28,277 nt of DNA. Origin: a virus. The translations under genes and the position numbers were made by a program. Below are positions 1-28,277 of the stretch, piece after piece (positions within the stretch are counted from its first letter, which is position 1; each line of letters opens with the position of its first letter). The notes beneath the pieces are model-generated. The model worked only from the letters and a program-made list of their open reading frames with translations. It had not been told where the DNA came from and searched no databases. Location: IMG/VR virus record IMGVR_UViG_3300045988_062674, positions 1 through 28,277 of that record, one strand, 5' to 3'.

Positions 1-20
1 ATCATGTTGTATGTGTTTAT

Positions 21-242
21 ATGGCAGATGAAAAGTTTATTAGGTGTAATTATGATAAGAATGGTATACTCGTTATTAAGCATTATATTTGTGAATCTCA
101 ATTCAAAAGTTTATATAAAAAGTTTTTAGATAATGAAATTGATTGCTTAAACTATGAAGACGTAATGAATGGCTGCAATAAGTTTTATCTAAAATCAGAT
201 GAAGATTATAAAAAGTTTATGAGAATATTACTTGATGTGTAG
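21..242 (+). CDS. hypothetical small phage protein (73 aa)
   Basis: Open frame with balanced K/D/E/Y-rich composition. The RBS cannot be judged because the ORF is at the window edge. No family recognised. Several K-F (AAG TTT) dipeptides. Confidence 0.45.
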   Translation: MADEKFIRCNYDKNGILVIKHYICESQFKSLYKKFLDNEIDCLNYEDVMNGCNKFYLKSDEDYKKFMRILLDV

Positions 243-264
243 AAAGTTTTTTAGGAGTGATGAA

Positions 265-450
265 ATGGACGAAAATAAGTTTCCTTATAAAGAAGTTTTT
301 GTGAAGTATGATAATGTACAAATTAGTGTTGTTTGTTCTAAGATGGTTGAAAAAGTTTTTGAATACAATGCGCATGATGATGAAGATGTGCCTGTGAATT
401 ATGTTTATTATGTGAAGAAAGAAAAGTTTTCGCAGTTGTGTTATAAGTGA
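265..450 (+). CDS. hypothetical small phage protein (61 aa)
   Basis: ATG 265 lies 8 nt after AGGAG (252-256). The track ORF starts at 232 but has no RBS there. No family recognised. The 3' part overlaps convergent ORF 338..844. Confidence 0.45.
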   Translation: MDENKFPYKEVFVKYDNVQISVVCSKMVEKVFEYNAHDDEDVPVNYVYYVKKEKFSQLCYK

Positions 451-844
451 AAAGCAAAGATTTTGAGCCTGGTTTACAGATCTTAAAAAGATCCTTATTT
501 AATATGTCAATATAACACTTGTAAATTTTGAAATAATAACAGATATCTTTTATTTCTTGAATATCTGGTGTATATAACTCTTTTTTTGCTTCAGTATTGA
601 AAAACAATTGAATATCATAATTGAAAAGCTTGTCAAGATCATGCGCAACGAACAACCTCAAGTCATTTGTTTGAGCTGCTGCATACATGCATTTATTATG
701 ATTAAACTTAAAACCGTGATCTTTTAAAATTTTTTCAGTAGAAGCGCTGGGAGTCCCTAACGTTTCAACATAAATGTGCGGTTGTTTTCTTTCGTTTGTA
801 ACATAATAATTGAAATGAGTTCGTTCACGCTTCCACATTGTCAT
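338..844 (-). CDS. hypothetical protein (168 aa), last gene of minus-strand operon
   Basis: ATG 844 lies 8 nt after AGGAGG (858-853, minus strand) and overlaps the upstream gene by 20 nt. The segment LKDHGFKFNHNKCMY loosely resembles small K.WY-type domains of primase-associated proteins (weak, by eye). The last ~35 codons overlap the + ORF 265..450 and look low quality. Confidence 0.55.
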   Translation of the reverse strand: MTMWKRERTHFNYYVTNERKQPHIYVETLGTPSASTEKILKDHGFKFNHNKCMYAAAQTNDLRLFVAHDLDKLFNYDIQLFFNTEAKKELYTPDIQEIKDICYYFKIYKCYIDILNKDLFKICKPGSKSLLFTYNTTAKTFLSSHNKHNSQAHLHHHAHCIQKLFQPS

Positions 845-1070
845 TTTTAAGCCCTCCTAAAATATCCAAAATACATAAAGTATTTACAAGTTGCCAAAGT
901 TCACACGGTTTTAGCATCCATGCAATTACATCCATGCCATAACTGAGATCATATAGCCCATTTAAATGTCTATTTATTGAAAAAGGCATTATACTATTTG
1001 CCTTTAGACTATTTGCGTTGAGCTGATCAATCTTTTTTTCTACTGATTCAATATATTCTTTGTTATTCAT
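825..1070 (-). CDS. hypothetical protein (81 aa)
   Basis: ATG 1070 lies 8 nt after GGAGG. The track start at 1085 falls inside that RBS. Begins 3 nt after the upstream stop. Predicted helical; no family recognised. Confidence 0.6.
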   Translation of the reverse strand: MNNKEYIESVEKKIDQLNANSLKANSIMPFSINRHLNGLYDLSYGMDVIAWMLKPCELWQLVNTLCILDILGGLKNDNVEA

Positions 1071-1072
1071 TT

Positions 1073-1345
1073 TTAAAACCTCCATTCATTATCTTCAAAA
1101 ATCTTTATAACAAGTGTATAAAGCTCTTTACTTACTTGTTTAGAATCACTTAATAATTGATCGTAATAAATATTTATTACTTTTTCATTTTCAATATAAG
1201 CAAGATCATATATAAATGATTCGATATGATCCGCAAGACATTCATATAAAAAGTCATATACGACAAAATTACCAGAAATAAGATCATTCATATATGATCT
1301 TATTCTTGCATATTTATGCAATAATTTAACTTCTAAAAGTTCCAT
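1073..1345 (-). CDS. hypothetical protein (90 aa)
   Basis: ATG 1345 is preceded by AGGAGG (1358-1353, minus strand). Helical, Y/D/E/L-rich. No family recognised. Confidence 0.65.
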   Translation of the reverse strand: MELLEVKLLHKYARIRSYMNDLISGNFVVYDFLYECLADHIESFIYDLAYIENEKVINIYYDQLLSDSKQVSKELYTLVIKIFEDNEWRF

Positions 1346-1362
1346 TGTTTAACCTCCTGCAA

Positions 1363-1512
1363 TTAATAAATAAGTGGTAGTAAAATATTTAAAAGGCCCA
1401 ATATTATACCTATAATCAATGTAGATGTGCACGCTGCTAAATACAATTTTAAAAATGCAAGTATGAGCACCTGGACGGCGCTCATCTTTTCAAGATCTTT
1501 GCGGGTTAACAT
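1363..1512 (-). CDS. small hydrophobic membrane peptide (49 aa), not in ORF track
   Basis: Hand translation: MLTRKDLEKMSAVQVLILAFLKLYLAACTSTLIIGIILGLLNILLPLIY. The ATG at 1512 follows the stop of the upstream gene (1514-1516) after a single spacer nucleotide. It fills the otherwise empty gap in the operon. One or two TM-like hydrophobic stretches. Confidence 0.5.
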   Translation of the reverse strand: MLTRKDLEKMSAVQVLILAFLKLYLAACTSTLIIGIILGLLNILLPLIY

Positions 1513-1513
1513 G

Positions 1514-2032
1514 TTAGAAACCTTCTTTCAAGTAAGCTGAATATTGTTTTCTAGTTTCTTCTAACCAATCCATATCCCAATCACTTTTTTCATCGGTAAG
1601 CCATTGTTTGAATTCATTATCTTTTCTAGCTTCTTCTACTAACTTCCATTCTTGGAAGCTTTCCAAGTTTTCTAGATCGTCAATTGTAAAATAATCATCG
1701 TTATAATTAAAATTACCAAACAAAGTCATTCTTACAATTTCATCTGGTTCATTGCCTGCTAAACATTCATTAAGTTCATCATTACTTAATTCATAATATT
1801 CTTCATTATAGCGGTCACTTCTAAACTCAAACCATAAAGAAAGAAGTTCATCATCATACATATTTTCAAGAATTTCATCGCCAAGCGCTTCCATAATTGC
1901 GCCGTCTGTAGAATGTGCAAAATCGTCGTATTGTGTAGCCATATAAGCCACGTATTTAGCTGAAGTTTCATAAATAGATAACATTTTCTTTTTTAGCCCG
2001 TCTATGGTAGAATAGAAAAGCAATATATACAA
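1514..2032 (-). CDS. strongly acidic hypothetical protein (172 aa); candidate DNA-mimic/anti-restriction-type protein
   Basis: TTG 2032 lies 11 nt after AGGAGG (2049-2044); the alternative start is ATG 1984. By my count it has roughly 40 D/E against about a dozen K/R, plus many W/Y/F. No ArdA/Ocr motif recognised, so function is inferred from composition only. Confidence 0.6.
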   Translation of the reverse strand: MYILLFYSTIDGLKKKMLSIYETSAKYVAYMATQYDDFAHSTDGAIMEALGDEILENMYDDELLSLWFEFRSDRYNEEYYELSNDELNECLAGNEPDEIVRMTLFGNFNYNDDYFTIDDLENLESFQEWKLVEEARKDNEFKQWLTDEKSDWDMDWLEETRKQYSAYLKEGF

Positions 2033-2120
2033 GACGGGATTAACCTCCTGAATTTTGTGTATATTTGCCGTTGTTGTGAACTCCTGGAAGCGGCCAAACT
2101 TGAAAGGGGTTCACGTTTTT

Positions 2121-2348
2121 TTATTTGCTTTTGTTCATGTCTTTTTCAATCAAATCTATTATATAAGCGGTTTTACTTGGTTGTTTATCAAGCCATTTAA
2201 TAAGATCTATATTTTCTTTTTTTACTCTAAATTCGTATTTTCTGTAATTGGCTTTATTAAATTCTTTTATATATTCTATTTGATCGAAAGAACCACTTTT
2301 TTTTCTTACAATGTTTACACCTCCTAAACTTGAAAAAATGAAAGACAC
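2121..2348 (-). CDS. ribbon-helix-helix (Arc/MetJ/CopG-like) DNA-binding protein, first gene of minus-strand operon
   Basis: ...RKKSGSFDQIEYIKEFNKANYRKYEFRVKKENIDLIKWLDKQPSKTAYIIDLIEKDM matches the short RHH pattern common in Firmicutes phages and plasmids (beta strand then two helices). The start is ambiguous: GTG 2348 lacks an RBS, whereas AGGAGG (2325-2320) sits 7 nt before an in-frame ATT at 2312. Confidence 0.6.
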   Translation of the reverse strand: MSFIFSSLGGVNIVRKKSGSFDQIEYIKEFNKANYRKYEFRVKKENIDLIKWLDKQPSKTAYIIDLIEKDMNKSK

Positions 2349-2376
2349 GGTTTATAATATAAATGGTTATTTAATT

Positions 2377-2414
2377 AGGTTTGTTATTAGTGATATAGCA
2401 CTTTTAACAAACCT
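2377..2414. promoter_or_regulatory. 9-bp perfect inverted repeat AGGTTTGTT / AACAAACCT (20-nt spacer), candidate operator of the minus-strand operon
   Basis: Read directly from the sequence. Lies 30-65 bp upstream of the RHH gene start, in the AT-rich divergent control region, and is followed by a T-run on the + strand. Confidence 0.3.
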
Positions 2415-2595
2415 TTTTATTTGTGGCTTTATAAGTGTTATATCAATTTCAAAATCTAATTTGATATTTATGGATATTTTTGTTTTCATAAATATCACCG
2501 CTTTCTATTATGCGGAGTTTAACCGTGTCAACTTTATAAGTTTGACCCGTGTCTTTTGTGTAAGCTTTTTATTTAGCTTACACTTACATTATAAG

Positions 2596-2611
2596 CATAT
2601 GCATGCATATG
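2596..2611. promoter_or_regulatory. perfect 16-bp palindrome CATATGCATGCATATG
   Basis: Read directly. Located in the ORF-free divergent region, next to a 9-bp-stem hairpin GTGTAAGCT/AGCTTACAC (2557-2583). Candidate dimeric regulator site. Confidence 0.3.
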
Positions 2612-2767
2612 TCAACAAAAAATTAATAATATTTTTTTGTGCTCATTTTTTCAAAAAGCTTTTATCTTTGTAAACGTGTACGCAAGCACCTATTTATAAG
2701 GCTTTTAAGCGTGTTTGCGTTTAGTCTTATAAGATATAGTTATCAGACTTGTATATATGTACTATAT

Positions 2768-2792
2768 GGACGTGGTAAGCGTCCCTTTTTTT
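2768..2792 (+). terminator. orphan intrinsic-terminator-like hairpin (GGACG-7nt-CGTCC + T7)
   Basis: 5-bp GC-rich stem followed by seven T. No + strand CDS lies upstream to terminate. Confidence 0.35.
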
Positions 2793-2897
2793 GTGGGCGT
2801 TGCTTCAGTTCCAGGAAGACAAGTGACACGCTTAACCATATGGAACGGGTGCGCATGCGTTCTATTAATAGAGTCATGGCCATGTTATGAAACAACG

Positions 2898-2930
2898 CTT
2901 TCAACAAGTCATGTTGAAACATCTTTCAAC
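2898..2930. repeat. CTTTCAAC / GTTGAAA / CTTTCAAC triple element (mutually exclusive hairpins); also CATGTT..GAAACA direct repeat
   Basis: Read directly: 2898-2905, 2913-2919 and 2923-2930. The middle arm can pair with either flank. Lies in the GC-richer ORF-free leader upstream of HNH/terminase. Confidence 0.4.
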
Positions 2931-3156
2931 ACAATAATAAATATATGAATGTCATATGATTGAAGCCATGAACGTGGTTGTGTGGTGGTAGCTGCATAGG
3001 TTTGATTTTTAACCCTGAAAGCGCCTAGGGCTGGGATCAGATCAGCATAGACCCCCCCTATCTTTCAAAAGTTTTTTGCATTTTGGGGAACGGCGTGGGG
3101 AGTTCAAAAAAACTGGGTTATGAGCGCATGAGAGGGGGTAAAATCTGAATTTCTTC

Positions 3157-3175
3157 ATTTTGTACAGTGTACAAA
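3157..3175 (+). promoter_or_regulatory. conserved 19-nt element ATTTTGTACAGTGTACAAA, copy 1 (tandem TGTACA-G-TGTACA)
   Basis: Identical 19-mer recurs at 26824-26842. This copy lies about 210 nt upstream of the first packaging gene. Confidence 0.5.
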
Positions 3176-3270
3176 GAAAAACCGTGATATTCTGTAGTCG
3201 TGAAGATTGGAAAACATCTTCTGAACAAACAAGGTAGTTCTTGGATTGTTTCATTATTTCGTGCCCGTTG

Positions 3271-3300
3271 AAAAAGACCTGTGGAAACATGGGTCTTTTT
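3271..3300. terminator. bidirectional terminator-like hairpin AAAAAGACC...GGTCTTTTT
   Basis: A5-GACC(TGT) GGAA (ACA)..GGTC-T5 between the 19-nt element and the HNH gene. The A-run/T-run symmetry allows action on both strands. Confidence 0.45.
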
Positions 3301-3310
3301 CATATCACTG

Positions 3311-3377
3311 CATTCAAAGTGTTTACTGTTTAGATTTCCGTCCTTTCCTTTAAATCTGTTAACTAAAACTTTGAATG
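3311..3377 (+). promoter_or_regulatory. 67-nt imperfect hairpin abutting the HNH start codon
   Basis: CATTCAAAGT (3311-3320) pairs perfectly with ACTTTGAATG (3368-3377). Inner stems are TTTA/TAAA and AGATTT/AAATCT. The 3' arm ends 8 nt before ATG 3385, which has no obvious SD. Confidence 0.4.
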
Positions 3378-3384
3378 TAGCGAT

Positions 3385-3771
3385 ATGAAAAAATATTATG
3401 GTTCAGAAGCAACAAAAACAGGTGCTAGAAATTATGCTAGAAAATTTTACTCAAGCAAGGCTTGGGAAAAGAAAAGTAAAGCGTATAGAAAGGCACATCC
3501 ACTTTGTGAAAGATGTTTGAAAAAAGGTATCTATACCAGGTCGACTTGCGTGCACCACAAAGTGCACATTGACCAGGACAACTATAGAGATGTACACATT
3601 CTATTTGGCGATTCTAATTTGGAAGCGTTGTGTGACTTATGTCATGCAGAAGAACATTCCGAACGTAAACCATCTTTTGAATTTGATGAAAACGGAATGC
3701 TTATAGGATGTGGAAGGGAGGATGATGAATGCAAAAAGGAGCATGGAAAAAAAGAATCAATTCACAACTAG
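3385..3771 (+). CDS. HNH endonuclease (packaging-associated)
   Basis: CERC...CVHHKVH...NLEALCDLCHAEEH motif set (Cys pairs, HH and H-N-H) in a small 128-aa protein directly upstream of the terminase genes. Confidence 0.9.
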   Translation: MKKYYGSEATKTGARNYARKFYSSKAWEKKSKAYRKAHPLCERCLKKGIYTRSTCVHHKVHIDQDNYRDVHILFGDSNLEALCDLCHAEEHSERKPSFEFDENGMLIGCGREDDECKKEHGKKESIHN

Positions 3772-4103
3772 AGAATTTAGGCACATTTTCTCCTGAATAT
3801 TCGGTTGTGGTTGATTCACTTGCAGATGCCTTGGCCCAATACGATTCGACAATGAAGCAATGGAGAGATTCAAGTAAAGCAAATGGCTACAAATCACTAC
3901 AGATGGTTGTTGAATATACGAACAAGGGCGGTGCAACGAATTTATCGCGCTCGCCATACTACATTATTACCGTTCAATTACGTGATCAAATCATGAAATA
4001 CTGCAAAGAACTTGGCTTGTCACCTACTTCACTATCAAAGACAACAGAAGTATCCGAAAAAAAAGGTGATGAATTGGATGAGTTCATGAGCAGATTTAAA
4101 TGA
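3729..4103 (+). CDS. terS: terminase small subunit (P27-family-like)
   Basis: ATG 3729 lies 8 nt after GGGAGG. 124 aa. Matches by position and by ...GGATNLSRSPYY...LRDQIMKYCKELGLSP, typical of P27-type small subunits. Overlaps the HNH 3' end. Confidence 0.8.
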   Translation: MQKGAWKKRINSQLENLGTFSPEYSVVVDSLADALAQYDSTMKQWRDSSKANGYKSLQMVVEYTNKGGATNLSRSPYYIITVQLRDQIMKYCKELGLSPTSLSKTTEVSEKKGDELDEFMSRFK

Positions 4104-5758
4104 AATATTTAGACATTTATAAAGAACGTATTAAATCGGGTGAAGATGTAGTCGGTAAGTGGATAAAGCTTAATCTTCAATATGTTGAAAGAGGTTTAGC
4201 AAATGGAGATTTCTTCTATGATGAGAAAAAAGCAGAAATGCATATAGCGTTTATTGAAACGTTTTGTCATCACGTAGAAGGAAAAACAACAAAAGTAAAG
4301 CTTGAGCCTTGGCAAAAATATTATATTGCGTGCATATTCGGACTTGTTGATAAGAATGGAAAAAGGCAGTTTCGTGAAATACCTACGGTCATGGGCCGAA
4401 AACAAGGAAAATCATTTCTATGTGCAGGTATTGAACTTGATGTTGGATTTACATCGGATGAAGCAGGTATGCAGATATACAATATAGCGCCAAAGTTAAA
4501 ACAAGCGCAGATCATTTACAATGTTCTGTATCAAATGATGGAACACTCTAAAGCGTTGAGTCAAAGAGTGAAAAAACGTAGAACAGATATCTACATGAAA
4601 CAGAACAACTGTAGATGGGAGCCAATTGCCTTTGCATCTAAAAAATCAGACGGATTTAACCCATATTTGACAATCTTTGATGAGTTTGCAGCCTGGGAAG
4701 GGGAAGCGGGTATGAAAATGTACAACGTTATGTTGTCGGCAGGTGGTGCAAGACCTGATCCACTTTATATTCCTGTAAGTACCGCAAACTATATTGATGA
4801 AGGATTATATGATGAATTATTTGTTCGTGGAACATCTGTTTTACTTGGTACGTCTGATGAAAAACAAATGTTGCCTTTCTTTTATATGATTGATGATATT
4901 CAAAAATGGGATGATCCTATTGAATTAAGAAAAGCAATGCCAAACCTTGGAATATCGGTTTCTTATGAATATTTGCAGAATGAAATTTTAAAAGCACATA
5001 GCTCACCTACATATAAGGCGGAGTTCATAACAAAGTATGCGAATATCAAACAGAATTCAACAGAAGCATTATTCAGTGCAGAAGATATTAACAAAGTTAA
5101 AGGTGAAGAACTTAGATTTGAAGATTTTGCACATACATATGCAGTTGGTGGAATTGACTTGTCACAGACAACCGATTTAACAGCCGCATCTGTAGTTATA
5201 CGAATTCAAAAACAAGACTACATATTTACTCATTTTTGGCTTCCAACATTAAAAATCAAGGAGCTAGAAGAAAGAGACAAAATACCATATACAAGATTTA
5301 TTCAATTGGGATATTTAAGTCCAAGTGGGGAAAACTTTGTACGGTATGAAGATGTTACGGAATGGTTTGAAATGCTACGTAAGAAATACAAGATTTATTG
5401 CGTGGTCGTTGGATATGACCGTTATTCGGCTCAGTATCTTGTGGACGATATGAAGAAATACGGATACAAGATGGATGATGTTATTCAGGGTACTAACCTT
5501 ACACCAGTTATTAATGAATTTACGGGATATGTAAGAGATGGATTTGTTCATACAGGAACAAACGGACTTTTACAAGCACATATGTCTAGTGTTGCATTAA
5601 AGAAAGTTGCAGAAGACAATCGTGTTCGCATGATTAAAACTGATCCAAGAAAACATATTGATGGGTATGCATCTGTTATTGATGCATATACAGTAAGACA
5701 AAAATGGTGGGATACATTCAAGTACCGCCTTGAAAACGAGAAAAGGAAGGTGAATTAG
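4100..5758 (+). CDS. terL: terminase large subunit
   Basis: 552 aa. Walker-A-like GRKQGKS, IFDEFAAW (Walker B) and a C-terminal nuclease-like region (VGGIDLS...DGYASVIDA). ATGA overlap with terS. Confidence 0.95.
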   Translation: MKYLDIYKERIKSGEDVVGKWIKLNLQYVERGLANGDFFYDEKKAEMHIAFIETFCHHVEGKTTKVKLEPWQKYYIACIFGLVDKNGKRQFREIPTVMGRKQGKSFLCAGIELDVGFTSDEAGMQIYNIAPKLKQAQIIYNVLYQMMEHSKALSQRVKKRRTDIYMKQNNCRWEPIAFASKKSDGFNPYLTIFDEFAAWEGEAGMKMYNVMLSAGGARPDPLYIPVSTANYIDEGLYDELFVRGTSVLLGTSDEKQMLPFFYMIDDIQKWDDPIELRKAMPNLGISVSYEYLQNEILKAHSSPTYKAEFITKYANIKQNSTEALFSAEDINKVKGEELRFEDFAHTYAVGGIDLSQTTDLTAASVVIRIQKQDYIFTHFWLPTLKIKELEERDKIPYTRFIQLGYLSPSGENFVRYEDVTEWFEMLRKKYKIYCVVVGYDRYSAQYLVDDMKKYGYKMDDVIQGTNLTPVINEFTGYVRDGFVHTGTNGLLQAHMSSVALKKVAEDNRVRMIKTDPRKHIDGYASVIDAYTVRQKWWDTFKYRLENEKRKVN

Positions 5759-7032
5759 TGGCTAAAAGCAGAAGAAAAAGATTTGGTTTGCTAGGAAGTC
5801 TATTAGGACTAAATAAGCCAGCACCTAAACAAAATCAATTACATTCAATGTTTGCAAGCTTAGGTGGATATTCACCGGTGTATTCATCCTATGATGGTGG
5901 AATATATGAGATTGGACTATGCAGAGCATGTATCAATCGAATTGCCACGTCATGTGGAAAGGCTTCACCTGAACTGACAAACAAAGACTACAAAAGCAAG
6001 ATATATAACTATTTGGTTAAGAAAAAGCCAAATCCTTATATGACAGCTAGTCAATTTTATAAAAGATTGGCAACTATCTATTTTACAGAAAACAATGCTT
6101 TCATTATTCCAATTGAAGATGAATATGGAATGGTAAAGGGATTATGGCCCGCAGTACCAAGCCAGTGTCAGTTAAAAGAAATCAATGGTGTAGTTTATAT
6201 TTATTTTAATTTCATCTATGGCGAAACAAAATTGATTGAATATAGCAAAGTAGGACATCTAAGGCAGATGCAGTATAAAAATGATTACTTTGGTGAAATT
6301 AATAATGCATTTGATACAACAGCTAAATTGATGCTTGCTCAGGAAGAAGGAGCAATCAATGCGATCAAGTCAAGTTCTATTGTTCGATTCTTGGCTAGAA
6401 TTTCAACACCGATTGATGATGATGAGGATTACAAAGAACAACAGAACATGATCTTAAGAAATAACCTGAACAAAAATGAAACAGGTGTATTCCTTGTTGA
6501 TAATCGTTTTGATGAAGTAAAACCGATTGAAAGTAAACCACTATTAGTGGATGCCAAGCAGAAGCAAGCAATTGAAAATAGTGTATACAGCTATTTTGGA
6601 ATTAGTGAAGCTATTTTACAAAATAAATATAAACCTGATGAATGGAATGCATTTTATGAATCAATTATTGAACCATTTTTTATTGAAGTTGGAGAAGTAT
6701 TGAGTGGAATGTTATATTCCGTAAATCAGATTATGAATGGTAGTGAAATCATTCTTACAAGTGATCGTTTACAGTATGATTCAACACAGACAAAACTGAA
6801 TGTTGCGACTCAAATGTTCGATAGAGGAATGATTGATACAAATGGGGCATTAAATATTATGAACAAAGCGCCTTTACCAGATGATGAAGGTAAGAAACGT
6901 TTTATTCGAGGTGAATATATCCAGGTAACTAAATCGAATCAAGGAGGAATTGGTTACAATGGGGAAACCGAACCACAGCAAAATCCAAATGCGCTCGATC
7001 CCGTTCCAAATGAACCCGGTGATGGAAAATAA
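5758..7032 (+). CDS. portal protein
   Basis: 424 aa. GTG start after AGGAAGGTGA. Placed between terL and the protease, with an HK97-type portal-like sequence and an acidic/Pro-rich C-terminal tail. Confidence 0.9.
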   Translation: MAKSRRKRFGLLGSLLGLNKPAPKQNQLHSMFASLGGYSPVYSSYDGGIYEIGLCRACINRIATSCGKASPELTNKDYKSKIYNYLVKKKPNPYMTASQFYKRLATIYFTENNAFIIPIEDEYGMVKGLWPAVPSQCQLKEINGVVYIYFNFIYGETKLIEYSKVGHLRQMQYKNDYFGEINNAFDTTAKLMLAQEEGAINAIKSSSIVRFLARISTPIDDDEDYKEQQNMILRNNLNKNETGVFLVDNRFDEVKPIESKPLLVDAKQKQAIENSVYSYFGISEAILQNKYKPDEWNAFYESIIEPFFIEVGEVLSGMLYSVNQIMNGSEIILTSDRLQYDSTQTKLNVATQMFDRGMIDTNGALNIMNKAPLPDDEGKKRFIRGEYIQVTKSNQGGIGYNGETEPQQNPNALDPVPNEPGDGK

Positions 7033-7570
7033 ACGGATTGATACTCAATATTATGTTGAAGGATATGCTACAACATTTGAACCTTATGTTCTTTATCGAG
7101 ATTACGAAGGTAATGATGTATATGAGTTGATTGAGCGTTCAAGTTTGGACAACGCTGATATGAGTGATATCATCTTCCAATTTGATCATGGAGGAATGGT
7201 ATATGCACGTACAAGCAATGGTTCACTTATTGTTGAAGTAGATGAACACGGATTGTTTGTTGCAGCAGATTTAGGAAGAACAGAAGCTGCAAAACGTTTG
7301 TACGACAGTATTCAGGCAGGAATGGTTACTCAGATGTCATGGAGGTACATGGTGGATGAGGAATCATATGATAGATCTAAAAAGATGTGGACAACACGTA
7401 AAGTATCAAAAATTTATGATGTTTCGGCAGTGTCGATTCCTGCAAATGATCAAACATCTATTGAAGCAAGGGCAAAGTCTTTAATGGATGAAGAACGGAC
7501 TAAAAAAGAAAATGAAAAGAAACGAGAAAGACTGAGTTTGTTGTTGCAGATTAAGGAGGCTATTAATTAA
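6959..7570 (+). CDS. HK97-family prohead protease
   Basis: VEGYATTFEPY... and DVSAVSIPANDQT are typical of S78 prohead proteases. ATG 6959 follows AAGGAGG (6941-6947); the alternative start is ATG 7022. Overlaps the portal 3' end. Confidence 0.85.
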   Translation: MGKPNHSKIQMRSIPFQMNPVMENKRIDTQYYVEGYATTFEPYVLYRDYEGNDVYELIERSSLDNADMSDIIFQFDHGGMVYARTSNGSLIVEVDEHGLFVAADLGRTEAAKRLYDSIQAGMVTQMSWRYMVDEESYDRSKKMWTTRKVSKIYDVSAVSIPANDQTSIEARAKSLMDEERTKKENEKKRERLSLLLQIKEAIN

Positions 7571-8883
7571 TGTTTACAGAGCAACAACTAGCAGCATTCA
7601 ATGCAATGAATCACGAACAGATTCAAAAAAGATTTAAAGAAATTCAAGATGAGGTCAACAAAAACGATCCTAATACAAACTTGGAAATGTTACAGGCAGA
7701 ATTTGATATCTTGCAAAAACGTGACAAAGAGTTACAAGGCAAGGTTGCAAAACGTCAAGCGTTCTTAGATACTATGGCAAAATCTATTGTAGATGAAGAT
7801 GAAGCTTTTGCTACACAACAGGAACAAGCTCGTAGCAAAGCACATCCATCAATGCCTACAAACTTGTCAGAACGTAAAAAAGGAATGGAAGACGATATGG
7901 AGTATCGTAGTGCATTCATGGAATTCGTTCAAAAAGGAAAACAGTCAGAAATTTTAAGACAACGTAGCGCAGAAGCAGGCGTAGCAGCTGATCTAGGTAT
8001 TTTAATTCCTGAAACCATTGTTCAGAAAGTAATGACTGAATTAAGTAAATCTCGTGGTTACTTATACAATGCAGTATTACATACAAATTTCCGTGGCGGT
8101 GTTAAATATCCTATCGGTTCATTTAAAGCTACTTTTAAACGTATTACAGAAACAACAGTATCTGATCGTCAAAAGGCCGGTTCTGTTACAGAATTTGTAC
8201 AATTTGGATATTTGATTGGTGAAATTCGTTTAGCACGTACATTACTACAAACTGTATTAACTGTAAATGCATTCGAAACTGAATTAGCAAAAGTTATTGT
8301 AGAAGCTTATTTGGAAGCTATGGATCGTGAAATTTTAACAGGTCAATCTGAAAACAATGAGTGTGAAGGTATTTTAACAGAAGCTAATAAAGTAAGTGGA
8401 CGTATTAAAGCAGATCACATTATTGAATTTACTGAGGAAGAAATGAAAGATTGGAAATCATGGCAAACAAAATTCTTTGCGAAGATTCCTTTATCAATGC
8501 GTAAATTAAAACCAGAGTTTGTTATGACTCCTGCAACATATGAAGCAAACATTAAAACATTGGCTGATCAAAATAATCGTCCTGTTTATGCAGAAACATT
8601 TAATCCTATTGATGGTGCAGAACGTGCTACATTCGCAGCTAGAACTGTTAATTTCGTTGAAAATGATACGTTTAAAGATTTTAATGAAGCACAAAACGGT
8701 GATTATTTCGGAATGTATTGGGTAGGAAAAGAAGCCTATGCGATCAATTCAAATATGCAGTTTGGTGTGAAGAAGTACTGGGATTATGAAAAGAATGAGG
8801 AAGTAACTCAGGCATTAGTTATCAATGATGGTAAAGTATTAGATCCTCAATACATCTTCTTGTTAAAAAAAAAAGTAGCTTAA
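7570..8883 (+). CDS. major capsid protein (HK97 fold) with N-terminal delta/scaffold-like coiled coil
   Basis: 437 aa. TAATG overlap with the protease gene. Coiled-coil N-terminus followed by an HK97-like body. Confidence 0.92.
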   Translation: MFTEQQLAAFNAMNHEQIQKRFKEIQDEVNKNDPNTNLEMLQAEFDILQKRDKELQGKVAKRQAFLDTMAKSIVDEDEAFATQQEQARSKAHPSMPTNLSERKKGMEDDMEYRSAFMEFVQKGKQSEILRQRSAEAGVAADLGILIPETIVQKVMTELSKSRGYLYNAVLHTNFRGGVKYPIGSFKATFKRITETTVSDRQKAGSVTEFVQFGYLIGEIRLARTLLQTVLTVNAFETELAKVIVEAYLEAMDREILTGQSENNECEGILTEANKVSGRIKADHIIEFTEEEMKDWKSWQTKFFAKIPLSMRKLKPEFVMTPATYEANIKTLADQNNRPVYAETFNPIDGAERATFAARTVNFVENDTFKDFNEAQNGDYFGMYWVGKEAYAINSNMQFGVKKYWDYEKNEEVTQALVINDGKVLDPQYIFLLKKKVA

Positions 8884-9029
8884 GCAATGGAGATGTTACA
8901 AAAGATGAAAGTCAAACAGGAACACAATCATTAAATGATGAAGAACCTGTTGTAACTGATGATGAACCTATTTTATTAGATGATGAGCCTAAGAAAACTA
9001 CTCGAAAAAGCAGTGCGAAGAAAGCTTAG
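8874..9029 (+). CDS. putative -1 frameshift C-terminal extension of the major capsid protein (51 aa)
   Basis: An A10 run (8865-8874) sits inside the last capsid codons. The -1 frame is open from there to TAG 9027-9029 and contains no ATG/GTG/TTG. It encodes SSLSNGDVTKDESQTGTQSLNDEEPVVTDDEPILLDDEPKKTTRKSSAKKA and fills an otherwise unexplained 156-nt gap. Confidence 0.45.
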   Translation, partial: SSLSNGDVTKDESQTGTQSLNDEEPVVTDDEPILLDDEPKKTTRKSSAKKA

Positions 9030-9039
9030 GTGATAGATA

Positions 9040-9342
9040 ATGGGGTTCAATATTTCTGAAAGCCTTCTAGAACGTGTTAGAACTGCTGCTACAAGAGCTA
9101 AATCACATGCTTATGATGATGAAATCAAAACGTATATCAATGCATGTTTATACGATTTGGATAGATTAAATATCTTATTTGATGAAGATGATTTAGAAGA
9201 TGAAATTGTAGTAGCGGTAATAGCATATGTAATGTCAAAATTTGGTATAACGGATGCTTCAAATAAAGAATCAATGGCTAAAACATATGAGGATTTACGT
9301 CAGATTCTTATGACAGATAAATCTCATAAGAAGGTGAAATAG
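9040..9342 (+). CDS. head-tail connector (gp6-like)
   Basis: 100 aa, with an AGGTGA RBS. First gene after the capsid. Sequence pattern resembles Phage_connect_1 proteins. Confidence 0.75.
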   Translation: MGFNISESLLERVRTAATRAKSHAYDDEIKTYINACLYDLDRLNILFDEDDLEDEIVVAVIAYVMSKFGITDASNKESMAKTYEDLRQILMTDKSHKKVK

Positions 9343-9343
9343 T

Positions 9344-9679
9344 ATGGCATATGAATATACTCGTGAGAATAATCTTTACTACGATGTGGCATATCTGATT
9401 GAAAAAGAAAGATATGTGGATGCAGATGGTGTGGAACGTGTTAATGAAACTGAGAAGGAAGTATTTTGCCGTGTCGGTGGAATTTATTCAAAAGAATTTA
9501 ATGAAGCCTACCAGGCAGGCATACAGTTAGCGTATAAGCTTGTTATTCCTACTATTGATTACAATGATGAAACGACAGTGAAATACAACGACAAAAAGTA
9601 TGCAGTTTATCGTACATTCCCATCCGGAGATACGATTGAACTATATGTTCAACAGGATGCTGGAGAATGGAAACAGTAA
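9344..9679 (+). CDS. head-tail adaptor / head closure protein
   Basis: 111 aa. Position and the ...VFCRVGGIYSKEFNEA... pattern are typical of SPP1 gp16-like head-tail joining proteins. Confidence 0.7.
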   Translation: MAYEYTRENNLYYDVAYLIEKERYVDADGVERVNETEKEVFCRVGGIYSKEFNEAYQAGIQLAYKLVIPTIDYNDETTVKYNDKKYAVYRTFPSGDTIELYVQQDAGEWKQ

Positions 9680-10005
9680 GACAACAGATTGTAGCTAAAT
9701 TCACTGAACTTTTAGGTGAAGGACAATTTGTATACGGAAGTTTCAAATCAAAACCCCATACCCCCTATGGGAATTATGCATTGGATTATACAAATAATTA
9801 CTTTGCAGACAATAGAACGTATTGTAAGATTGGAACTTACATATATAGATTAGTGACTGATCAAAAAGATTTTGAATTAGAAGCTAAAATCGAAGATATG
9901 TTTGATGAATTAGAAATACCATACCAAACCATCACAGATGAAGATATAAACACTCAAAAAGTACACTGTACAGAATGGGCGGTGACATTAGTTGGCCGTC
10001 AATGA
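9667..10005 (+). CDS. putative neck/tail-completion protein
   Basis: 112 aa, overlapping both neighbours (coupled). Assigned by position in the neck module; family not recognised. Confidence 0.6.
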   Translation: METVRQQIVAKFTELLGEGQFVYGSFKSKPHTPYGNYALDYTNNYFADNRTYCKIGTYIYRLVTDQKDFELEAKIEDMFDELEIPYQTITDEDINTQKVHCTEWAVTLVGRQ

Positions 10006-10402
10006 TGTATATTGCGATATGTCGCAACTTGGGCCTGAAATCAGAAAGATGATTCAAGAATATAAAGAGCATTCTTTGGCGCAGATTGATAGAGCAGTAG
10101 AAGAAACTACAAAAGATTCTAAAGACATTGTTAAAGCTAAGGCCAATGTAGACCATAGAAACACGCGCAGAAAGGGAAAATATAAAAGGTCTATAACATA
10201 TAAGATAGAACGTGAATTAGCTCATACACGCGGTGTTATTTATGCGAGTGGTCACGAATACTCATTAACTCATTTACTAGAAAACGGACATAATTTATGG
10301 AATTCTCCTAGACGTACACGTGCATTCGAGCACTGGAAGGATGGAGAAACAAACGCAATCAAGGAACTGCCAAGTTTAATCGAAAAATATTTGAAAGGAT
10401 AA
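9992..10402 (+). CDS. HK97 gp10-family neck protein
   Basis: 136 aa. ...RRKGKYKRSITYKIE...GHEYSLTHLLENGH resembles the HK97 gp10 family. TTG start at 9992; the alternative is ATG 10019. Confidence 0.7.
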   Translation: MAVNDVYCDMSQLGPEIRKMIQEYKEHSLAQIDRAVEETTKDSKDIVKAKANVDHRNTRRKGKYKRSITYKIERELAHTRGVIYASGHEYSLTHLLENGHNLWNSPRRTRAFEHWKDGETNAIKELPSLIEKYLKG

Positions 10403-10407
10403 AAACT

Positions 10408-11052
10408 ATGGCAGATAAAAACAAAGTACGATTCGGTCTAAAAAATGTACATGTATGTTCTATTACAGAAAGTGCAGGATCAATTACATATGGTACGCCT
10501 ACTGCATGGAAAGGTGCTAAATCATTAACACTAGATCCAGAAGGAGATACAAATACATATTATGCAGATAACACTGCGTATTTTACAACGAATACAAACA
10601 ATGGATATTCAGGAAGTTTGGAAATGTCTGAAATCCCAGAAGAAATTGAAAAAATGATTTTCAATACAGTGACAACAGAAGAAGGTAACTTAGCAGAAGA
10701 TGCAAACGTATTGCCTAATAACGTTGCGCTTATGTTCCAATTTGAAGGTGATGTAAGCGCTACTAAACACATCTTCTATAAGGTTGTATTTGCACGACCA
10801 AATGTAGAAGGTGAAACAAAAGAAGAGAGCACTGATCCTGCTACTACATCAATGGATATTACGGCTGTTCCTGTTGAGAAAGATGATCATCAATGGGTAA
10901 AGGCAAAATGTCGTAAAGGTGACACAAATTATGAGAGTTTCTTTACAACTGCTCCAACATTACCTACTCCAAAAGCTAGTGAAATGAGCCAGAAAGAAGG
11001 TACACCGGTAGTTGTACAAAGTGATAATGGCAAGGAAGTGAGCACATTATAA
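10408..11052 (+). CDS. major tail protein (phi13/TP901-1 type)
   Basis: 214 aa. VRFGLKNVH...YGTPTAWKGAKSLTLDPEGDTNTYYADN is typical of phi13-family major tail proteins. Lies directly upstream of the chaperone pair. Confidence 0.88.
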   Translation: MADKNKVRFGLKNVHVCSITESAGSITYGTPTAWKGAKSLTLDPEGDTNTYYADNTAYFTTNTNNGYSGSLEMSEIPEEIEKMIFNTVTTEEGNLAEDANVLPNNVALMFQFEGDVSATKHIFYKVVFARPNVEGETKEESTDPATTSMDITAVPVEKDDHQWVKAKCRKGDTNYESFFTTAPTLPTPKASEMSQKEGTPVVVQSDNGKEVSTL

Positions 11053-11071
11053 GAGGGGCAACCCCCTCTTT
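11052..11071 (+). terminator. stem-loop AGAGGGG-CAAC-CCCCTCT after the major tail gene (attenuator-like, weak T tract)
   Basis: 7-bp GC-rich stem read directly, followed by only TT. Probably a partial terminator or an mRNA stabiliser. Confidence 0.3.
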
Positions 11072-11081
11072 GTGAGGTTAT

Positions 11082-11513
11082 ATGGAACAGACACTAAGTA
11101 TTGATGGTAAAAAATATAATTTATTGTATAAAGGCAAAACGGCTAGCATTTATAGAGATTATTTCAACAGAGATTTGTTAGTGGACATTCAGGAAGTGCA
11201 AATCAAATTTGGTGAAGCTATCGAAAAAAATGTTCGTGAAGGAAATCCTGATCGAGATCCTTATTTCACTTTATTACAAGCAAACGGATCTTTATTTTTT
11301 GAAAGATTAGTTTGGGTATGTATCAAGACGTATGACACATATCATGGAAAAGAAACAAAAGCGTTCCAAGATTTTGTTGATGAAATTGAAGATTATCAAA
11401 CCTATGTAATGAGCGGAGTTGTTATTCTAGAACAAATTATCAATGCAAATAAAGCAACGGTACAAGATGAATCCGATGAAGTGGTTTCAGATGATAAAAA
11501 AAAAGAAGCGTAA
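11082..11513 (+). CDS. tail assembly chaperone (gpG-like)
   Basis: 143 aa and acidic. Lies between the major tail and tape measure genes and ends in an A9 slippery run. Confidence 0.85.
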   Translation: MEQTLSIDGKKYNLLYKGKTASIYRDYFNRDLLVDIQEVQIKFGEAIEKNVREGNPDRDPYFTLLQANGSLFFERLVWVCIKTYDTYHGKETKAFQDFVDEIEDYQTYVMSGVVILEQIINANKATVQDESDEVVSDDKKKEA

Positions 11514-11698
11514 GCTACACTGATTTAGTATTAGGTGGATTAAATTTAGGATTAAAAATAGATGAAATAGAGGATATGGGCATAGGAAGATTGTTTGATT
11601 TGATTATTGCACGTGGAAATATGCAGTCCAAAGTAAATAATTCAAAAAACAAAATTCGTATTCGTAAAGCAGTCCAAAGCGACTTTGACAGATTTTAG
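11504..11698 (+). CDS. -1 frameshift extension of the chaperone (gpT-like part of G-T fusion, 64 aa)
   Basis: After the A9 run (11496-11504), the -1 frame is open to TAG 11696-11698: RSVSYTDLVLGGLNLGLKIDEIEDMGIGRLFDLIIARGNMQSK.... No RBS of its own. This is the conserved G/GT arrangement of long-tailed phages. Confidence 0.7.
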   Translation, partial: RSVSYTDLVLGGLNLGLKIDEIEDMGIGRLFDLIIARGNMQSKVNNSKNKIRIRKAVQSDFDRF

Positions 11699-11710
11699 GA
11701 GGTACTAAAA

Positions 11711-14700
11711 TTGTCAGGTTACAGTCAAGTAAGAGGTATCTCCGTAAAAATTGATGGAGATACTACAGGCTTTCAAAAAGCAATTAATAAAATAAAATCC
11801 GAAACAGCAGGATTAGATAAAACAATGTCAAAACTGAAATCTTCTATGAAATTCAACGAAGGAGATTTTCAGTCCTTTGCGACATATCAGAACTTGTTAC
11901 AAGATAAAATCAAAAGCACAACTAAGCAATTGGAAGTCTATAACAAGAAACTGATGAATTATCCAAAGACACAGAAGCAGTGGGCCGATGCGGTTTCTTC
12001 TGCTACTAAGTCTGTTGATAATTACACTCATACGTTTAATTCTTTGAATAAAGAATATACAAACAACAACAAGCAGATCAACGCATGGAAAGAAGCAATT
12101 GCAAACGGTACGCGTTCGGCAGAACAAGGTGAAAATGCTATTCAAAGATTAGCTTCACGAAATGTCACTTTAAAAGAAGCAATGGATGATTGTACTTCAG
12201 GCATTGCCGAACAAAAAAAGGTATTGGTTGATTTAGGCAGTACATACGAAGATTCTCAACGCACATATCTAGGTTTAAAAGCAGGTGCTTTAGGACTTAA
12301 AAATGAATTGGCAGGTATGTCAAATTCATTCATTTCAACGAATGAAACATTGTTAAGACTGTATGATACGTTAGGAAAAGTAAGCTCAAAAGCAGAATTT
12401 TTTGCAAATACTGTAAAGCCGTATTCTATGCTATCTTTTGCAGGCATTGCAGCCGCTACTAAGGCGGCCATTGAGTTTGAGGATGCATGGACTGGTGTTA
12501 CAAAAACAGTAAATGCAACCCCTCAACAGTTTGAAAAAATCAATGCAGGCTTAAAAAATCTTGCACAAACTACATCGAGTACCTATCAAGATATTGCACA
12601 TTATGCAGAACTTGCAGGACAAATGGGTATCCCTACAGATTCTATTGTTGGATTTACTAAAACTATTACAGAATTGGGTGATACTACAAATCTTGTTGGT
12701 GAAGAAGCAGCACAAAGTATTGCCAAGTTCTCAAACGTAATGGTTTCACAGTCTAAAAAGACGAACACATATTATTCTCGTTTAGGTTCTACAATCGTAG
12801 ACTTGGGAAATAAATTCTCTACAACCGAAGCAGATATCATGGCAATGGCAACACGATTAGGTGTTGCAGGTAAGATGGTAGGCTTTAACTCTAACCAAGT
12901 ATTAGGATTATCAACTGCATTATCTTCATTAGGAATTGAAGCTGCTGCCGGTGGTAGTTCTATTTCTAAAATGTTGAAGACAATTGATCTATCTGTTTCT
13001 ACGGGGAATAAGAAACTACAGAAGTTTGCAGAAGTGTCTGGAATGACTTCTCAACAGTTCCAAAAGGCTTGGGGAGAAGATGCAGCGGGAACATTCTTAA
13101 AGTTTGTAGAAGGTATTGGAAAATCGGCTGATGTTACAAAAACATTGGATGAATTAGGCATTAAGGAAGTACGACAAGCACAGTCAATGGGTGCTTTGGC
13201 ACAAAGTTCAGATGTATTGGCTAGTGCATTAAATGTTTCTAAAAATGCCTGGAATGACAATACGGCAATGGCAAACGAAGCAGAAAAGCGTTATGCGACT
13301 TTGAAATCTCAATTATCTCAAACATGGGAAGCTATTAAACAAGCTGGTAATGAATTAGGTCAGGCATTTACACCTACATTAACGGATCTATTAAAGATAG
13401 TAAAAAAGGCAGCTAACGCATTCTCTAATTTAGATGAAGGAACGCAACAGACAATCGCAAAGATGTTGCTGTTGACGGCAGCCGCTTATCCAACTGCAAA
13501 AGGTGTAAGTAAAGTAGCTGGTGCAACGCAAAGCGCTGTTAAGTTCTTTACTAAAGCTCATCCAAGCTTAGAAAAAGTAGCAGATGGATTTTGGGATGCT
13601 GCAAAAGCAGGAGAATTAGCAAGTACTTCTGTACTTTCTTTGGCAAAAGGTTTTGTGCTAACACATCCAGCAATCACTGCTGTTACAGTTGCACTTGGTG
13701 CTTTCGCAGGTGCTGTTGTTTGGGCGGATAAAACGCGCAAGGAAGCGATGGAAACTGCAAATAAAGAGCTTGCATATAAAGATACAGATTATGCAGTTAC
13801 ATTAAAAGTTGTTGATGGTTATGAGAAGTATGCAAAGTCAATGTCTAAAGTTAAGACAAGCATGGGTGAAATTGTAACTCAGTATACGCAAAACAACAAA
13901 ACTGCACTTCATTTGATGAAAACAATTCAAGATCTTAACGCAAAAGAATCTTTAAATGCTACACAAAAGACTATGCTTGCAGAAGCTGTTAGGGAGTTAA
14001 ATCAACTTTATCCTGATTTAGGAGTAGAGATTGATGAAAATACTGGAAAGCTAAATCTTAATGAGGATGCACATTATAGTAGTATTGATGCAATCAAAGA
14101 AAGAATCACTCAGATTCAAGAAGAAGCAAAACAAGAAGCGTTGGCAAGTATCGCAAAGAAAAATGCCGCTGCTCAATTGAAAGCGGAATTAAAGAATGCT
14201 GAGCTTACGGAAAGTATAAAAAGCACGACTGAAGCATTTAAAAAATTAAATGCAGAATATGTTGACGGTCAGTTGTCGATGCAAGATTACATGAATCAGT
14301 CTAGTGCATTGAAAGAATCAATTAATACATTATGTACGGATTTAGCAGATTCTTATACGAAATTGCACGAAACGCAGACTCAGGCTATATTGCAGTCTAA
14401 TTATTTAGAAACGCAATCATTCACCAAAATGGGTGCAACGATGAAACAGCAATATGTTGATTTAGCCGCAGAAGCTGCACAAGCTGGTATTCAAATTCCT
14501 CAGAACATTCAATTAGGAATTACAAATGGAACTGCAAATGCGGTAGAAGCAGCTAACTATATGGCTAGTTTGATGAATTTTCAACAACTTGTAGATCAAG
14601 CCGGTATGATTGGTGGTTCTATTCCTATGAGTGTAGCCAATAGTATTCTTGCAAATTGTGGAAGTATCACAGAAGCAACCAATGCCATGAACAATTTAAT

Positions 14701-15481
14701 TACATTGGCACAGGCAGTTCAAACTGCTGGGATTGAAGGACAACAAATTCCTGCTGATGTAGCTGAAAAAGTTGCTAGTGGACAAATGTCTGTTGGAGAT
14801 GCGGTAACTAAAATGATGCAAGACACAGATCCGAAAATGAAAGAAGCCGGTGAAAAGATGAAAAAACAAGCTGACAAATCAATCACTGGTATTGCGGATG
14901 CATTTGCGAATGATGGTACAACATCATCGGCAGTTGGAAAAATGGGTGGAAAAATGGAAAAAGCATTGCAACCATCTTTAGATAACATGGTTACTAGCTC
15001 CGCTAAAGCTTATTCAGATATTAAATCAAATATTGATAAAGCTCAAAGCTATGCTGACAGTCATCCTATCACGTATACAGAAATAACAAAAAAGAAGACA
15101 GTTGTTGAAGGTGATAACAATAAAAAATATTTCCCACAATCTTTGTTCAATACGGATAAACCTGTGGTTGACACAGATATTATGCCAATGAGTGCAGATG
15201 CAATTGCTACTTATTCTGATATCAGTCCGTATGCATCTGTTGCGAATGCTACAACAGCTATTATGAGTGGAACTACATCACGAAGCTATGGAAGCGTTGG
15301 TAATATAAATTTGAGTGCAATCACAAATAGATTGGATCAAATGATTAATGCGATTGGAAATTGTGATCTAACAATCAATCTACAACCTATGCAATTGGAT
15401 GGAAATGTTGTTACAGATACTGTACAAGAAATTATATCAATTCGAGATATGTTGAAATCATGGGGAAATGGAGGTTCATAG
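11711..15481 (+). CDS. tape measure protein
   Basis: 1256 aa. TTG start after GGAGG. Long helical A/Q/K-rich sequence with central hydrophobic segments, in the canonical position. Confidence 0.95.
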   Translation: MSGYSQVRGISVKIDGDTTGFQKAINKIKSETAGLDKTMSKLKSSMKFNEGDFQSFATYQNLLQDKIKSTTKQLEVYNKKLMNYPKTQKQWADAVSSATKSVDNYTHTFNSLNKEYTNNNKQINAWKEAIANGTRSAEQGENAIQRLASRNVTLKEAMDDCTSGIAEQKKVLVDLGSTYEDSQRTYLGLKAGALGLKNELAGMSNSFISTNETLLRLYDTLGKVSSKAEFFANTVKPYSMLSFAGIAAATKAAIEFEDAWTGVTKTVNATPQQFEKINAGLKNLAQTTSSTYQDIAHYAELAGQMGIPTDSIVGFTKTITELGDTTNLVGEEAAQSIAKFSNVMVSQSKKTNTYYSRLGSTIVDLGNKFSTTEADIMAMATRLGVAGKMVGFNSNQVLGLSTALSSLGIEAAAGGSSISKMLKTIDLSVSTGNKKLQKFAEVSGMTSQQFQKAWGEDAAGTFLKFVEGIGKSADVTKTLDELGIKEVRQAQSMGALAQSSDVLASALNVSKNAWNDNTAMANEAEKRYATLKSQLSQTWEAIKQAGNELGQAFTPTLTDLLKIVKKAANAFSNLDEGTQQTIAKMLLLTAAAYPTAKGVSKVAGATQSAVKFFTKAHPSLEKVADGFWDAAKAGELASTSVLSLAKGFVLTHPAITAVTVALGAFAGAVVWADKTRKEAMETANKELAYKDTDYAVTLKVVDGYEKYAKSMSKVKTSMGEIVTQYTQNNKTALHLMKTIQDLNAKESLNATQKTMLAEAVRELNQLYPDLGVEIDENTGKLNLNEDAHYSSIDAIKERITQIQEEAKQEALASIAKKNAAAQLKAELKNAELTESIKSTTEAFKKLNAEYVDGQLSMQDYMNQSSALKESINTLCTDLADSYTKLHETQTQAILQSNYLETQSFTKMGATMKQQYVDLAAEAAQAGIQIPQNIQLGITNGTANAVEAANYMASLMNFQQLVDQAGMIGGSIPMSVANSILANCGSITEATNAMNNLITLAQAVQTAGIEGQQIPADVAEKVASGQMSVGDAVTKMMQDTDPKMKEAGEKMKKQADKSITGIADAFANDGTTSSAVGKMGGKMEKALQPSLDNMVTSSAKAYSDIKSNIDKAQSYADSHPITYTEITKKKTVVEGDNNKKYFPQSLFNTDKPVVDTDIMPMSADAIATYSDISPYASVANATTAIMSGTTSRSYGSVGNINLSAITNRLDQMINAIGNCDLTINLQPMQLDGNVVTDTVQEIISIRDMLKSWGNGGS

Positions 15482-15482
15482 A

Positions 15483-16265
15483 ATGTATCATTTTAGATTT
15501 ACACCTGAAAATAAACTGCGTTATACGCAAAATATTATGTATTTATTAAAGGTAAGTGAGCGCCCTGTTATTCCTATGGCAGAGGAAATTGTAGAAACAT
15601 CTACACTTGGTGACGGTACAACATCGTATCGTCATACAGGTGTATATCAAGATCGCAAAATTCCTATCAAATGCAACTTTGTTTTAAATAGCAAGAAAGA
15701 ATATCTAGATCGTATCTATAAAATCCAACAATATTTTAATGGAAATAAAGGAATATTAGAATTAACTAGTGATGATAGAGAACATTATTGGAAGGTAAAA
15801 AATGTAACGTTTGATATGGATTCTAGAGATTTTGGACGAGGAAGCGAATTTACAATCACATTTATTTGTGAACCTTACAGATACGTAAATAAGTATTCAA
15901 TACCATACGATATTGTAAGTGGAAAAAAGGTAGAACTTGCGAATTATTATGAAACAGCATATCCAATCTATCGTTTATATAACACTTCCATGAATGCGAA
16001 AAACATTACGATCAATTGTAATGGAAATAATTTTACAATCACAAATCCTTTCAACGGTACATCGGATATTTCTTATGTTGAAATCAATACAGAGAATTCT
16101 TATATGAAAACATACTATAAAAATGGAACGTATAAATATGATACATTGAAAACAAGTGGATCTTTTGACGGACTTAAGTTTAATTATGGTTCAAATAATG
16201 TATTGATCACAACAGATATTGGTGCTATTCGTGCAGAAATTATACGTAATTATAGGGAGAAATAA
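15483..16265 (+). CDS. distal tail protein (Dit)
   Basis: ATG 15483 follows GGAGG (the track start at 15468 overlaps the TMP end). About 260 aa, immediately after the TMP. Siphovirus tail-family-like. Confidence 0.85.
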   Translation: MYHFRFTPENKLRYTQNIMYLLKVSERPVIPMAEEIVETSTLGDGTTSYRHTGVYQDRKIPIKCNFVLNSKKEYLDRIYKIQQYFNGNKGILELTSDDREHYWKVKNVTFDMDSRDFGRGSEFTITFICEPYRYVNKYSIPYDIVSGKKVELANYYETAYPIYRLYNTSMNAKNITINCNGNNFTITNPFNGTSDISYVEINTENSYMKTYYKNGTYKYDTLKTSGSFDGLKFNYGSNNVLITTDIGAIRAEIIRNYREK

Positions 16266-16267
16266 AG

Positions 16268-17848
16268 ATGATTCATTTATTCTTTTCTAGAAAAAAAACA
16301 ACATATGCACAAATGAAAGAACGTAATGGAGATGTAATTTTAAAACATTGTGTTAGTGCTAAAGCAGTGTTTGAAAGAAATTCTATTTGGTGCGTAGAAA
16401 TAGAATTCCCAAAAAGTGATTTGATGGGTATGGAAATCAGTGATGAATCCGTGTTTAAAGTGGATATAAATTTTGAAGAACCTCAGTTATATAGAATTGC
16501 GTATCCAAAATACAACAAACAAAGCGATACATATACTTGTTATGCAACACATGTATTCTTTGATTCTCAAAAAGAAGTCTTTGTGTTTGATTATCGTACT
16601 ATGAGTGGTACGTGGCAAGATGCAGTGAATACCGCAAATGATATTATCACAAACTCACGGCCAAATTATCCTTATAAAATTTATGGACATGGGGTATATG
16701 CAAATTATGCGAATGTTAGTGTAGAGGATGAAAAAATCGTTTATTTCCGAAATGTTCAAAATAGTGGGTATTGTTTGGATGTTCCAAGCGCAAGTGAAGA
16801 TGCATCTATACAATTACAGATGTATCAAAGAAACAGAACGTCTGCACAGACTTTCATGTTGAAAAAAGTAGGGTCAAACGAATATGGAGATATATATGGA
16901 ATTTTATCTTTATGTTCATGTAGATGGTTGAAATTGGATTCAGGAAAGGTTGTGCTAGGAAGTCTTTCCGAAAGCCCTTCAGATAATTCTGAGAAATGGT
17001 GGTTCATAAACAATGGATCTAGTTATGATATTGCTCCATATGGAAACGTAGGTTATAGCATTTATCCTAGTTCAACAAGCATTGGAAATGGAAATAAAGT
17101 TATCGTTGCAGATAAAAGTGTAGGAAATGCTTGTAAATGGATGATTGAAGATGTGGATTCTACACAAACGGCATATTGGGTTCGATATAATCTGATTCAA
17201 TGTTTGTTTGGCACAGAAGAAAATTCTATGATGAACAGATGGTCTGAATGTGAGGACAGCCGATTTGTTGCGATGTTCAATAATTATGATTGCTACTTTG
17301 GAAATTCAGATTATTATGCTTCCAATTTGAAGCCAAACGATTTCTTTATAAGTAATAAAGAAATGTCAGAATATACTCAGAAAAAATCAATGGAAAATGT
17401 AGTTACAGGAATCATACCTAAAGCGTACAATGGACGCATTTTACCAAATCACGAGATTATCAAGGCTAGTAATTGGGATACGAATGAAATTCACAGAATT
17501 GATGTGAAAGAATATTCCGATATCAAATTGATTGCGGATGATTCACAAGCAAAGAAAACAACATTGGGCGTATTTACAAATGAAGCAAACTTAAGAAACT
17601 ATCTTAGAATACAGACAAAAAAATCTTTGGAGAAAGAATTGCAAGAACCAAAAACAGAAACTTCTATTAAATTTGAAGAACTATTTTCATCTAATGTGCC
17701 TGATGCACATATGTTAAAGTTAAATGATTCGATTTATGTGGAAACTGAGTTTGGAAAACGAGAAAGGTTTTATTTAAATAAATTAACCTATAACTTGATT
17801 ACGGAACGTCCTGAAGATTTAGATCTTGTATTAGAAAGTGAGGTATAA
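16268..17848 (+). CDS. tail-associated protein Tal (gp27-like N-domain) with inserted ricin-type beta-trefoil-like lectin module
   Basis: 526 aa. The N- and C-terminal parts resemble the prophage tail endopeptidase/Tal N-domain. The central ~140 aa carry three pseudo-repeats ending in AQTFML, EKWWFI and CKWMIE (QxW-like). Confidence 0.8.
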   Translation: MIHLFFSRKKTTYAQMKERNGDVILKHCVSAKAVFERNSIWCVEIEFPKSDLMGMEISDESVFKVDINFEEPQLYRIAYPKYNKQSDTYTCYATHVFFDSQKEVFVFDYRTMSGTWQDAVNTANDIITNSRPNYPYKIYGHGVYANYANVSVEDEKIVYFRNVQNSGYCLDVPSASEDASIQLQMYQRNRTSAQTFMLKKVGSNEYGDIYGILSLCSCRWLKLDSGKVVLGSLSESPSDNSEKWWFINNGSSYDIAPYGNVGYSIYPSSTSIGNGNKVIVADKSVGNACKWMIEDVDSTQTAYWVRYNLIQCLFGTEENSMMNRWSECEDSRFVAMFNNYDCYFGNSDYYASNLKPNDFFISNKEMSEYTQKKSMENVVTGIIPKAYNGRILPNHEIIKASNWDTNEIHRIDVKEYSDIKLIADDSQAKKTTLGVFTNEANLRNYLRIQTKKSLEKELQEPKTETSIKFEELFSSNVPDAHMLKLNDSIYVETEFGKRERFYLNKLTYNLITERPEDLDLVLESEV

Positions 17849-17849
17849 C

Positions 17850-18446
17850 ATGGCGATTGTATATAGTCATTTAACTGTAAGTCTTACAAAAGAAAATTCT
17901 GATTTAATGTTGGAAATGCTTCAAGGAGATACAGGACGAGGACTTATTGTATTTGTGAGTGATGATGTGATTGTAGATGAACCGTCAGAAACTGACTCAT
18001 CGTTAACGGCTACGCTGTGGATTGAAAAACCAAGTGGATTAAATGTAAGCGTGGATGCGACTAGTGTATCACGATTTGAAAACTCGAATGCATATGAAAT
18101 TACATTTTCTGACACAGAAACGTTTGCAAATATTCTAGCAGAAGCAGGTATTGTAAGTGCTGAAATCGTATTGAGTTCAGATAATACATTTGTAACTTCA
18201 TTCACATTTAAAATTAAAGTTGTAAAGAATTTTGCGTTAGATAGTGGTATTGATTCAACAGAAAATTTTAAAAATCTGTTAGATGCGATTGCAAAGGCAC
18301 AAACAACTATTAAAACATTGGAAGGATATCAAAAACAATTTGATGATCGATTAAAGCTTACTGTAAATGTACGTAGTGGGACTACAGATCCTACTGTACA
18401 AGATGGTGATAAAGCTGGGGATATCTATATCAAATACGAGGAATAG
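17850..18446 (+). CDS. baseplate structural protein (BppU-N-like Ig domain + coiled coil)
   Basis: ATG 17850 lies 6 nt after GAGG. The LQGDTGRGLIVFV motif resembles the BppU N-terminal domain. Confidence 0.6.
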   Translation: MAIVYSHLTVSLTKENSDLMLEMLQGDTGRGLIVFVSDDVIVDEPSETDSSLTATLWIEKPSGLNVSVDATSVSRFENSNAYEITFSDTETFANILAEAGIVSAEIVLSSDNTFVTSFTFKIKVVKNFALDSGIDSTENFKNLLDAIAKAQTTIKTLEGYQKQFDDRLKLTVNVRSGTTDPTVQDGDKAGDIYIKYEE

Positions 18447-18449
18447 TGT

Positions 18450-19487
18450 ATGACTGTTTTAGCAACGTTAACCTATAATCCGTATTTAATACTTACGCTT
18501 GAATCTTACAACGAGAGATACGAAGGTTCGTATCCTAATTTAAGATTTAAAGCGGATGTAAGGTTTAGGTACACCGGAAACTTCAAAATCCAAGCAAACA
18601 ATGTTGTTACTCTTGGAGGACTTTCTAAAACTATTTCAAGGTGGGATTTAAATTATATTCAGGATTCAGGATGGTATTATCTAGGACAAATTAATGAACC
18701 TATGTACTGCAATAGACAACGGTATTTTGAATGGAATGCGAGTTGTCAAGGCTTTCCTAATTTATCGGGGAAAGCAAGATTGACTACACCATTAATTGAT
18801 TTACCATCATATGATGCATGGATATCAAGTGTTGGAAACAATGACATTTCAATTTTTGGAAAGTTGAAAACGAATCCATATAACTTATATACATTACGTT
18901 TATATTCTAATAAGGATGAACGATTTGTAAGTAATAATTTAAATGGAAATTATTCTTTTACTGGTTTTACTCAGAAAACACAATATGAATTTCATGTAGA
19001 ACCTTATATGGCAGACTGTAGCGGAAATAGATTGTCACAAACGGTATTAAAGGCCACTACATTGGAAAACTACGCTTCTGTATATGTAACTTATGTAGAT
19101 TTTGAAATTATCAAAGGTAATGGAAATACCGATGATGTGAAATTCACTGTACATACATCGGATGATGGACATGTTAAATCAGTAACATACAAAGATGGCT
19201 CAAGCCAAAATACAGTGAATTCTAGAGAATTTACGCTATCTTCTATTCCAAAAAATACAGAAAAAACGATTCAAGTACTTGTTACAGATTCGTTAGACAG
19301 AACATCTTCATGGGTGAACGTTAAATTCAATACAACGTTTACACATATGGAAGTGTGGAGGTTTGATGGAACAAGATGGAAACGTGGCTATTCATTAGCA
19401 GTTACACAGAATAGAAGTAATTATCAGTTATGTAGATTATTTGTTTTTGATGGATTGGAATGGAAAAAGGCAATTCTATATAAGTAG
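18450..19487 (+). CDS. tail/baseplate structural protein (beta-rich, Ig/FN3-like repeats)
   Basis: 345 aa, tightly packed in the tail-tip module. Beta-rich composition. No family named. Confidence 0.6.
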   Translation: MTVLATLTYNPYLILTLESYNERYEGSYPNLRFKADVRFRYTGNFKIQANNVVTLGGLSKTISRWDLNYIQDSGWYYLGQINEPMYCNRQRYFEWNASCQGFPNLSGKARLTTPLIDLPSYDAWISSVGNNDISIFGKLKTNPYNLYTLRLYSNKDERFVSNNLNGNYSFTGFTQKTQYEFHVEPYMADCSGNRLSQTVLKATTLENYASVYVTYVDFEIIKGNGNTDDVKFTVHTSDDGHVKSVTYKDGSSQNTVNSREFTLSSIPKNTEKTIQVLVTDSLDRTSSWVNVKFNTTFTHMEVWRFDGTRWKRGYSLAVTQNRSNYQLCRLFVFDGLEWKKAILYK

Positions 19488-19502
19488 AAGGGAGGAGCAC
19501 AC

Positions 19503-19796
19503 ATGGAGATAAAAAGAGATCATATCTTTATTCGTCAAGGTGATACTATCATTTCTGAAATATCTTTTAATTTCAAAAGTGGAAACACATTTATACCTGG
19601 AGAAAAAGATCAATGTTTATTTGTTATTATGAAAAATTCTAAAATGGTTAAATGTGTTGAAATTAAAGATGATTTAAAAATCAGGTGTCCTACAGATGAT
19701 TTAGAAGTTGGAACTTATTCTTGGGCTATTCGAGTAATGGCAAATGGTATTCATGATACACCATTATCTGGTACATTGATAGTAAGAGGAGGGTAG
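19503..19796 (+). CDS. small Ig-like tail-tip protein
   Basis: 97 aa, with a GGGAGG RBS. The IRQGDT... motif is related to 20716..21015 and to BppU-N-like domains. Confidence 0.55.
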   Translation: MEIKRDHIFIRQGDTIISEISFNFKSGNTFIPGEKDQCLFVIMKNSKMVKCVEIKDDLKIRCPTDDLEVGTYSWAIRVMANGIHDTPLSGTLIVRGG

Positions 19797-19798
19797 AA

Positions 19799-20707
19799 AT
19801 GGCTAAATTAAATGCAACTTTAAGCTTTGACTTAGATACATATGCAGGTGTAGATAATGAGACGCTTGTCATTGATGCACGTACTCGTGAGATTTATATT
19901 CCTGATCCTGAAAACGTATTTGGTGTTCAATACGATAAAGATTCTAAGTATATTCGGTTTAGGGTTATCAATACAGTTTCAGAAATATTTAAAATGGAAG
20001 ATGCTTTAATACGAGTTAATTATCGAGATTCAAAAAACATTATCGGGTCAAGTATAACTACAGATAAAGTTACTTACTATGATACATGTGAATTTGCCTG
20101 GATTGTACCTAATAACGCATTAAAAAATAAAGGAGATCTTTATTTTGTGGTGAGTGCGGTTATTGTCGATGACGATGGAATTATTCAAAAAAGATGGGCT
20201 ACTACACTATCAAGAGTTGTTACTCCTGAAAGTATATATTCAAAATCTGCTTCATTAGATCAAAATGAACGAGATGAGATTGCAATGCTGCTTTTATTAG
20301 TGTCCGAAAAGTGCAATCAAGCAGTGGAGGATATAAGAGAAGCACGTGATACAGGTGTAACAACGATTACAAATATCAAAGATTCAGGAATTAAAGAATT
20401 AAATGATTTGATTTCCAAGTATGGCATACGTTTTGAGGATTTAAGTGTTCTGAAATCTAGAGTAGATCAATTATTCGATTCAGGAAACTTGCCTGATGCC
20501 AATACTGAAATAACGGATATTCGTATAGGATATGACGGAACAATTTATTCAACAGCTGGAAATGCGATAAGAATACAGATTTCTAATATTATGGAAATGA
20601 TATTAGATAACCATTTTTATACACCTTTATTAATTGATATAGATTCTGAACTGATAGATGAAGAAAATAACATATTGCAAGCAGATTGGCGATATAAAGT
20701 TGAATAG
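19799..20707 (+). CDS. baseplate/fibre protein (BppU-N-like N-terminus, coiled-coil middle)
   Basis: 302 aa. GVQYDKDSKYIRFRV is BppU-N-like. The C-terminal ~45 aa are homologous to the C-terminus of 21965..22210. Confidence 0.6.
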   Translation: MAKLNATLSFDLDTYAGVDNETLVIDARTREIYIPDPENVFGVQYDKDSKYIRFRVINTVSEIFKMEDALIRVNYRDSKNIIGSSITTDKVTYYDTCEFAWIVPNNALKNKGDLYFVVSAVIVDDDGIIQKRWATTLSRVVTPESIYSKSASLDQNERDEIAMLLLLVSEKCNQAVEDIREARDTGVTTITNIKDSGIKELNDLISKYGIRFEDLSVLKSRVDQLFDSGNLPDANTEITDIRIGYDGTIYSTAGNAIRIQISNIMEMILDNHFYTPLLIDIDSELIDEENNILQADWRYKVE

Positions 20708-20715
20708 GTGAGATT

Positions 20716-21015
20716 ATGAGACAAGGAACAACACCGACAATTGTTATAAATGTTAACAATATAGATTTAAGTGAATTAAAAAGTGTTTACATTACATTTG
20801 AGCAAGATGGATTTCTTTTAAGAAAAGATATGTCTCAAATTGAAATTGAAGATGATGAAATTAGAATCACATTAACACAAGAAGAAACACTTAAATTCAA
20901 GAAAGGGATAGTTAACGTACAATTAAGAGCTATAACACAAGATGGATTAGCGATAGCAAGCTCAATAGCTACAACTACAGTACATAGAATCCTTGATAAG
21001 GAAGTGATTACATGA
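20716..21015 (+). CDS. small Ig-like tail-tip protein
   Basis: 99 aa. MRQGTTPTIVI...LTQEETLKF...VQLRA pattern is common in Firmicutes phage tail modules. Confidence 0.55.
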   Translation: MRQGTTPTIVINVNNIDLSELKSVYITFEQDGFLLRKDMSQIEIEDDEIRITLTQEETLKFKKGIVNVQLRAITQDGLAIASSIATTTVHRILDKEVIT

Positions 21016-21341
21016 TTTTAATGAATCAAGTTACGTTGGATGTTCAGGATGACTCAGAACAGATTGATATAGAAGTAGATGGAAATAGTGATGATTTGAA
21101 TTTAGAAGTCAAGGAACAATATGGAGGAGGTACATCCGATTACAACAAGCTAAAGAACAAGCCTAAATTAAACGGTAATGAAATCATTGGAGAGGTTGAA
21201 GAAATAGACCCAACAGTTCCAACATGGGCGAAAGCAGAAACAAGACCGGTATACACTCCGGAAGATGTTGGAGCTATGGCAGAAGGTTCTGTAACATCTG
21301 TATCAACAACCGAACTAGATGAGCTATGGAATAGTCTATAG
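21012..21341 (+). CDS. fibre-associated protein
   Basis: 109 aa. The DYNKLKNKPKLNG motif is typical of phage fibre proteins. The C-terminal T.ELDELW tag is shared with the next gene. Confidence 0.6.
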   Translation: MILMNQVTLDVQDDSEQIDIEVDGNSDDLNLEVKEQYGGGTSDYNKLKNKPKLNGNEIIGEVEEIDPTVPTWAKAETRPVYTPEDVGAMAEGSVTSVSTTELDELWNSL

Positions 21342-21352
21342 GAGGAAAAAGA

Positions 21353-21961
21353 ATGGCTATTGAATATTTAGATAAGAGTGGATTGACGCTCTTAATCAGT
21401 AAAATTAAATCGGCGTTAGGTGGGAAAGTTGATGTTGAAATTGGTAAAGGCTTATCAACAAATGACTACACAAGCGCAGAAAAGCAAAAATTAAGTGGTA
21501 TCGCAAGTGGTGCTCAAGTGAATGTGATTGAGTCTGTAAAGGTAAATGGTACGAAATTAACGCCAAGCTCAAAAGCCGTGGATGTTACAGTGCCGACAAA
21601 GACATCACAATTAACAAATGACAGTGGATATCAGTCGGCGACAAGCGTTGAGTCAATTATCACGGCTAAAGGGTATCAAACGCAATCACAAGTACAATCG
21701 TTGATTAATTCGGCAGTAGGTAATATTACATCTATTAGATATGAAAAGGTAACGAGCTTACCTGCTACAGGTTCAAACGGTGTGATTTATTTGGTAGCAC
21801 ATTCACATGGAACACAAGATATTTATGATGAGTATATTTGGCTATCAGAGACAAAGACATATGAAAAGATTGGTAATACAGACATTGATTTATCGGCATA
21901 TGTTAAGAAGTCAGAATTAACTGCGATTACAACAAACGATTTAAACACAATGTGGGGTTAG
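21353..21961 (+). CDS. tail fibre protein
   Basis: 202 aa, with an AGGAGG RBS. The GLSTNDYTSAEKQKLSGIASGAQVN and TSQLTNDSGY motifs are typical of Firmicutes phage fibres. Confidence 0.7.
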   Translation: MAIEYLDKSGLTLLISKIKSALGGKVDVEIGKGLSTNDYTSAEKQKLSGIASGAQVNVIESVKVNGTKLTPSSKAVDVTVPTKTSQLTNDSGYQSATSVESIITAKGYQTQSQVQSLINSAVGNITSIRYEKVTSLPATGSNGVIYLVAHSHGTQDIYDEYIWLSETKTYEKIGNTDIDLSAYVKKSELTAITTNDLNTMWG

Positions 21962-21964
21962 TAT

Positions 21965-22210
21965 ATGTCTTTCGTATTCAAAGACAAAGCTTCTATTCAG
22001 TGGCTTGTCTCGAAAATAAAGTCTGTAACCACATCACATAATGCATTGAATCAAATGGTTATGAATAACCACTTTACCACGAATTTGAACGCAACAAGTG
22101 CTCAAGATTTAGTAGATGAAAAAGGAAATACAATCCTAGCCGATTGGTCTTATGATGTCGCAAGTGGAGAAGTTGGCACGGATTGGACATATAAAGTTAA
22201 GGAGGAATAA
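21965..22210 (+). CDS. small mosaic fibre-module protein (81 aa)
   Basis: The N-terminus (KDKASIQWLVSKIKS) resembles the N-terminus of 21353..21961. The C-terminus (NNHF.T.L....DLVDE..N.ILADWSY.V) resembles the C-terminus of 19799..20707. Confidence 0.55.
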   Translation: MSFVFKDKASIQWLVSKIKSVTTSHNALNQMVMNNHFTTNLNATSAQDLVDEKGNTILADWSYDVASGEVGTDWTYKVKEE

Positions 22211-22211
22211 C

Positions 22212-23096
22212 ATGGCAGGAAAACAAGTAACAGAGTTAGACGCATTACCTAGTTTCACTGATAATAGCTTATTGCCTGTACACAATGGTGCAGGATTAAA
22301 AAAAGGTTTATTATCGCAACTAGCAAATTATTTAGGAACCAAATTCAATAATCCGAATCTATTGATTAATCCGGATTTTAAAATCAATCAAAGAGGTGCT
22401 ACAAGCTACGAACAACAAGGTTATTCAGTAGATAGATGGAAGATTTGGAATGTTACGGTTACACCAAGCACAAGTGGAGGAATCACTGTAAAGAATGACA
22501 AATACACAGATACCGGAACATTTATTCAAATTCTAGAGAATGCAACAGAGGGAGATTCTACATTATCATGCTACGTAACATCAGTAACAGGAACAGTAAC
22601 AATGTTCGCAGATGATAATACGCAAGTTGTATTGAAACAGGGGTTAAATGTAGTGCATAAAAGTAATAGCACAAAGAACTTTTCAATCTTTTTAAATAGG
22701 GGTACTAGCATCACACTTAAATGGGTAAAGTTAGAGCAAGGAAAAGTCGCAACTTCATTTATTGCTCCAAATCCGGCGGAGGAACTAGAAAAATGTCTAA
22801 GATTCAGTAGATACATACCTACCATTTACTGCGTACCATTAAGAAGATATATAGGTGATATAAGCAATGCAAGAGCTTATTATTTACCACTAGGATGTGT
22901 ATTTGAGACTAAATTAAGAGCAAAAGGAACGATTTCTTTAAAAGGAGGCGTGTTTGATAGTACAAGTTTATCTTTAGGAGATATAAAAGAAATCGATTAT
23001 AGCCCAGACGAGATAAAGCAAGTTATCATGCCACAAGAGATGACACCTTGGACACTTATTCTTAAAAAAGTATTTATTGACGCAGAAATTTATTAG
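22212..23096 (+). CDS. receptor-binding tail fibre/RBP candidate
   Basis: ATG 22212 follows AAGGAGG (the track start at 22152 overlaps the previous gene). The N-terminus MAGKQVTELDALPSFTDNSLLPVHNG..KKGLLSQLANYL is a typical fibre anchoring motif. The C-terminus is beta-rich. Confidence 0.7.
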   Translation: MAGKQVTELDALPSFTDNSLLPVHNGAGLKKGLLSQLANYLGTKFNNPNLLINPDFKINQRGATSYEQQGYSVDRWKIWNVTVTPSTSGGITVKNDKYTDTGTFIQILENATEGDSTLSCYVTSVTGTVTMFADDNTQVVLKQGLNVVHKSNSTKNFSIFLNRGTSITLKWVKLEQGKVATSFIAPNPAEELEKCLRFSRYIPTIYCVPLRRYIGDISNARAYYLPLGCVFETKLRAKGTISLKGGVFDSTSLSLGDIKEIDYSPDEIKQVIMPQEMTPWTLILKKVFIDAEIY

Positions 23097-23105
23097 GAGG
23101 AAGCT

Positions 23106-23453
23106 ATGAACGACGAATATAAAGTATACGTATCCTTACAAGATGGATACATCACATCTATTAATTCAGAAATTTTCTTATCAGAAGAAGAAATTCAAAC
23201 AATGGCAGAGATTGATAAGGGACAAGGTGATAAATACGCACACGCACAAAGTCAATATCTAGAAAAAGGATTATTTGATGAACACGGTAGATATAACTAC
23301 AAATATGTAGAAGGTAAAGTGATTGAGGTTGCAGAAGCAGACAAACCAACAATTGAAGAACCAAAAGCAGTACCAACTGAGCAAGAAAAGATTAACGCAC
23401 AATTAATGTTACAAATCGCACAGTTAAAAGCTCAGATGAATGGGGTGAAGTAG
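23106..23453 (+). CDS. XkdW-like protein
   Basis: 115 aa. Lies directly upstream of an XkdX-like gene, with a C-terminal coiled EQEKINAQLMLQIAQLKAQ. Assigned by synteny with PBSX-like modules. Confidence 0.55.
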   Translation: MNDEYKVYVSLQDGYITSINSEIFLSEEEIQTMAEIDKGQGDKYAHAQSQYLEKGLFDEHGRYNYKYVEGKVIEVAEADKPTIEEPKAVPTEQEKINAQLMLQIAQLKAQMNGVK

Positions 23454-23454
23454 T

Positions 23455-23577
23455 ATGAGTTATGAATTAATTAAATCGTATTATGAATTAGGCTTATTTA
23501 CAAAGAGTGATTTAGAAATCTTTGCTTCTATTGGTTGGATTAGTGTAGAACAAATTGATTCTATTATTAATAAATAG
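23455..23577 (+). CDS. XkdX-family small protein (40 aa), not in ORF track
   Basis: Hand translation MSYELIKSYYELGLFTKSDLEIFASIGWISVEQIDSIINK matches the XkdX pattern (Y.L.K.YY..GL.T..D...F...G.IT.EQ). GGGGTGAAG RBS. Confidence 0.75.
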   Translation: MSYELIKSYYELGLFTKSDLEIFASIGWISVEQIDSIINK

Positions 23578-23588
23578 GTGATGTTTCT

Positions 23589-23882
23589 ATGAGTGGTGAA
23601 TATCTTAGTGTTATTATTTCTGCATGCATGCTTGTAATTGCATTTATTACGTATAATCGTGGTACACGCAAGATGGATGGAGAACAAATATCCAATATGG
23701 CATTTTTGAAGAATGAATTGGAACATATCAAATCGGATTTAAGTGATATAAAGAATTCAATTTCAGAAATTAAAAAAGGAAGTAATTTAATGGAAGTGGA
23801 GCTTTCAGAACTAAAACAACAAATAAAAACTTTGTTTAATCGTGTAGAAGCGTTGGAGGAACGTAATAAAAATGGATATTAA
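23589..23882 (+). CDS. BhlA/UviB-like holin-like membrane protein (N-terminal TM + coiled coil)
   Basis: 97 aa. N-terminal TM (LSVIISACMLVIAFITY) followed by a heptad-rich helix. AGGTGA RBS. Lies just upstream of the lysis-associated genes. Confidence 0.6.
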   Translation: MSGEYLSVIISACMLVIAFITYNRGTRKMDGEQISNMAFLKNELEHIKSDLSDIKNSISEIKKGSNLMEVELSELKQQIKTLFNRVEALEERNKNGY

Positions 23883-24105
23883 AGATGCAAACAAGAAACT
23901 TCAGAATGTAGAAGAAAAAGTAGATAACATTTATGGTTTTTGTTCAAAATTAATTGATCGAAACTATAAAACAAGTAGAACGATTATTACAGTATTGGTT
24001 TTAGTGATTATTGTTCTTTATTCTACTATTGTTTGTTGTGGTTATTGGAAAGATGATCATGTGAATAATTGTTCTTGCGAAGCTAATTCAAGCCAACAAA
24101 TTTAA
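23872..24105 (+). CDS. XhlA-like membrane protein (N-terminal coiled coil + C-terminal TM)
   Basis: 77 aa. Helical N-terminus, then TM IITVLVLVIIVLYSTIVCCGYW. Architecture and position resemble PBSX XhlA. Confidence 0.55.
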   Translation: MDIKDANKKLQNVEEKVDNIYGFCSKLIDRNYKTSRTIITVLVLVIIVLYSTIVCCGYWKDDHVNNCSCEANSSQQI

Positions 24106-24113
24106 TTAAGGCG

Positions 24114-24347
24114 GTGGTTTATATTAACAAAGCTAACAGATTAAAAGAGATACGTCCTAAAGATGCATTAATACTTATCAAATCTGTTGGATTAAGAAAA
24201 AAATATGAACAGGTTTTGATTATGAGATACGTATATGACATGTCATGTACCGAAATTGCAGATGCATTATGTGTGGAAGTACAAGCCATAAGGAACAGAG
24301 TATGCAAAGCAAGAAAAATGTTCGATAAATATGTGAGCAATCTATAA
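24114..24347 (+). CDS. mini sigma-70 region-4-like HTH protein (77 aa)
   Basis: LRKKYEQVLIMRYVYDMSCTEIADALCVEVQAIRNRVCKARKMF fits the sigma70 r4/YlxM-type HTH. No region 2 is present. GTG start. Last gene before a strong terminator. Confidence 0.65.
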   Translation: MVYINKANRLKEIRPKDALILIKSVGLRKKYEQVLIMRYVYDMSCTEIADALCVEVQAIRNRVCKARKMFDKYVSNL

Positions 24348-24366
24348 TGATTGCTCATTTTATTTT
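24334..24366 (+). terminator. strong rho-independent terminator ending the structural operon
   Basis: TGAGCAATC-TATAAT-GATTGCTCA (9-bp perfect stem) followed by TTTTATTTT. Confidence 0.8.
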
Positions 24367-24377
24367 GGGTATTTTAT

Positions 24378-24448
24378 GAGTATTATTCGAGTATTAAATT
24401 ATTTGTTGCGTAACCATATAATTAAAGCGTAAAGATAAAGCGTTAAGA
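24378..24448 (+). promoter_or_regulatory. candidate promoter/operator region of the accessory cassette
   Basis: Contains the direct repeat GAGTATTA x2 at 11-nt period (24378-85, 24389-96), a perfect TATAAT (24417-24422), and the tandem 13-mers TAAAGCGTAAAGA/TAAAGCGTTAAGA (24423-24448) abutting the RBS. Confidence 0.4.
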
Positions 24449-24458
24449 GGTGGTTGAA

Positions 24459-24899
24459 ATGTATAACAATTATAATCCAGCACAAGCACGAATTGACAGT
24501 TTGATGCAACAAAGACAAATGATAGATCAACAAATTCAGCAAGTACAACAGTATGCAAATATTCCACCTATCAACATTAATAATCAGATTACACCACAAC
24601 AACAAGGTAATTTTGATTTTAATGGAAAATGGGTGAACGATGAGCAGGAAGCTAGAAACTTTGCGAATGCAAATTTACCAACGATTTTATTTGATAACAA
24701 TAAGTCTATTTTTTATATGAAATCTTTAGATGGAACATTTAAAAAATTTAAATTCGAAGAAATCACGGAAGATGCTTCTAACAGTATAGAAAATCGTGTA
24801 AATGGAATCGAAAAGAAATTAGATGATTTGATATGTGCATTAAGCAAACCACCAAAACAAGCTAATGAGCAACCAAAGAAAGGAGCACAAACAAAATGA
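24459..24899 (+). CDS. hypothetical protein, Q-rich N-terminus + small globular C-domain (146 aa)
   Basis: ATG 24459 lies 5 nt after AAGAGGTGG (the track start is GTG 24450). The Q/N-rich first ~55 aa are followed by GKWVNDEQEARNF...IFYMKSLDGTFKKFKFEE. No named family. Confidence 0.7.
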   Translation: MYNNYNPAQARIDSLMQQRQMIDQQIQQVQQYANIPPININNQITPQQQGNFDFNGKWVNDEQEARNFANANLPTILFDNNKSIFYMKSLDGTFKKFKFEEITEDASNSIENRVNGIEKKLDDLICALSKPPKQANEQPKKGAQTK

Positions 24900-25138
24900 A
24901 TCCTTTAAAAAGTATTATGGGAAATATGAATCCAATGAATATGATGAATATGGGAAATCCCCAACAAATGTTAATGAATATGTTGTCACAGAAAAATCCA
25001 CAAGCATTTCAACAATTTCAAATGCTTATGAACAGTGGTCAAAATCCACAAGCGATTTTAAATCAGATGATGGGTAATTTAAATCCACAACAAAAGCAAC
25101 AACTGCAACAAATGGCAAAACAGTTTGGAATCAGGTAA
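24896..25138 (+). CDS. Q/N/M-rich low-complexity protein with NPQ repeats (80 aa)
   Basis: ATGA overlap with the upstream stop. About four degenerate NPQ(Q/A)..Q(M/L)(L/M) repeats. No TM or signal peptide obvious. Confidence 0.65.
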   Translation: MNPLKSIMGNMNPMNMMNMGNPQQMLMNMLSQKNPQAFQQFQMLMNSGQNPQAILNQMMGNLNPQQKQQLQQMAKQFGIR

Positions 25139-25179
25139 CAACGGATAAACCGTTATTATAGAAAGAAAGGAGAACATAT

Positions 25180-25812
25180 ATGATGGAAAATGGAATGGGA
25201 ATTCAACCAACTTACAACTTAGCTGAAAGAGATGACGGCTTTGGAAACGGCGGAGGTTGGTGGATTTGGATCTTGCTAATCTTCGTATTATTTGGATATG
25301 GAGGATATGGAGGATATGGCAACGGAAACCTAGCAAATGATTCTTTATTAAATGAAGAATTCATTAAACGAGACATTTTTAACACAAACACAAATGTATC
25401 TCAAACAGGTTGCCAAACTCAACGAGACGTACTAGAAAGTCGCTATACTAATCAGTTAGGACTTCAAAACTTGCAAGCTCAGCAACAAGAATGTTGCTGC
25501 AACACTCAACGTGCAATTGACAATGTAAATGCTCAAAGTTTCAAAAACACTTGTGACATTACAACAGCAATTCATTCAGAAGGTGAAGCAACACGTGCGT
25601 TGATCAATGCAAACACTATGCAAGAATTACGTGATCGCTTAGCTGATCGTGATCGTGATTTATTGACGGCTAATTTCCAATTAAGTCAACAGGCACAATC
25701 AGCAAACATCATTAATACTTTGCAACCAACACCAAAACCAGCATACATTACATGTTCACCATATTACGCTTATAACAACGGATGTGGATGTAATGGCTAC
25801 AACAACTTATAA
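25180..25812 (+). CDS. Gly/Tyr-flanked single-TM, Cys-rich, Q-rich protein (210 aa)
   Basis: AAGGAG RBS. GFGNGGGWWIWILLIFVLFGYGGYGGYGNG resembles tiny G-rich TM sporulation peptides (YjcZ-like). Eight Cys, including ECCC and GCGC. Helical Q/N-rich core. Confidence 0.7.
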   Translation: MMENGMGIQPTYNLAERDDGFGNGGGWWIWILLIFVLFGYGGYGGYGNGNLANDSLLNEEFIKRDIFNTNTNVSQTGCQTQRDVLESRYTNQLGLQNLQAQQQECCCNTQRAIDNVNAQSFKNTCDITTAIHSEGEATRALINANTMQELRDRLADRDRDLLTANFQLSQQAQSANIINTLQPTPKPAYITCSPYYAYNNGCGCNGYNNL

Positions 25813-25853
25813 TCTAGCACATATGTGATTAGGCAATTGCCTTTGGATTTAAC

Positions 25854-25881
25854 GGGATAGTCGAAAGGCTATCCCTATTTT
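25854..25881 (+). terminator. internal hairpin GGGATAGTC-GAAA-GGCTATCCC + TATTTT (attenuator/partial terminator)
   Basis: 9-bp stem (one G-U pair) with a GAAA tetraloop. Only ~18 nt separate it from the next ATG, so there is no room for a new promoter downstream of it. Confidence 0.5.
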
Positions 25882-25899
25882 AATAGGAGGATAAAAGAA

Positions 25900-26319
25900 A
25901 TGATTAATAGTATAGCAACGGCAGTACAAACAGTAGCAAACGGACAAAATGTATTATTCCCAACGGATAGAGTAAGAACAAAATCATGCCAATGTGCATG
26001 TAAAGGTTGGCTTGCTCATGATGTAGGAAGTGGATTATTTACATTGACGAAGCAAGGAATTTATGAAGTAGAATATACGGTAGATATTACAAGCGCAACG
26101 GTAGGAGTCGCTTCTTTAGAATTAGAACAGAATGGAGAAGCAGTAGGAGGAACAGAATCTCTATATAATGTAGCTACTGCGAGCGCATACGGAAATGTTA
26201 GTGGAGCTACATTGATTCAAGTACCTTGTGGAGCTTCTTACACAATTACGCTAGGTAATAACAGTGGTTTAGATTTATCTGTTCAGAATGCAAATATCAT
26301 TATTAAGAAGATTGCGTAG
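25900..26319 (+). CDS. stand-alone BclA C-terminal domain-like (C1q/TNF-like jelly-roll) protein (139 aa)
   Basis: FTLTKQGIYEVEYTVDITSATVGVASLELEQNGEAVGGT and the terminal NANIIIKKIA parallel FVISETGFYKITVIANTATASVLGGLTIQVNGVPVPGT and SASIIIEKVA of B. anthracis BclA (compared from memory). No collagen GXX repeats. AGGAGG RBS. Confidence 0.65.
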   Translation: MINSIATAVQTVANGQNVLFPTDRVRTKSCQCACKGWLAHDVGSGLFTLTKQGIYEVEYTVDITSATVGVASLELEQNGEAVGGTESLYNVATASAYGNVSGATLIQVPCGASYTITLGNNSGLDLSVQNANIIIKKIA

Positions 26320-26328
26320 GTGAAAAAT

Positions 26329-26802
26329 ATGCATAAAGCAATGGAAGTTAATGAGAAGATAATGCATGAGTCAGTAAACATGTTAGAGAAATATGGATAT
26401 GCAGAATCTTATTTCCATGCATTATCTCAAGCTTTAGATAATATCAAAGACATTGAAACTATAGAAGCAATGAGAAATAAATATCAAATTGAGATAGGAA
26501 AAGATGGAGTTTCAACTGTTGCAAGATTAAAAGAAGATAATGATGGATATAATATTCATGATCCAGAAACAGAAGATATTGTTTATAAGCTTGCAGAACA
26601 TTTGAAAAAATATAAAGCGTTCAAAGAAGAATATACGCGTACAAAAGGTGATATGGATTTAGAAAAGTCTCATCGTGAATTAGATAAGACTATGAAATGT
26701 ATGCAACAAATCGTAACTATGATTCATGGATGCGTTGATTCAGATGAAGAAAAAACAATGATTAAGACACATATACGAGACATGTTTAATATGTATCAAT
26801 AA
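26329..26802 (+). CDS. hypothetical helical protein (157 aa)
   Basis: ATG 26329 lies 5 nt after AGGTGA (the track start is GTG 26320). K/E/M/H-rich helical composition. No family recognised. Confidence 0.65.
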   Translation: MHKAMEVNEKIMHESVNMLEKYGYAESYFHALSQALDNIKDIETIEAMRNKYQIEIGKDGVSTVARLKEDNDGYNIHDPETEDIVYKLAEHLKKYKAFKEEYTRTKGDMDLEKSHRELDKTMKCMQQIVTMIHGCVDSDEEKTMIKTHIRDMFNMYQ

Positions 26803-26828
26803 GGCCGTTAAATACGGTCTTTTATTTT
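26801..26828 (+). terminator. rho-independent terminator closing the accessory cassette
   Basis: AAGGCCGT-TAAAT-ACGGTCTT stem (one G-U pair) followed by TTATTTT. Confidence 0.6.
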
Positions 26829-26842
26829 GTACAGTGTACAAA
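26824..26842 (+). promoter_or_regulatory. conserved 19-nt element ATTTTGTACAGTGTACAAA, copy 2
   Basis: Identical to 3157-3175. Lies ~40 nt upstream of the holin ATG, immediately after the cassette terminator, with TATTAT/TATTAG -10-like hexamers downstream. Confidence 0.5.
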
Positions 26843-26881
26843 CGATTTAAATATTATTATTAGGATAGGAGGTATTTGTAA

Positions 26882-27103
26882 ATGAAAAAATATAGTAAAG
26901 AATGGTGGATTCAATATGGCTATTATGCAAGTATCAGAGCATTAAAGACAATTGCTCAAACTGCTGTTGGTGTTATTGGAGCATCTGCATTGTTGGAAGC
27001 CGTTGATTGGCGAGTTGTAATTTCGTCAGCGGTTTTGTCAGGCATCGTCTCGTTGCTGACTAGTATTGGCGGATTACCTGAAATTAGTGTACCGGAGGAA
27101 TAA
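26882..27103 (+). CDS. holin (r1t/Phage_holin_1-like)
   Basis: 73 aa with two TM segments. IRALKTIAQTAVGVIGAS...VDWRVVISSAVLSGIVSLLTS matches the ..KTFAQT..G......VDW...L..S pattern. GGAGG RBS. Lies directly upstream of the endolysin. Confidence 0.85.
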   Translation: MKKYSKEWWIQYGYYASIRALKTIAQTAVGVIGASALLEAVDWRVVISSAVLSGIVSLLTSIGGLPEISVPEE

Positions 27104-27105
27104 TA

Positions 27106-27219
27106 ATGAATGATGAAGAAAAAGTAGTAGATTATGAGAATCTATCAGAAGAAGCAAAAGAAGAATTAAGCAATGGCAAGGAAGAAGGTGTAGATGAAGA
27201 ATGTCATATTCCGGATTAG
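27106..27219 (+). CDS. small acidic ORF (37 aa) between holin and endolysin, not in ORF track
   Basis: ATG 27106 lies 6 nt after GGAGGA. MNDEEKVVDYENLSEEAKEELSNGKEEGVDEECHIPD. Overlaps the endolysin start by 19 nt. Confidence 0.4.
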   Translation: MNDEEKVVDYENLSEEAKEELSNGKEEGVDEECHIPD

Positions 27220-28277
27220 CAACATATTGTAACAGAACATCACAACATTATGATGGCCGTTTTGGATATAAGGTTTGTAAAATCACTCCACACTACATGG
27301 CTGCGGCATGGAGTGGTAAACAATGTGCAGATTATTTTGCACGAAATACTCGTCAAGCATCTTCCAATTATTGTATTGGAATTAATGGAGACATTGCATG
27401 CAGTGTTGATGAAGAAAATGCTGCATGGACAAGTTCAAATTGGTTGAATGATTCTCAATCAATTACAATTGAATGTGGAAACATTAATAACGCAACTGGA
27501 GAAATGACGCAAGCTACTTGGGATAGCTTGGTGAATCTATGTGTTGATATTTGTAAACGATATGGATTTAGATTGAACTATACAGGAAATTCTAGCGGAT
27601 CATTGACTATGCACAAAATGTTTGCGGCTACATCATGCCCTGGAGCATGGTTGGAAGCACGTATGCCACAATTGGCTAATGAAGTAAATGCAAAGTTAGA
27701 TGGAAAGGTTGAAACACCAAAACCTACAACTCCAAGTGGAGAAAAATATTCAGTTAATTTACCTATCTGTACAAACACATTGAGTGTGAATTGCTACGGA
27801 ACTTCTACAGTTAAAAAAGGTGATTGGTCAGGTGTCATTGGTAGAGTAATTAAAGGAACAAAATATCCATATCGTATTGATCGTAATGGAGTAGCGATTG
27901 GGTGGACTAATGATGCCGGTATTGATACAGACCCTCATGTGCCAGTTGGCGCCACACAGTCTAGCGCAGAAGCTATCGACCAAATCTTGCACGAAGGCAG
28001 CTATGTTACTTCTGTACATATGAAAATTGGCAATCAAGGATTGAAGAAAATTGGCGATGATTTATGTTGCTATCTATCAAAACTGGGTGGTTGGTTTCCA
28101 ATTCGTATGGTAGACAAAGTACCTAATTCAGATGGATATAATGACAATGTACTGCATACCACAAATGCAGTAGTCTACGTATCTAGAATCAGAGTCGATG
28201 CAGTGAATGTTCAAAAGAACATTGTCAAGATTGGTGGCGTTTGGGTTGATCCAACACCGTTAACAGAAATTGAATAA
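27201..28277 (+). CDS. endolysin: N-acetylmuramoyl-L-alanine amidase (Amidase_2/PGRP-type) with C-terminal cell-wall-binding region
   Basis: 358 aa. The N-terminal ~165 aa carry the Amidase_2-like pattern (...ITPHYMA...NYCIG..G......EN.AW.......NDSQSITIE...H....ATSCPG). The C-terminal half is beta-rich and SH3-like. Confidence 0.9.
   Translation: MSYSGLATYCNRTSQHYDGRFGYKVCKITPHYMAAAWSGKQCADYFARNTRQASSNYCIGINGDIACSVDEENAAWTSSNWLNDSQSITIECGNINNATGEMTQATWDSLVNLCVDICKRYGFRLNYTGNSSGSLTMHKMFAATSCPGAWLEARMPQLANEVNAKLDGKVETPKPTTPSGEKYSVNLPICTNTLSVNCYGTSTVKKGDWSGVIGRVIKGTKYPYRIDRNGVAIGWTNDAGIDTDPHVPVGATQSSAEAIDQILHEGSYVTSVHMKIGNQGLKKIGDDLCCYLSKLGGWFPIRMVDKVPNSDGYNDNVLHTTNAVVYVSRIRVDAVNVQKNIVKIGGVWVDPTPLTEIE

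Follow-up and report, generated by a model that had tools for sequence, protein, structure and literature searches.

Among the systems closest to the locus described here are the acr-aca operons, whose Aca regulators are interchangeable and include the RHH-type Aca14, with an inverted repeat overlapping the promoter (PMC13551039; PMC6765145, PMC9410906). Variable anti-defence genes are known to gather in regions of DNA that enter the cell first (PMC11541004; PMC12455610). Restriction is not the only possible target of an acidic early protein, since two DNA mimics of phage SPO1, Gp44 and Gp46, hit RNA polymerase and HU (PMC8208478, PMC8892312). The acidic tip of SSB is a docking site of partner proteins (PMC7145534).

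We compared with these systems an operon of small genes in a window of 28,277 nucleotides (the whole stretch of DNA that was analysed). The window belongs to a temperate siphophage of Erysipelotrichaceae (Holdemanella / Solobacterium) with HNH-terminase genes. The phage is carried within one 105-kb contig, and was also found in Holdemanella and Solobacterium genomes. As it is temperate, expression of the operon from the prophage may occur.

Genes of the operon and the deletion at its end

We observed that the six minus-strand ORFs reported between 338 and 2348 by the sequence-only reading were present at those coordinates, and that they run opposite to plus-strand genes on both sides, as it had said (Table 1). 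From the acidic gene on, the genes are co-oriented and overlap or are spaced by 1-20 nt. Related loci were found in ~50 Erysipelotrichaceae phage contigs, where the six ORFs are kept. Against diverged orthologues from these loci, dN/dS (Nei-Gojobori) ranged over 0.08-0.43 across the six ORFs: 0.23-0.37 for the regulator, 0.16-0.20 for the acidic gene, 0.28-0.43 for the 49-aa membrane peptide, 0.10-0.33 for the 90-aa protein, 0.13-0.28 for the 81-aa protein and 0.08-0.12 for the N-terminal 140 aa of the last gene. The six ORFs are real genes, beyond chance. The earlier picture of a six-gene operon thus stood as regards the reality of the ORFs, but the last ORF is not native and two starts had to be moved. 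The G+C content of the operon is 29-30%, versus 31-39% in the rest of the window.

Table 1. Positions of the operon, its control elements and the neighbouring genes in the window
Feature	Position	Strand	Description or basis
Plus-strand genes, one flank	21-242 and 265-450	+
Convergent neighbour, outside the operon	265-450	+	3'-truncated 95-aa early-region gene
Truncated last gene, 168 aa	338-844	-	blastn and tblastn against relatives; junction sequences
Deletion junction	425-438		imperfect microhomology CAACTKCRAAAACT
81-aa protein	825-1070	-	conserved backbone; ATG 1070 after GGAGG
90-aa acidic protein	1073-1345	-	conserved backbone; strong SD AGGAGG
Hydrophobic membrane peptide, 49 aa	1363-1512	-	downstream edge of swap slot
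Slot gene, acidic 156 aa, PHROG 4534 family	1514-1984	-	candidate DNA-mimic anti-restriction or host-takeover protein
Regulator, 63 aa	2121-2312	-	basic, pI 9.6; RHH-like residue pattern; start probably AUU
pep40, possible small ORF, 40 aa	2367-2489	-	Lys/Ile-rich; between promoter and regulator
Inverted repeat GTGTAAGC-N-GCTTACAC	2558-2583	-	predicted transcript 5' end; conserved
Operon promoter	2588-2615	-	TTGACA 2615-2610, 16-nt spacer, TATAAT 2593-2588
Putative operator, 16-bp perfect palindrome CATATGCATGCATATG	2611-2596		fills -35/-10 spacer
Plus-strand genes, other flank	HNH 3385-3771; TerS 3729-4103; TerL 4100-5758	+

The acidic gene had been started at TTG 2032. This extension lies in a different frame in loci with another slot gene, and the conserved start is ATG 1984, which gives 156 aa. 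From ATG 1984 the gene has no close strong SD, so that strong SD sequences cannot be ascribed to all the ORFs. The regulator had been started at GTG 2348, which is not conserved; as GGAGGTG-N6-ATT is kept among relatives, translation probably begins at the unusual codon AUU (ATT 2312), 6 nt past GGAGGTG, to give the 63-aa product.

Searches of Pfam, PHROG families with a function, NCBIfam and PADLOC gave no match for the operon proteins, which bears out the view that they belong to no recognisable known family. Eight proteins were scanned against PADLOC-DB, and none matched a defence-system model at E <= 0.1. The 49-aa peptide reaches a Kyte-Doolittle maximum of 2.43 in a 19-residue window and has a tblastn match in nearly all slot-covering loci; one locus, L021, carries a divergent 46-aa analogue. 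An identical copy of the 90-aa protein is indexed in 51 contig-collection blocks (23 contigs were read). Family and PDB searches gave no match for the 90-aa or the 81-aa protein. The description of three products as helical was inexact, as one of the three is beta-rich in its AF2 model.

We then turn to the last gene. Its codons 1-140 (844-425) correspond to the N-terminal domain of a lineage-specific 190-aa protein, and its final 28 codons are antisense to the truncated convergent gene, with which it overlaps by 113 nt. Full-length relatives all have the 190-aa gene, often followed by another 185-aa gene, and then convergent genes for a 185-aa HExxH protein and a 95-aa protein. Relative to these sister phages the window has lost ~1.45 kb, so that the 185-aa gene and the convergent HExxH gene are gone and the 190-aa and 95-aa genes both lack their 3' ends, and it is because of this deletion that the last 28 codons run antisense through the neighbour. 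The identical deletion is shared by contigs from at least four samples, and is therefore not an assembly artefact. The ORF at 844-338, listed earlier as an ordinary operon gene, is a fusion made by the deletion and no native gene.

The 190-aa family is narrow (full-coverage matches are >= 72% identical), and in almost all homologues of >= 185 aa a KKKKK linker precedes the terminal [DE][DEA]F(EF)PF. Residues 166-190 have an AF2 pLDDT < 50, as expected of a disordered tail. The model of the last gene (pLDDT 73.6, tail disordered) had no match in a fold search. The intact protein thus has the features of an SSB tip, namely a disordered linker, acidic residues and a hydrophobic-Pro-Phe-COOH end, and the phage SSB of a related locus itself ends in SEDLPF; the window copy lacks the tail. 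The resemblance suggests that the intact 190-aa protein docks on host SSB-interacting enzymes. Such a tip, conserved past a Lys-rich disordered linker and in SSB a docking site of partners (PMC7145534), could also belong to a replication or recombination accessory operon, in which the 190-aa protein recruits or blocks host SSB partners and the other products are cofactors. We consider this very unlikely, since homology to replication or recombination families was searched for and none was found, the genes lie outside the replication module and in the opposite direction, and the window phage, without the tail, is yet present in several samples.

Promoter, regulator and their covariation

The operon promoter is the sole 12/12 match to TTGACA-N16-TATAAT within 1-4200, and related loci that have a perfect match (12-20 kb each) have only one. 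All of the related loci with the perfect promoter (23/23) carry the RHH-type regulator. The promoter spacers fall into five sequence classes, and these are paired one-to-one with five regulator alleles, NYRKYE[FI]RV, TYKRYIFQV, TYKSYAIRI, TYKRYIVQI and HYKRVTVLV. The alleles differ mainly in a predicted beta-strand segment that has the alternating pattern Y-x-x-[YV]-x-[FIV]-x-[VI] and precedes two conserved helix-like segments. In class A both arms of the spacer palindrome shift together, from CATATGCATGCATATG to CATATACATGTATATG. The sample consists of five classes from related phages, and the palindromic arms are short in classes B-D.

The DNA separating the spacer palindrome from the regulator gene recombines freely among relatives. 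Members of class A, and likewise those of class D, differ in leader (type a or b) and in slot gene, so the pairing of regulator and spacer does not come from linkage alone. That allele and palindrome covary despite this recombination argues for a regulator that represses its own promoter through the spacer palindrome as putative operator. The suggestion that the cassette is autoregulated is in this way supported by the covariation.

Two other elements lie near the promoter. The inverted repeat, placed where the transcript is predicted to begin, occurs as a single copy per locus at a constant place, with a conserved stem and a variable loop. Its RNA folds into a 9-bp stem (-12.8 kcal/mol, z = -6.06; 0/200 shuffles were as good), and it would serve either as a second operator or, in the mRNA, as a stabilising 5' stem-loop. 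The small ORF pep40 has a gene call in many related contigs; loci with leader b have an unrelated 36-aa ORF in its place, and HTH-type loci a basic one of 55 aa. The dN/dS of pep40 is ~1, from 7-8 substitutions, and so it is given here as a possible gene.

The regulator is RHH-like by its residue pattern. The label had been given by the sequence-only reading, and no profile search returned it: the regulator and eight diverse homologues matched no RHH family of Pfam at E <= 1, sequence and profile searches of the PDB did not find RHH, and the PHROG matches were solely to uncharacterised families (E >= 0.006). A homologue with 39% identity (E = 8e-9) was found in an analogous operon of another phage. 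Between relatives the regulator type is swapped, and its place is held by the RHH-like gene or by a divergent HTH protein of 68 or 80 aa. As in Aca systems, the regulator gene lies in the operon, and the putative operator, an inverted repeat, lies within the operon's own promoter; known anti-defence cargo, ArdA, is found in sister phages (14/35), while the cargo of the window is uncharacterised.

Toxin-antitoxin systems commonly contain autorepressors of RHH type and commonly contain small hydrophobic toxins, and many type II operons of this kind, like ours, have the regulator gene first. We therefore weighed whether the operon is an abortive-infection or toxin-antitoxin cassette in which the 49-aa membrane peptide is the toxin and the small DNA-binding protein its antitoxin. 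This we regard as hardly credible: a swappable gene of 156-166 aa separates regulator from peptide, the peptide and the regulator type (RHH, HTH68, HTH80) assort independently, Pfam and PADLOC gave no toxin-antitoxin match, and four further conserved genes follow.

The swap slot and its acidic occupant

The slot is limited by a conserved leader upstream and by the membrane-peptide gene downstream. We surveyed it in 35 IMG/VR loci related to the window, and it held ArdA in 14, the acidic 156-aa protein in 11, a 144-aa protein in 6, an acidic 160-aa protein in 3 and other content in 1. The ArdA of the sister phages belongs to PF07275 (E = 2.8e-35). In loci with ArdA the downstream genes are as in the window and the regulators are interchangeable; homology between the window and one such locus, L006, picks up again precisely at 1514. 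Lying next upstream of the membrane-peptide gene, the slot is a site of cassette exchange. Presence/absence polymorphism in relatives, which had been proposed as a check, was thus found both here, where the slot gene is swapped, and among the distal genes, which are variably present.

The acidic 156-aa protein has 41 D+E against 12 K+R (net -29, pI 4.05). The slot's ArdA (166 aa, net -31, pI 4.05) and the acidic 160-aa protein (net -32, pI 4.05) are of like size and charge, and the three acidic occupants (156-166 aa, net -29 to -32) are mutually unrelated in sequence. The 144-aa protein (net -2) and the pair of genes in L021 are not acidic, so the slot is not kept for DNA mimics alone.

We evaluated the acidic 156-aa protein as a member of the ArdA family (PF07275) and rejected this. 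Neither it nor any of 73 family members hit ArdA in Pfam at E <= 1. Compared with the syntenic ArdA by BLASTP it scored E = 0.83, the family profile and ArdA had an hhalign probability of 0.2%, and a PDB profile search matched neither ArdA nor anything else. Its AF2 model is of moderate confidence (pLDDT 76.8; 1/5 models good), with a predicted fold that is mostly helical with one beta-hairpin, and it had no Foldseek match in PDB or BFVD at E <= 0.001. No sequence, profile or predicted-fold likeness to ArdA, Ocr or any solved structure was seen in these searches. The protein is a candidate DNA mimic that would block restriction-type defence.

It does belong to a family of its own. It matches phrog_4534 (E = 2.9e-10), the acidic 'DDYFxFNGYGNLxS' family, over a conserved core of about residues 37-115, and the family comprises 334 clusters at 50% identity (E <= 1e-3). 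Grass_4, encoded within the 4,208 bp annotated as terminal repeat in Bacillus phage Grass, and AJA42331, found among the Tre genes of the Staphylococcus myophage phiIPLA-C1C, are true family members (hhalign E ~3e-18), and the probability was 98-99% for these two and for a paralogue in siphophage L051. SBSphiJ phages also carry the family. In L051 an 11-gene opposite-strand operon between HNH/TerL and early genes holds two family members and two RHH-like genes. Among the GenBank matches listed, 21 of the 30 family matches lie <=12 kb from a record end.

The occurrence of the family in the Grass terminal repeat and among Tre genes recalls SPO1, whose terminal redundancy holds host-takeover genes including those for Gp44 and Gp46 (PMC6873191, PMC8208478, PMC8892312). 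In a host-takeover module the acidic DNA mimic would hit RNA polymerase, HU or another nucleoid protein, as Gp44 and Gp46 do, and the rest would redirect host physiology; the strong negative charge agrees with this, and a link to host DNA metabolism is hinted at by the SSB-like tail of the 190-aa protein. We nevertheless hold such a module to be unlikely, as the strongest hint of function is that the acidic protein trades places with ArdA, which inhibits Type I R-M, and the PDB profile search, which should cover Gp44 and Gp46, gave no match.

The opposite orientation, the operon's own sigma-70 promoter, the lower G+C, the membrane peptide, the variable distal genes and the presence of the phage in a larger contig and in bacterial genomes would all fit a prophage 'moron', that is a superinfection exclusion, defence or fitness trait expressed in the lysogen, with the membrane peptide as effector and the regulator keeping expression low. 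This is improbable, however: PADLOC gave no match, ArdA alleles would be senseless as host defence, the proteins are small and without enzymatic domains, and relatives of the acidic protein are found in Herelleviridae as well, within or next to the terminal-repeat genes. The Herelleviridae myophages are known as a strictly lytic group. Of the functions offered earlier for the cassette, anti-defence has thus gained from the 14/35 loci in which ArdA shares the slot, but no support was found for defence or exclusion.

A proposed self-repressed counter-defence operon and its relation to known systems

Since sister phages hold ardA where the window has an equally acidic protein, we incline, at somewhat better than even confidence, to a self-repressed, Aca-like anti-defence / host-takeover cassette of a temperate siphophage. 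Host RNA polymerase would read the sigma-70 promoter (2615-2588) without phage factors, presumably early, and the transcript would open with the stable 5' hairpin. The 63-aa regulator, the first certain product, would then bind the spacer palindrome and close its own promoter, leaving a short burst, as the covariation suggests. Judged from slot equivalence, size and charge, the acidic protein may act as a DNA mimic against Type I R-M or BREX-like systems, and the 49-aa peptide and the 90-, 81- and 190-aa proteins would be its co-transcribed conserved partners. The intact 190-aa protein may use its tip to engage host SSB-interacting enzymes; in the window phage the 1.45-kb deletion has cut off this tail and taken the distal genes. 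We conjecture that the operon sits at the end of virion DNA that enters first, which, if so, would explain its inverted orientation.

A wider reading is possible, although we think it doubtful. Here PHROG 4534, which has no Pfam entry, solved structure or fold match, would be a structurally novel DNA-mimic anti-restriction family of Firmicutes phages, carried on first-entering DNA (terminal repeats in Herelleviridae, inverted operons by the terminase genes in siphophages), and the block behind it (membrane peptide and 90-, 81- and 190-aa proteins, the last with its SSB-tail mimic) would be a second counter-defence/host-takeover machine plugged into the host SSB interactome.

As Aca-style self-repressed anti-defence operons are already known, the value of the locus lies in new members rather than in a new principle. 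It offers a natural 'swap experiment', in which related gut phages exchange ArdA, the acidic 156-aa protein or at least three alternatives under interchangeable putative autorepressors, and a short ranked list of candidate anti-restriction/anti-defence proteins for Erysipelotrichaceae, a group for which we know of none. It also flags a widespread uncharacterised family (Grass terminal repeat, Staphylococcus myophage Tre genes, SBSphiJ phages), and the allele series of regulator and putative operator is a ready specificity set for a small DNA-binding protein.

With the early genes in the terminal repeats of Herelleviridae (SPO1; Twort-like Tre) the operon shares arrays of small uncharacterised genes and strong early promoters, and true members of the acidic family occur there (Grass_4, AJA42331). 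Those are, however, large myophages with long terminal repeats, whereas the window is from a temperate siphophage with an inverted operon beside its HNH-terminase genes. Hypervariable clusters of small genes that include ArdA likewise mark the leading regions of plasmids (PMC11541004) and, in Autographiviridae, the region injected first (PMC12455610); these anti-defence islands are placed and oriented for expression on entry, whereas the entry order of the window is conjectural, and its promoter is an ordinary double-strand sigma-70 promoter as against a ssDNA promoter.

Compared with ArdA (PF07275) and Ocr, the acidic protein occupies ArdA's slot and is close to it in length (156 versus 166 aa), net charge (-29 versus -31) and pI (4.05), but without similarity in sequence, profile or predicted fold, its model being mainly helical with one beta-hairpin.

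The acr-aca operons (Aca14, PMC13551039; the HTH-type Aca1 and Aca2, PMC6765145, PMC9410906) share with the locus a strong constitutive-type promoter containing an inverted repeat, a small DNA-binding protein encoded in the operon with variable cargo adjoining it, and the substitution of RHH and HTH regulators between related elements. Their regulators differ from that of the window, which has no Aca, Pfam or PDB profile match and whose repression is predicted. Their cargo is anti-CRISPR, whereas here the cargo of known function is the anti-restriction protein ArdA, in sister phages. Finally, aca is usually distal in these operons, while the regulator gene of the window is promoter-proximal, and four extra conserved genes lie behind the cargo.

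Genes of the operon and the deletion in the window

The six minus-strand ORFs at 338-2348 were found in the window as the sequence-only reading had described them. We fetched 50 related loci, mapped the operon genes in them by tblastn, and estimated dN/dS against diverged orthologues (Nei-Gojobori). The values were 0.08-0.43 for all six ORFs, indicating genuine protein genes under purifying selection. The G+C content of the operon region is 29-30%, below that of the rest of the window. The regulator had been assigned a GTG start at 2348, but neither this codon nor the upstream in-frame GTG/ATG codons are kept in relatives. What is conserved is GGAGGTG-N6-ATT (2310-2325), so translation of the regulator probably begins at the AUU at 2312, 6 nt after GGAGGTG. 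The conserved start of the acidic gene is ATG 1984. A split-SD hairpin that would place AGGAGG 2049-2044 near this ATG was rejected, its fold being no better than shuffles (z = -0.13).

We observed that the window is without ~1.45 kb relative to every full-length relative (the missing segment is 10921-12372 of the related locus L003). The break, at 438-425, sits in a 14-nt imperfect microhomology. The deletion took the tail of a 190-aa gene, a 185-aa operon gene, a convergent 185-aa gene with an HExxH motif (DUF6782-like, E = 4e-4) and the 3' end of a 95-aa convergent gene, whose truncated remainder is 265-450 on the plus strand. The distal 185-aa operon gene belongs to a broad family without annotation, as seen in a homologue search. 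The ORF 844-338 is indeed present, but its codons 1-140 come from the 190-aa gene and are fused to 28 terminal codons read antisense through 265-450, leaving two convergent ORFs that overlap by 113 nt. The same fusion protein occurs in contigs of at least four samples, and the deletion is therefore a natural variant. The operon is real, and the window's copy of it is a deletion variant. A different deletion was seen in the relative L049, where the 90-aa gene is fused to the 185-aa gene.

The intact 190-aa protein is confined to this phage group. It was predicted by AF2 to be beta-rich with a disordered tail, and Foldseek of the model against PDB gave nothing at E <= 0.001. Nearly all full-length homologues examined (L006 10502-11074; P0307-P0426) end in KKKKK...[DE][DEA]F(EF)PF, with the Lys-rich linker before the C-terminal tip predicted to be disordered. 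This tip resembles the acidic tip of SSB (the phage SSB in L051, a different siphophage, ends SEDLPF), which is a docking site for partners (PMC7145534). Judging from this motif, the intact protein may carry an SSB-tail mimic; the SSB-like tail is lost from the window's copy, which is cut at 425. A rival explanation is that the operon is a replication accessory.

The 49-aa peptide is strongly hydrophobic and was detected in nearly all loci covering the variable position upstream of it. The 90- and 81-aa proteins had no relatives of known function in Pfam, NCBIfam, PHROG or PDB sequence/profile searches. A toxin-antitoxin pair is another rival reading of the operon; no operon protein gave anything above noise in Pfam, NCBIfam or PADLOC.

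An exchangeable slot and its acidic proteins

Between the conserved leader and the 49-aa membrane-peptide gene lies a slot that carries different genes in otherwise collinear phages. We surveyed the 35 IMG/VR loci covering it. The occupant was ArdA in 14 (PF07275, E = 2.8e-35; PHROG 'anti-restriction protein'), the window's acidic 156-aa protein in 11, a 144-aa protein in six, an unrelated 160-aa acidic coiled-coil protein in three and a pair of small genes in one. When the window was compared with the ArdA-type locus L006, homology resumed exactly at 1514, the peptide-gene start, at 98.6% identity. ArdA, the window's protein and the 160-aa protein are of 166, 156 and 160 aa with net charges of -31, -29 and -32, all with pI 4.05, and are unrelated to one another by BLASTP and hhalign. 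The 144- and 160-aa proteins had no PDB match in sequence/profile searches.

The window's acidic protein matched PHROG 4534, which has no function assigned (E = 2.9e-10). An exhaustive profile search placed 334 clusters at 50% identity in this family. None of 73 members had a Pfam domain, and PDB sequence/profile searches matched no solved structure. The AF2 model (pLDDT 76.8, one of five models confident) consists of helices and one hairpin, and Foldseek of it against PDB and BFVD gave nothing at E <= 0.001. For the distant family contexts in IMG/VR, alignments were too divergent for a pattern search, and three single-protein scans found none.

A GenBank tblastn with a family member returned 71 phage records, including 47 Bacillus and 21 Staphylococcus phages. 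Among the 30 matches listed, 21 lay no more than 12 kb from a record end, several of them in duplicate. The family member in Bacillus phage Grass, Grass_4, falls within that phage's annotated 4,208-bp terminal repeat, 1.5 kb from the genome end, and the phiIPLA-C1C member sits among Tre (terminal-repeat-encoded) genes. L051 carries two acidic-family paralogues together with two homologues of the small regulator; all four are in an opposite-strand operon of 11 genes that separates HNH/TerL from the early genes. The terminal redundancy of SPO1 carries host-takeover genes, including DNA mimics (PMC6873191, PMC8208478, PMC8892312), and in a rival reading the acidic protein would be a mimic that serves host takeover, with RNAP or HU as its target. 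We regard the window's acidic cargo as a candidate for a new DNA-mimic anti-restriction protein.

Promoter, spacer and regulator

The promoter (see table) is a perfect match that is unique in each related locus having one, and all 23 such loci carry the RHH-like type of regulator. The palindrome CATATGCATGCATATG fills the spacer between -35 and -10. We observed five sequence classes of spacer, matching five regulator alleles whose main differences fall in a single alternating segment (NYRKYE[FI]RV, TYKRYIFQV, TYKSYAIRI, TYKRYIVQI and HYKRVTVLV). In class A, both palindrome arms change together. The 270 bp between promoter and regulator have two unrelated forms with different small ORFs, and three forms of the gene that follows the regulator occur across the promoter-bearing loci. 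Both vary within classes A and D, so the pairing of promoter and regulator survives recombination, which argues against simple linkage. Together, these covariations are good indirect evidence for autorepression, with the regulator bound to the spacer of its own promoter. The regulator had no PDB match by sequence or by an 8-member profile and no RHH profile match in Pfam, so its earlier assignment to the RHH type stands as a residue pattern only.

The hairpin at the predicted 5' end of the RNA is kept across loci with a variable loop. Its palindrome was considered as an operator shared with other promoters and was rejected, since it occurs once per locus. Downstream of the promoter lies a 40-aa ORF (2489-2367) with a dN/dS of ~1, for which many relatives have a gene call.

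Alternative regulators are divergent HTH proteins (68 or 80 aa) with a basic 55-aa ORF behind them, and the RHH-like and HTH regulators occur in mixed combinations with the slot genes. In the HTH-type relatives, this very basic ORF of 55-56 aa (L006 9042-9212; also L024, L040, L043 and L048) has a strong SD, reads MAKYKRSKKPMSRRDRKKREKKER... and then a hydrophobic helix, and replaces the window's 40-aa ORF in the promoter-slot interval.

Positions of putative control elements and neighbouring genes in the window
Feature	Position	Strand	Remark
Perfect TTGACA-N16-TATAAT promoter	2615-2588	-	
9-bp hairpin	2583-2558	-	predicted 5' end of RNA; -12.8 kcal/mol, z = -6.1
~100-nt element	2649-2748	+	
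Terminator-like hairpin	2768-2784	+	
28-nt inverted repeat	3296-3323/3365-3392		89% complementary, 41-nt loop; ends inside first HNH codons
HNH endonuclease	3385-3771	+	
Small terminase	3729-4103	+	
Large terminase	4100-5758	+	then portal, S78 protease and capsid on + strand
Amidase endolysin	right end of window		

Genome setting and comparison with known operons

The window is a segment of a low-G+C siphophage genome. Its large terminase has at most 48% identity to any GenBank phage, and 1-3400 had no megablast match among GenBank phages. Proteins of the region also turned up in a Holdemanella biformis genome, a Solobacterium MAG and many contigs from human-gut metagenomes. One 105-kb carrier contig indicates that the phage is temperate; that the operon is a moron expressed in the lysogen is a further rival reading. 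The early regions of sister phages differ in accessory genes (Sequestin-domain protein, PF21825; Dam methylase; dUTPase; HNH genes; L003 18213-18659 is among the variable genes), so the phage group has more than one variable accessory locus. Near the lysis genes, a 139-aa protein (25900-26319) has a BclA C-terminal (C1q-like) domain (PF18573, E = 1.8e-10). The HNH and small terminase ORFs share 43 nt (3729-3771).

The ~750 bp upstream of HNH (2650-3385) hold no convincing ORF, and their G+C is higher (36-38%). Both cos and the late leader may lie in this stretch. The contig ends of relatives did not locate cos; they scatter over the variable region and the upstream stretch, and look like assembly breaks. 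Copies of the ~100-nt element, ~77% identical, precede both the late (HNH-terminase) region and one early-region gene and are oriented with the main transcription (L003 ~13528-13626; same place in L001, L002 and L006). Its sequence includes AGCCT-N6-AGGCT, with a T-run after it, and GATAA-N-TTATC. The element probably serves rightward transcription as a promoter, operator or terminator common to both places, and stands back-to-back with the operon promoter. The 28-nt inverted repeat could be a regulatory or packaging-related structure. Rfam on 1-3500 gave sub-threshold miRNA noise only, likewise for this repeat.

We conjecture that a cos in the non-coding 2650-3385, with the operon end entering first, would explain the inverted orientation beside the packaging genes. 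Plasmid leading regions and the T7-like leading end would then be parallels (PMC11541004, PMC12455610). A tblastn of the acidic protein against plasmids found no match, which leaves the plasmid link without homology support.

The anti-defence role guessed from sequence is the best-supported option among these readings; like every function proposed here, it is inferred. Aca-regulated anti-defence operons (PMC6765145, PMC9410906) share with the window a strong promoter, an operator within it and a small regulator inside the operon. They likewise combine an RHH or HTH regulator (an RHH-type Aca14 was recently described; PMC13551039) with variable cargo, and ArdA is among the cargo in this phage group. 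On this match of five elements we interpret the locus as a self-repressed operon serving counter-defence, a system of the already known, Aca-regulated kind.

Follow-up and report, generated by a model that had tools for sequence, protein, structure and literature searches.

HNH-assisted cos packaging is known in HK97-like phages, among them HK97 itself (gp74) and the staphylococcal cos phages phi12 and phiSLT. In phage lambda, cosB sits on the terS side of the nicks. Bacillus and its phages possess 5'-terminal stem-loops that stabilise mRNA, as in the aprE leader, ermC, and phage SP82. The Ltr late-activator cassettes of Gram-positive phages comprise RinA, ArpU, and LtrA-C (PMC3152322, PMC3753634). 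In the staphylococcal Ltr systems described, the terminator precedes the late promoter instead of following it (PMC3753634).

The window examined here is the whole 28,277-nt stretch of IMG/VR record IMGVR_UViG_3300045988_062674. Its segment 2349-3384 fills the gap between a minus-strand ORF of 75 aa (2121-2348) and an HNH endonuclease gene (3385-3771). This segment quite probably holds the genome ends and late-control elements of a gut Erysipelotrichaceae phage with HK97-type, HNH-assisted cos packaging. The genes that follow it are:

3385-3771, plus strand: HNH endonuclease gene, first of the packaging module (Pfam PF01844, PHROGs)
3729-4103, plus strand: terS (PF05119, PHROGs)
4100-5758, plus strand: terL, with TerL ATPase and nuclease domains (PHROGs)

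The HNH gene adjoins terS and terL, and genes for the portal (PF04860), the S78 protease (PF04586), and the HK97-type, HK97-fold capsid (PF05065) follow downstream in this order, an arrangement characteristic of HNH-assisted cos packaging. The closest isolates by TerL are the Butyrivibrio phages Arawn and Idris (46% identity). The Arawn record begins arbitrarily at the gene preceding terL and is uninformative with regard to cos.

Gene content, composition, and conservation

An earlier note, made from the sequence alone, had described 2349-3384 as poor in genes and locally richer in G+C. Both descriptions hold: the region lacks a credible gene, none of its internal ORFs gave a Pfam match, and the G+C fraction is 0.23-0.30 at 2201-2700 versus 0.405-0.425 at 2701-3200. 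All elements listed in that note were found again in the sequence. The whole window yielded no Rfam match at the gathering threshold and no tRNA gene in a tRNA scan, and a blastn search of the region against the isolate phage database gave no match. Rfam matches by E-value on the long hairpin described below belonged to plant and animal miRNA-precursor families and were dismissed as spurious. Conservation of both sequence and structure was found in 46-57 relatives as well as in distant lineages; it covers the core of cos, the block to its right, and the two strong hairpins.

The cos site and genome ends

The note had also placed a cos site in this region. It is located next to the HNH and terS genes, at 3091-3101:

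3085-3102, unstranded: cos core GGGGAA^CGGCGTGGGGA^G, based on adapter-fused contig ends, low diversity, and exact copies in distant lineages
3052-3058, unstranded: C-run (C7), left outer cos element, ending 32 bp before the left nick
3134-3138, unstranded: G-run (G5), right outer cos element, starting 32 bp after the right nick

The nicks follow bases 3090 and 3101. Contigs assembled independently from near-identical phages terminate inside the region. The starts of five contigs fall within a span of 4 nt: two lie at 3102, two more at 3102 follow an adapter remnant, and one lies at 3106. In contig 146550 (44,713 bp, 99% complete), both genome ends, 3090 and 3102, carry fused remnants of Illumina adapters. 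One end reads ...GCTCTTCCGATCT|GTTCAAAAAAAC and the other ...TTTCGGGGAA|AGATCGGAAGAGCG. Contig 160163 displays an adapter remnant at the same left end, while its opposite end reads through the joined cos. The 11 nt at 3091-3101 are missing from both ends of contig 146550, which points to an 11-nt 3' cohesive end, as expected for such ends. End-polishing in library preparation removes 3' overhangs, and this would account for the loss. Accordingly, the in silico picture is one of fixed termini with a short 3' cohesive end, of which the right one was seen in 146550 and in no other contig. The terminase would cut at 3090/3091 on one strand and at 3101/3102 on the other, leaving 11-nt 3' ends (CGGCGTGGGGA).

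Among the aligned relatives, diversity in the cos core is 0.002 versus 0.08-0.12 at third codon positions. The exact 18-nt core occurs in lineages whose terL identity is no more than 65-70%, as well as in three genomes of Erysipelotrichaceae type. Bacterial genomes gave 36 matches to this core, three of which are real prophages; the remaining 33, mostly from high-GC genomes, were rejected as chance matches. Searching the literature for the overhang CGGCGTGGGGA returned only unrelated eukaryotic and other non-phage papers.

The cos site lies exactly between the C7 and G5 runs, which flank it about 31 bp out with inverted symmetry. The C-run is found 30-32 bp ahead of the left nick in the lineages examined (three rows by eye from sequence), and in all lineages a G-run follows the right nick at a distance of 29-32 bp. 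The C-run of one close relative (L098) is interrupted. The two runs had been suggested to pair as RNA; however, 3040-3150 taken as RNA folds no better than shuffled sequences (z +0.17). The runs are DNA flanks of cos and not an RNA helix. Symmetric C-run/G-run flanks about 31 bp from the nicks with an 11-nt end were not found in the literature searched.

The predicted late promoter and its candidate regulator

To the right of cos, the following elements were identified, two of them with a counterpart near the right end of the window:

3159-3175, unstranded: 17-bp palindrome TTTGTACAGTGTACAAA, candidate regulator-binding site in the -35 zone, invariant in relatives
3185-3193, plus strand: extended -10 element TGA-TATTCT, 12 nt after the palindrome, invariant, predicted start at about 3200
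26826-26860, plus strand: second copy of the palindrome, followed 12 nt on by TATTAT, before an r1t-type holin gene
24114-24347, plus strand: 77-aa protein resembling sigma-70 region 4 (LtrA-type; PF08281, 34.3 bits)

The predicted late promoter would begin about 55 bp to the right of cos, with the 17-bp palindrome in place of a -35 element and a transcript start near 3200. All nine lineages have a -10 element here, and in eight it carries the TGn extension. The palindrome is part of a 19-nt element (3157-3175) that is repeated at 26824-26842, and exactly two copies of the palindrome are present in each of five complete genomes. At equal 12-nt spacing, palindrome and -10 element thus precede the packaging genes (3159-3193) and the lysis genes (26826-26860), the latter being the r1t-type holin (26882-27106) and an amidase (from 27201). 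A putative regulator site and a -35-less promoter before the packaging genes, common to the lysis genes, are a trait of Ltr-type late promoters. In lineages B and B', the promoter-upstream element is present as a single copy per genome and does not recur elsewhere. Both copies of the corresponding element in lineage D are inside the gap between cos and HNH.

The 77-aa protein is a candidate for the regulator that would act on both late promoters via the palindrome. Its best match in the PDB is region 4 of SigW; its match to the Q family (PF06530) is faint, at 20.7 bits under a cut-off of 26 bits, and there was no further Q-family match. The ORF does not adjoin the late promoter; 21 kb separate the two, and its neighbours are late genes. 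Homologues among isolate phages amount to one unannotated match. ArpU (TIGR01637) was absent from three complete relatives, and no antiterminator was identified in the phage.

The predicted late leader RNA

The stretch between the predicted transcript start and the HNH gene contains the following structures:

3202-3251, plus strand: SL1 (3202-3221) and SL2 (3223-3251), 5' end of the predicted leader
3269-3302, plus strand: strong intrinsic terminator inside the leader, flanked by A5 and U5 runs (z -5.8)
3297-3391, plus strand: long hairpin of about 97 nt (z -9.7)

The order of -10 element, SL1, terminator, and long hairpin is common to nine lineages whose sequences differ. Eight of the nine lineages have SL1 (mean z -2.7); in the window itself, SL1 and SL2 are not thermodynamic outliers (z -1.1). 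Their stems are almost invariant in close relatives and hence uninformative there. The stretch is far more conserved than synonymous sites, with a diversity of 0.00-0.03 at 3149-3250. Stem changes in relatives keep pairing via G.U intermediates; in the terminator, C-G is replaced by U-A through U.G, and G.U by G-C. The plus strand folds better than the minus strand in all nine lineages. For the long hairpin, own-lineage duplexes average -28.3 kcal/mol versus -11.3 ± 3.1 kcal/mol for cross-lineage ones, and in each of the nine rows the own duplex comes out best. Lineage E carries a tRNA-Asn gene downstream of the leader terminator. Among more distant HNH phages, about 28 of 40 loci, judged by eye, display activator-type repeats, an extended -10 element, and a terminator 59-117 nt further on.

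The layout in nine lineages, the covarying helices, and the recurrence of palindrome and -10 element before the lysis genes bear out the proposal of a terminator-containing late-operon leader. The structure of this leader is observed; its function in late-gene control is what we infer. The note had also raised the possibility of a stable RNA, for which the leader, some 100 nt long (roughly 3200 to 3300), is the best-supported and only well-supported candidate. The RNA would open with a 5' stem-loop that is probably a 5' stabiliser and, about 100 nt from the start, polymerase would meet the strong terminator, so that late expression would need read-through or antitermination. The long hairpin pairs the terminator U-tract and the next bases with the start region of HNH (AUG 3385-3387), and no Shine-Dalgarno sequence is evident before this gene. 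In the read-through mRNA, this pairing would therefore keep HNH translation low or make it dependent on RNA processing. No paper on a terminator-containing late leader in Firmicutes phages was found in the literature searched.

How the terminator would be passed can be proposed only tentatively, and we regard the following idea as rather doubtful. The late operons of this phage, and of HNH-first gut-Firmicute phages broadly, might be controlled by promoter-coupled antitermination like that of lambda Q, which shares the promoter-proximal intrinsic terminator in a late leader, or by cis-acting 5' stem-loops like HK022 put RNA. A small regulator of the sigma-region-4/Ltr type would bind the promoter palindrome and make polymerase resist the terminator about 100 nt downstream; alternatively, the 5' stem-loops would act in cis. 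If this were true, only the leader RNA of about 100 nt would be made without the regulator, and Ltr 'activators' would be, at least in part, antiterminators.

The left half of the region

The part to the left of cos displays promoter-like sites, repeats, and a weak terminator:

2330-2358, plus strand: promoter-like TTGAAA-17-TATAAT facing right (consensus scan, 11/12 matches)
2377-2386 / 2405-2414: 10-bp inverted repeat, read from the sequence
2557-2583, minus strand: 10-bp inverted repeat or hairpin (2557-2566 / 2574-2583), read from the sequence
2588-2615, minus strand: sigma-70-type consensus promoter TTGACA-16-TATAAT, predicted for the minus-strand accessory operon (12/12 matches)
2768-2792, plus strand: weak intrinsic terminator left of cos, GGACGT..GCGTCC followed by T7
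2899-2930, unstranded: triple 7-mer TTTCAAC / GTTGAAA / TTTCAAC (CTTTCAAC / GTTGAAA / CTTTCAAC)

This half (2349-3040) probably forms the non-coding right arm of virion DNA. Its divergence is close to neutral, equal to or above that of synonymous sites, and its indels include lengths that are not multiples of three. The promoter-like sites would serve the minus-strand accessory operon and a plus-strand transcript; the site at 2330-2358 is a possible source of such a transcript ending at 2768-2792. The perfect 16-bp palindrome CATATGCATGCATATG (2596-2611) is located within the spacer of the minus-strand promoter and is a candidate operator. The hairpin at 2557-2583 would sit at the extreme 5' end of the minus-strand transcript. 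The terminator at 2768-2792, which would keep plus-strand transcription off cos, has little thermodynamic stability (z -0.8); compensatory changes preserve its stem, the sixth pair being U-A, U.G, or G-C in relatives. The triple 7-mer had been interpreted as a switch-like element. This interpretation was not supported by comparison with relatives, as the arms are invariant, the spacers vary, and covariation is lacking; the fold is modest (z -2.1). The repeat is a candidate protein-binding site.

Alternative explanations

The invariant block 3146-3300 could instead be a cosB-like DNA element bound by the small subunit of the terminase or by a bending protein of the host, the hairpins being incidental. 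Its extreme conservation, its position on the terS side of the nicks as in lambda, and the unremarkable thermodynamics of SL1 and SL2 are consistent with this explanation, which we nevertheless consider unlikely. The same palindrome and -10 element stand before the holin gene, where there is no cos. The helices are kept though lineage sequences differ, and their G.U pairs would turn into A.C mismatches on the opposite strand. Distant phages with a regulator-like gene upstream also show -10 element, stem-loop, and terminator in this order. All of this argues against the cosB-like reading.

It is very improbable that the contig ends are assembly artefacts (homopolymer breaks or chimeric adapter reads), that packaging is headful (pac), and that the 18-mer is otherwise employed. 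The derivation of the right end from a single contig and the many assemblies that continue through the site would agree with this; however, the adapters are at base-precise positions at both ends of a 99%-complete, genome-length contig, and four further contigs begin at the same base or at most 4 nt off. In addition, the gap is a G+C-rich 11-mer, HNH lies beside an HK97-type module, the core is invariant, and prophage, circular, or concatemeric forms should yield read-through contigs. Least credible is the idea that small protein genes or a decayed gene explain the length of the region. ORFs of 59-120 aa do occur on both strands, but their coding potential was rejected, given the missing Pfam matches and the divergence pattern: the left half evolves at or above the synonymous rate with frame-breaking indels, and the conservation of the right half follows single bases and helices and betrays no reading frame.

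Comparison with known systems

The locus resembles those of HK97-type, HNH-assisted phages in that HNH is found beside terS and terL, with the genes for portal, S78 protease, and HK97-fold capsid downstream, and in that cos, beside HNH and terS, has a short, G+C-rich, 3'-protruding end. Unlike in these systems, HNH is located just to the right of cos, which makes it the first gene on virion DNA. As in lambda (cosQ-cosN-cosB), a nicking core with accessory DNA on both sides directly precedes the terminase genes. The overhangs of lambda are 5' and 12 nt long and its accessory sites are asymmetric (R sites, IHF site), whereas a 3' overhang and an inverted C-run/G-run pair are present here. This provides a base-precise cos for an uncultured, very common family of human-gut Erysipelotrichaceae phages, which is of use for placing genome starts, spotting complete genomes, and searching for satellites that borrow the same cos.

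With the Ltr cassettes, the locus shares a putative activator-dependent, -35-less promoter before the packaging genes, a candidate regulator site common to the morphogenesis and lysis units, and a phage-encoded protein that resembles the sigma-70 region 4 (LtrA) type; it differs from them in that the candidate regulator gene is not beside the promoter. The terminator, unlike that of the staphylococcal Ltr systems, comes after the promoter, a point against the explanation given here. The promoter-proximal terminator and the HNH-start hairpin are kept across diverged lineages, so that late control appears to include read-through or antitermination as well as damped translation of HNH, and neither step is part of the published Ltr activator model. 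In this respect, the locus is similar to lambda pR'-tR' with its 6S RNA and Q: a promoter, whose putative protein-binding site overlaps it as at pR', has a strong intrinsic terminator no more than about 100 nt downstream, ahead of a very long late operon. It differs from lambda late control in that no Q homologue scored above threshold and the host is a Firmicute. Similar to the Bacillus stabilisers, a hairpin is located a few nt from the predicted 5' end, both in SL1 and in the minus-strand hairpin (2583-2557). Overall, this is a control region of an ordinary kind, mapped here to base level and common to several related phage lineages.

Genome setting and relatives

The linear IMG/VR record (28,277 bp) has a completeness rating of 63%. 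The region 2349-3384 is bounded on the left by a minus-strand cluster of small genes without assigned function (338-2348) and on the right by the plus-strand packaging module:

3385-3771, plus strand, HNH gene (PF01844)
3729-4103, plus strand, terS (PF05119)
4100-5758, plus strand, terL
further downstream, plus strand, genes for portal, S78 prohead protease and HK97-type capsid

The window gave no matches to Rfam at gathering thresholds and no genes in a tRNA scan, and the region had no match among isolate phages. The closest isolates by TerL are Butyrivibrio phages (46% identity).

A search with the HNH protein revealed 63 viral loci at amino-acid identities of at least 91%. Window 2632-3384 is kept in nearly all of them, while 2349-2631 is mosaic. 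Searching for exact copies of the 18-mer GGGGAACGGCGTGGGGAG, and searching metagenomes with a profile, brought in further lineages with only 65-70% identity in terL or 53-77% in HNH. This 18-mer also occurs with the same flanks in three bacterial genomes, namely a Solobacterium MAG, Erysipelotrichaceae bacterium MGYG-HGUT-03689, and Eubacterium sp. TM05-53. These carriers make a gut bacterium of the Erysipelotrichaceae the probable host. The 33 remaining matches in bacterial genomes lacked the flanks, came mostly from high-GC genomes and were dismissed as chance.

The cos site

Five contigs start no more than 4 nt apart: four at 3102, two of which have an adapter remnant in front, and a fifth at 3106. 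Contig 146550 (44,713 bp, 99% complete) starts with ...TACACGACGCTCTTCCGATCT joined to GTTCAAAAAAAC, which is window 3102, and ends with ...GCGTTTCGGGGAA (window 3090) joined to AGATCGGAAGAGCG. The foreign sequence at both ends is Illumina adapter, and an adapter fused to a fixed base is a physical DNA end. The right genome end was seen in this contig only. In contig 160163 (44,728 bp; loci L013/L067) the same left end bears an adapter with slight corruption, and the other end runs through the joined cos site. In contig 137512 (loci L031/L059) both ends carry the HNH region. Evidently, both linear virion DNA and joined forms (circular, concatemeric or prophage) were sampled.

Bases 3091-3101 (CGGCGTGGGGA; 11 nt) are found at neither end of contig 146550. 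Since 3' overhangs are trimmed off during end-polishing and 5' overhangs are filled in, this loss indicates an 11-nt 3' cohesive end, with nicks after 3090 and 3101. One lineage has an overhang variant of 12 nt, CGGTGCGGGGGA. Among 56 relatives the diversity of the core (3085-3102) is 0.002, while the HNH, terS and terL genes have 0.08-0.12 at their third codon positions; this conservation supports the assignment. The earlier note had expected cos in this region; the adapter-fused ends, at 3090 and 3102, are good in silico evidence that locates it to the base.

In every lineage examined (three of the rows were scored by eye), the core has a C-run (five to seven C) to its left, ending 30-32 bp short of the left nick, and a G-run (four to six G) to its right, beginning 29-32 bp beyond the right nick. 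Between the runs and the core, the sequence is not conserved from lineage to lineage. The near relative L098 has an interrupted C-run (ACCTCCC). C7 and G5 are therefore two outer elements of cos, arranged as an inverted pair. The RNA pairing over ~80 nt that the earlier note had proposed for them was not borne out: the intervening stretch folds no better than shuffled sequences (z +0.17).

The stretch from the right nick to the G-run includes a hypervariable patch (3120-3131; diversity 0.27), which stays alternating purine-pyrimidine in relatives (GAGCGCATG, GCGCGTACG, GTGTGTGTG).

The leader between cos and HNH

Diversity drops to 0.00-0.03 over 3149-3250 and remains low in the terminator and in the arms of the long hairpin; the hairpin loop varies. 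The following elements were recognized:

3159-3175, 17-bp palindrome TTTGTACAGTGTACAAA
3185-3193, plus strand, predicted extended -10, TGA-TATTCT, 12 nt past the palindrome
3202-3221, plus strand, stem-loop SL1
3223-3251, plus strand, stem-loop SL2
3269-3302, plus strand, terminator hairpin (z -5.8)
3297-3391, plus strand, long hairpin (z -9.7), in which UUUUUCAUAUCACUGCAUUCAAAG pairs with CUUUGAAUGUAGCGAUAUGAAAAA

The long hairpin spans the HNH AUG, which lacks a Shine-Dalgarno sequence, and the whole stretch 3200-3396 folds as a strong outlier (z -6.5). Nine lineages (A to H, with B and B' counted separately) display the same order in different sequences: a -10 element, ~6 nt, a 5' stem-loop, an intrinsic terminator, and a long hairpin reaching the HNH start. 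The post-terminator segment paired with the start region of its own lineage at -22 to -37 kcal/mol (mean -28.3), vs a mean of -11.3 ± 3.1 for cross-lineage pairs, and the own-lineage duplex was the strongest in 9/9 rows. In all nine lineages the plus-strand fold was more stable than its complement; SL1 was found in eight of them (mean z -2.7). Among close relatives, the majority of stem positions are invariant and broken pairs account for 4 of ~2,250 cells. Changes in the terminator stem keep pairing (C-G to U-A via U.G), as do G.U to G-C changes in the terminator and the long hairpin.

The leader anticipated in the earlier note is a genuine RNA-level structure, conserved across lineages. Sequence comparison predicts a promoter, a transcript start, termination, read-through and translational masking of HNH.

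In lineage E, a tRNA-Asn (GTT) gene lies between the leader terminator and the hairpin preceding HNH (L279 1413-1488, L280 798-873). This placement fits transcription through the leader; the tRNA could also have its own promoter. In loci L055 and L275, 17 nt (CTTTTTCATATCACTGC) are duplicated in tandem where the terminator meets the long hairpin, equivalent to window ~3296.

The left half of the region

Window 2632-3041 shows a diversity of 0.11-0.20, equal to or above the synonymous-site level, and indels of lengths not divisible by three. It is non-coding spacer in which a few islands are conserved. Its features and those of the adjoining stretch are:

2330-2358, plus strand, rightward promoter-like site
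2615-2588, minus strand, perfect consensus promoter-like site, with a 16-bp palindrome in its spacer
where the predicted minus-strand transcript would begin, minus strand, 10-bp hairpin
2768-2792, plus strand, conserved island, terminator, sixth stem pair U-A, U.G or G-C depending on the relative
2899-2930, conserved island, three invariant 7-mers TTTCAAC/GTTGAAA

All elements listed in the earlier note were found where it had placed them. Its orphan terminator (2768-2792) is present, though thermodynamically weak (z -0.8), and its switch-like TTTCAAC triplet exists with modest folding (z -2.1). On the whole, its interpretation of the region is supported.

The 7-mer GTTGAAA/TTTCAAC occurs 24 times in the whole window vs 9.5 expected, a number reached in 0/100 shuffles; three of these copies fall within the 32 nt at 2899-2930. 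The window also lacks ~55 nt at 2848/2849 that most relatives have. GTGCGC repeats border the missing piece, suggesting that slippage deleted it from neutral spacer.

The two predicted promoters (2330-2358, plus; 2615-2588, minus) would face each other over ~220 nt and could regulate the accessory operon as an antisense or interference switch. The distance from the end of the last gene to cos, on its left, is ~150-660 nt in other lineages, so the long left arm is specific to the lineage of the window.

Predicted late promoters and comparison with Ltr phages

The palindrome has a second copy at 26826-26842, again followed 12 nt later by a -10 hexamer, TATTAT. This copy lies just 3' of a terminator and just 5' of the genes for an r1t-type holin (26882) and an amidase (27201). 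Window 26803-26881 reads terminator (GGCCGT..ACGGTC plus T-run), palindrome, TATTAT and GGAGG ribosome-binding site before the holin gene, and looks like a second late promoter without a leader terminator. Exactly two copies of the palindrome, in the same two places, are present in 5/5 complete relatives.

A similar order was seen in distant HNH-first phages (metagenome loci L283-L330): a regulator-like gene, direct repeats, an extended -10, a small stem-loop, a terminator and the first late ORF. The product of the upstream gene ends in a sigma region 4-type helix-turn-helix (translated sequence, read by eye). Two or three direct repeats, e.g., ATGAGAGT or ATGTCAC, precede the extended -10, and an intrinsic terminator follows 59-117 nt past it, before HNH. 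This layout was read from printed lists in ~28 of 40 distinct loci. Its similarity, and the recurrence of palindrome and -10 before the lysis genes, argue for reading 3159-3193 as a late promoter.

In the Ltr model for phages of Gram-positive bacteria, one activator turns on both morphogenesis and lysis genes, and LtrA, one of four Ltr families, resembles sigma-70 region 4 (PMC3753634). The window matches this scheme in having putative late promoters before both packaging and lysis genes. It also encodes a small protein resembling sigma-70 region 4:

24114-24347, plus strand, 77-aa protein (PF08281, 34.3 bits; best PDB match SigW region 4)

This protein consists of little beyond the helix-turn-helix, and its match to the Q antiterminator family PF06530 is sub-threshold (20.7 bits; cut-off 26). 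Its gene lies among the late genes, away from the late promoter. ArpU was absent from three complete relatives. The 77-aa protein may act at the palindrome.

Published Ltr cassettes have a terminator between the regulator gene and the promoter (PMC3753634). Here and in the distant loci, by contrast, the terminator is downstream of the promoter, so that late transcription would have to read through it. Elements of this kind are familiar; what is new here is this cos architecture, together with a terminator located within the leader and a hairpin that covers the HNH start.

What the first reader, a model, noticed from the sequence alone, without database searches (positions are those of the whole stretch)
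3157..3175. Identical 19-nt element (tandem TGTACA-G-TGTACA core) upstream of both the packaging genes and the lysis genes
ATTTTGTACAGTGTACAAA occurs at 3157-3175 and again at 26824-26842, both on the + strand and both in intergenic DNA just upstream of late transcription units. A 19-mer identity in 28 kb is far beyond chance, although single TGTACA hexamers occur at about the expected rate. The core is a direct repeat of a palindromic hexamer, suiting a dimer or tetramer of a regulator or an alternative promoter element. A 12/13 inverted copy (GTACACTGTACA, 9961-9972) lies inside a CDS ~20 nt before the gp10-like gene; it is weaker and may be coincidental. Candidate readers are the mini sigma-r4-like protein (24114-24347) or an activator encoded outside the window.
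Basis: seen in the sequence. Interest (0 to 1): 0.6.

Follow-up and report, generated by a model that had tools for sequence, protein, structure and literature searches.

The report
Shared operator of two late promoters
A perfect 17-base palindrome sits in the same place in front of the DNA-packaging genes and the cell-lysis genes of a gut-bacterial phage, and most likely is the docking site through which one phage regulator switches on both late gene blocks: a tidy but fairly ordinary kind of phage control element.

Summary
ATTTTGTACAGTGTACAAA occurs exactly twice (3157-3175, 26824-26842; 0.03 expected).

The window is a fragment of a temperate cos/HNH siphophage of Erysipelotrichaceae (Holdemanella/Solobacterium). 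Complete relatives carry exactly these two copies.

In both copies a -10-like hexamer starts 13 nt after the palindrome, and no -35 is present. The palindrome centre therefore falls near -33.

Five distant prophages keep an extended -10 (TGnTATnnT) at the homologous place before HNH. Two of them carry a different perfect palindrome at the identical distance.

Those prophages have one late operon and one box. This family has three terminators before the lysis genes, and the second box directly follows the last one.

I read the element as the operator of an activator-dependent late promoter, used twice. The likeliest reader is a DUF1492 (LtrB-type) regulator encoded just outside the window. The 77-aa sigma-region-4 protein is less likely, because the distant box-bearing prophages lack it.

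This scan has noted comparable paired late-promoter boxes on other DNA. I rate it a new member of a known kind, of modest interest. One open point is a promoter-proximal terminator conserved after the first box.

The parts
3159..3175 (+). Box 1: perfect palindrome TTTGTACA-G-TGTACAAA (identical 19-mer 3157-3175), inferred to span -41 to -25 of late promoter PL1
   Evidence: The core is intact in all 58 HNH-anchored sequences, a set not selected for the motif; only the last A varies, in 2 of them.
3185..3193 (+). Extended -10 of PL1: TG-a-TATTCT (hexamer 3188-3193). No -35-like hexamer lies at 16-18 nt. The start site, inferred near 3199-3201, is not mapped.
   Evidence: Read from the sequence. 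The block is invariant in 49 haplotypes. Five distant prophages conserve the same block, TGnTATnnT/GATAAT-GTA.
3202..3221 (+). 5' hairpin of the PL1 leader (GAAGAT...ATCTTC); its 5' arm sequence CGnRAGA is conserved across lineages
3274..3301 (+). Promoter-proximal terminator-like hairpin (GACCTGTG-GAAA-CATGGGTC plus T5), about 75-100 nt after the inferred start site
   Evidence: Fold z-score of -5.85 for 3196-3400. Compensatory C-G to U-A and G-U/G-C changes among 37 leader haplotypes. A GC hairpin plus T-run, with unrelated stem sequence, occurs at the same place in five distant prophages.
3298..3390 (+). Long hairpin whose 3' arm buries the HNH start codon (3385)
   Evidence: the same architecture appears in G274, G216 and G236.
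3102..3102 (+). Physical left end of virion DNA (cos), 57 nt upstream of box 1: GTTCAAAAAAACTGGG...
   Evidence: Illumina adapter sequence is fused directly to this base in two independent contigs (L070, L095), and a third contig (L047) starts there.
3385..5758 (+). HNH endonuclease (3385-3771), terS (3729-4103) and terL (4100-5758): the first genes of the about 20-kb packaging-head-tail operon served by PL1
   Evidence: PHROG matches. Terminator-like sites between 3400 and 23390 do not exceed chance: 6 found against 8.2 expected.
26801..26821 (+). Intrinsic terminator immediately upstream of box 2; the last of three + strand terminators (24333, 25854, 26801) in the accessory block before the lysis genes
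   Evidence: 7 terminator-like sites against 1.3 expected in 23000-27300.
26826..26842 (+). Box 2: identical palindrome (identical 19-mer 26824-26842), in the same inferred position in promoter PL2
   Evidence: Of 83 sequences anchored on the r4 gene, a set not selected for the motif, 77 carry the exact 17-mer, 4 differ only at its outermost base and 2 have one substitution in the hexamer core.
26855..26860 (+). -10 hexamer of PL2 (TATTAT; TATCAT in some relatives) at the same offset (+13) as in PL1; followed by the RBS AGGAGG and the holin ATG at 26882
   Evidence: only hexamer position 4 varies. In the diverged relative L199 the spacer is unrelated but TAGTAT sits at the same offset.
26882..28277 (+). 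Holin (26882-27103) and endolysin (27201 to the window end, 3'-open): the lysis cassette served by PL2
   Evidence: holin phrog_443
24114..24347 (+). 77-aa stand-alone sigma-70 region-4 protein: the less likely candidate reader
   Evidence: Pfam Sigma70_r4_2, 1.8e-8. The nearest solved relative is SigW region 4. It is conserved in the family but has no orthologue in the distant box-bearing prophages.
9960..9972 (+). 12/13 core match AGTACACTGTACA inside a coding sequence; judged coincidental

Best explanation
The palindrome is the protein-binding box of an activator-dependent late promoter that this phage family uses twice. Each copy sits where a -35 element would be (centre near -33), 12 nt upstream of a -10 hexamer, and there is no usable -35.

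A dimeric phage late regulator is inferred to bind the box and recruit host RNA polymerase. The most likely regulator is the 155-aa DUF1492 (LtrB-type) protein, made from the early operon and encoded just left of this truncated record.

PL1 (box 1) drives HNH-terS-terL through the tail genes. PL2 (box 2) restarts late transcription for holin and endolysin, because a terminator-flanked accessory block (24.3-26.8 kb) cuts them off from PL1. One regulator would thus fire packaging and lysis together.

Shown here: the repeat, its symmetry, its fixed geometry relative to a conserved -10, its conservation, and the terminator layout.
For: (1) There are two exact copies against 0.03 expected. Complete relatives G002 and G003 and the prophage in a Solobacterium-labelled genome also carry exactly two.

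(2) The geometry is the same at both copies: TATTCT and TATTAT start 13 nt after the box. The position where a -35 would lie with a 17-nt spacer reads CAGTGT.

(3) In sequence sets not selected for the motif, the box and -10 positions 1, 2, 3, 5 and 6 are essentially invariant. Changes cluster just 3' of the box, at -13 and at -10 position 4.

(4) In the diverged relative L199 the holin-upstream spacer is unrelated. The box (2 substitutions) and a TAGTAT at the same offset persist.

(5) Five distant prophages of the host family (HNH 60-67%, terL 54-65% identity) keep cos and an extended -10 at the homologous site. G111 and G032 carry a different perfect palindrome, TTTTAGGAA-N-TTCCTAA, whose centre lies at the identical distance from the -10.

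(6) Those prophages have one box. In G032 the holin follows the preceding gene with no terminator or promoter. Here three terminators precede the holin and box 2 abuts the last, while the 20 kb after PL1 has none above chance.

(7) All five relatives examined encode a DUF1492/phrog_36 protein at 95-97% identity. LtrB/DUF1492 proteins are tested activators of terS promoters that bind repeats upstream of terS (PMC3753634). G111 and G032 share one box and an identical C-terminal helix in this protein; this family differs in both.

(8) The host genome shows no enrichment of the motif: no other perfect site, and 27 against 17 control matches at up to 2 mismatches. The CI/Cro operators have a different half-site, GTATGC.
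Against: Most family members are 85-95% identical, so conservation within the family is weak evidence by itself.

Published Ltr sites are direct repeats placed just after the ltr gene, and they drive a single late promoter. Here the site is an inverted repeat, the gene lies about 6 kb away, and there are two promoters.

A dimer centred at -33 would occupy the place of sigma region 4, which is unusual for an activator and usual for a repressor. PL1 has an extended -10 and might fire without help.

A terminator conserved 75-100 nt after PL1 is not explained by simple activation.

The window itself does not contain the proposed regulator gene. A phage with a 66%-identical r4 gene and a different packaging module shows no TGTACA box before its holin and no shared box of 9 nt or more between its packaging and lysis upstream regions.

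The box/regulator co-variation rests on two closely related prophages, and terS has diverged in parallel.
Confidence: 0.65

Rival explanations
1. The box and promoters are as described, but the reader is the 77-aa stand-alone sigma region-4 protein (24114-24347). It would bind as a GerE-like dimer and either activate both promoters or act late as a brake or competitor at them.
For: It is a clean region-4 helix-turn-helix (Pfam 1.8e-8; SigW sigma-4 is the nearest solved relative). A small single-domain helix-turn-helix suits a short perfect palindrome, and the half-site TTGTACA resembles a -35 hexamer. It is conserved at 92-96% in all relatives and lies 2.5 kb upstream of box 2. In L199 both its recognition helix and the box differ from this family.
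Against: Distant prophages with a palindromic box at the same promoter position have no orthologue; only weak hits to host sigma factors appear. A phage with a 66%-identical copy has no TGTACA box before its holin. The gene lies inside the late region with no evident early promoter, so it could not start late transcription.
Confidence: 0.15
2. The palindrome is a repressor operator. PL1 (extended -10) and PL2 are intrinsically active, and a dimeric phage or host repressor sitting over -41 to -25 keeps packaging and lysis genes silent in the lysogen.
For: A dimer centred at -33 is the classic position for promoter occlusion. PL1 carries TGnTATTCT, a promoter type that can work without a -35, and this extended -10 is conserved in all lineages.
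Against: PL2 has neither a TG extension nor a -35, so it should be weak unaided. The CI/Cro operators are different. The 68-aa helix-turn-helix gene next to cos in G002 and G003 is absent from this window, which keeps both boxes. The host genome shows no regulon. Related Gram-positive siphophages need Ltr activators for late genes (PMC3753634).
Confidence: 0.12
3. The box is a loading site for a promoter-bound antiterminator, like the lambda Q-binding element. The regulator modifies RNA polymerase at PL1 so that it reads through the conserved leader terminator.
For: A GC hairpin plus T-run follows the conserved -10 in all six lineages, with unrelated stem sequences and compensatory changes. 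A conserved -10-like RAGA(A/T) lies in the first transcribed bases. The r4 protein has sub-threshold similarity to Q-type proteins (PF06530, 4.2e-4; phrog_79, 4.8e-5).
Against: PL2 carries the same box but no leader terminator. A processively antiterminated PL1 transcript would cross the three downstream terminators and make PL2 unnecessary. The PF06530 score (20.7) is below Pfam's cut-off (26) and covers only the generic helix-turn-helix. Both promoters lack the -35 that Q-type promoters have.
Confidence: 0.12
4. Box 1 is a cosB-like recognition site for small terminase or HNH next to the cohesive end, and the holin-upstream copy is a by-product.
For: Box 1 lies 57-73 nt to the right of the mapped virion DNA end at 3102, where lambda has its first terminase-binding site (from general knowledge of lambda cos). 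terS has diverged between lineages, as have the boxes.
Against: An identical copy with the same -10 spacing lies 23.7 kb away, in front of the holin, and is maintained in all 83 unselected family sequences (77 exact, 6 with one substitution) and, with 2 substitutions, in L199. The distance to a promoter -10 is conserved across lineages. The rest of the cos region is not duplicated at the second site.
Confidence: 0.05

Closest known systems
Ltr superfamily of late transcriptional activators of Gram-positive siphophages (RinA, ArpU, LtrA/Sigma70_r4, LtrB/DUF1492, LtrC) and their repeat boxes upstream of terS (PMC3753634; RinA: PMC3152322)
   Same: A small phage regulator with a sigma-4-like C-terminal domain is made from the early operon. 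A short repeated DNA site lies upstream of the first packaging gene. One regulator controls both packaging and lysis genes. The family's 155-aa protein passes the Pfam DUF1492 threshold.
   Different: Published sites are direct repeats lying just after the ltr gene, and one promoter serves the whole late cluster. Here the site is a perfect inverted repeat in the -35 position. The regulator gene lies about 6 kb away, behind accessory and anti-defence genes and the cos site. The box is used twice, and the first promoter has a conserved leader terminator. Binding is untested.
P2 Ogr and Mu C/Mor late promoters (from general knowledge)
   Same: Several late promoters in one phage each carry the same dyad-symmetric activator site and lack a good -35.
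   Different: The proteins are unrelated (zinc-finger Ogr; Mor/C family), the hosts are Gram-negative, and the sites are centred further upstream (about -55 and -43.5) rather than at -33.
Activator sites that replace the -35 element, for example the PhoB pho box and lambda cII sites at PRE (from general knowledge)
   Same: The activator site lies about 10-12 nt upstream of the -10 in place of a -35 hexamer, so the promoter is inactive without the protein.
   Different: Those sites are direct repeats read by response-regulator or cII folds. Here the site is an inverted repeat, and the suspected reader has a sigma-4-like fold.
Lambda pR' - Q-binding element - tR' late control (from general knowledge)
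   Same: A promoter-proximal terminator follows the late promoter, and a regulator site is embedded in the promoter.
   Different: The lysis promoter copy has no terminator. Both promoters lack a -35. The similarity to Q proteins is below family threshold.

Membership tests
Ltr-dependent late promoter (Ltr superfamily, LtrB/DUF1492 branch) | The phage encodes a small regulator with the DUF1492 / sigma-4-like C-terminal domain | tested here: met
   The 155-aa protein of complete relative G002 scores 23.4 bits on PF07374 against a cut-off of 21.5 (E 7e-5) and matches phrog_36 'transcriptional regulator'. It is 95-97% conserved in five relatives. The gene lies outside this truncated window, so its presence in this exact phage is inferred.
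Ltr-dependent late promoter (Ltr superfamily, LtrB/DUF1492 branch) | [quoted passage not shown] | tested here: met
   It is on the same strand, downstream of the replication genes. It lies about 6 kb before the box in G002 and about 1.2-4.5 kb before the homologous HNH-upstream promoter in the distant prophages. It is not immediately adjacent, as it is in the published cases.
Ltr-dependent late promoter (Ltr superfamily, LtrB/DUF1492 branch) | A repeat-containing site upstream of the first packaging gene | tested here: met
   The TGTACA-G-TGTACA site lies 210 nt before the HNH ATG. It is an inverted repeat, whereas the published sites are described as direct repeats.
Ltr-dependent late promoter (Ltr superfamily, LtrB/DUF1492 branch) | The regulator binds the site and is required for late transcription | not testable with these tools
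   This needs EMSA, reporter or deletion experiments.
Sigma-A (sigma-70 type) promoter | -10 hexamer with A at position 2 and T at position 6 | tested here: met
   TATTCT (with a TG extension) and TATTAT lie at the same offset. The element is conserved in five distant prophages.
Sigma-A (sigma-70 type) promoter | -35 hexamer 16-18 nt upstream of the -10 | tested here: not met
   That position reads CAGTGT. The TGTACA hexamers lie at spacings of 21 and 14 nt. The only scan hit uses an overlapping alternative TATTAT at PL2, three bases upstream of the hexamer adopted here, and no equivalent exists at PL1.
Q-type antiterminator system | A protein belonging to a Q family | tested here: not met
   The r4 protein scores 20.7 bits on PF06530 against a cut-off of 26, over the helix-turn-helix only.
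Q-type antiterminator system | A terminator shortly downstream of the regulated promoter | tested here: inconclusive
   It is present and conserved after PL1 in six lineages but absent after PL2.

The most novel reading that the evidence does not exclude
DUF1492/LtrB-type late regulators in this phage group do more than recruit polymerase. Loaded at the palindrome in the -35 position, they make RNA polymerase read through a promoter-proximal terminator. That terminator is conserved in structure but not in sequence after the packaging promoter in six lineages. If so, at least part of the Ltr superfamily of Gram-positive phages would work as Q-like antiterminators, and PL1 would produce a short terminated RNA of about 100 nt in their absence.
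Probability: 0.15. Interest if true: 0.7.

Novelty: new member of a known kind. Interest (0 to 1): 0.35.

Why it matters
The result gives a concrete, testable late-gene switch for an abundant, uncultured prophage family of the human-gut Erysipelotrichaceae: two promoters, one 17-bp operator and a named candidate regulator.

It shows how a phage rewires late control when accessory cassettes with terminators are inserted before the lysis genes: it copies the operator plus the -10.

It extends the Ltr picture (one promoter, direct repeats) to a palindromic site that replaces the -35.

It also flags a conserved promoter-proximal terminator that may point to an unrecognised step in late control.

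The box could serve as a marker for late promoters when annotating related prophages, and as a part for building inducible promoters in these bacteria.

Tried and rejected
- **Cultured relatives.** Megablast of both contexts, and tblastn of both candidate regulators, against cultured phage records found nothing beyond one 34%-identity match of the r4 protein to an unannotated 5-kb faecal phage record.
- **Known RNA families.** An Rfam scan of the whole window found nothing at E up to 1.
- **Host regulon.** The host genome has no other perfect site and little enrichment, so I rejected this.
- **CI/Cro as reader.** The switch operators have a different half-site, so I rejected this.
- **The 68-aa helix-turn-helix gene next to cos in G002 and G003.**
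- **Direct similarity between the r4 protein and the LtrB-like protein.** None was found.
- **Unrelated phages carrying TGTACA-N-TGTACA** (L068, L039, L058, L030). They encode no homologue of either candidate, so their motifs are independent.
- **The L199 box variant in the viral collection.** The search returned only coding-sequence chance hits.
- **r4-anchored searches of viral and metagenome contigs.** Nearly all hits were the close family. The one diverged phage (L285/L328/L331) has a different packaging module, no TGTACA box, and no shared box of 9 nt or more.
- **A second copy of the lineage-specific palindrome in G111 and G032.** None was found.

Full report
**Observation**

The 19-mer ATTTTGTACAGTGTACAAA is present at 3157-3175 and 26824-26842 on the + strand. 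Chance predicts 0.03 matches, and no shuffle reaches the observed count.

It is equally a perfect 8+1+8 inverted repeat, TTTGTACA-G-TGTACAAA. That is why one search also returns both sites on the minus strand with only flank and centre mismatches.

TGTACA hexamers number 17 against 9.65 expected. Four of them belong to the two boxes.

It is coding (V-H-C-T), lacks the T/A flanks and has no -10 at the fixed offset. About 0.11 such 12/13 matches are expected per window. I treat it as coincidental.

**Setting**

The window is an entire IMG/VR record, linear and estimated 63% complete.

- It carries HNH (3385), terS, terL, portal and protease.
- A long structural block follows, then the holin (26882) and an endolysin that runs off the end.
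- The viral collection holds well over fifty contigs of the same family, many of 40-47 kb.
- A prophage copy lies in a MAG labelled Solobacterium.
- The r4 protein is 91% identical to a Holdemanella biformis protein.

The host is therefore a gut member of the Erysipelotrichaceae. No cultured phage is related.

Complete relatives G002 and G003, and the prophage, have exactly two full palindromes, one in each context.

**Promoter anatomy**

In both contexts a -10-like hexamer starts 13 nt after the palindrome. It is TG-a-TATTCT at 3185-3193 and TATTAT at 26855-26860.

No -35 lies at 16-18 nt. The position for a 17-nt spacer reads CAGTGT, and the two TGTACA hexamers would give spacers of 21 and 14 nt. 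With the -10 at -12 to -7, the palindrome spans -41 to -25 and is centred at -33. This numbering is inferred; no start site has been mapped.

At the holin copy the inferred start leaves a short leader with AGGAGG before the ATG.

At the HNH copy the inferred leader is about 185 nt and strongly structured (z = -5.85). It contains:

- a 5' hairpin (3202-3221);
- a terminator-like hairpin with a T-run (3274-3301);

**Conservation without selection on the motif**

Loci found through the motif are biased, so I re-sampled with anchors elsewhere.

- **r4-anchored set (83 sequences, 62 haplotypes).** The exact 17-mer is present in 77. Four differ only at its outermost base, and two carry one substitution in the hexamer core. 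Variation clusters at the two bases just 3' of the box, at -13, at position 4 of the -10 hexamer, and between the -10 and the RBS (a holin-start anchor shows the same variants).
- **HNH-anchored set (58 sequences, 49 haplotypes).** The core is intact in all; only the last A varies, in two.

The family is only 5-15% diverged, so this alone is weak evidence.

A more distant relative is more telling. In L199 (r4 protein 76% identical) the holin-upstream region has a terminator, then ATTTTGGACAGTGTACAAT, then a 12-nt spacer with no resemblance to ours, then TAGTAT at the same offset.

**Distant prophages**

I searched 301 genomes of the host's family with the LtrB-like protein. This found five prophages whose regulator is only about 20-30% identical (19-29%) but whose packaging genes are clearly related: HNH 60-67%, terL 54-65%.

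Upstream of HNH all five keep the cos motif GGGGAACGGnGnGGGGAGTT. All five also keep the block (C)CGTGA-[T/G]ATnnT-GTA, an extended -10.

Two of them (G111, G032) have a different perfect palindrome, TTTTAGGAA-N-TTCCTAA. Its centre lies exactly as far from the -10 as in our box. A third (G236) has TGAAAA-T-TTTTCA close to that position.

A conserved -10 with a lineage-specific palindrome at fixed distance is what an activator-dependent promoter with co-evolving regulators should look like.

G111 and G032 share both the box and an identical C-terminal helix of the regulator. Our family differs in both. This is a single, phylogenetically confounded comparison.

**Why there are two copies**

G111 and G032 each have one box. 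In G032 the holin follows the previous gene with no terminator or promoter, so there is a single late operon. That matches published Ltr phages.

In our family the 20 kb after HNH has no terminators above chance: 6 found against 8.2 expected. The region 23.0-27.3 kb has 7 against 1.3 expected, including strong + strand terminators at 24333, 25854 and 26801. Box 2 begins five bases after the last one.

The simplest reading is this. A terminator-flanked accessory block separates the lysis cassette from PL1, and a copy of box plus -10 restores late control of lysis.

**Who reads it**

The host genome has no other perfect site and little enrichment: 27 against 17 control matches at up to 2 mismatches. 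The CI/Cro switch uses a different half-site.

Two phage candidates remain.

- **The DUF1492/phrog_36 protein (155 aa).** It is encoded in complete relatives about 2.4 kb left of this window's start. DUF1492 is the LtrB family, shown experimentally to activate a cognate terS promoter; related Ltr proteins bind repeats upstream of terS through their C-terminal domain (PMC3753634).
- **The 77-aa stand-alone sigma region-4 protein at 24114-24347**.

The distant prophages with palindromic boxes have the first but no orthologue of the second. A phage with a 66%-identical r4 gene shows no TGTACA box before its holin. I therefore favour the LtrB-like protein, at roughly 55% against 15%, with the rest unknown.

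**Rival readings**

- **Repressor operator.** This is plausible from the position (-33) and the extended -10 of PL1. It fits poorly with PL2, which has neither a TG extension nor a -35, and no matching repressor is evident.
- **cosB-like terminase site.** Its location suggests this. Illumina adapters are fused directly to GTTCAAAAAAACTGGG in two contigs and a third contig starts there, which places the virion DNA end at 3102, 57 nt before box 1. The maintained second copy with identical -10 spacing argues against it.
- **Q-like antitermination.** See the next section.

**Unexplained feature**

In all six lineages the conserved -10 before HNH is followed by three elements:

- a 5' hairpin whose 5' arm keeps the sequence CGnRAGA;
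- 40-100 nt into the leader, a GC hairpin plus T5-6 with unrelated stem sequences;
- in this family and three of the five distant prophages (G274, G216, G236), a long hairpin over the HNH start.

Within the family the terminator stem shows compensatory C-G to U-A and G-U/G-C changes.

Packaging-operon transcripts must therefore pass a terminator. This could be simple attenuation, or it could mean that the box-bound regulator also confers read-through.

PL2 has no such leader, and its very existence argues against processive antitermination from PL1. I give the antitermination reading about 0.12-0.15.

**Comparison and verdict**

The element works like the Ltr-controlled terS promoters of Gram-positive siphophages. 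In its multi-promoter dyad-box logic it also resembles P2 Ogr and Mu C late promoters.

It differs from published Ltr cases in four ways. It is an inverted repeat in the -35 position. It is used at two promoters. The regulator gene is displaced by accessory genes and cos. The first promoter has a leader terminator.

Earlier notes of this scan describe similar paired late-promoter boxes in other phages, so the pattern is recurrent. I rate it a new member of a known kind, of modest interest. The one open question is the conserved leader terminator.

Noticed in passing
window 3102 (context 3060-3140): Physical end of virion DNA. Illumina adapter sequence is fused directly to GTT(C/T)AAAAAAACT in two independent contigs (L070, L095), and contig L047 starts at the same base. 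The adjoining motif GGGGAACGGnGnGGGGAGTT is conserved in five distant prophages. The right end and the overhang were not determined; one 44.7-kb contig (L207) ends at the base matching window 3063.
   Followed up: partly
window 3119-3136: A hypervariable purine/pyrimidine-alternating patch (CATGAGTGCATGAGA, CATGCGCGTACGAGA, CATGTGTGTGTGACAA and others) lies between the cos end and a conserved GGGGGT. There are 19 variants among 58 sequences, while the flanks on both sides are nearly invariant.
   Followed up: partly
window 3274-3301; G274, G216, G236, G111, G032 leaders: A promoter-proximal GC hairpin plus T-run follows the packaging promoter in six lineages, conserved in position but not in sequence, with compensatory changes inside the family. 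A candidate attenuator or antitermination target.
   Followed up: partly
L068 5605-12640 (IMGVR_UViG_3300037585_001448, 93 kb, 57% GC): An unrelated high-GC phage carries six copies of TGTACA-N-TGTACA within 7 kb, each 9-35 nt before a start codon. It has no homologue of either candidate regulator. This looks like an independent use of the same dyad as a gene-start-associated motif.
   Followed up: no
L039 7556-7590: In another unrelated phage fragment, two tandem copies of TTGTACATTGTACA(A/G)ACTTCCAT follow a terminator downstream of a holin homologue (39% identity). They face a large serine-recombinase-like gene on the opposite strand.
   Followed up: no
window 24348-26802: A block of five small genes of unknown function lies between the r4 gene and the holin, bounded and divided by three intrinsic terminators. 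It looks like an accessory (moron-type) insertion and is the likely reason the lysis genes need their own promoter.
   Followed up: partly
window 23456-23578: An unlisted 40-aa ORF (MSYELIKSYYELGLFTKSDLEIFASIGWISVEQIDSIINK) resembles XkdX-type small tail-region proteins (from memory, not tested). It precedes an XhlA-like gene, giving a PBSX-like order that the r4 gene and the accessory block interrupt.
   Followed up: no
L331 2500-2745 (phage with r4 66% identical): That phage has a 115-aa gene directly before its packaging genes whose C-terminal sequence looks Ltr-like by eye (not tested against Pfam), and a tRNA-like sequence (GGGGGTTCGATTCC arm) between the two. Its head and packaging module is SPP1-like, showing mosaic exchange around a shared lysis-proximal block.
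   Followed up: no
window 2588-2615 (minus strand): A perfect consensus promoter, TTGACA-16-TATAAT, faces the minus-strand operon (338-2348). It overlaps the 16-bp palindrome noted earlier, which fits autoregulation by the RHH protein at 2121-2348.
   Followed up: no

Follow-up and report, generated by a model that had tools for sequence, protein, structure and literature searches.

A stand-alone BclA_C-like phage protein and its cysteine-rich gene neighbour in a mobile accessory cassette

A phage gene for a BclA_C-like protein

The stretch of DNA analysed here (the window) is 28,277 nt long and corresponds to positions 1 to 28,277 of the IMG/VR record IMGVR_UViG_3300045988_062674. At 25900..26319 on the plus strand it encodes a 139-amino acid protein, hereafter the knob, whose ORF starts with an ATG located 9 nt further downstream of a ribosome-binding site that can be read from the sequence (AGGAGG, plus strand, 25885..25890). 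The ORF represents a real gene that is under purifying selection, with a dN/dS of 0.11 within its lineage; positive selection on the knob was considered and rejected (dN/dS 0.08–0.11). A preliminary description of the locus had assigned the protein to a phage, and this is confirmed by the terminase, portal, protease, major tail protein, tape measure, Dit, holin and amidase that are all encoded in the window, as well as by IMG/VR viral contigs of 21–40 kb that carry knob proteins 94–99% identical to the one described here. A near-DNA search of GenBank phages with the region 23000–28277 returned no match.

The Pfam family BclA_C (PF18573) matches the knob with an E-value of 1.8e-10 and 41.2 bits (curated cut-off 38), and the match covers residues 3–139 of the protein and positions 5–128 of the 128 in the profile; a precomputed PF18573 match is present in most knob homologues. 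The Pfam C1q family (PF00386), in contrast, gives a partial match of 14 bits (cut-off 23.7, E = 0.06) that lies below threshold; only the first of the two families suggested at the outset is thus recovered by its profile, and judging by the predicted structure the likeness to C1q is one of fold only. The AlphaFold2 model of the knob is all-beta with 11 strands, the first of which begins at residue 2 (pLDDT 92.1, pTM 0.86). When compared to the PDB with Foldseek, its best match is the C-terminal domain (CTD) of F-BclA (9h38, E = 1e-8, TM 0.78), followed by BxpB (8d02) and ExsFA (7r1m), BclA (1wck, 3twi) and then members of the TNF and C1q families; the matches to 9h38, 8d02, 7r1m, 3twi and 1wck have a probability of 1.0 and TM scores of 0.72–0.78, and those to 8d02, 7r1m and 9h3d lie at TM 0.71–0.74. 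The knob is accordingly a C1q/TNF-like jelly roll of the BclA_C family, and profile match and model both agree with the stand-alone BclA C-terminal-like domain that had been proposed from the sequence; the combination that would have spoken against this proposal, a missing profile match and a differing fold, did not occur. From the modelled fold we infer that it forms a homotrimer.

BclA and F-BclA are exosporium and endospore appendage proteins of Bacillus, and BclA-type knobs are found as adhesins on the spore surface and at appendage tips in Bacillus and Clostridia and also at the tips of phage fibres. The knob belongs to the same Pfam family as the CTDs of BclA (1WCK, 3TWI) and F-BclA (9H38) and shares their jelly roll, at a sequence identity of merely 18–23%. 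A search of PDB sequences with the knob alone found no match, and BclA was reached only with a profile built from 35 knob homologues, for which five BclA sequences rank top (E = 0.02–0.2). In this profile alignment the G(I/F)Y block of the knob aligns with BclA ETGFYKITVIAN and the similarity extends to the C-terminus, where ANIIIKK(L/I)A stands against ASIIIEKVA; the parallels drawn earlier from the sequence, namely the G(I/F)Y block and the endings IIIKKIA and IIIEKVA, are borne out, and the C-terminal strand shared with BclA reads (A)(N/S)IIIxK(V/I/L)A. Unlike BclA, the knob has neither a GXX collagen-like stalk nor an N-terminal leader nor a Cys-rich ENA connector, it is phage-encoded rather than part of a sporulation regulon, and it is Cys-rich itself and has a separate Cys-rich, putatively membrane-bound and helical partner. 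No GXX repeats occur in the knob, whose BclA_C domain begins at residue 3 of 139, and an NCBIfam search at E ≤ 0.1 was empty, so that the exosporium leader model TIGR03720 gave no match either; because the domain fills the entire protein there is no space for repeats or a leader, just as the preliminary description had it. A signal peptide is likewise absent. ExsFA/BxpB (7R1M, 8D02, 9H3D) resembles the knob in being a stand-alone protein of the same fold (TM ~0.72) and size class (~140–170 amino acids), but differs in two respects: a sequence relationship is not detectable, ExsF/BxpB sequences being absent at E ≤ 10 from the PDB sequence matches of both the single knob sequence and the profile, and the partner of ExsFA/BxpB is a collagen-like fibre (BclA) and not a putative membrane/helical protein.

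The stand-alone form, which had been considered out of the ordinary, is the norm in this family. Clustering at 50% identity yields 1284 or more clusters of it, and it has a PHROG of its own, 20016, of which the knob is a true member (full-length match, E = 2.9e-16), and some entries are automatically named ‘BclA protein’, among them the gut-phage proteins A0A8S5S925 and A0A8S5SGY1 (130–145 amino acids), which have TM scores of 0.80–0.87 to the knob. The sources searched list neither a function nor a partner or genomic context for PHROG 20016, and our literature search found PF18573 in endospore appendage papers only, and neither the phage family nor the cassette described below. The CQCAC motif that had been singled out as unusual is indeed present at residues 30–34, within the least confident loop of the model (block pLDDT 74–84); the exact motif is not conserved, and homologues have C-x-C, C-C or no such site. 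Cysteines as such are common, and most knobs of the family contain 4–7.

The CCC gene and the surrounding cassette

Upstream of the knob, at 25180..25812 on the plus strand, lies the gene of its near-obligate partner, a 210-amino acid protein with an invariant CCC motif (residues 105–107) in a probably largely helical region. The N-terminus of this CCC protein consists of an acidic tail followed by a hydrophobic core, WWIWILLIFVLF, with Gly-rich flanks, and its C-terminal tail, in which a P-x-P-A-Y-I-T-C-S-P-Y motif is conserved, has GCGC as its last residues. The family is large (5633 matches, ~5600 proteins at 90% clustering), with a median of 10 cysteines per protein, 4–5 of them in the tail. 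The hydrophobic core has a median KD13 of 2.2, and its N-terminal flank contains 0.39 K+R against 2.7 D+E, by which the CCC protein probably inserts into a membrane. Against this, the core is short, ~12–14 residues, with a KD19 of only 1.54. It has no signal peptide, and its family profile found no match among PDB sequences.

The two genes are tightly linked. The knob gene lies directly downstream of the CCC gene in ~95% of ~240 diverse phage loci, a BclA_C-like ORF follows 217 of the 244 CCC ORFs found in phages of the rumen and of the human and lemur gut, and at least four, probably seven, further CCC ORFs have a BclA_C-like ORF that overlaps the CCC stop codon (four were inspected). Each of the loci L001–L008 has a CCC gene immediately 5′ of its knob gene, at 27–97% identity, and the spacing between the two is often just 4–15 nt; in three loci the CCC gene is present and the slot downstream of it is empty. 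In the window the two genes are separated by a terminator-like hairpin, GGGATAG-TCGAAAGG-CTATCCC, followed by a T-run (plus strand, 25854..25885), which is absent from rumen-type homologues with their gap of 4–15 nt. The knob had been described as a free copy of its domain, a view that these counts do not support: with a CCC gene next to it in ~95% of loci and a conserved multi-gene cassette around the pair, the knob makes more sense as part of a larger assembly. The fold is typical of adhesive and recognition trimers and the knob gene is able to move alone, both of which would suit a self-sufficient adhesive C1q-like trimer that works on its own; given the CCC gene next to it in nearly every locus, the conserved cassette around it and the absence of an export signal, we regard such a role as extremely unlikely.

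The CCC–knob pair forms the core of a co-oriented accessory cassette in the order HTH, Q-rich, Met/Gln-rich, CCC, knob and helical gene. Across 13 diverse loci the CCC gene is present in all 13, the Q-rich gene in 12 and the helical gene also in 12, no match to the helical gene having been found in locus L081. At the head of the cassette in the window is a 77-amino acid HTH protein that consists of sigma-70 region 4 only (plus strand, 24114..24347; Pfam Sigma70_r4_2, 34.3 bits, cut-off 25.7). Small HTH ORFs occupy a position judged by eye to be equivalent in L001, L002, L004, L006, L007 and L009; a Pfam scan that covered L004, L001 and L002 gave no sigma-70 region-4 match. The Q-rich gene follows at 24450..24899 (plus strand), although the true start is likely the ATG at 24459, giving 146 amino acids. 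Its product is modelled (AlphaFold2, pLDDT 74) as a small alpha/beta domain that is followed by a C-terminal helix and connected through a disordered Q/N/P linker to a helix at the N-terminus; Foldseek found no structural match in the PDB for this model (best E 0.18), and the family profile found none among PDB sequences. The next gene (plus strand, 24896..25138) encodes an 80-amino acid Met/Asn/Gln-rich protein with a conserved C-terminal helix, ..QQ(M)A(K/Q)QFGI, and without family match in Pfam or NCBIfam. Downstream of the knob, a 160-amino acid helical protein with an ALDNIKD motif (plus strand, 26320..26802) has its start codon directly abutting the knob stop codon, and its homologues frequently contain a disordered RG/SY-rich insert. 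Two small coiled-coil proteins of 97 and 77 amino acids encoded 5′ of the HTH gene (plus strand, 23589..24105) have putatively membrane-spanning hydrophobic segments and an XhlA-like architecture; L004 (with a weak XhlA match), L007 and L088 have a similar ORF ahead of their HTH gene, and it is uncertain whether these proteins belong to the cassette. Beyond sigma region 4 and the flanking holin and amidase, searches of Pfam, NCBIfam, PHROGs and PADLOC assigned no function to any neighbour. Matches to YppG (E = 0.004), ATG14, UPF0180 and XhlA were disregarded as weak and below their cut-offs.

Outside the cassette follow an r1t-type holin gene (plus strand, 26882..27103) and an Amidase_2 endolysin gene (plus strand, 27201..28277). 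A lysis accessory, in which the membrane protein and the knob would assist holin and endolysin in timing, membrane disruption or wall targeting, is suggested by this neighbourhood, since by our reading holin or endolysin genes lie within 4 kb of the cassette in ~9 of the 13 diverse loci and XhlA-like small membrane proteins precede it. The end of a late operon is, however, the usual site of accessory genes, and proximity therefore says little; L004 and L005 have the cassette in their head module, there are relatives with holin and endolysin genes but no cassette, and the endolysin (358 amino acids) has ~210 residues beyond its Amidase_2 domain (residues 24–148) that could be a wall-binding region of its own. 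A part in lysis therefore appears very improbable.

The cassette is found in hundreds of gut and rumen phages. Its carriers are phages and prophages of gut and rumen Clostridia, C. perfringens phages included, and the host taxa of knob-encoding phages are anaerobic Clostridia and Erysipelotrichia. These hosts bear on the notion that phages lay exosporium- or coat-like proteins on the host spore within the mother cell. Such a spore-surface module would account for the combination of a BclA/ExsF-like knob, a partner that is Cys-rich in the manner of ExsY and CdeC, Q-rich proteins and a small regulator; the nearest knob structures are all exosporium proteins, Cys-rich and Q-rich partners together with the absence of export signals would suit assembly in the mother-cell cytoplasm, the cassette is carried by C. 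perfringens phages, and the chromosomal relative P0301 is encoded in the genome of a spore-former ~6 kb from a gene for a SpoIVB-type peptidase. The hosts also include Butyrivibrio fibrisolvens, a Solobacterium MAG and Coprococcus comes, however, and we know of no description of these as spore-formers; the cassette seems equally frequent in phages of non-sporulating hosts. Moreover, the exosporium leader model finds no match, the weak YppG match is below threshold, and a sporulation-type regulator was not detected, the HTH protein being a generic sigma region 4. We consider a spore-surface role most doubtful.

Three cellular relatives (P0301, P0358 and P0363) combine a very Cys-rich N-terminal region with BclA_C in a single chain, a precedent for the arrangement proposed below, and no homology between that region and the CCC protein or its tail was detectable (hhalign probability 7%). 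Five longer proteins considered as Rosetta-stone fusions (P0055, P0075, P0094, P0318 and P0373) were rejected as they look like deletion or assembly chimeras. Plasmid carriage was likewise dismissed; the one weak knob match, on an 861-kb Vescimonas replicon, turned out to be a prophage, and the CCC query found no match on plasmids, though this prophage carries a CCC gene.

Exchange of the knob gene and mobility of the cassette

Compared to its own lineage the window has a nucleotide identity of 95–100% that drops to 74–86% only over 25880–26280, and over the same interval its identity to another lineage climbs from ~45–70% to 91–98%. The knob gene alone has been exchanged between two phage lineages, and the hairpin at 25854..25885 coincides with the left recombination boundary. 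The divergence of the knob is that of an old allele (dS ~1.1) imported by recombination, and the dN/dS values of the cassette genes are all 0.05–0.15 (CCC 0.048, helical gene 0.075). The slot is modular in a broader sense too, as C. perfringens and some rumen phages encode a different small protein, beta-rich and with its N-terminus rich in cysteine, in place of the knob. The cassette as a whole is mobile and dispensable: its position varies between phages, and the relatives L142, L147, L170 and L171 have p115 and endolysin genes homologous to those that flank it here (74–84% identity) but no cassette.

An exchange of this kind resembles that of a receptor-binding module, and the knob and its partners could decorate the virion as an accessory fibre or knob attached to capsid or tail in the cytoplasm, promoting adherence to bacterial or gut surfaces or stability outside the anaerobic gut. 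Many phage fibre tips share the fold, including the short tail fibre of cyanophage A-1(L) (8ke9), the central spike of phi812 (9eul) and tail-fibre and collagen-repeat proteins in BFVD, and phages use it there as a distal binding module; signal peptides are absent, the cassette runs in the same direction as the late structural genes, in the window it is located between tail fibre and holin, and in L004 and L005 between a MuF-like gene and scaffold and capsid genes. Phage fibre knobs, however, are the C-terminal domains of long fibres encoded in the tail module, whereas the present knob is a separate protein without an N-terminal adaptor region, encoded in a movable cassette. That cassette shifts relative to the structural modules and often lies 3′ of the lysin gene at a prophage end, it is absent from the relatives mentioned above, the metagenomic phages that supply the stand-alone structural matches are named Sipho-, Podo- and Myoviridae, and a membrane-type hydrophobic segment would be odd in a decoration protein. 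A literature search found no virion proteome for cassette-bearing C. perfringens phages. On balance we judge virion decoration to be rather unlikely.

The genomic position of the cassette is also suggestive of a lysogenic-conversion or exclusion moron, whereby a membrane complex expressed from the prophage would block superinfection or otherwise benefit the lysogen. Integrated prophages carry the cassette at their extreme end, 3′ of the lysis genes, where it adjoins bacterial genes (L007, Vescimonas) or an integrase (Dulem virus 33); in the window it has its own HTH gene first and is bounded by terminator-like hairpins with T-runs, one 3′ of the HTH gene (plus strand, 24333..24368) and one in the interval between the helical and holin genes (plus strand, 26801..26831). 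Dispensability, mobility and a CCC partner that looks membrane-inserted would all be compatible with a moron. Set against these, no PADLOC defence model credibly matched any of ten proteins (eight from 23589–26802 and two from L004), no convincing sigma-70 promoter was found, in the window the cassette sits within the late operon upstream of the holin gene, and in C. perfringens phages its neighbours are early or replication genes, the 12-kb stretches inspected there containing no integrase. A moron strikes us as unlikely, slightly more so than a virion component.

A possible anchor-plus-knob complex

Our preferred reading, held tentatively and at somewhat less than an even chance, is that the knob is the exchangeable head of a two-protein unit with the CCC protein, in other words a split counterpart of BclA, with anchor and knob coming together in the cytoplasm. 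The CCC protein would provide anchor and stalk, standing in for the collagen repeats and the exosporium leader of BclA, and would insert its Gly-flanked hydrophobic segment into the cytoplasmic membrane; the knob, presumably the usual C1q/TNF-type trimer, would be seated on the Cys-rich CCC tail and act as the ligand-binding part of the complex. The cysteines of the two proteins might be joined via metal, or by disulfide bonds after exposure to air. Signal peptides being absent from both proteins, assembly would take place within the infected or induced cell, much as BclA and ExsF are assembled in the mother-cell cytoplasm, and the complex would be exposed only on lysis. The pair forms the core of a dispensable and mobile cassette in the late phage region.

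The proposed contact is modelled by analogy on ExsF, a stand-alone C1q-like trimer in which Pro-rich peptides dock in the inter-subunit clefts, and the tip fibrilla of ENA offers a second parallel in its Cys-rich ‘CC’ connectors (PMC12357932). The P-x-P-A-Y segment of the CCC tail could be the counterpart of the docking peptides. Several observations count against this proposal, among them the short hydrophobic core, the three loci with an empty slot and the undetectable homology to the fused cellular relatives mentioned above. The CCC tail is conserved to an equal degree where the slot contains a non-BclA protein, and the tail is thus not tuned to a BclA_C cleft. In addition, the hosts are strict anaerobes, and disulfide bonds would therefore not form in situ.

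In a bolder form of the same idea, which we deem quite unlikely, the cassette would be a phage-borne exosporium-like assembly system with anchor-plus-stalk and swappable knob, cross-linked through cysteines on meeting oxygen. Phages of strict anaerobes would then assemble, inside the cell, a trimeric BclA/ExsF-type knob on a Cys-rich membrane-derived scaffold, with the Q-rich, Met/Gln-rich and helical proteins as helpers. If true, released particles or membrane fragments would acquire an adhesive, air-hardened coat that could aid transmission from host to host. More exotic still is an analogy to two-subunit viral attachment and fusion machines, which the layout may be said to resemble in its hydrophobic, Gly-rich peptide, its long helical part and its trimeric head on a protein of its own.

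The present analysis describes the link between knob and CCC gene and the cassette itself: a BclA_C domain exists as a separate protein linked to an uncharacterised Cys-rich, probably membrane-inserted protein, within a five- to eight-gene cassette that has no annotated member. Assigning a role to it would explain a sizeable share of phage ‘dark matter’ and would reveal how the exosporium fold is reused outside of sporulation, be it for adhesion, exclusion, particle hardening or lysis. The carriers include C. perfringens phages that are under development for therapy, and Butyrivibrio phage Ceridwen and the prophage of Vescimonas fastidiosa MM35 represent cultured and testable systems. The cysteines of the two proteins may also vary together, a comparison based on just one or two independent clades: where the knob is devoid of cysteine, the CCC tail too has only 0–2.

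A stand-alone BclA_C domain

The 139-aa product of the ORF at 25900-26319 (+ strand; AGGAGG site 9 nt 5' of the ATG), here called the knob, belongs both to the BclA_C Pfam family and to PHROG 20016, whose function is unknown and whose 141-position profile it matches over its full length. A preliminary description drawn from the sequence alone had proposed a domain similar to the C-terminal globular domain of the exosporium glycoprotein BclA. The Pfam match (PF18573, residues 3-139, 41.2 bits against a curated cut-off of 38, E = 1.8e-10) together with the fold and its PDB matches bear out this identification, a profile match and a BclA-like fold both being found rather than neither; the Pfam C1q model remained below threshold on the knob (E = 0.06). 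In a search of PDB sequences with a 35-sequence knob profile the top five were BclA sequences, and the knob aligned from end to end with the globular domain of BclA. The parallels previously drawn for the G(I/F)Y strand and the C-terminal ending hold in this alignment, which places ANIIIKK(L/I)A over ASIIIEKVA.

The AlphaFold2 model of the knob is all-beta (pLDDT 92.1, pTM 0.86) and its closest PDB structure is the F-BclA head (9h38, TM 0.78), followed by two stand-alone proteins of the exosporium, BxpB and ExsFA (8d02, 7r1m), and by BclA (1wck, 3twi); lower ranks go to the TNF, EDA, C1q and cerebellin families, along with a few knobs from phage fibres. As had been noted, collagen stalk and leader are missing: the domain leaves no space for either, and NCBIfam detected no exosporium leader. 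BclA possesses both, and the knob is therefore not a BclA-type glycoprotein. It resembles ExsFA/BxpB in architecture, with no detectable sequence relationship. The CQCAC motif singled out earlier is indeed present, but it varies among homologues and sits in the least confident loop of the model.

The suggestion that such a domain is unusual for phages did not survive database comparison, as the stand-alone form is the common default of the family. Searched against 1.84 billion cluster representatives, the knob profile matched 1284 clusters at E <= 1e-3, of which 444 reach E <= 1e-10; among the best 150 nearly all proteins measure 130-155 aa and consist entirely of the domain. IMG/VR holds at least 357 relatives, and BFVD contains many structural twins of 130-145 aa (TM 0.80-0.87), their source gut phages being named Sipho-, Podo- and Myoviridae; two of these twins already bear the automatic name 'BclA protein'. 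Named hosts or bins include Butyrivibrio fibrisolvens (phage Ceridwen), Coprococcus comes, a Solobacterium MAG, which is the nearest to the window, Vescimonas fastidiosa and unclassified Clostridia. In a few cellular relatives an extremely Cys-rich N-terminal region is fused to the BclA_C domain. One of these, P0301, is encoded by a single chromosomal gene that probably belongs to a spore-former, since a SpoIVB-type peptidase gene lies ~6 kb away. Six metagenomic proteins (P0055, P0074, P0075, P0094, P0318 and P0373) begin with the N-terminal part of a different cassette or tail gene product (HTH, Q-rich, CCC, peptidase-like or fibre) and end in the C-terminal half of a knob, the result either of internal deletions that recur or of chimeric assembly.

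The CCC partner and the conserved cassette

The object of interest is not the lone domain but the conserved gene cassette in which it resides. In every locus first examined, a homologue (27-97% identity) of the window ORF at 25180-25812 (+ strand) lies directly upstream of the knob gene. Its product, named the CCC protein after an invariant CCC motif in a probably largely helical region, has an acidic N-tail nearly devoid of Lys and Arg, a hydrophobic core between Gly-rich runs (GGGWWIWILLIFVLFGYGGYGGYG) and a tail with a conserved P-x-P-(A/S)-Y...C pattern and a terminal GCGC; the median number of cysteines per protein is 10. A collection clustered at 90% contains 5633 members of the family, all of them unnamed.

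With distant CCC proteins as queries ~220 further diverse loci were retrieved, and a BclA_C-like ORF was called downstream in 217 of 244 CCC ORFs, so that the domain is hardly the 'free copy' it had been taken for. Seven more loci at first seemed to have empty gaps; in all four that were inspected an ORF overlaps the CCC stop codon. In six loci the slot downstream of the CCC gene is filled by a different small protein, beta-rich and Cys-rich at its N-terminus, as it is in Clostridium perfringens phages CPD1 and PMQ04, and in three it is empty. The linkage between the two genes is tight and ancient.

Gene order around the pair is conserved across the loci compared. First comes a small coiled-coil protein whose hydrophobic segment is putatively membrane-spanning, then a small HTH protein (~75 aa; the window copy scores above the Pfam cut-off as a sigma-70 region-4-only protein), in some loci a 125-aa cysteine-peptidase-like protein, a Q-rich protein containing a small alpha/beta domain, and a small protein rich in Met, Asn and Gln that ends in ..QQFGI; the CCC protein, the knob, a helical protein often carrying an RG/SY-rich insert, and further optional small genes complete the series. 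Purifying selection acts on every window member (dN/dS 0.05-0.15), and terminator-like hairpins follow the HTH, CCC and helical genes on the + strand. Pfam, NCBIfam, PADLOC and PDB yielded no function-assigning match for any member, the structure of the Q-rich protein found no fold match, and our literature searches retrieved no description of the phage knob family, the CCC partner or the cassette. The cassette is widespread and wholly uncharacterised, and cultured systems exist in which its role can be tested.

The mechanically called Q-rich ORF begins at GTG 24450; ATG 24459 is the likely start: it lies 7 nt after AAGAGGTGG, and the N-termini of homologues match there (MYNNYNP...). Upstream of this gene, at 24395-24445, a TATAAT box lies just past a terminator-like hairpin; together with a direct repeat (TAAAGCGT...TAAAGCGT) it may constitute a cassette-specific promoter or operator.

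The optional 125-aa gene (L001:6074-6451, L002:5325-5705, L006:4115-4495, L007:4245-4664 and L008:3852-4247 among the compared loci) is missing in the window, and Pfam gave no match for it; its NPNP...(G/E)DC...H pattern suggests a papain- or C39-like cysteine peptidase. Another optional member of 175-199 aa (L004:6444-7037, L005:1400-1999, L089:7322-7849), likewise without a family match, shows a helical pattern (..GL.GYK..H..Q..E) reminiscent of ferritin or Dps. HNH-type homing-endonuclease-like ORFs (L001:8518-9312; L002:6401-6952, minus strand; L089:5032-5655) interrupt the cassette at differing points in Ceridwen, Dulem virus 33 and CPD1, and it appears to be a repeated target of such insertions; the Dulem virus 33 ORF is annotated 'endonuclease', the others having been judged by eye.

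A possible knob-CCC complex

By analogy with spore surface proteins, we propose that the knob would trimerise and that the trimer would sit on the CCC tail, which is rich in Cys and Pro; the CCC protein would supply the membrane anchor and stalk provided in BclA by leader and collagen repeats. ExsF is a stand-alone C1q-like trimer whose inter-subunit clefts dock Pro-rich peptides, the tip fibrilla of endospore appendages are coupled via Cys-rich 'CC' connectors, and spore proteins of this type are built in the mother-cell cytoplasm without secretion (PMC12357932). Signal peptides are absent from the knob and the CCC protein, consistent with a similar secretion-free assembly in the cytoplasm.

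Cysteine richness is common to both proteins. Where knobs are Cys-free (L138 and L226 types, one or two clades), the CCC tail also holds only 0-2 cysteines, all other pairs having at least 2-3; the counts correlate with a Spearman coefficient of 0.66 over raw pairs and 0.35 over 69 representatives. This phylogenetically thin co-variation fits, albeit weakly, a knob seated on the CCC tail. Against docking in the clefts, the tail is the same whether the slot encodes a BclA_C-like or another protein, and it shows no detectable homology to the Cys-rich part of the cellular fusion proteins. A knob-CCC complex could decorate the particle, form a prophage-expressed membrane complex, or act in lysis or on spores. 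The spore reading is weakened by hosts that include Butyrivibrio and Solobacterium, which are not known to form spores.

Mobility and allele exchange

The window contains a siphovirus late region with genes for large terminase, portal and protease, for major tail protein, tape measure, Dit and a Tal that has a ricin-type lectin domain, and for tail fibre proteins, an r1t-type holin and an Amidase_2 endolysin. Here and in L088 the cassette lies between tail fibres and holin; in Ceridwen, Dulem virus 33, L007 and the Vescimonas MM35 prophage it lies 3' of the endolysin, before the integrase or bacterial junction; in C. perfringens phages among small genes in the lysis-replication module interval; and in Coprococcus comes (L004) and L005 between a MuF-like gene and the scaffold/capsid genes. 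Four relatives (L142, L147, L170 and L171) encode homologues of the tail-associated p115 and the endolysin with 74-84% identity to the window, and in L142 the order runs tail fibre, p115, holin, XhlA-like, endolysin, with the cassette absent. The cassette is thus conserved yet mobile and dispensable.

In the Coprococcus comes prophage a single 620-aa ORF (L004:8522-10384) starts major-capsid-like and continues tape-measure-like, which suggests a large internal deletion; this prophage is therefore probably defective. L005 (QAMW01000011.1), whose bin is labelled 'Bacteroidales bacterium', has a cassette that shares 50% identity with that of the window and is near the Coprococcus comes one; the label is probably a binning error and the contig that of a Clostridia phage.

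Exchange also operates within the cassette. In sliding comparisons the window shares 95-100% nucleotide identity with its own lineage in the flanks and 74-86% only across 25880-26280, whereas with a second lineage it shares ~45-70% in the flanks and 91-98% across 25880-26280. The reversal is confined to this interval, and therefore the knob gene alone has been exchanged; the slot gene is replaced as a module. The imported allele (dS ~1.1, omega 0.08) is old but conservatively evolving.

The endolysin region is a second mosaic hot spot, besides the tail fibre at 22152-23096 (35-88% identity): endolysin identity among relatives ranges from 57% to 100%, and in its C-terminal part (27979-28079) nucleotide identity with the closest lineage (L033) falls to 84-87%. 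Just 3' of Dit, the Tal-position protein at 16268-17848 matches RicinB_lectin_2 (26.5 bits, cut-off 25.6), a ricin-type beta-trefoil lectin domain that points to a carbohydrate receptor.
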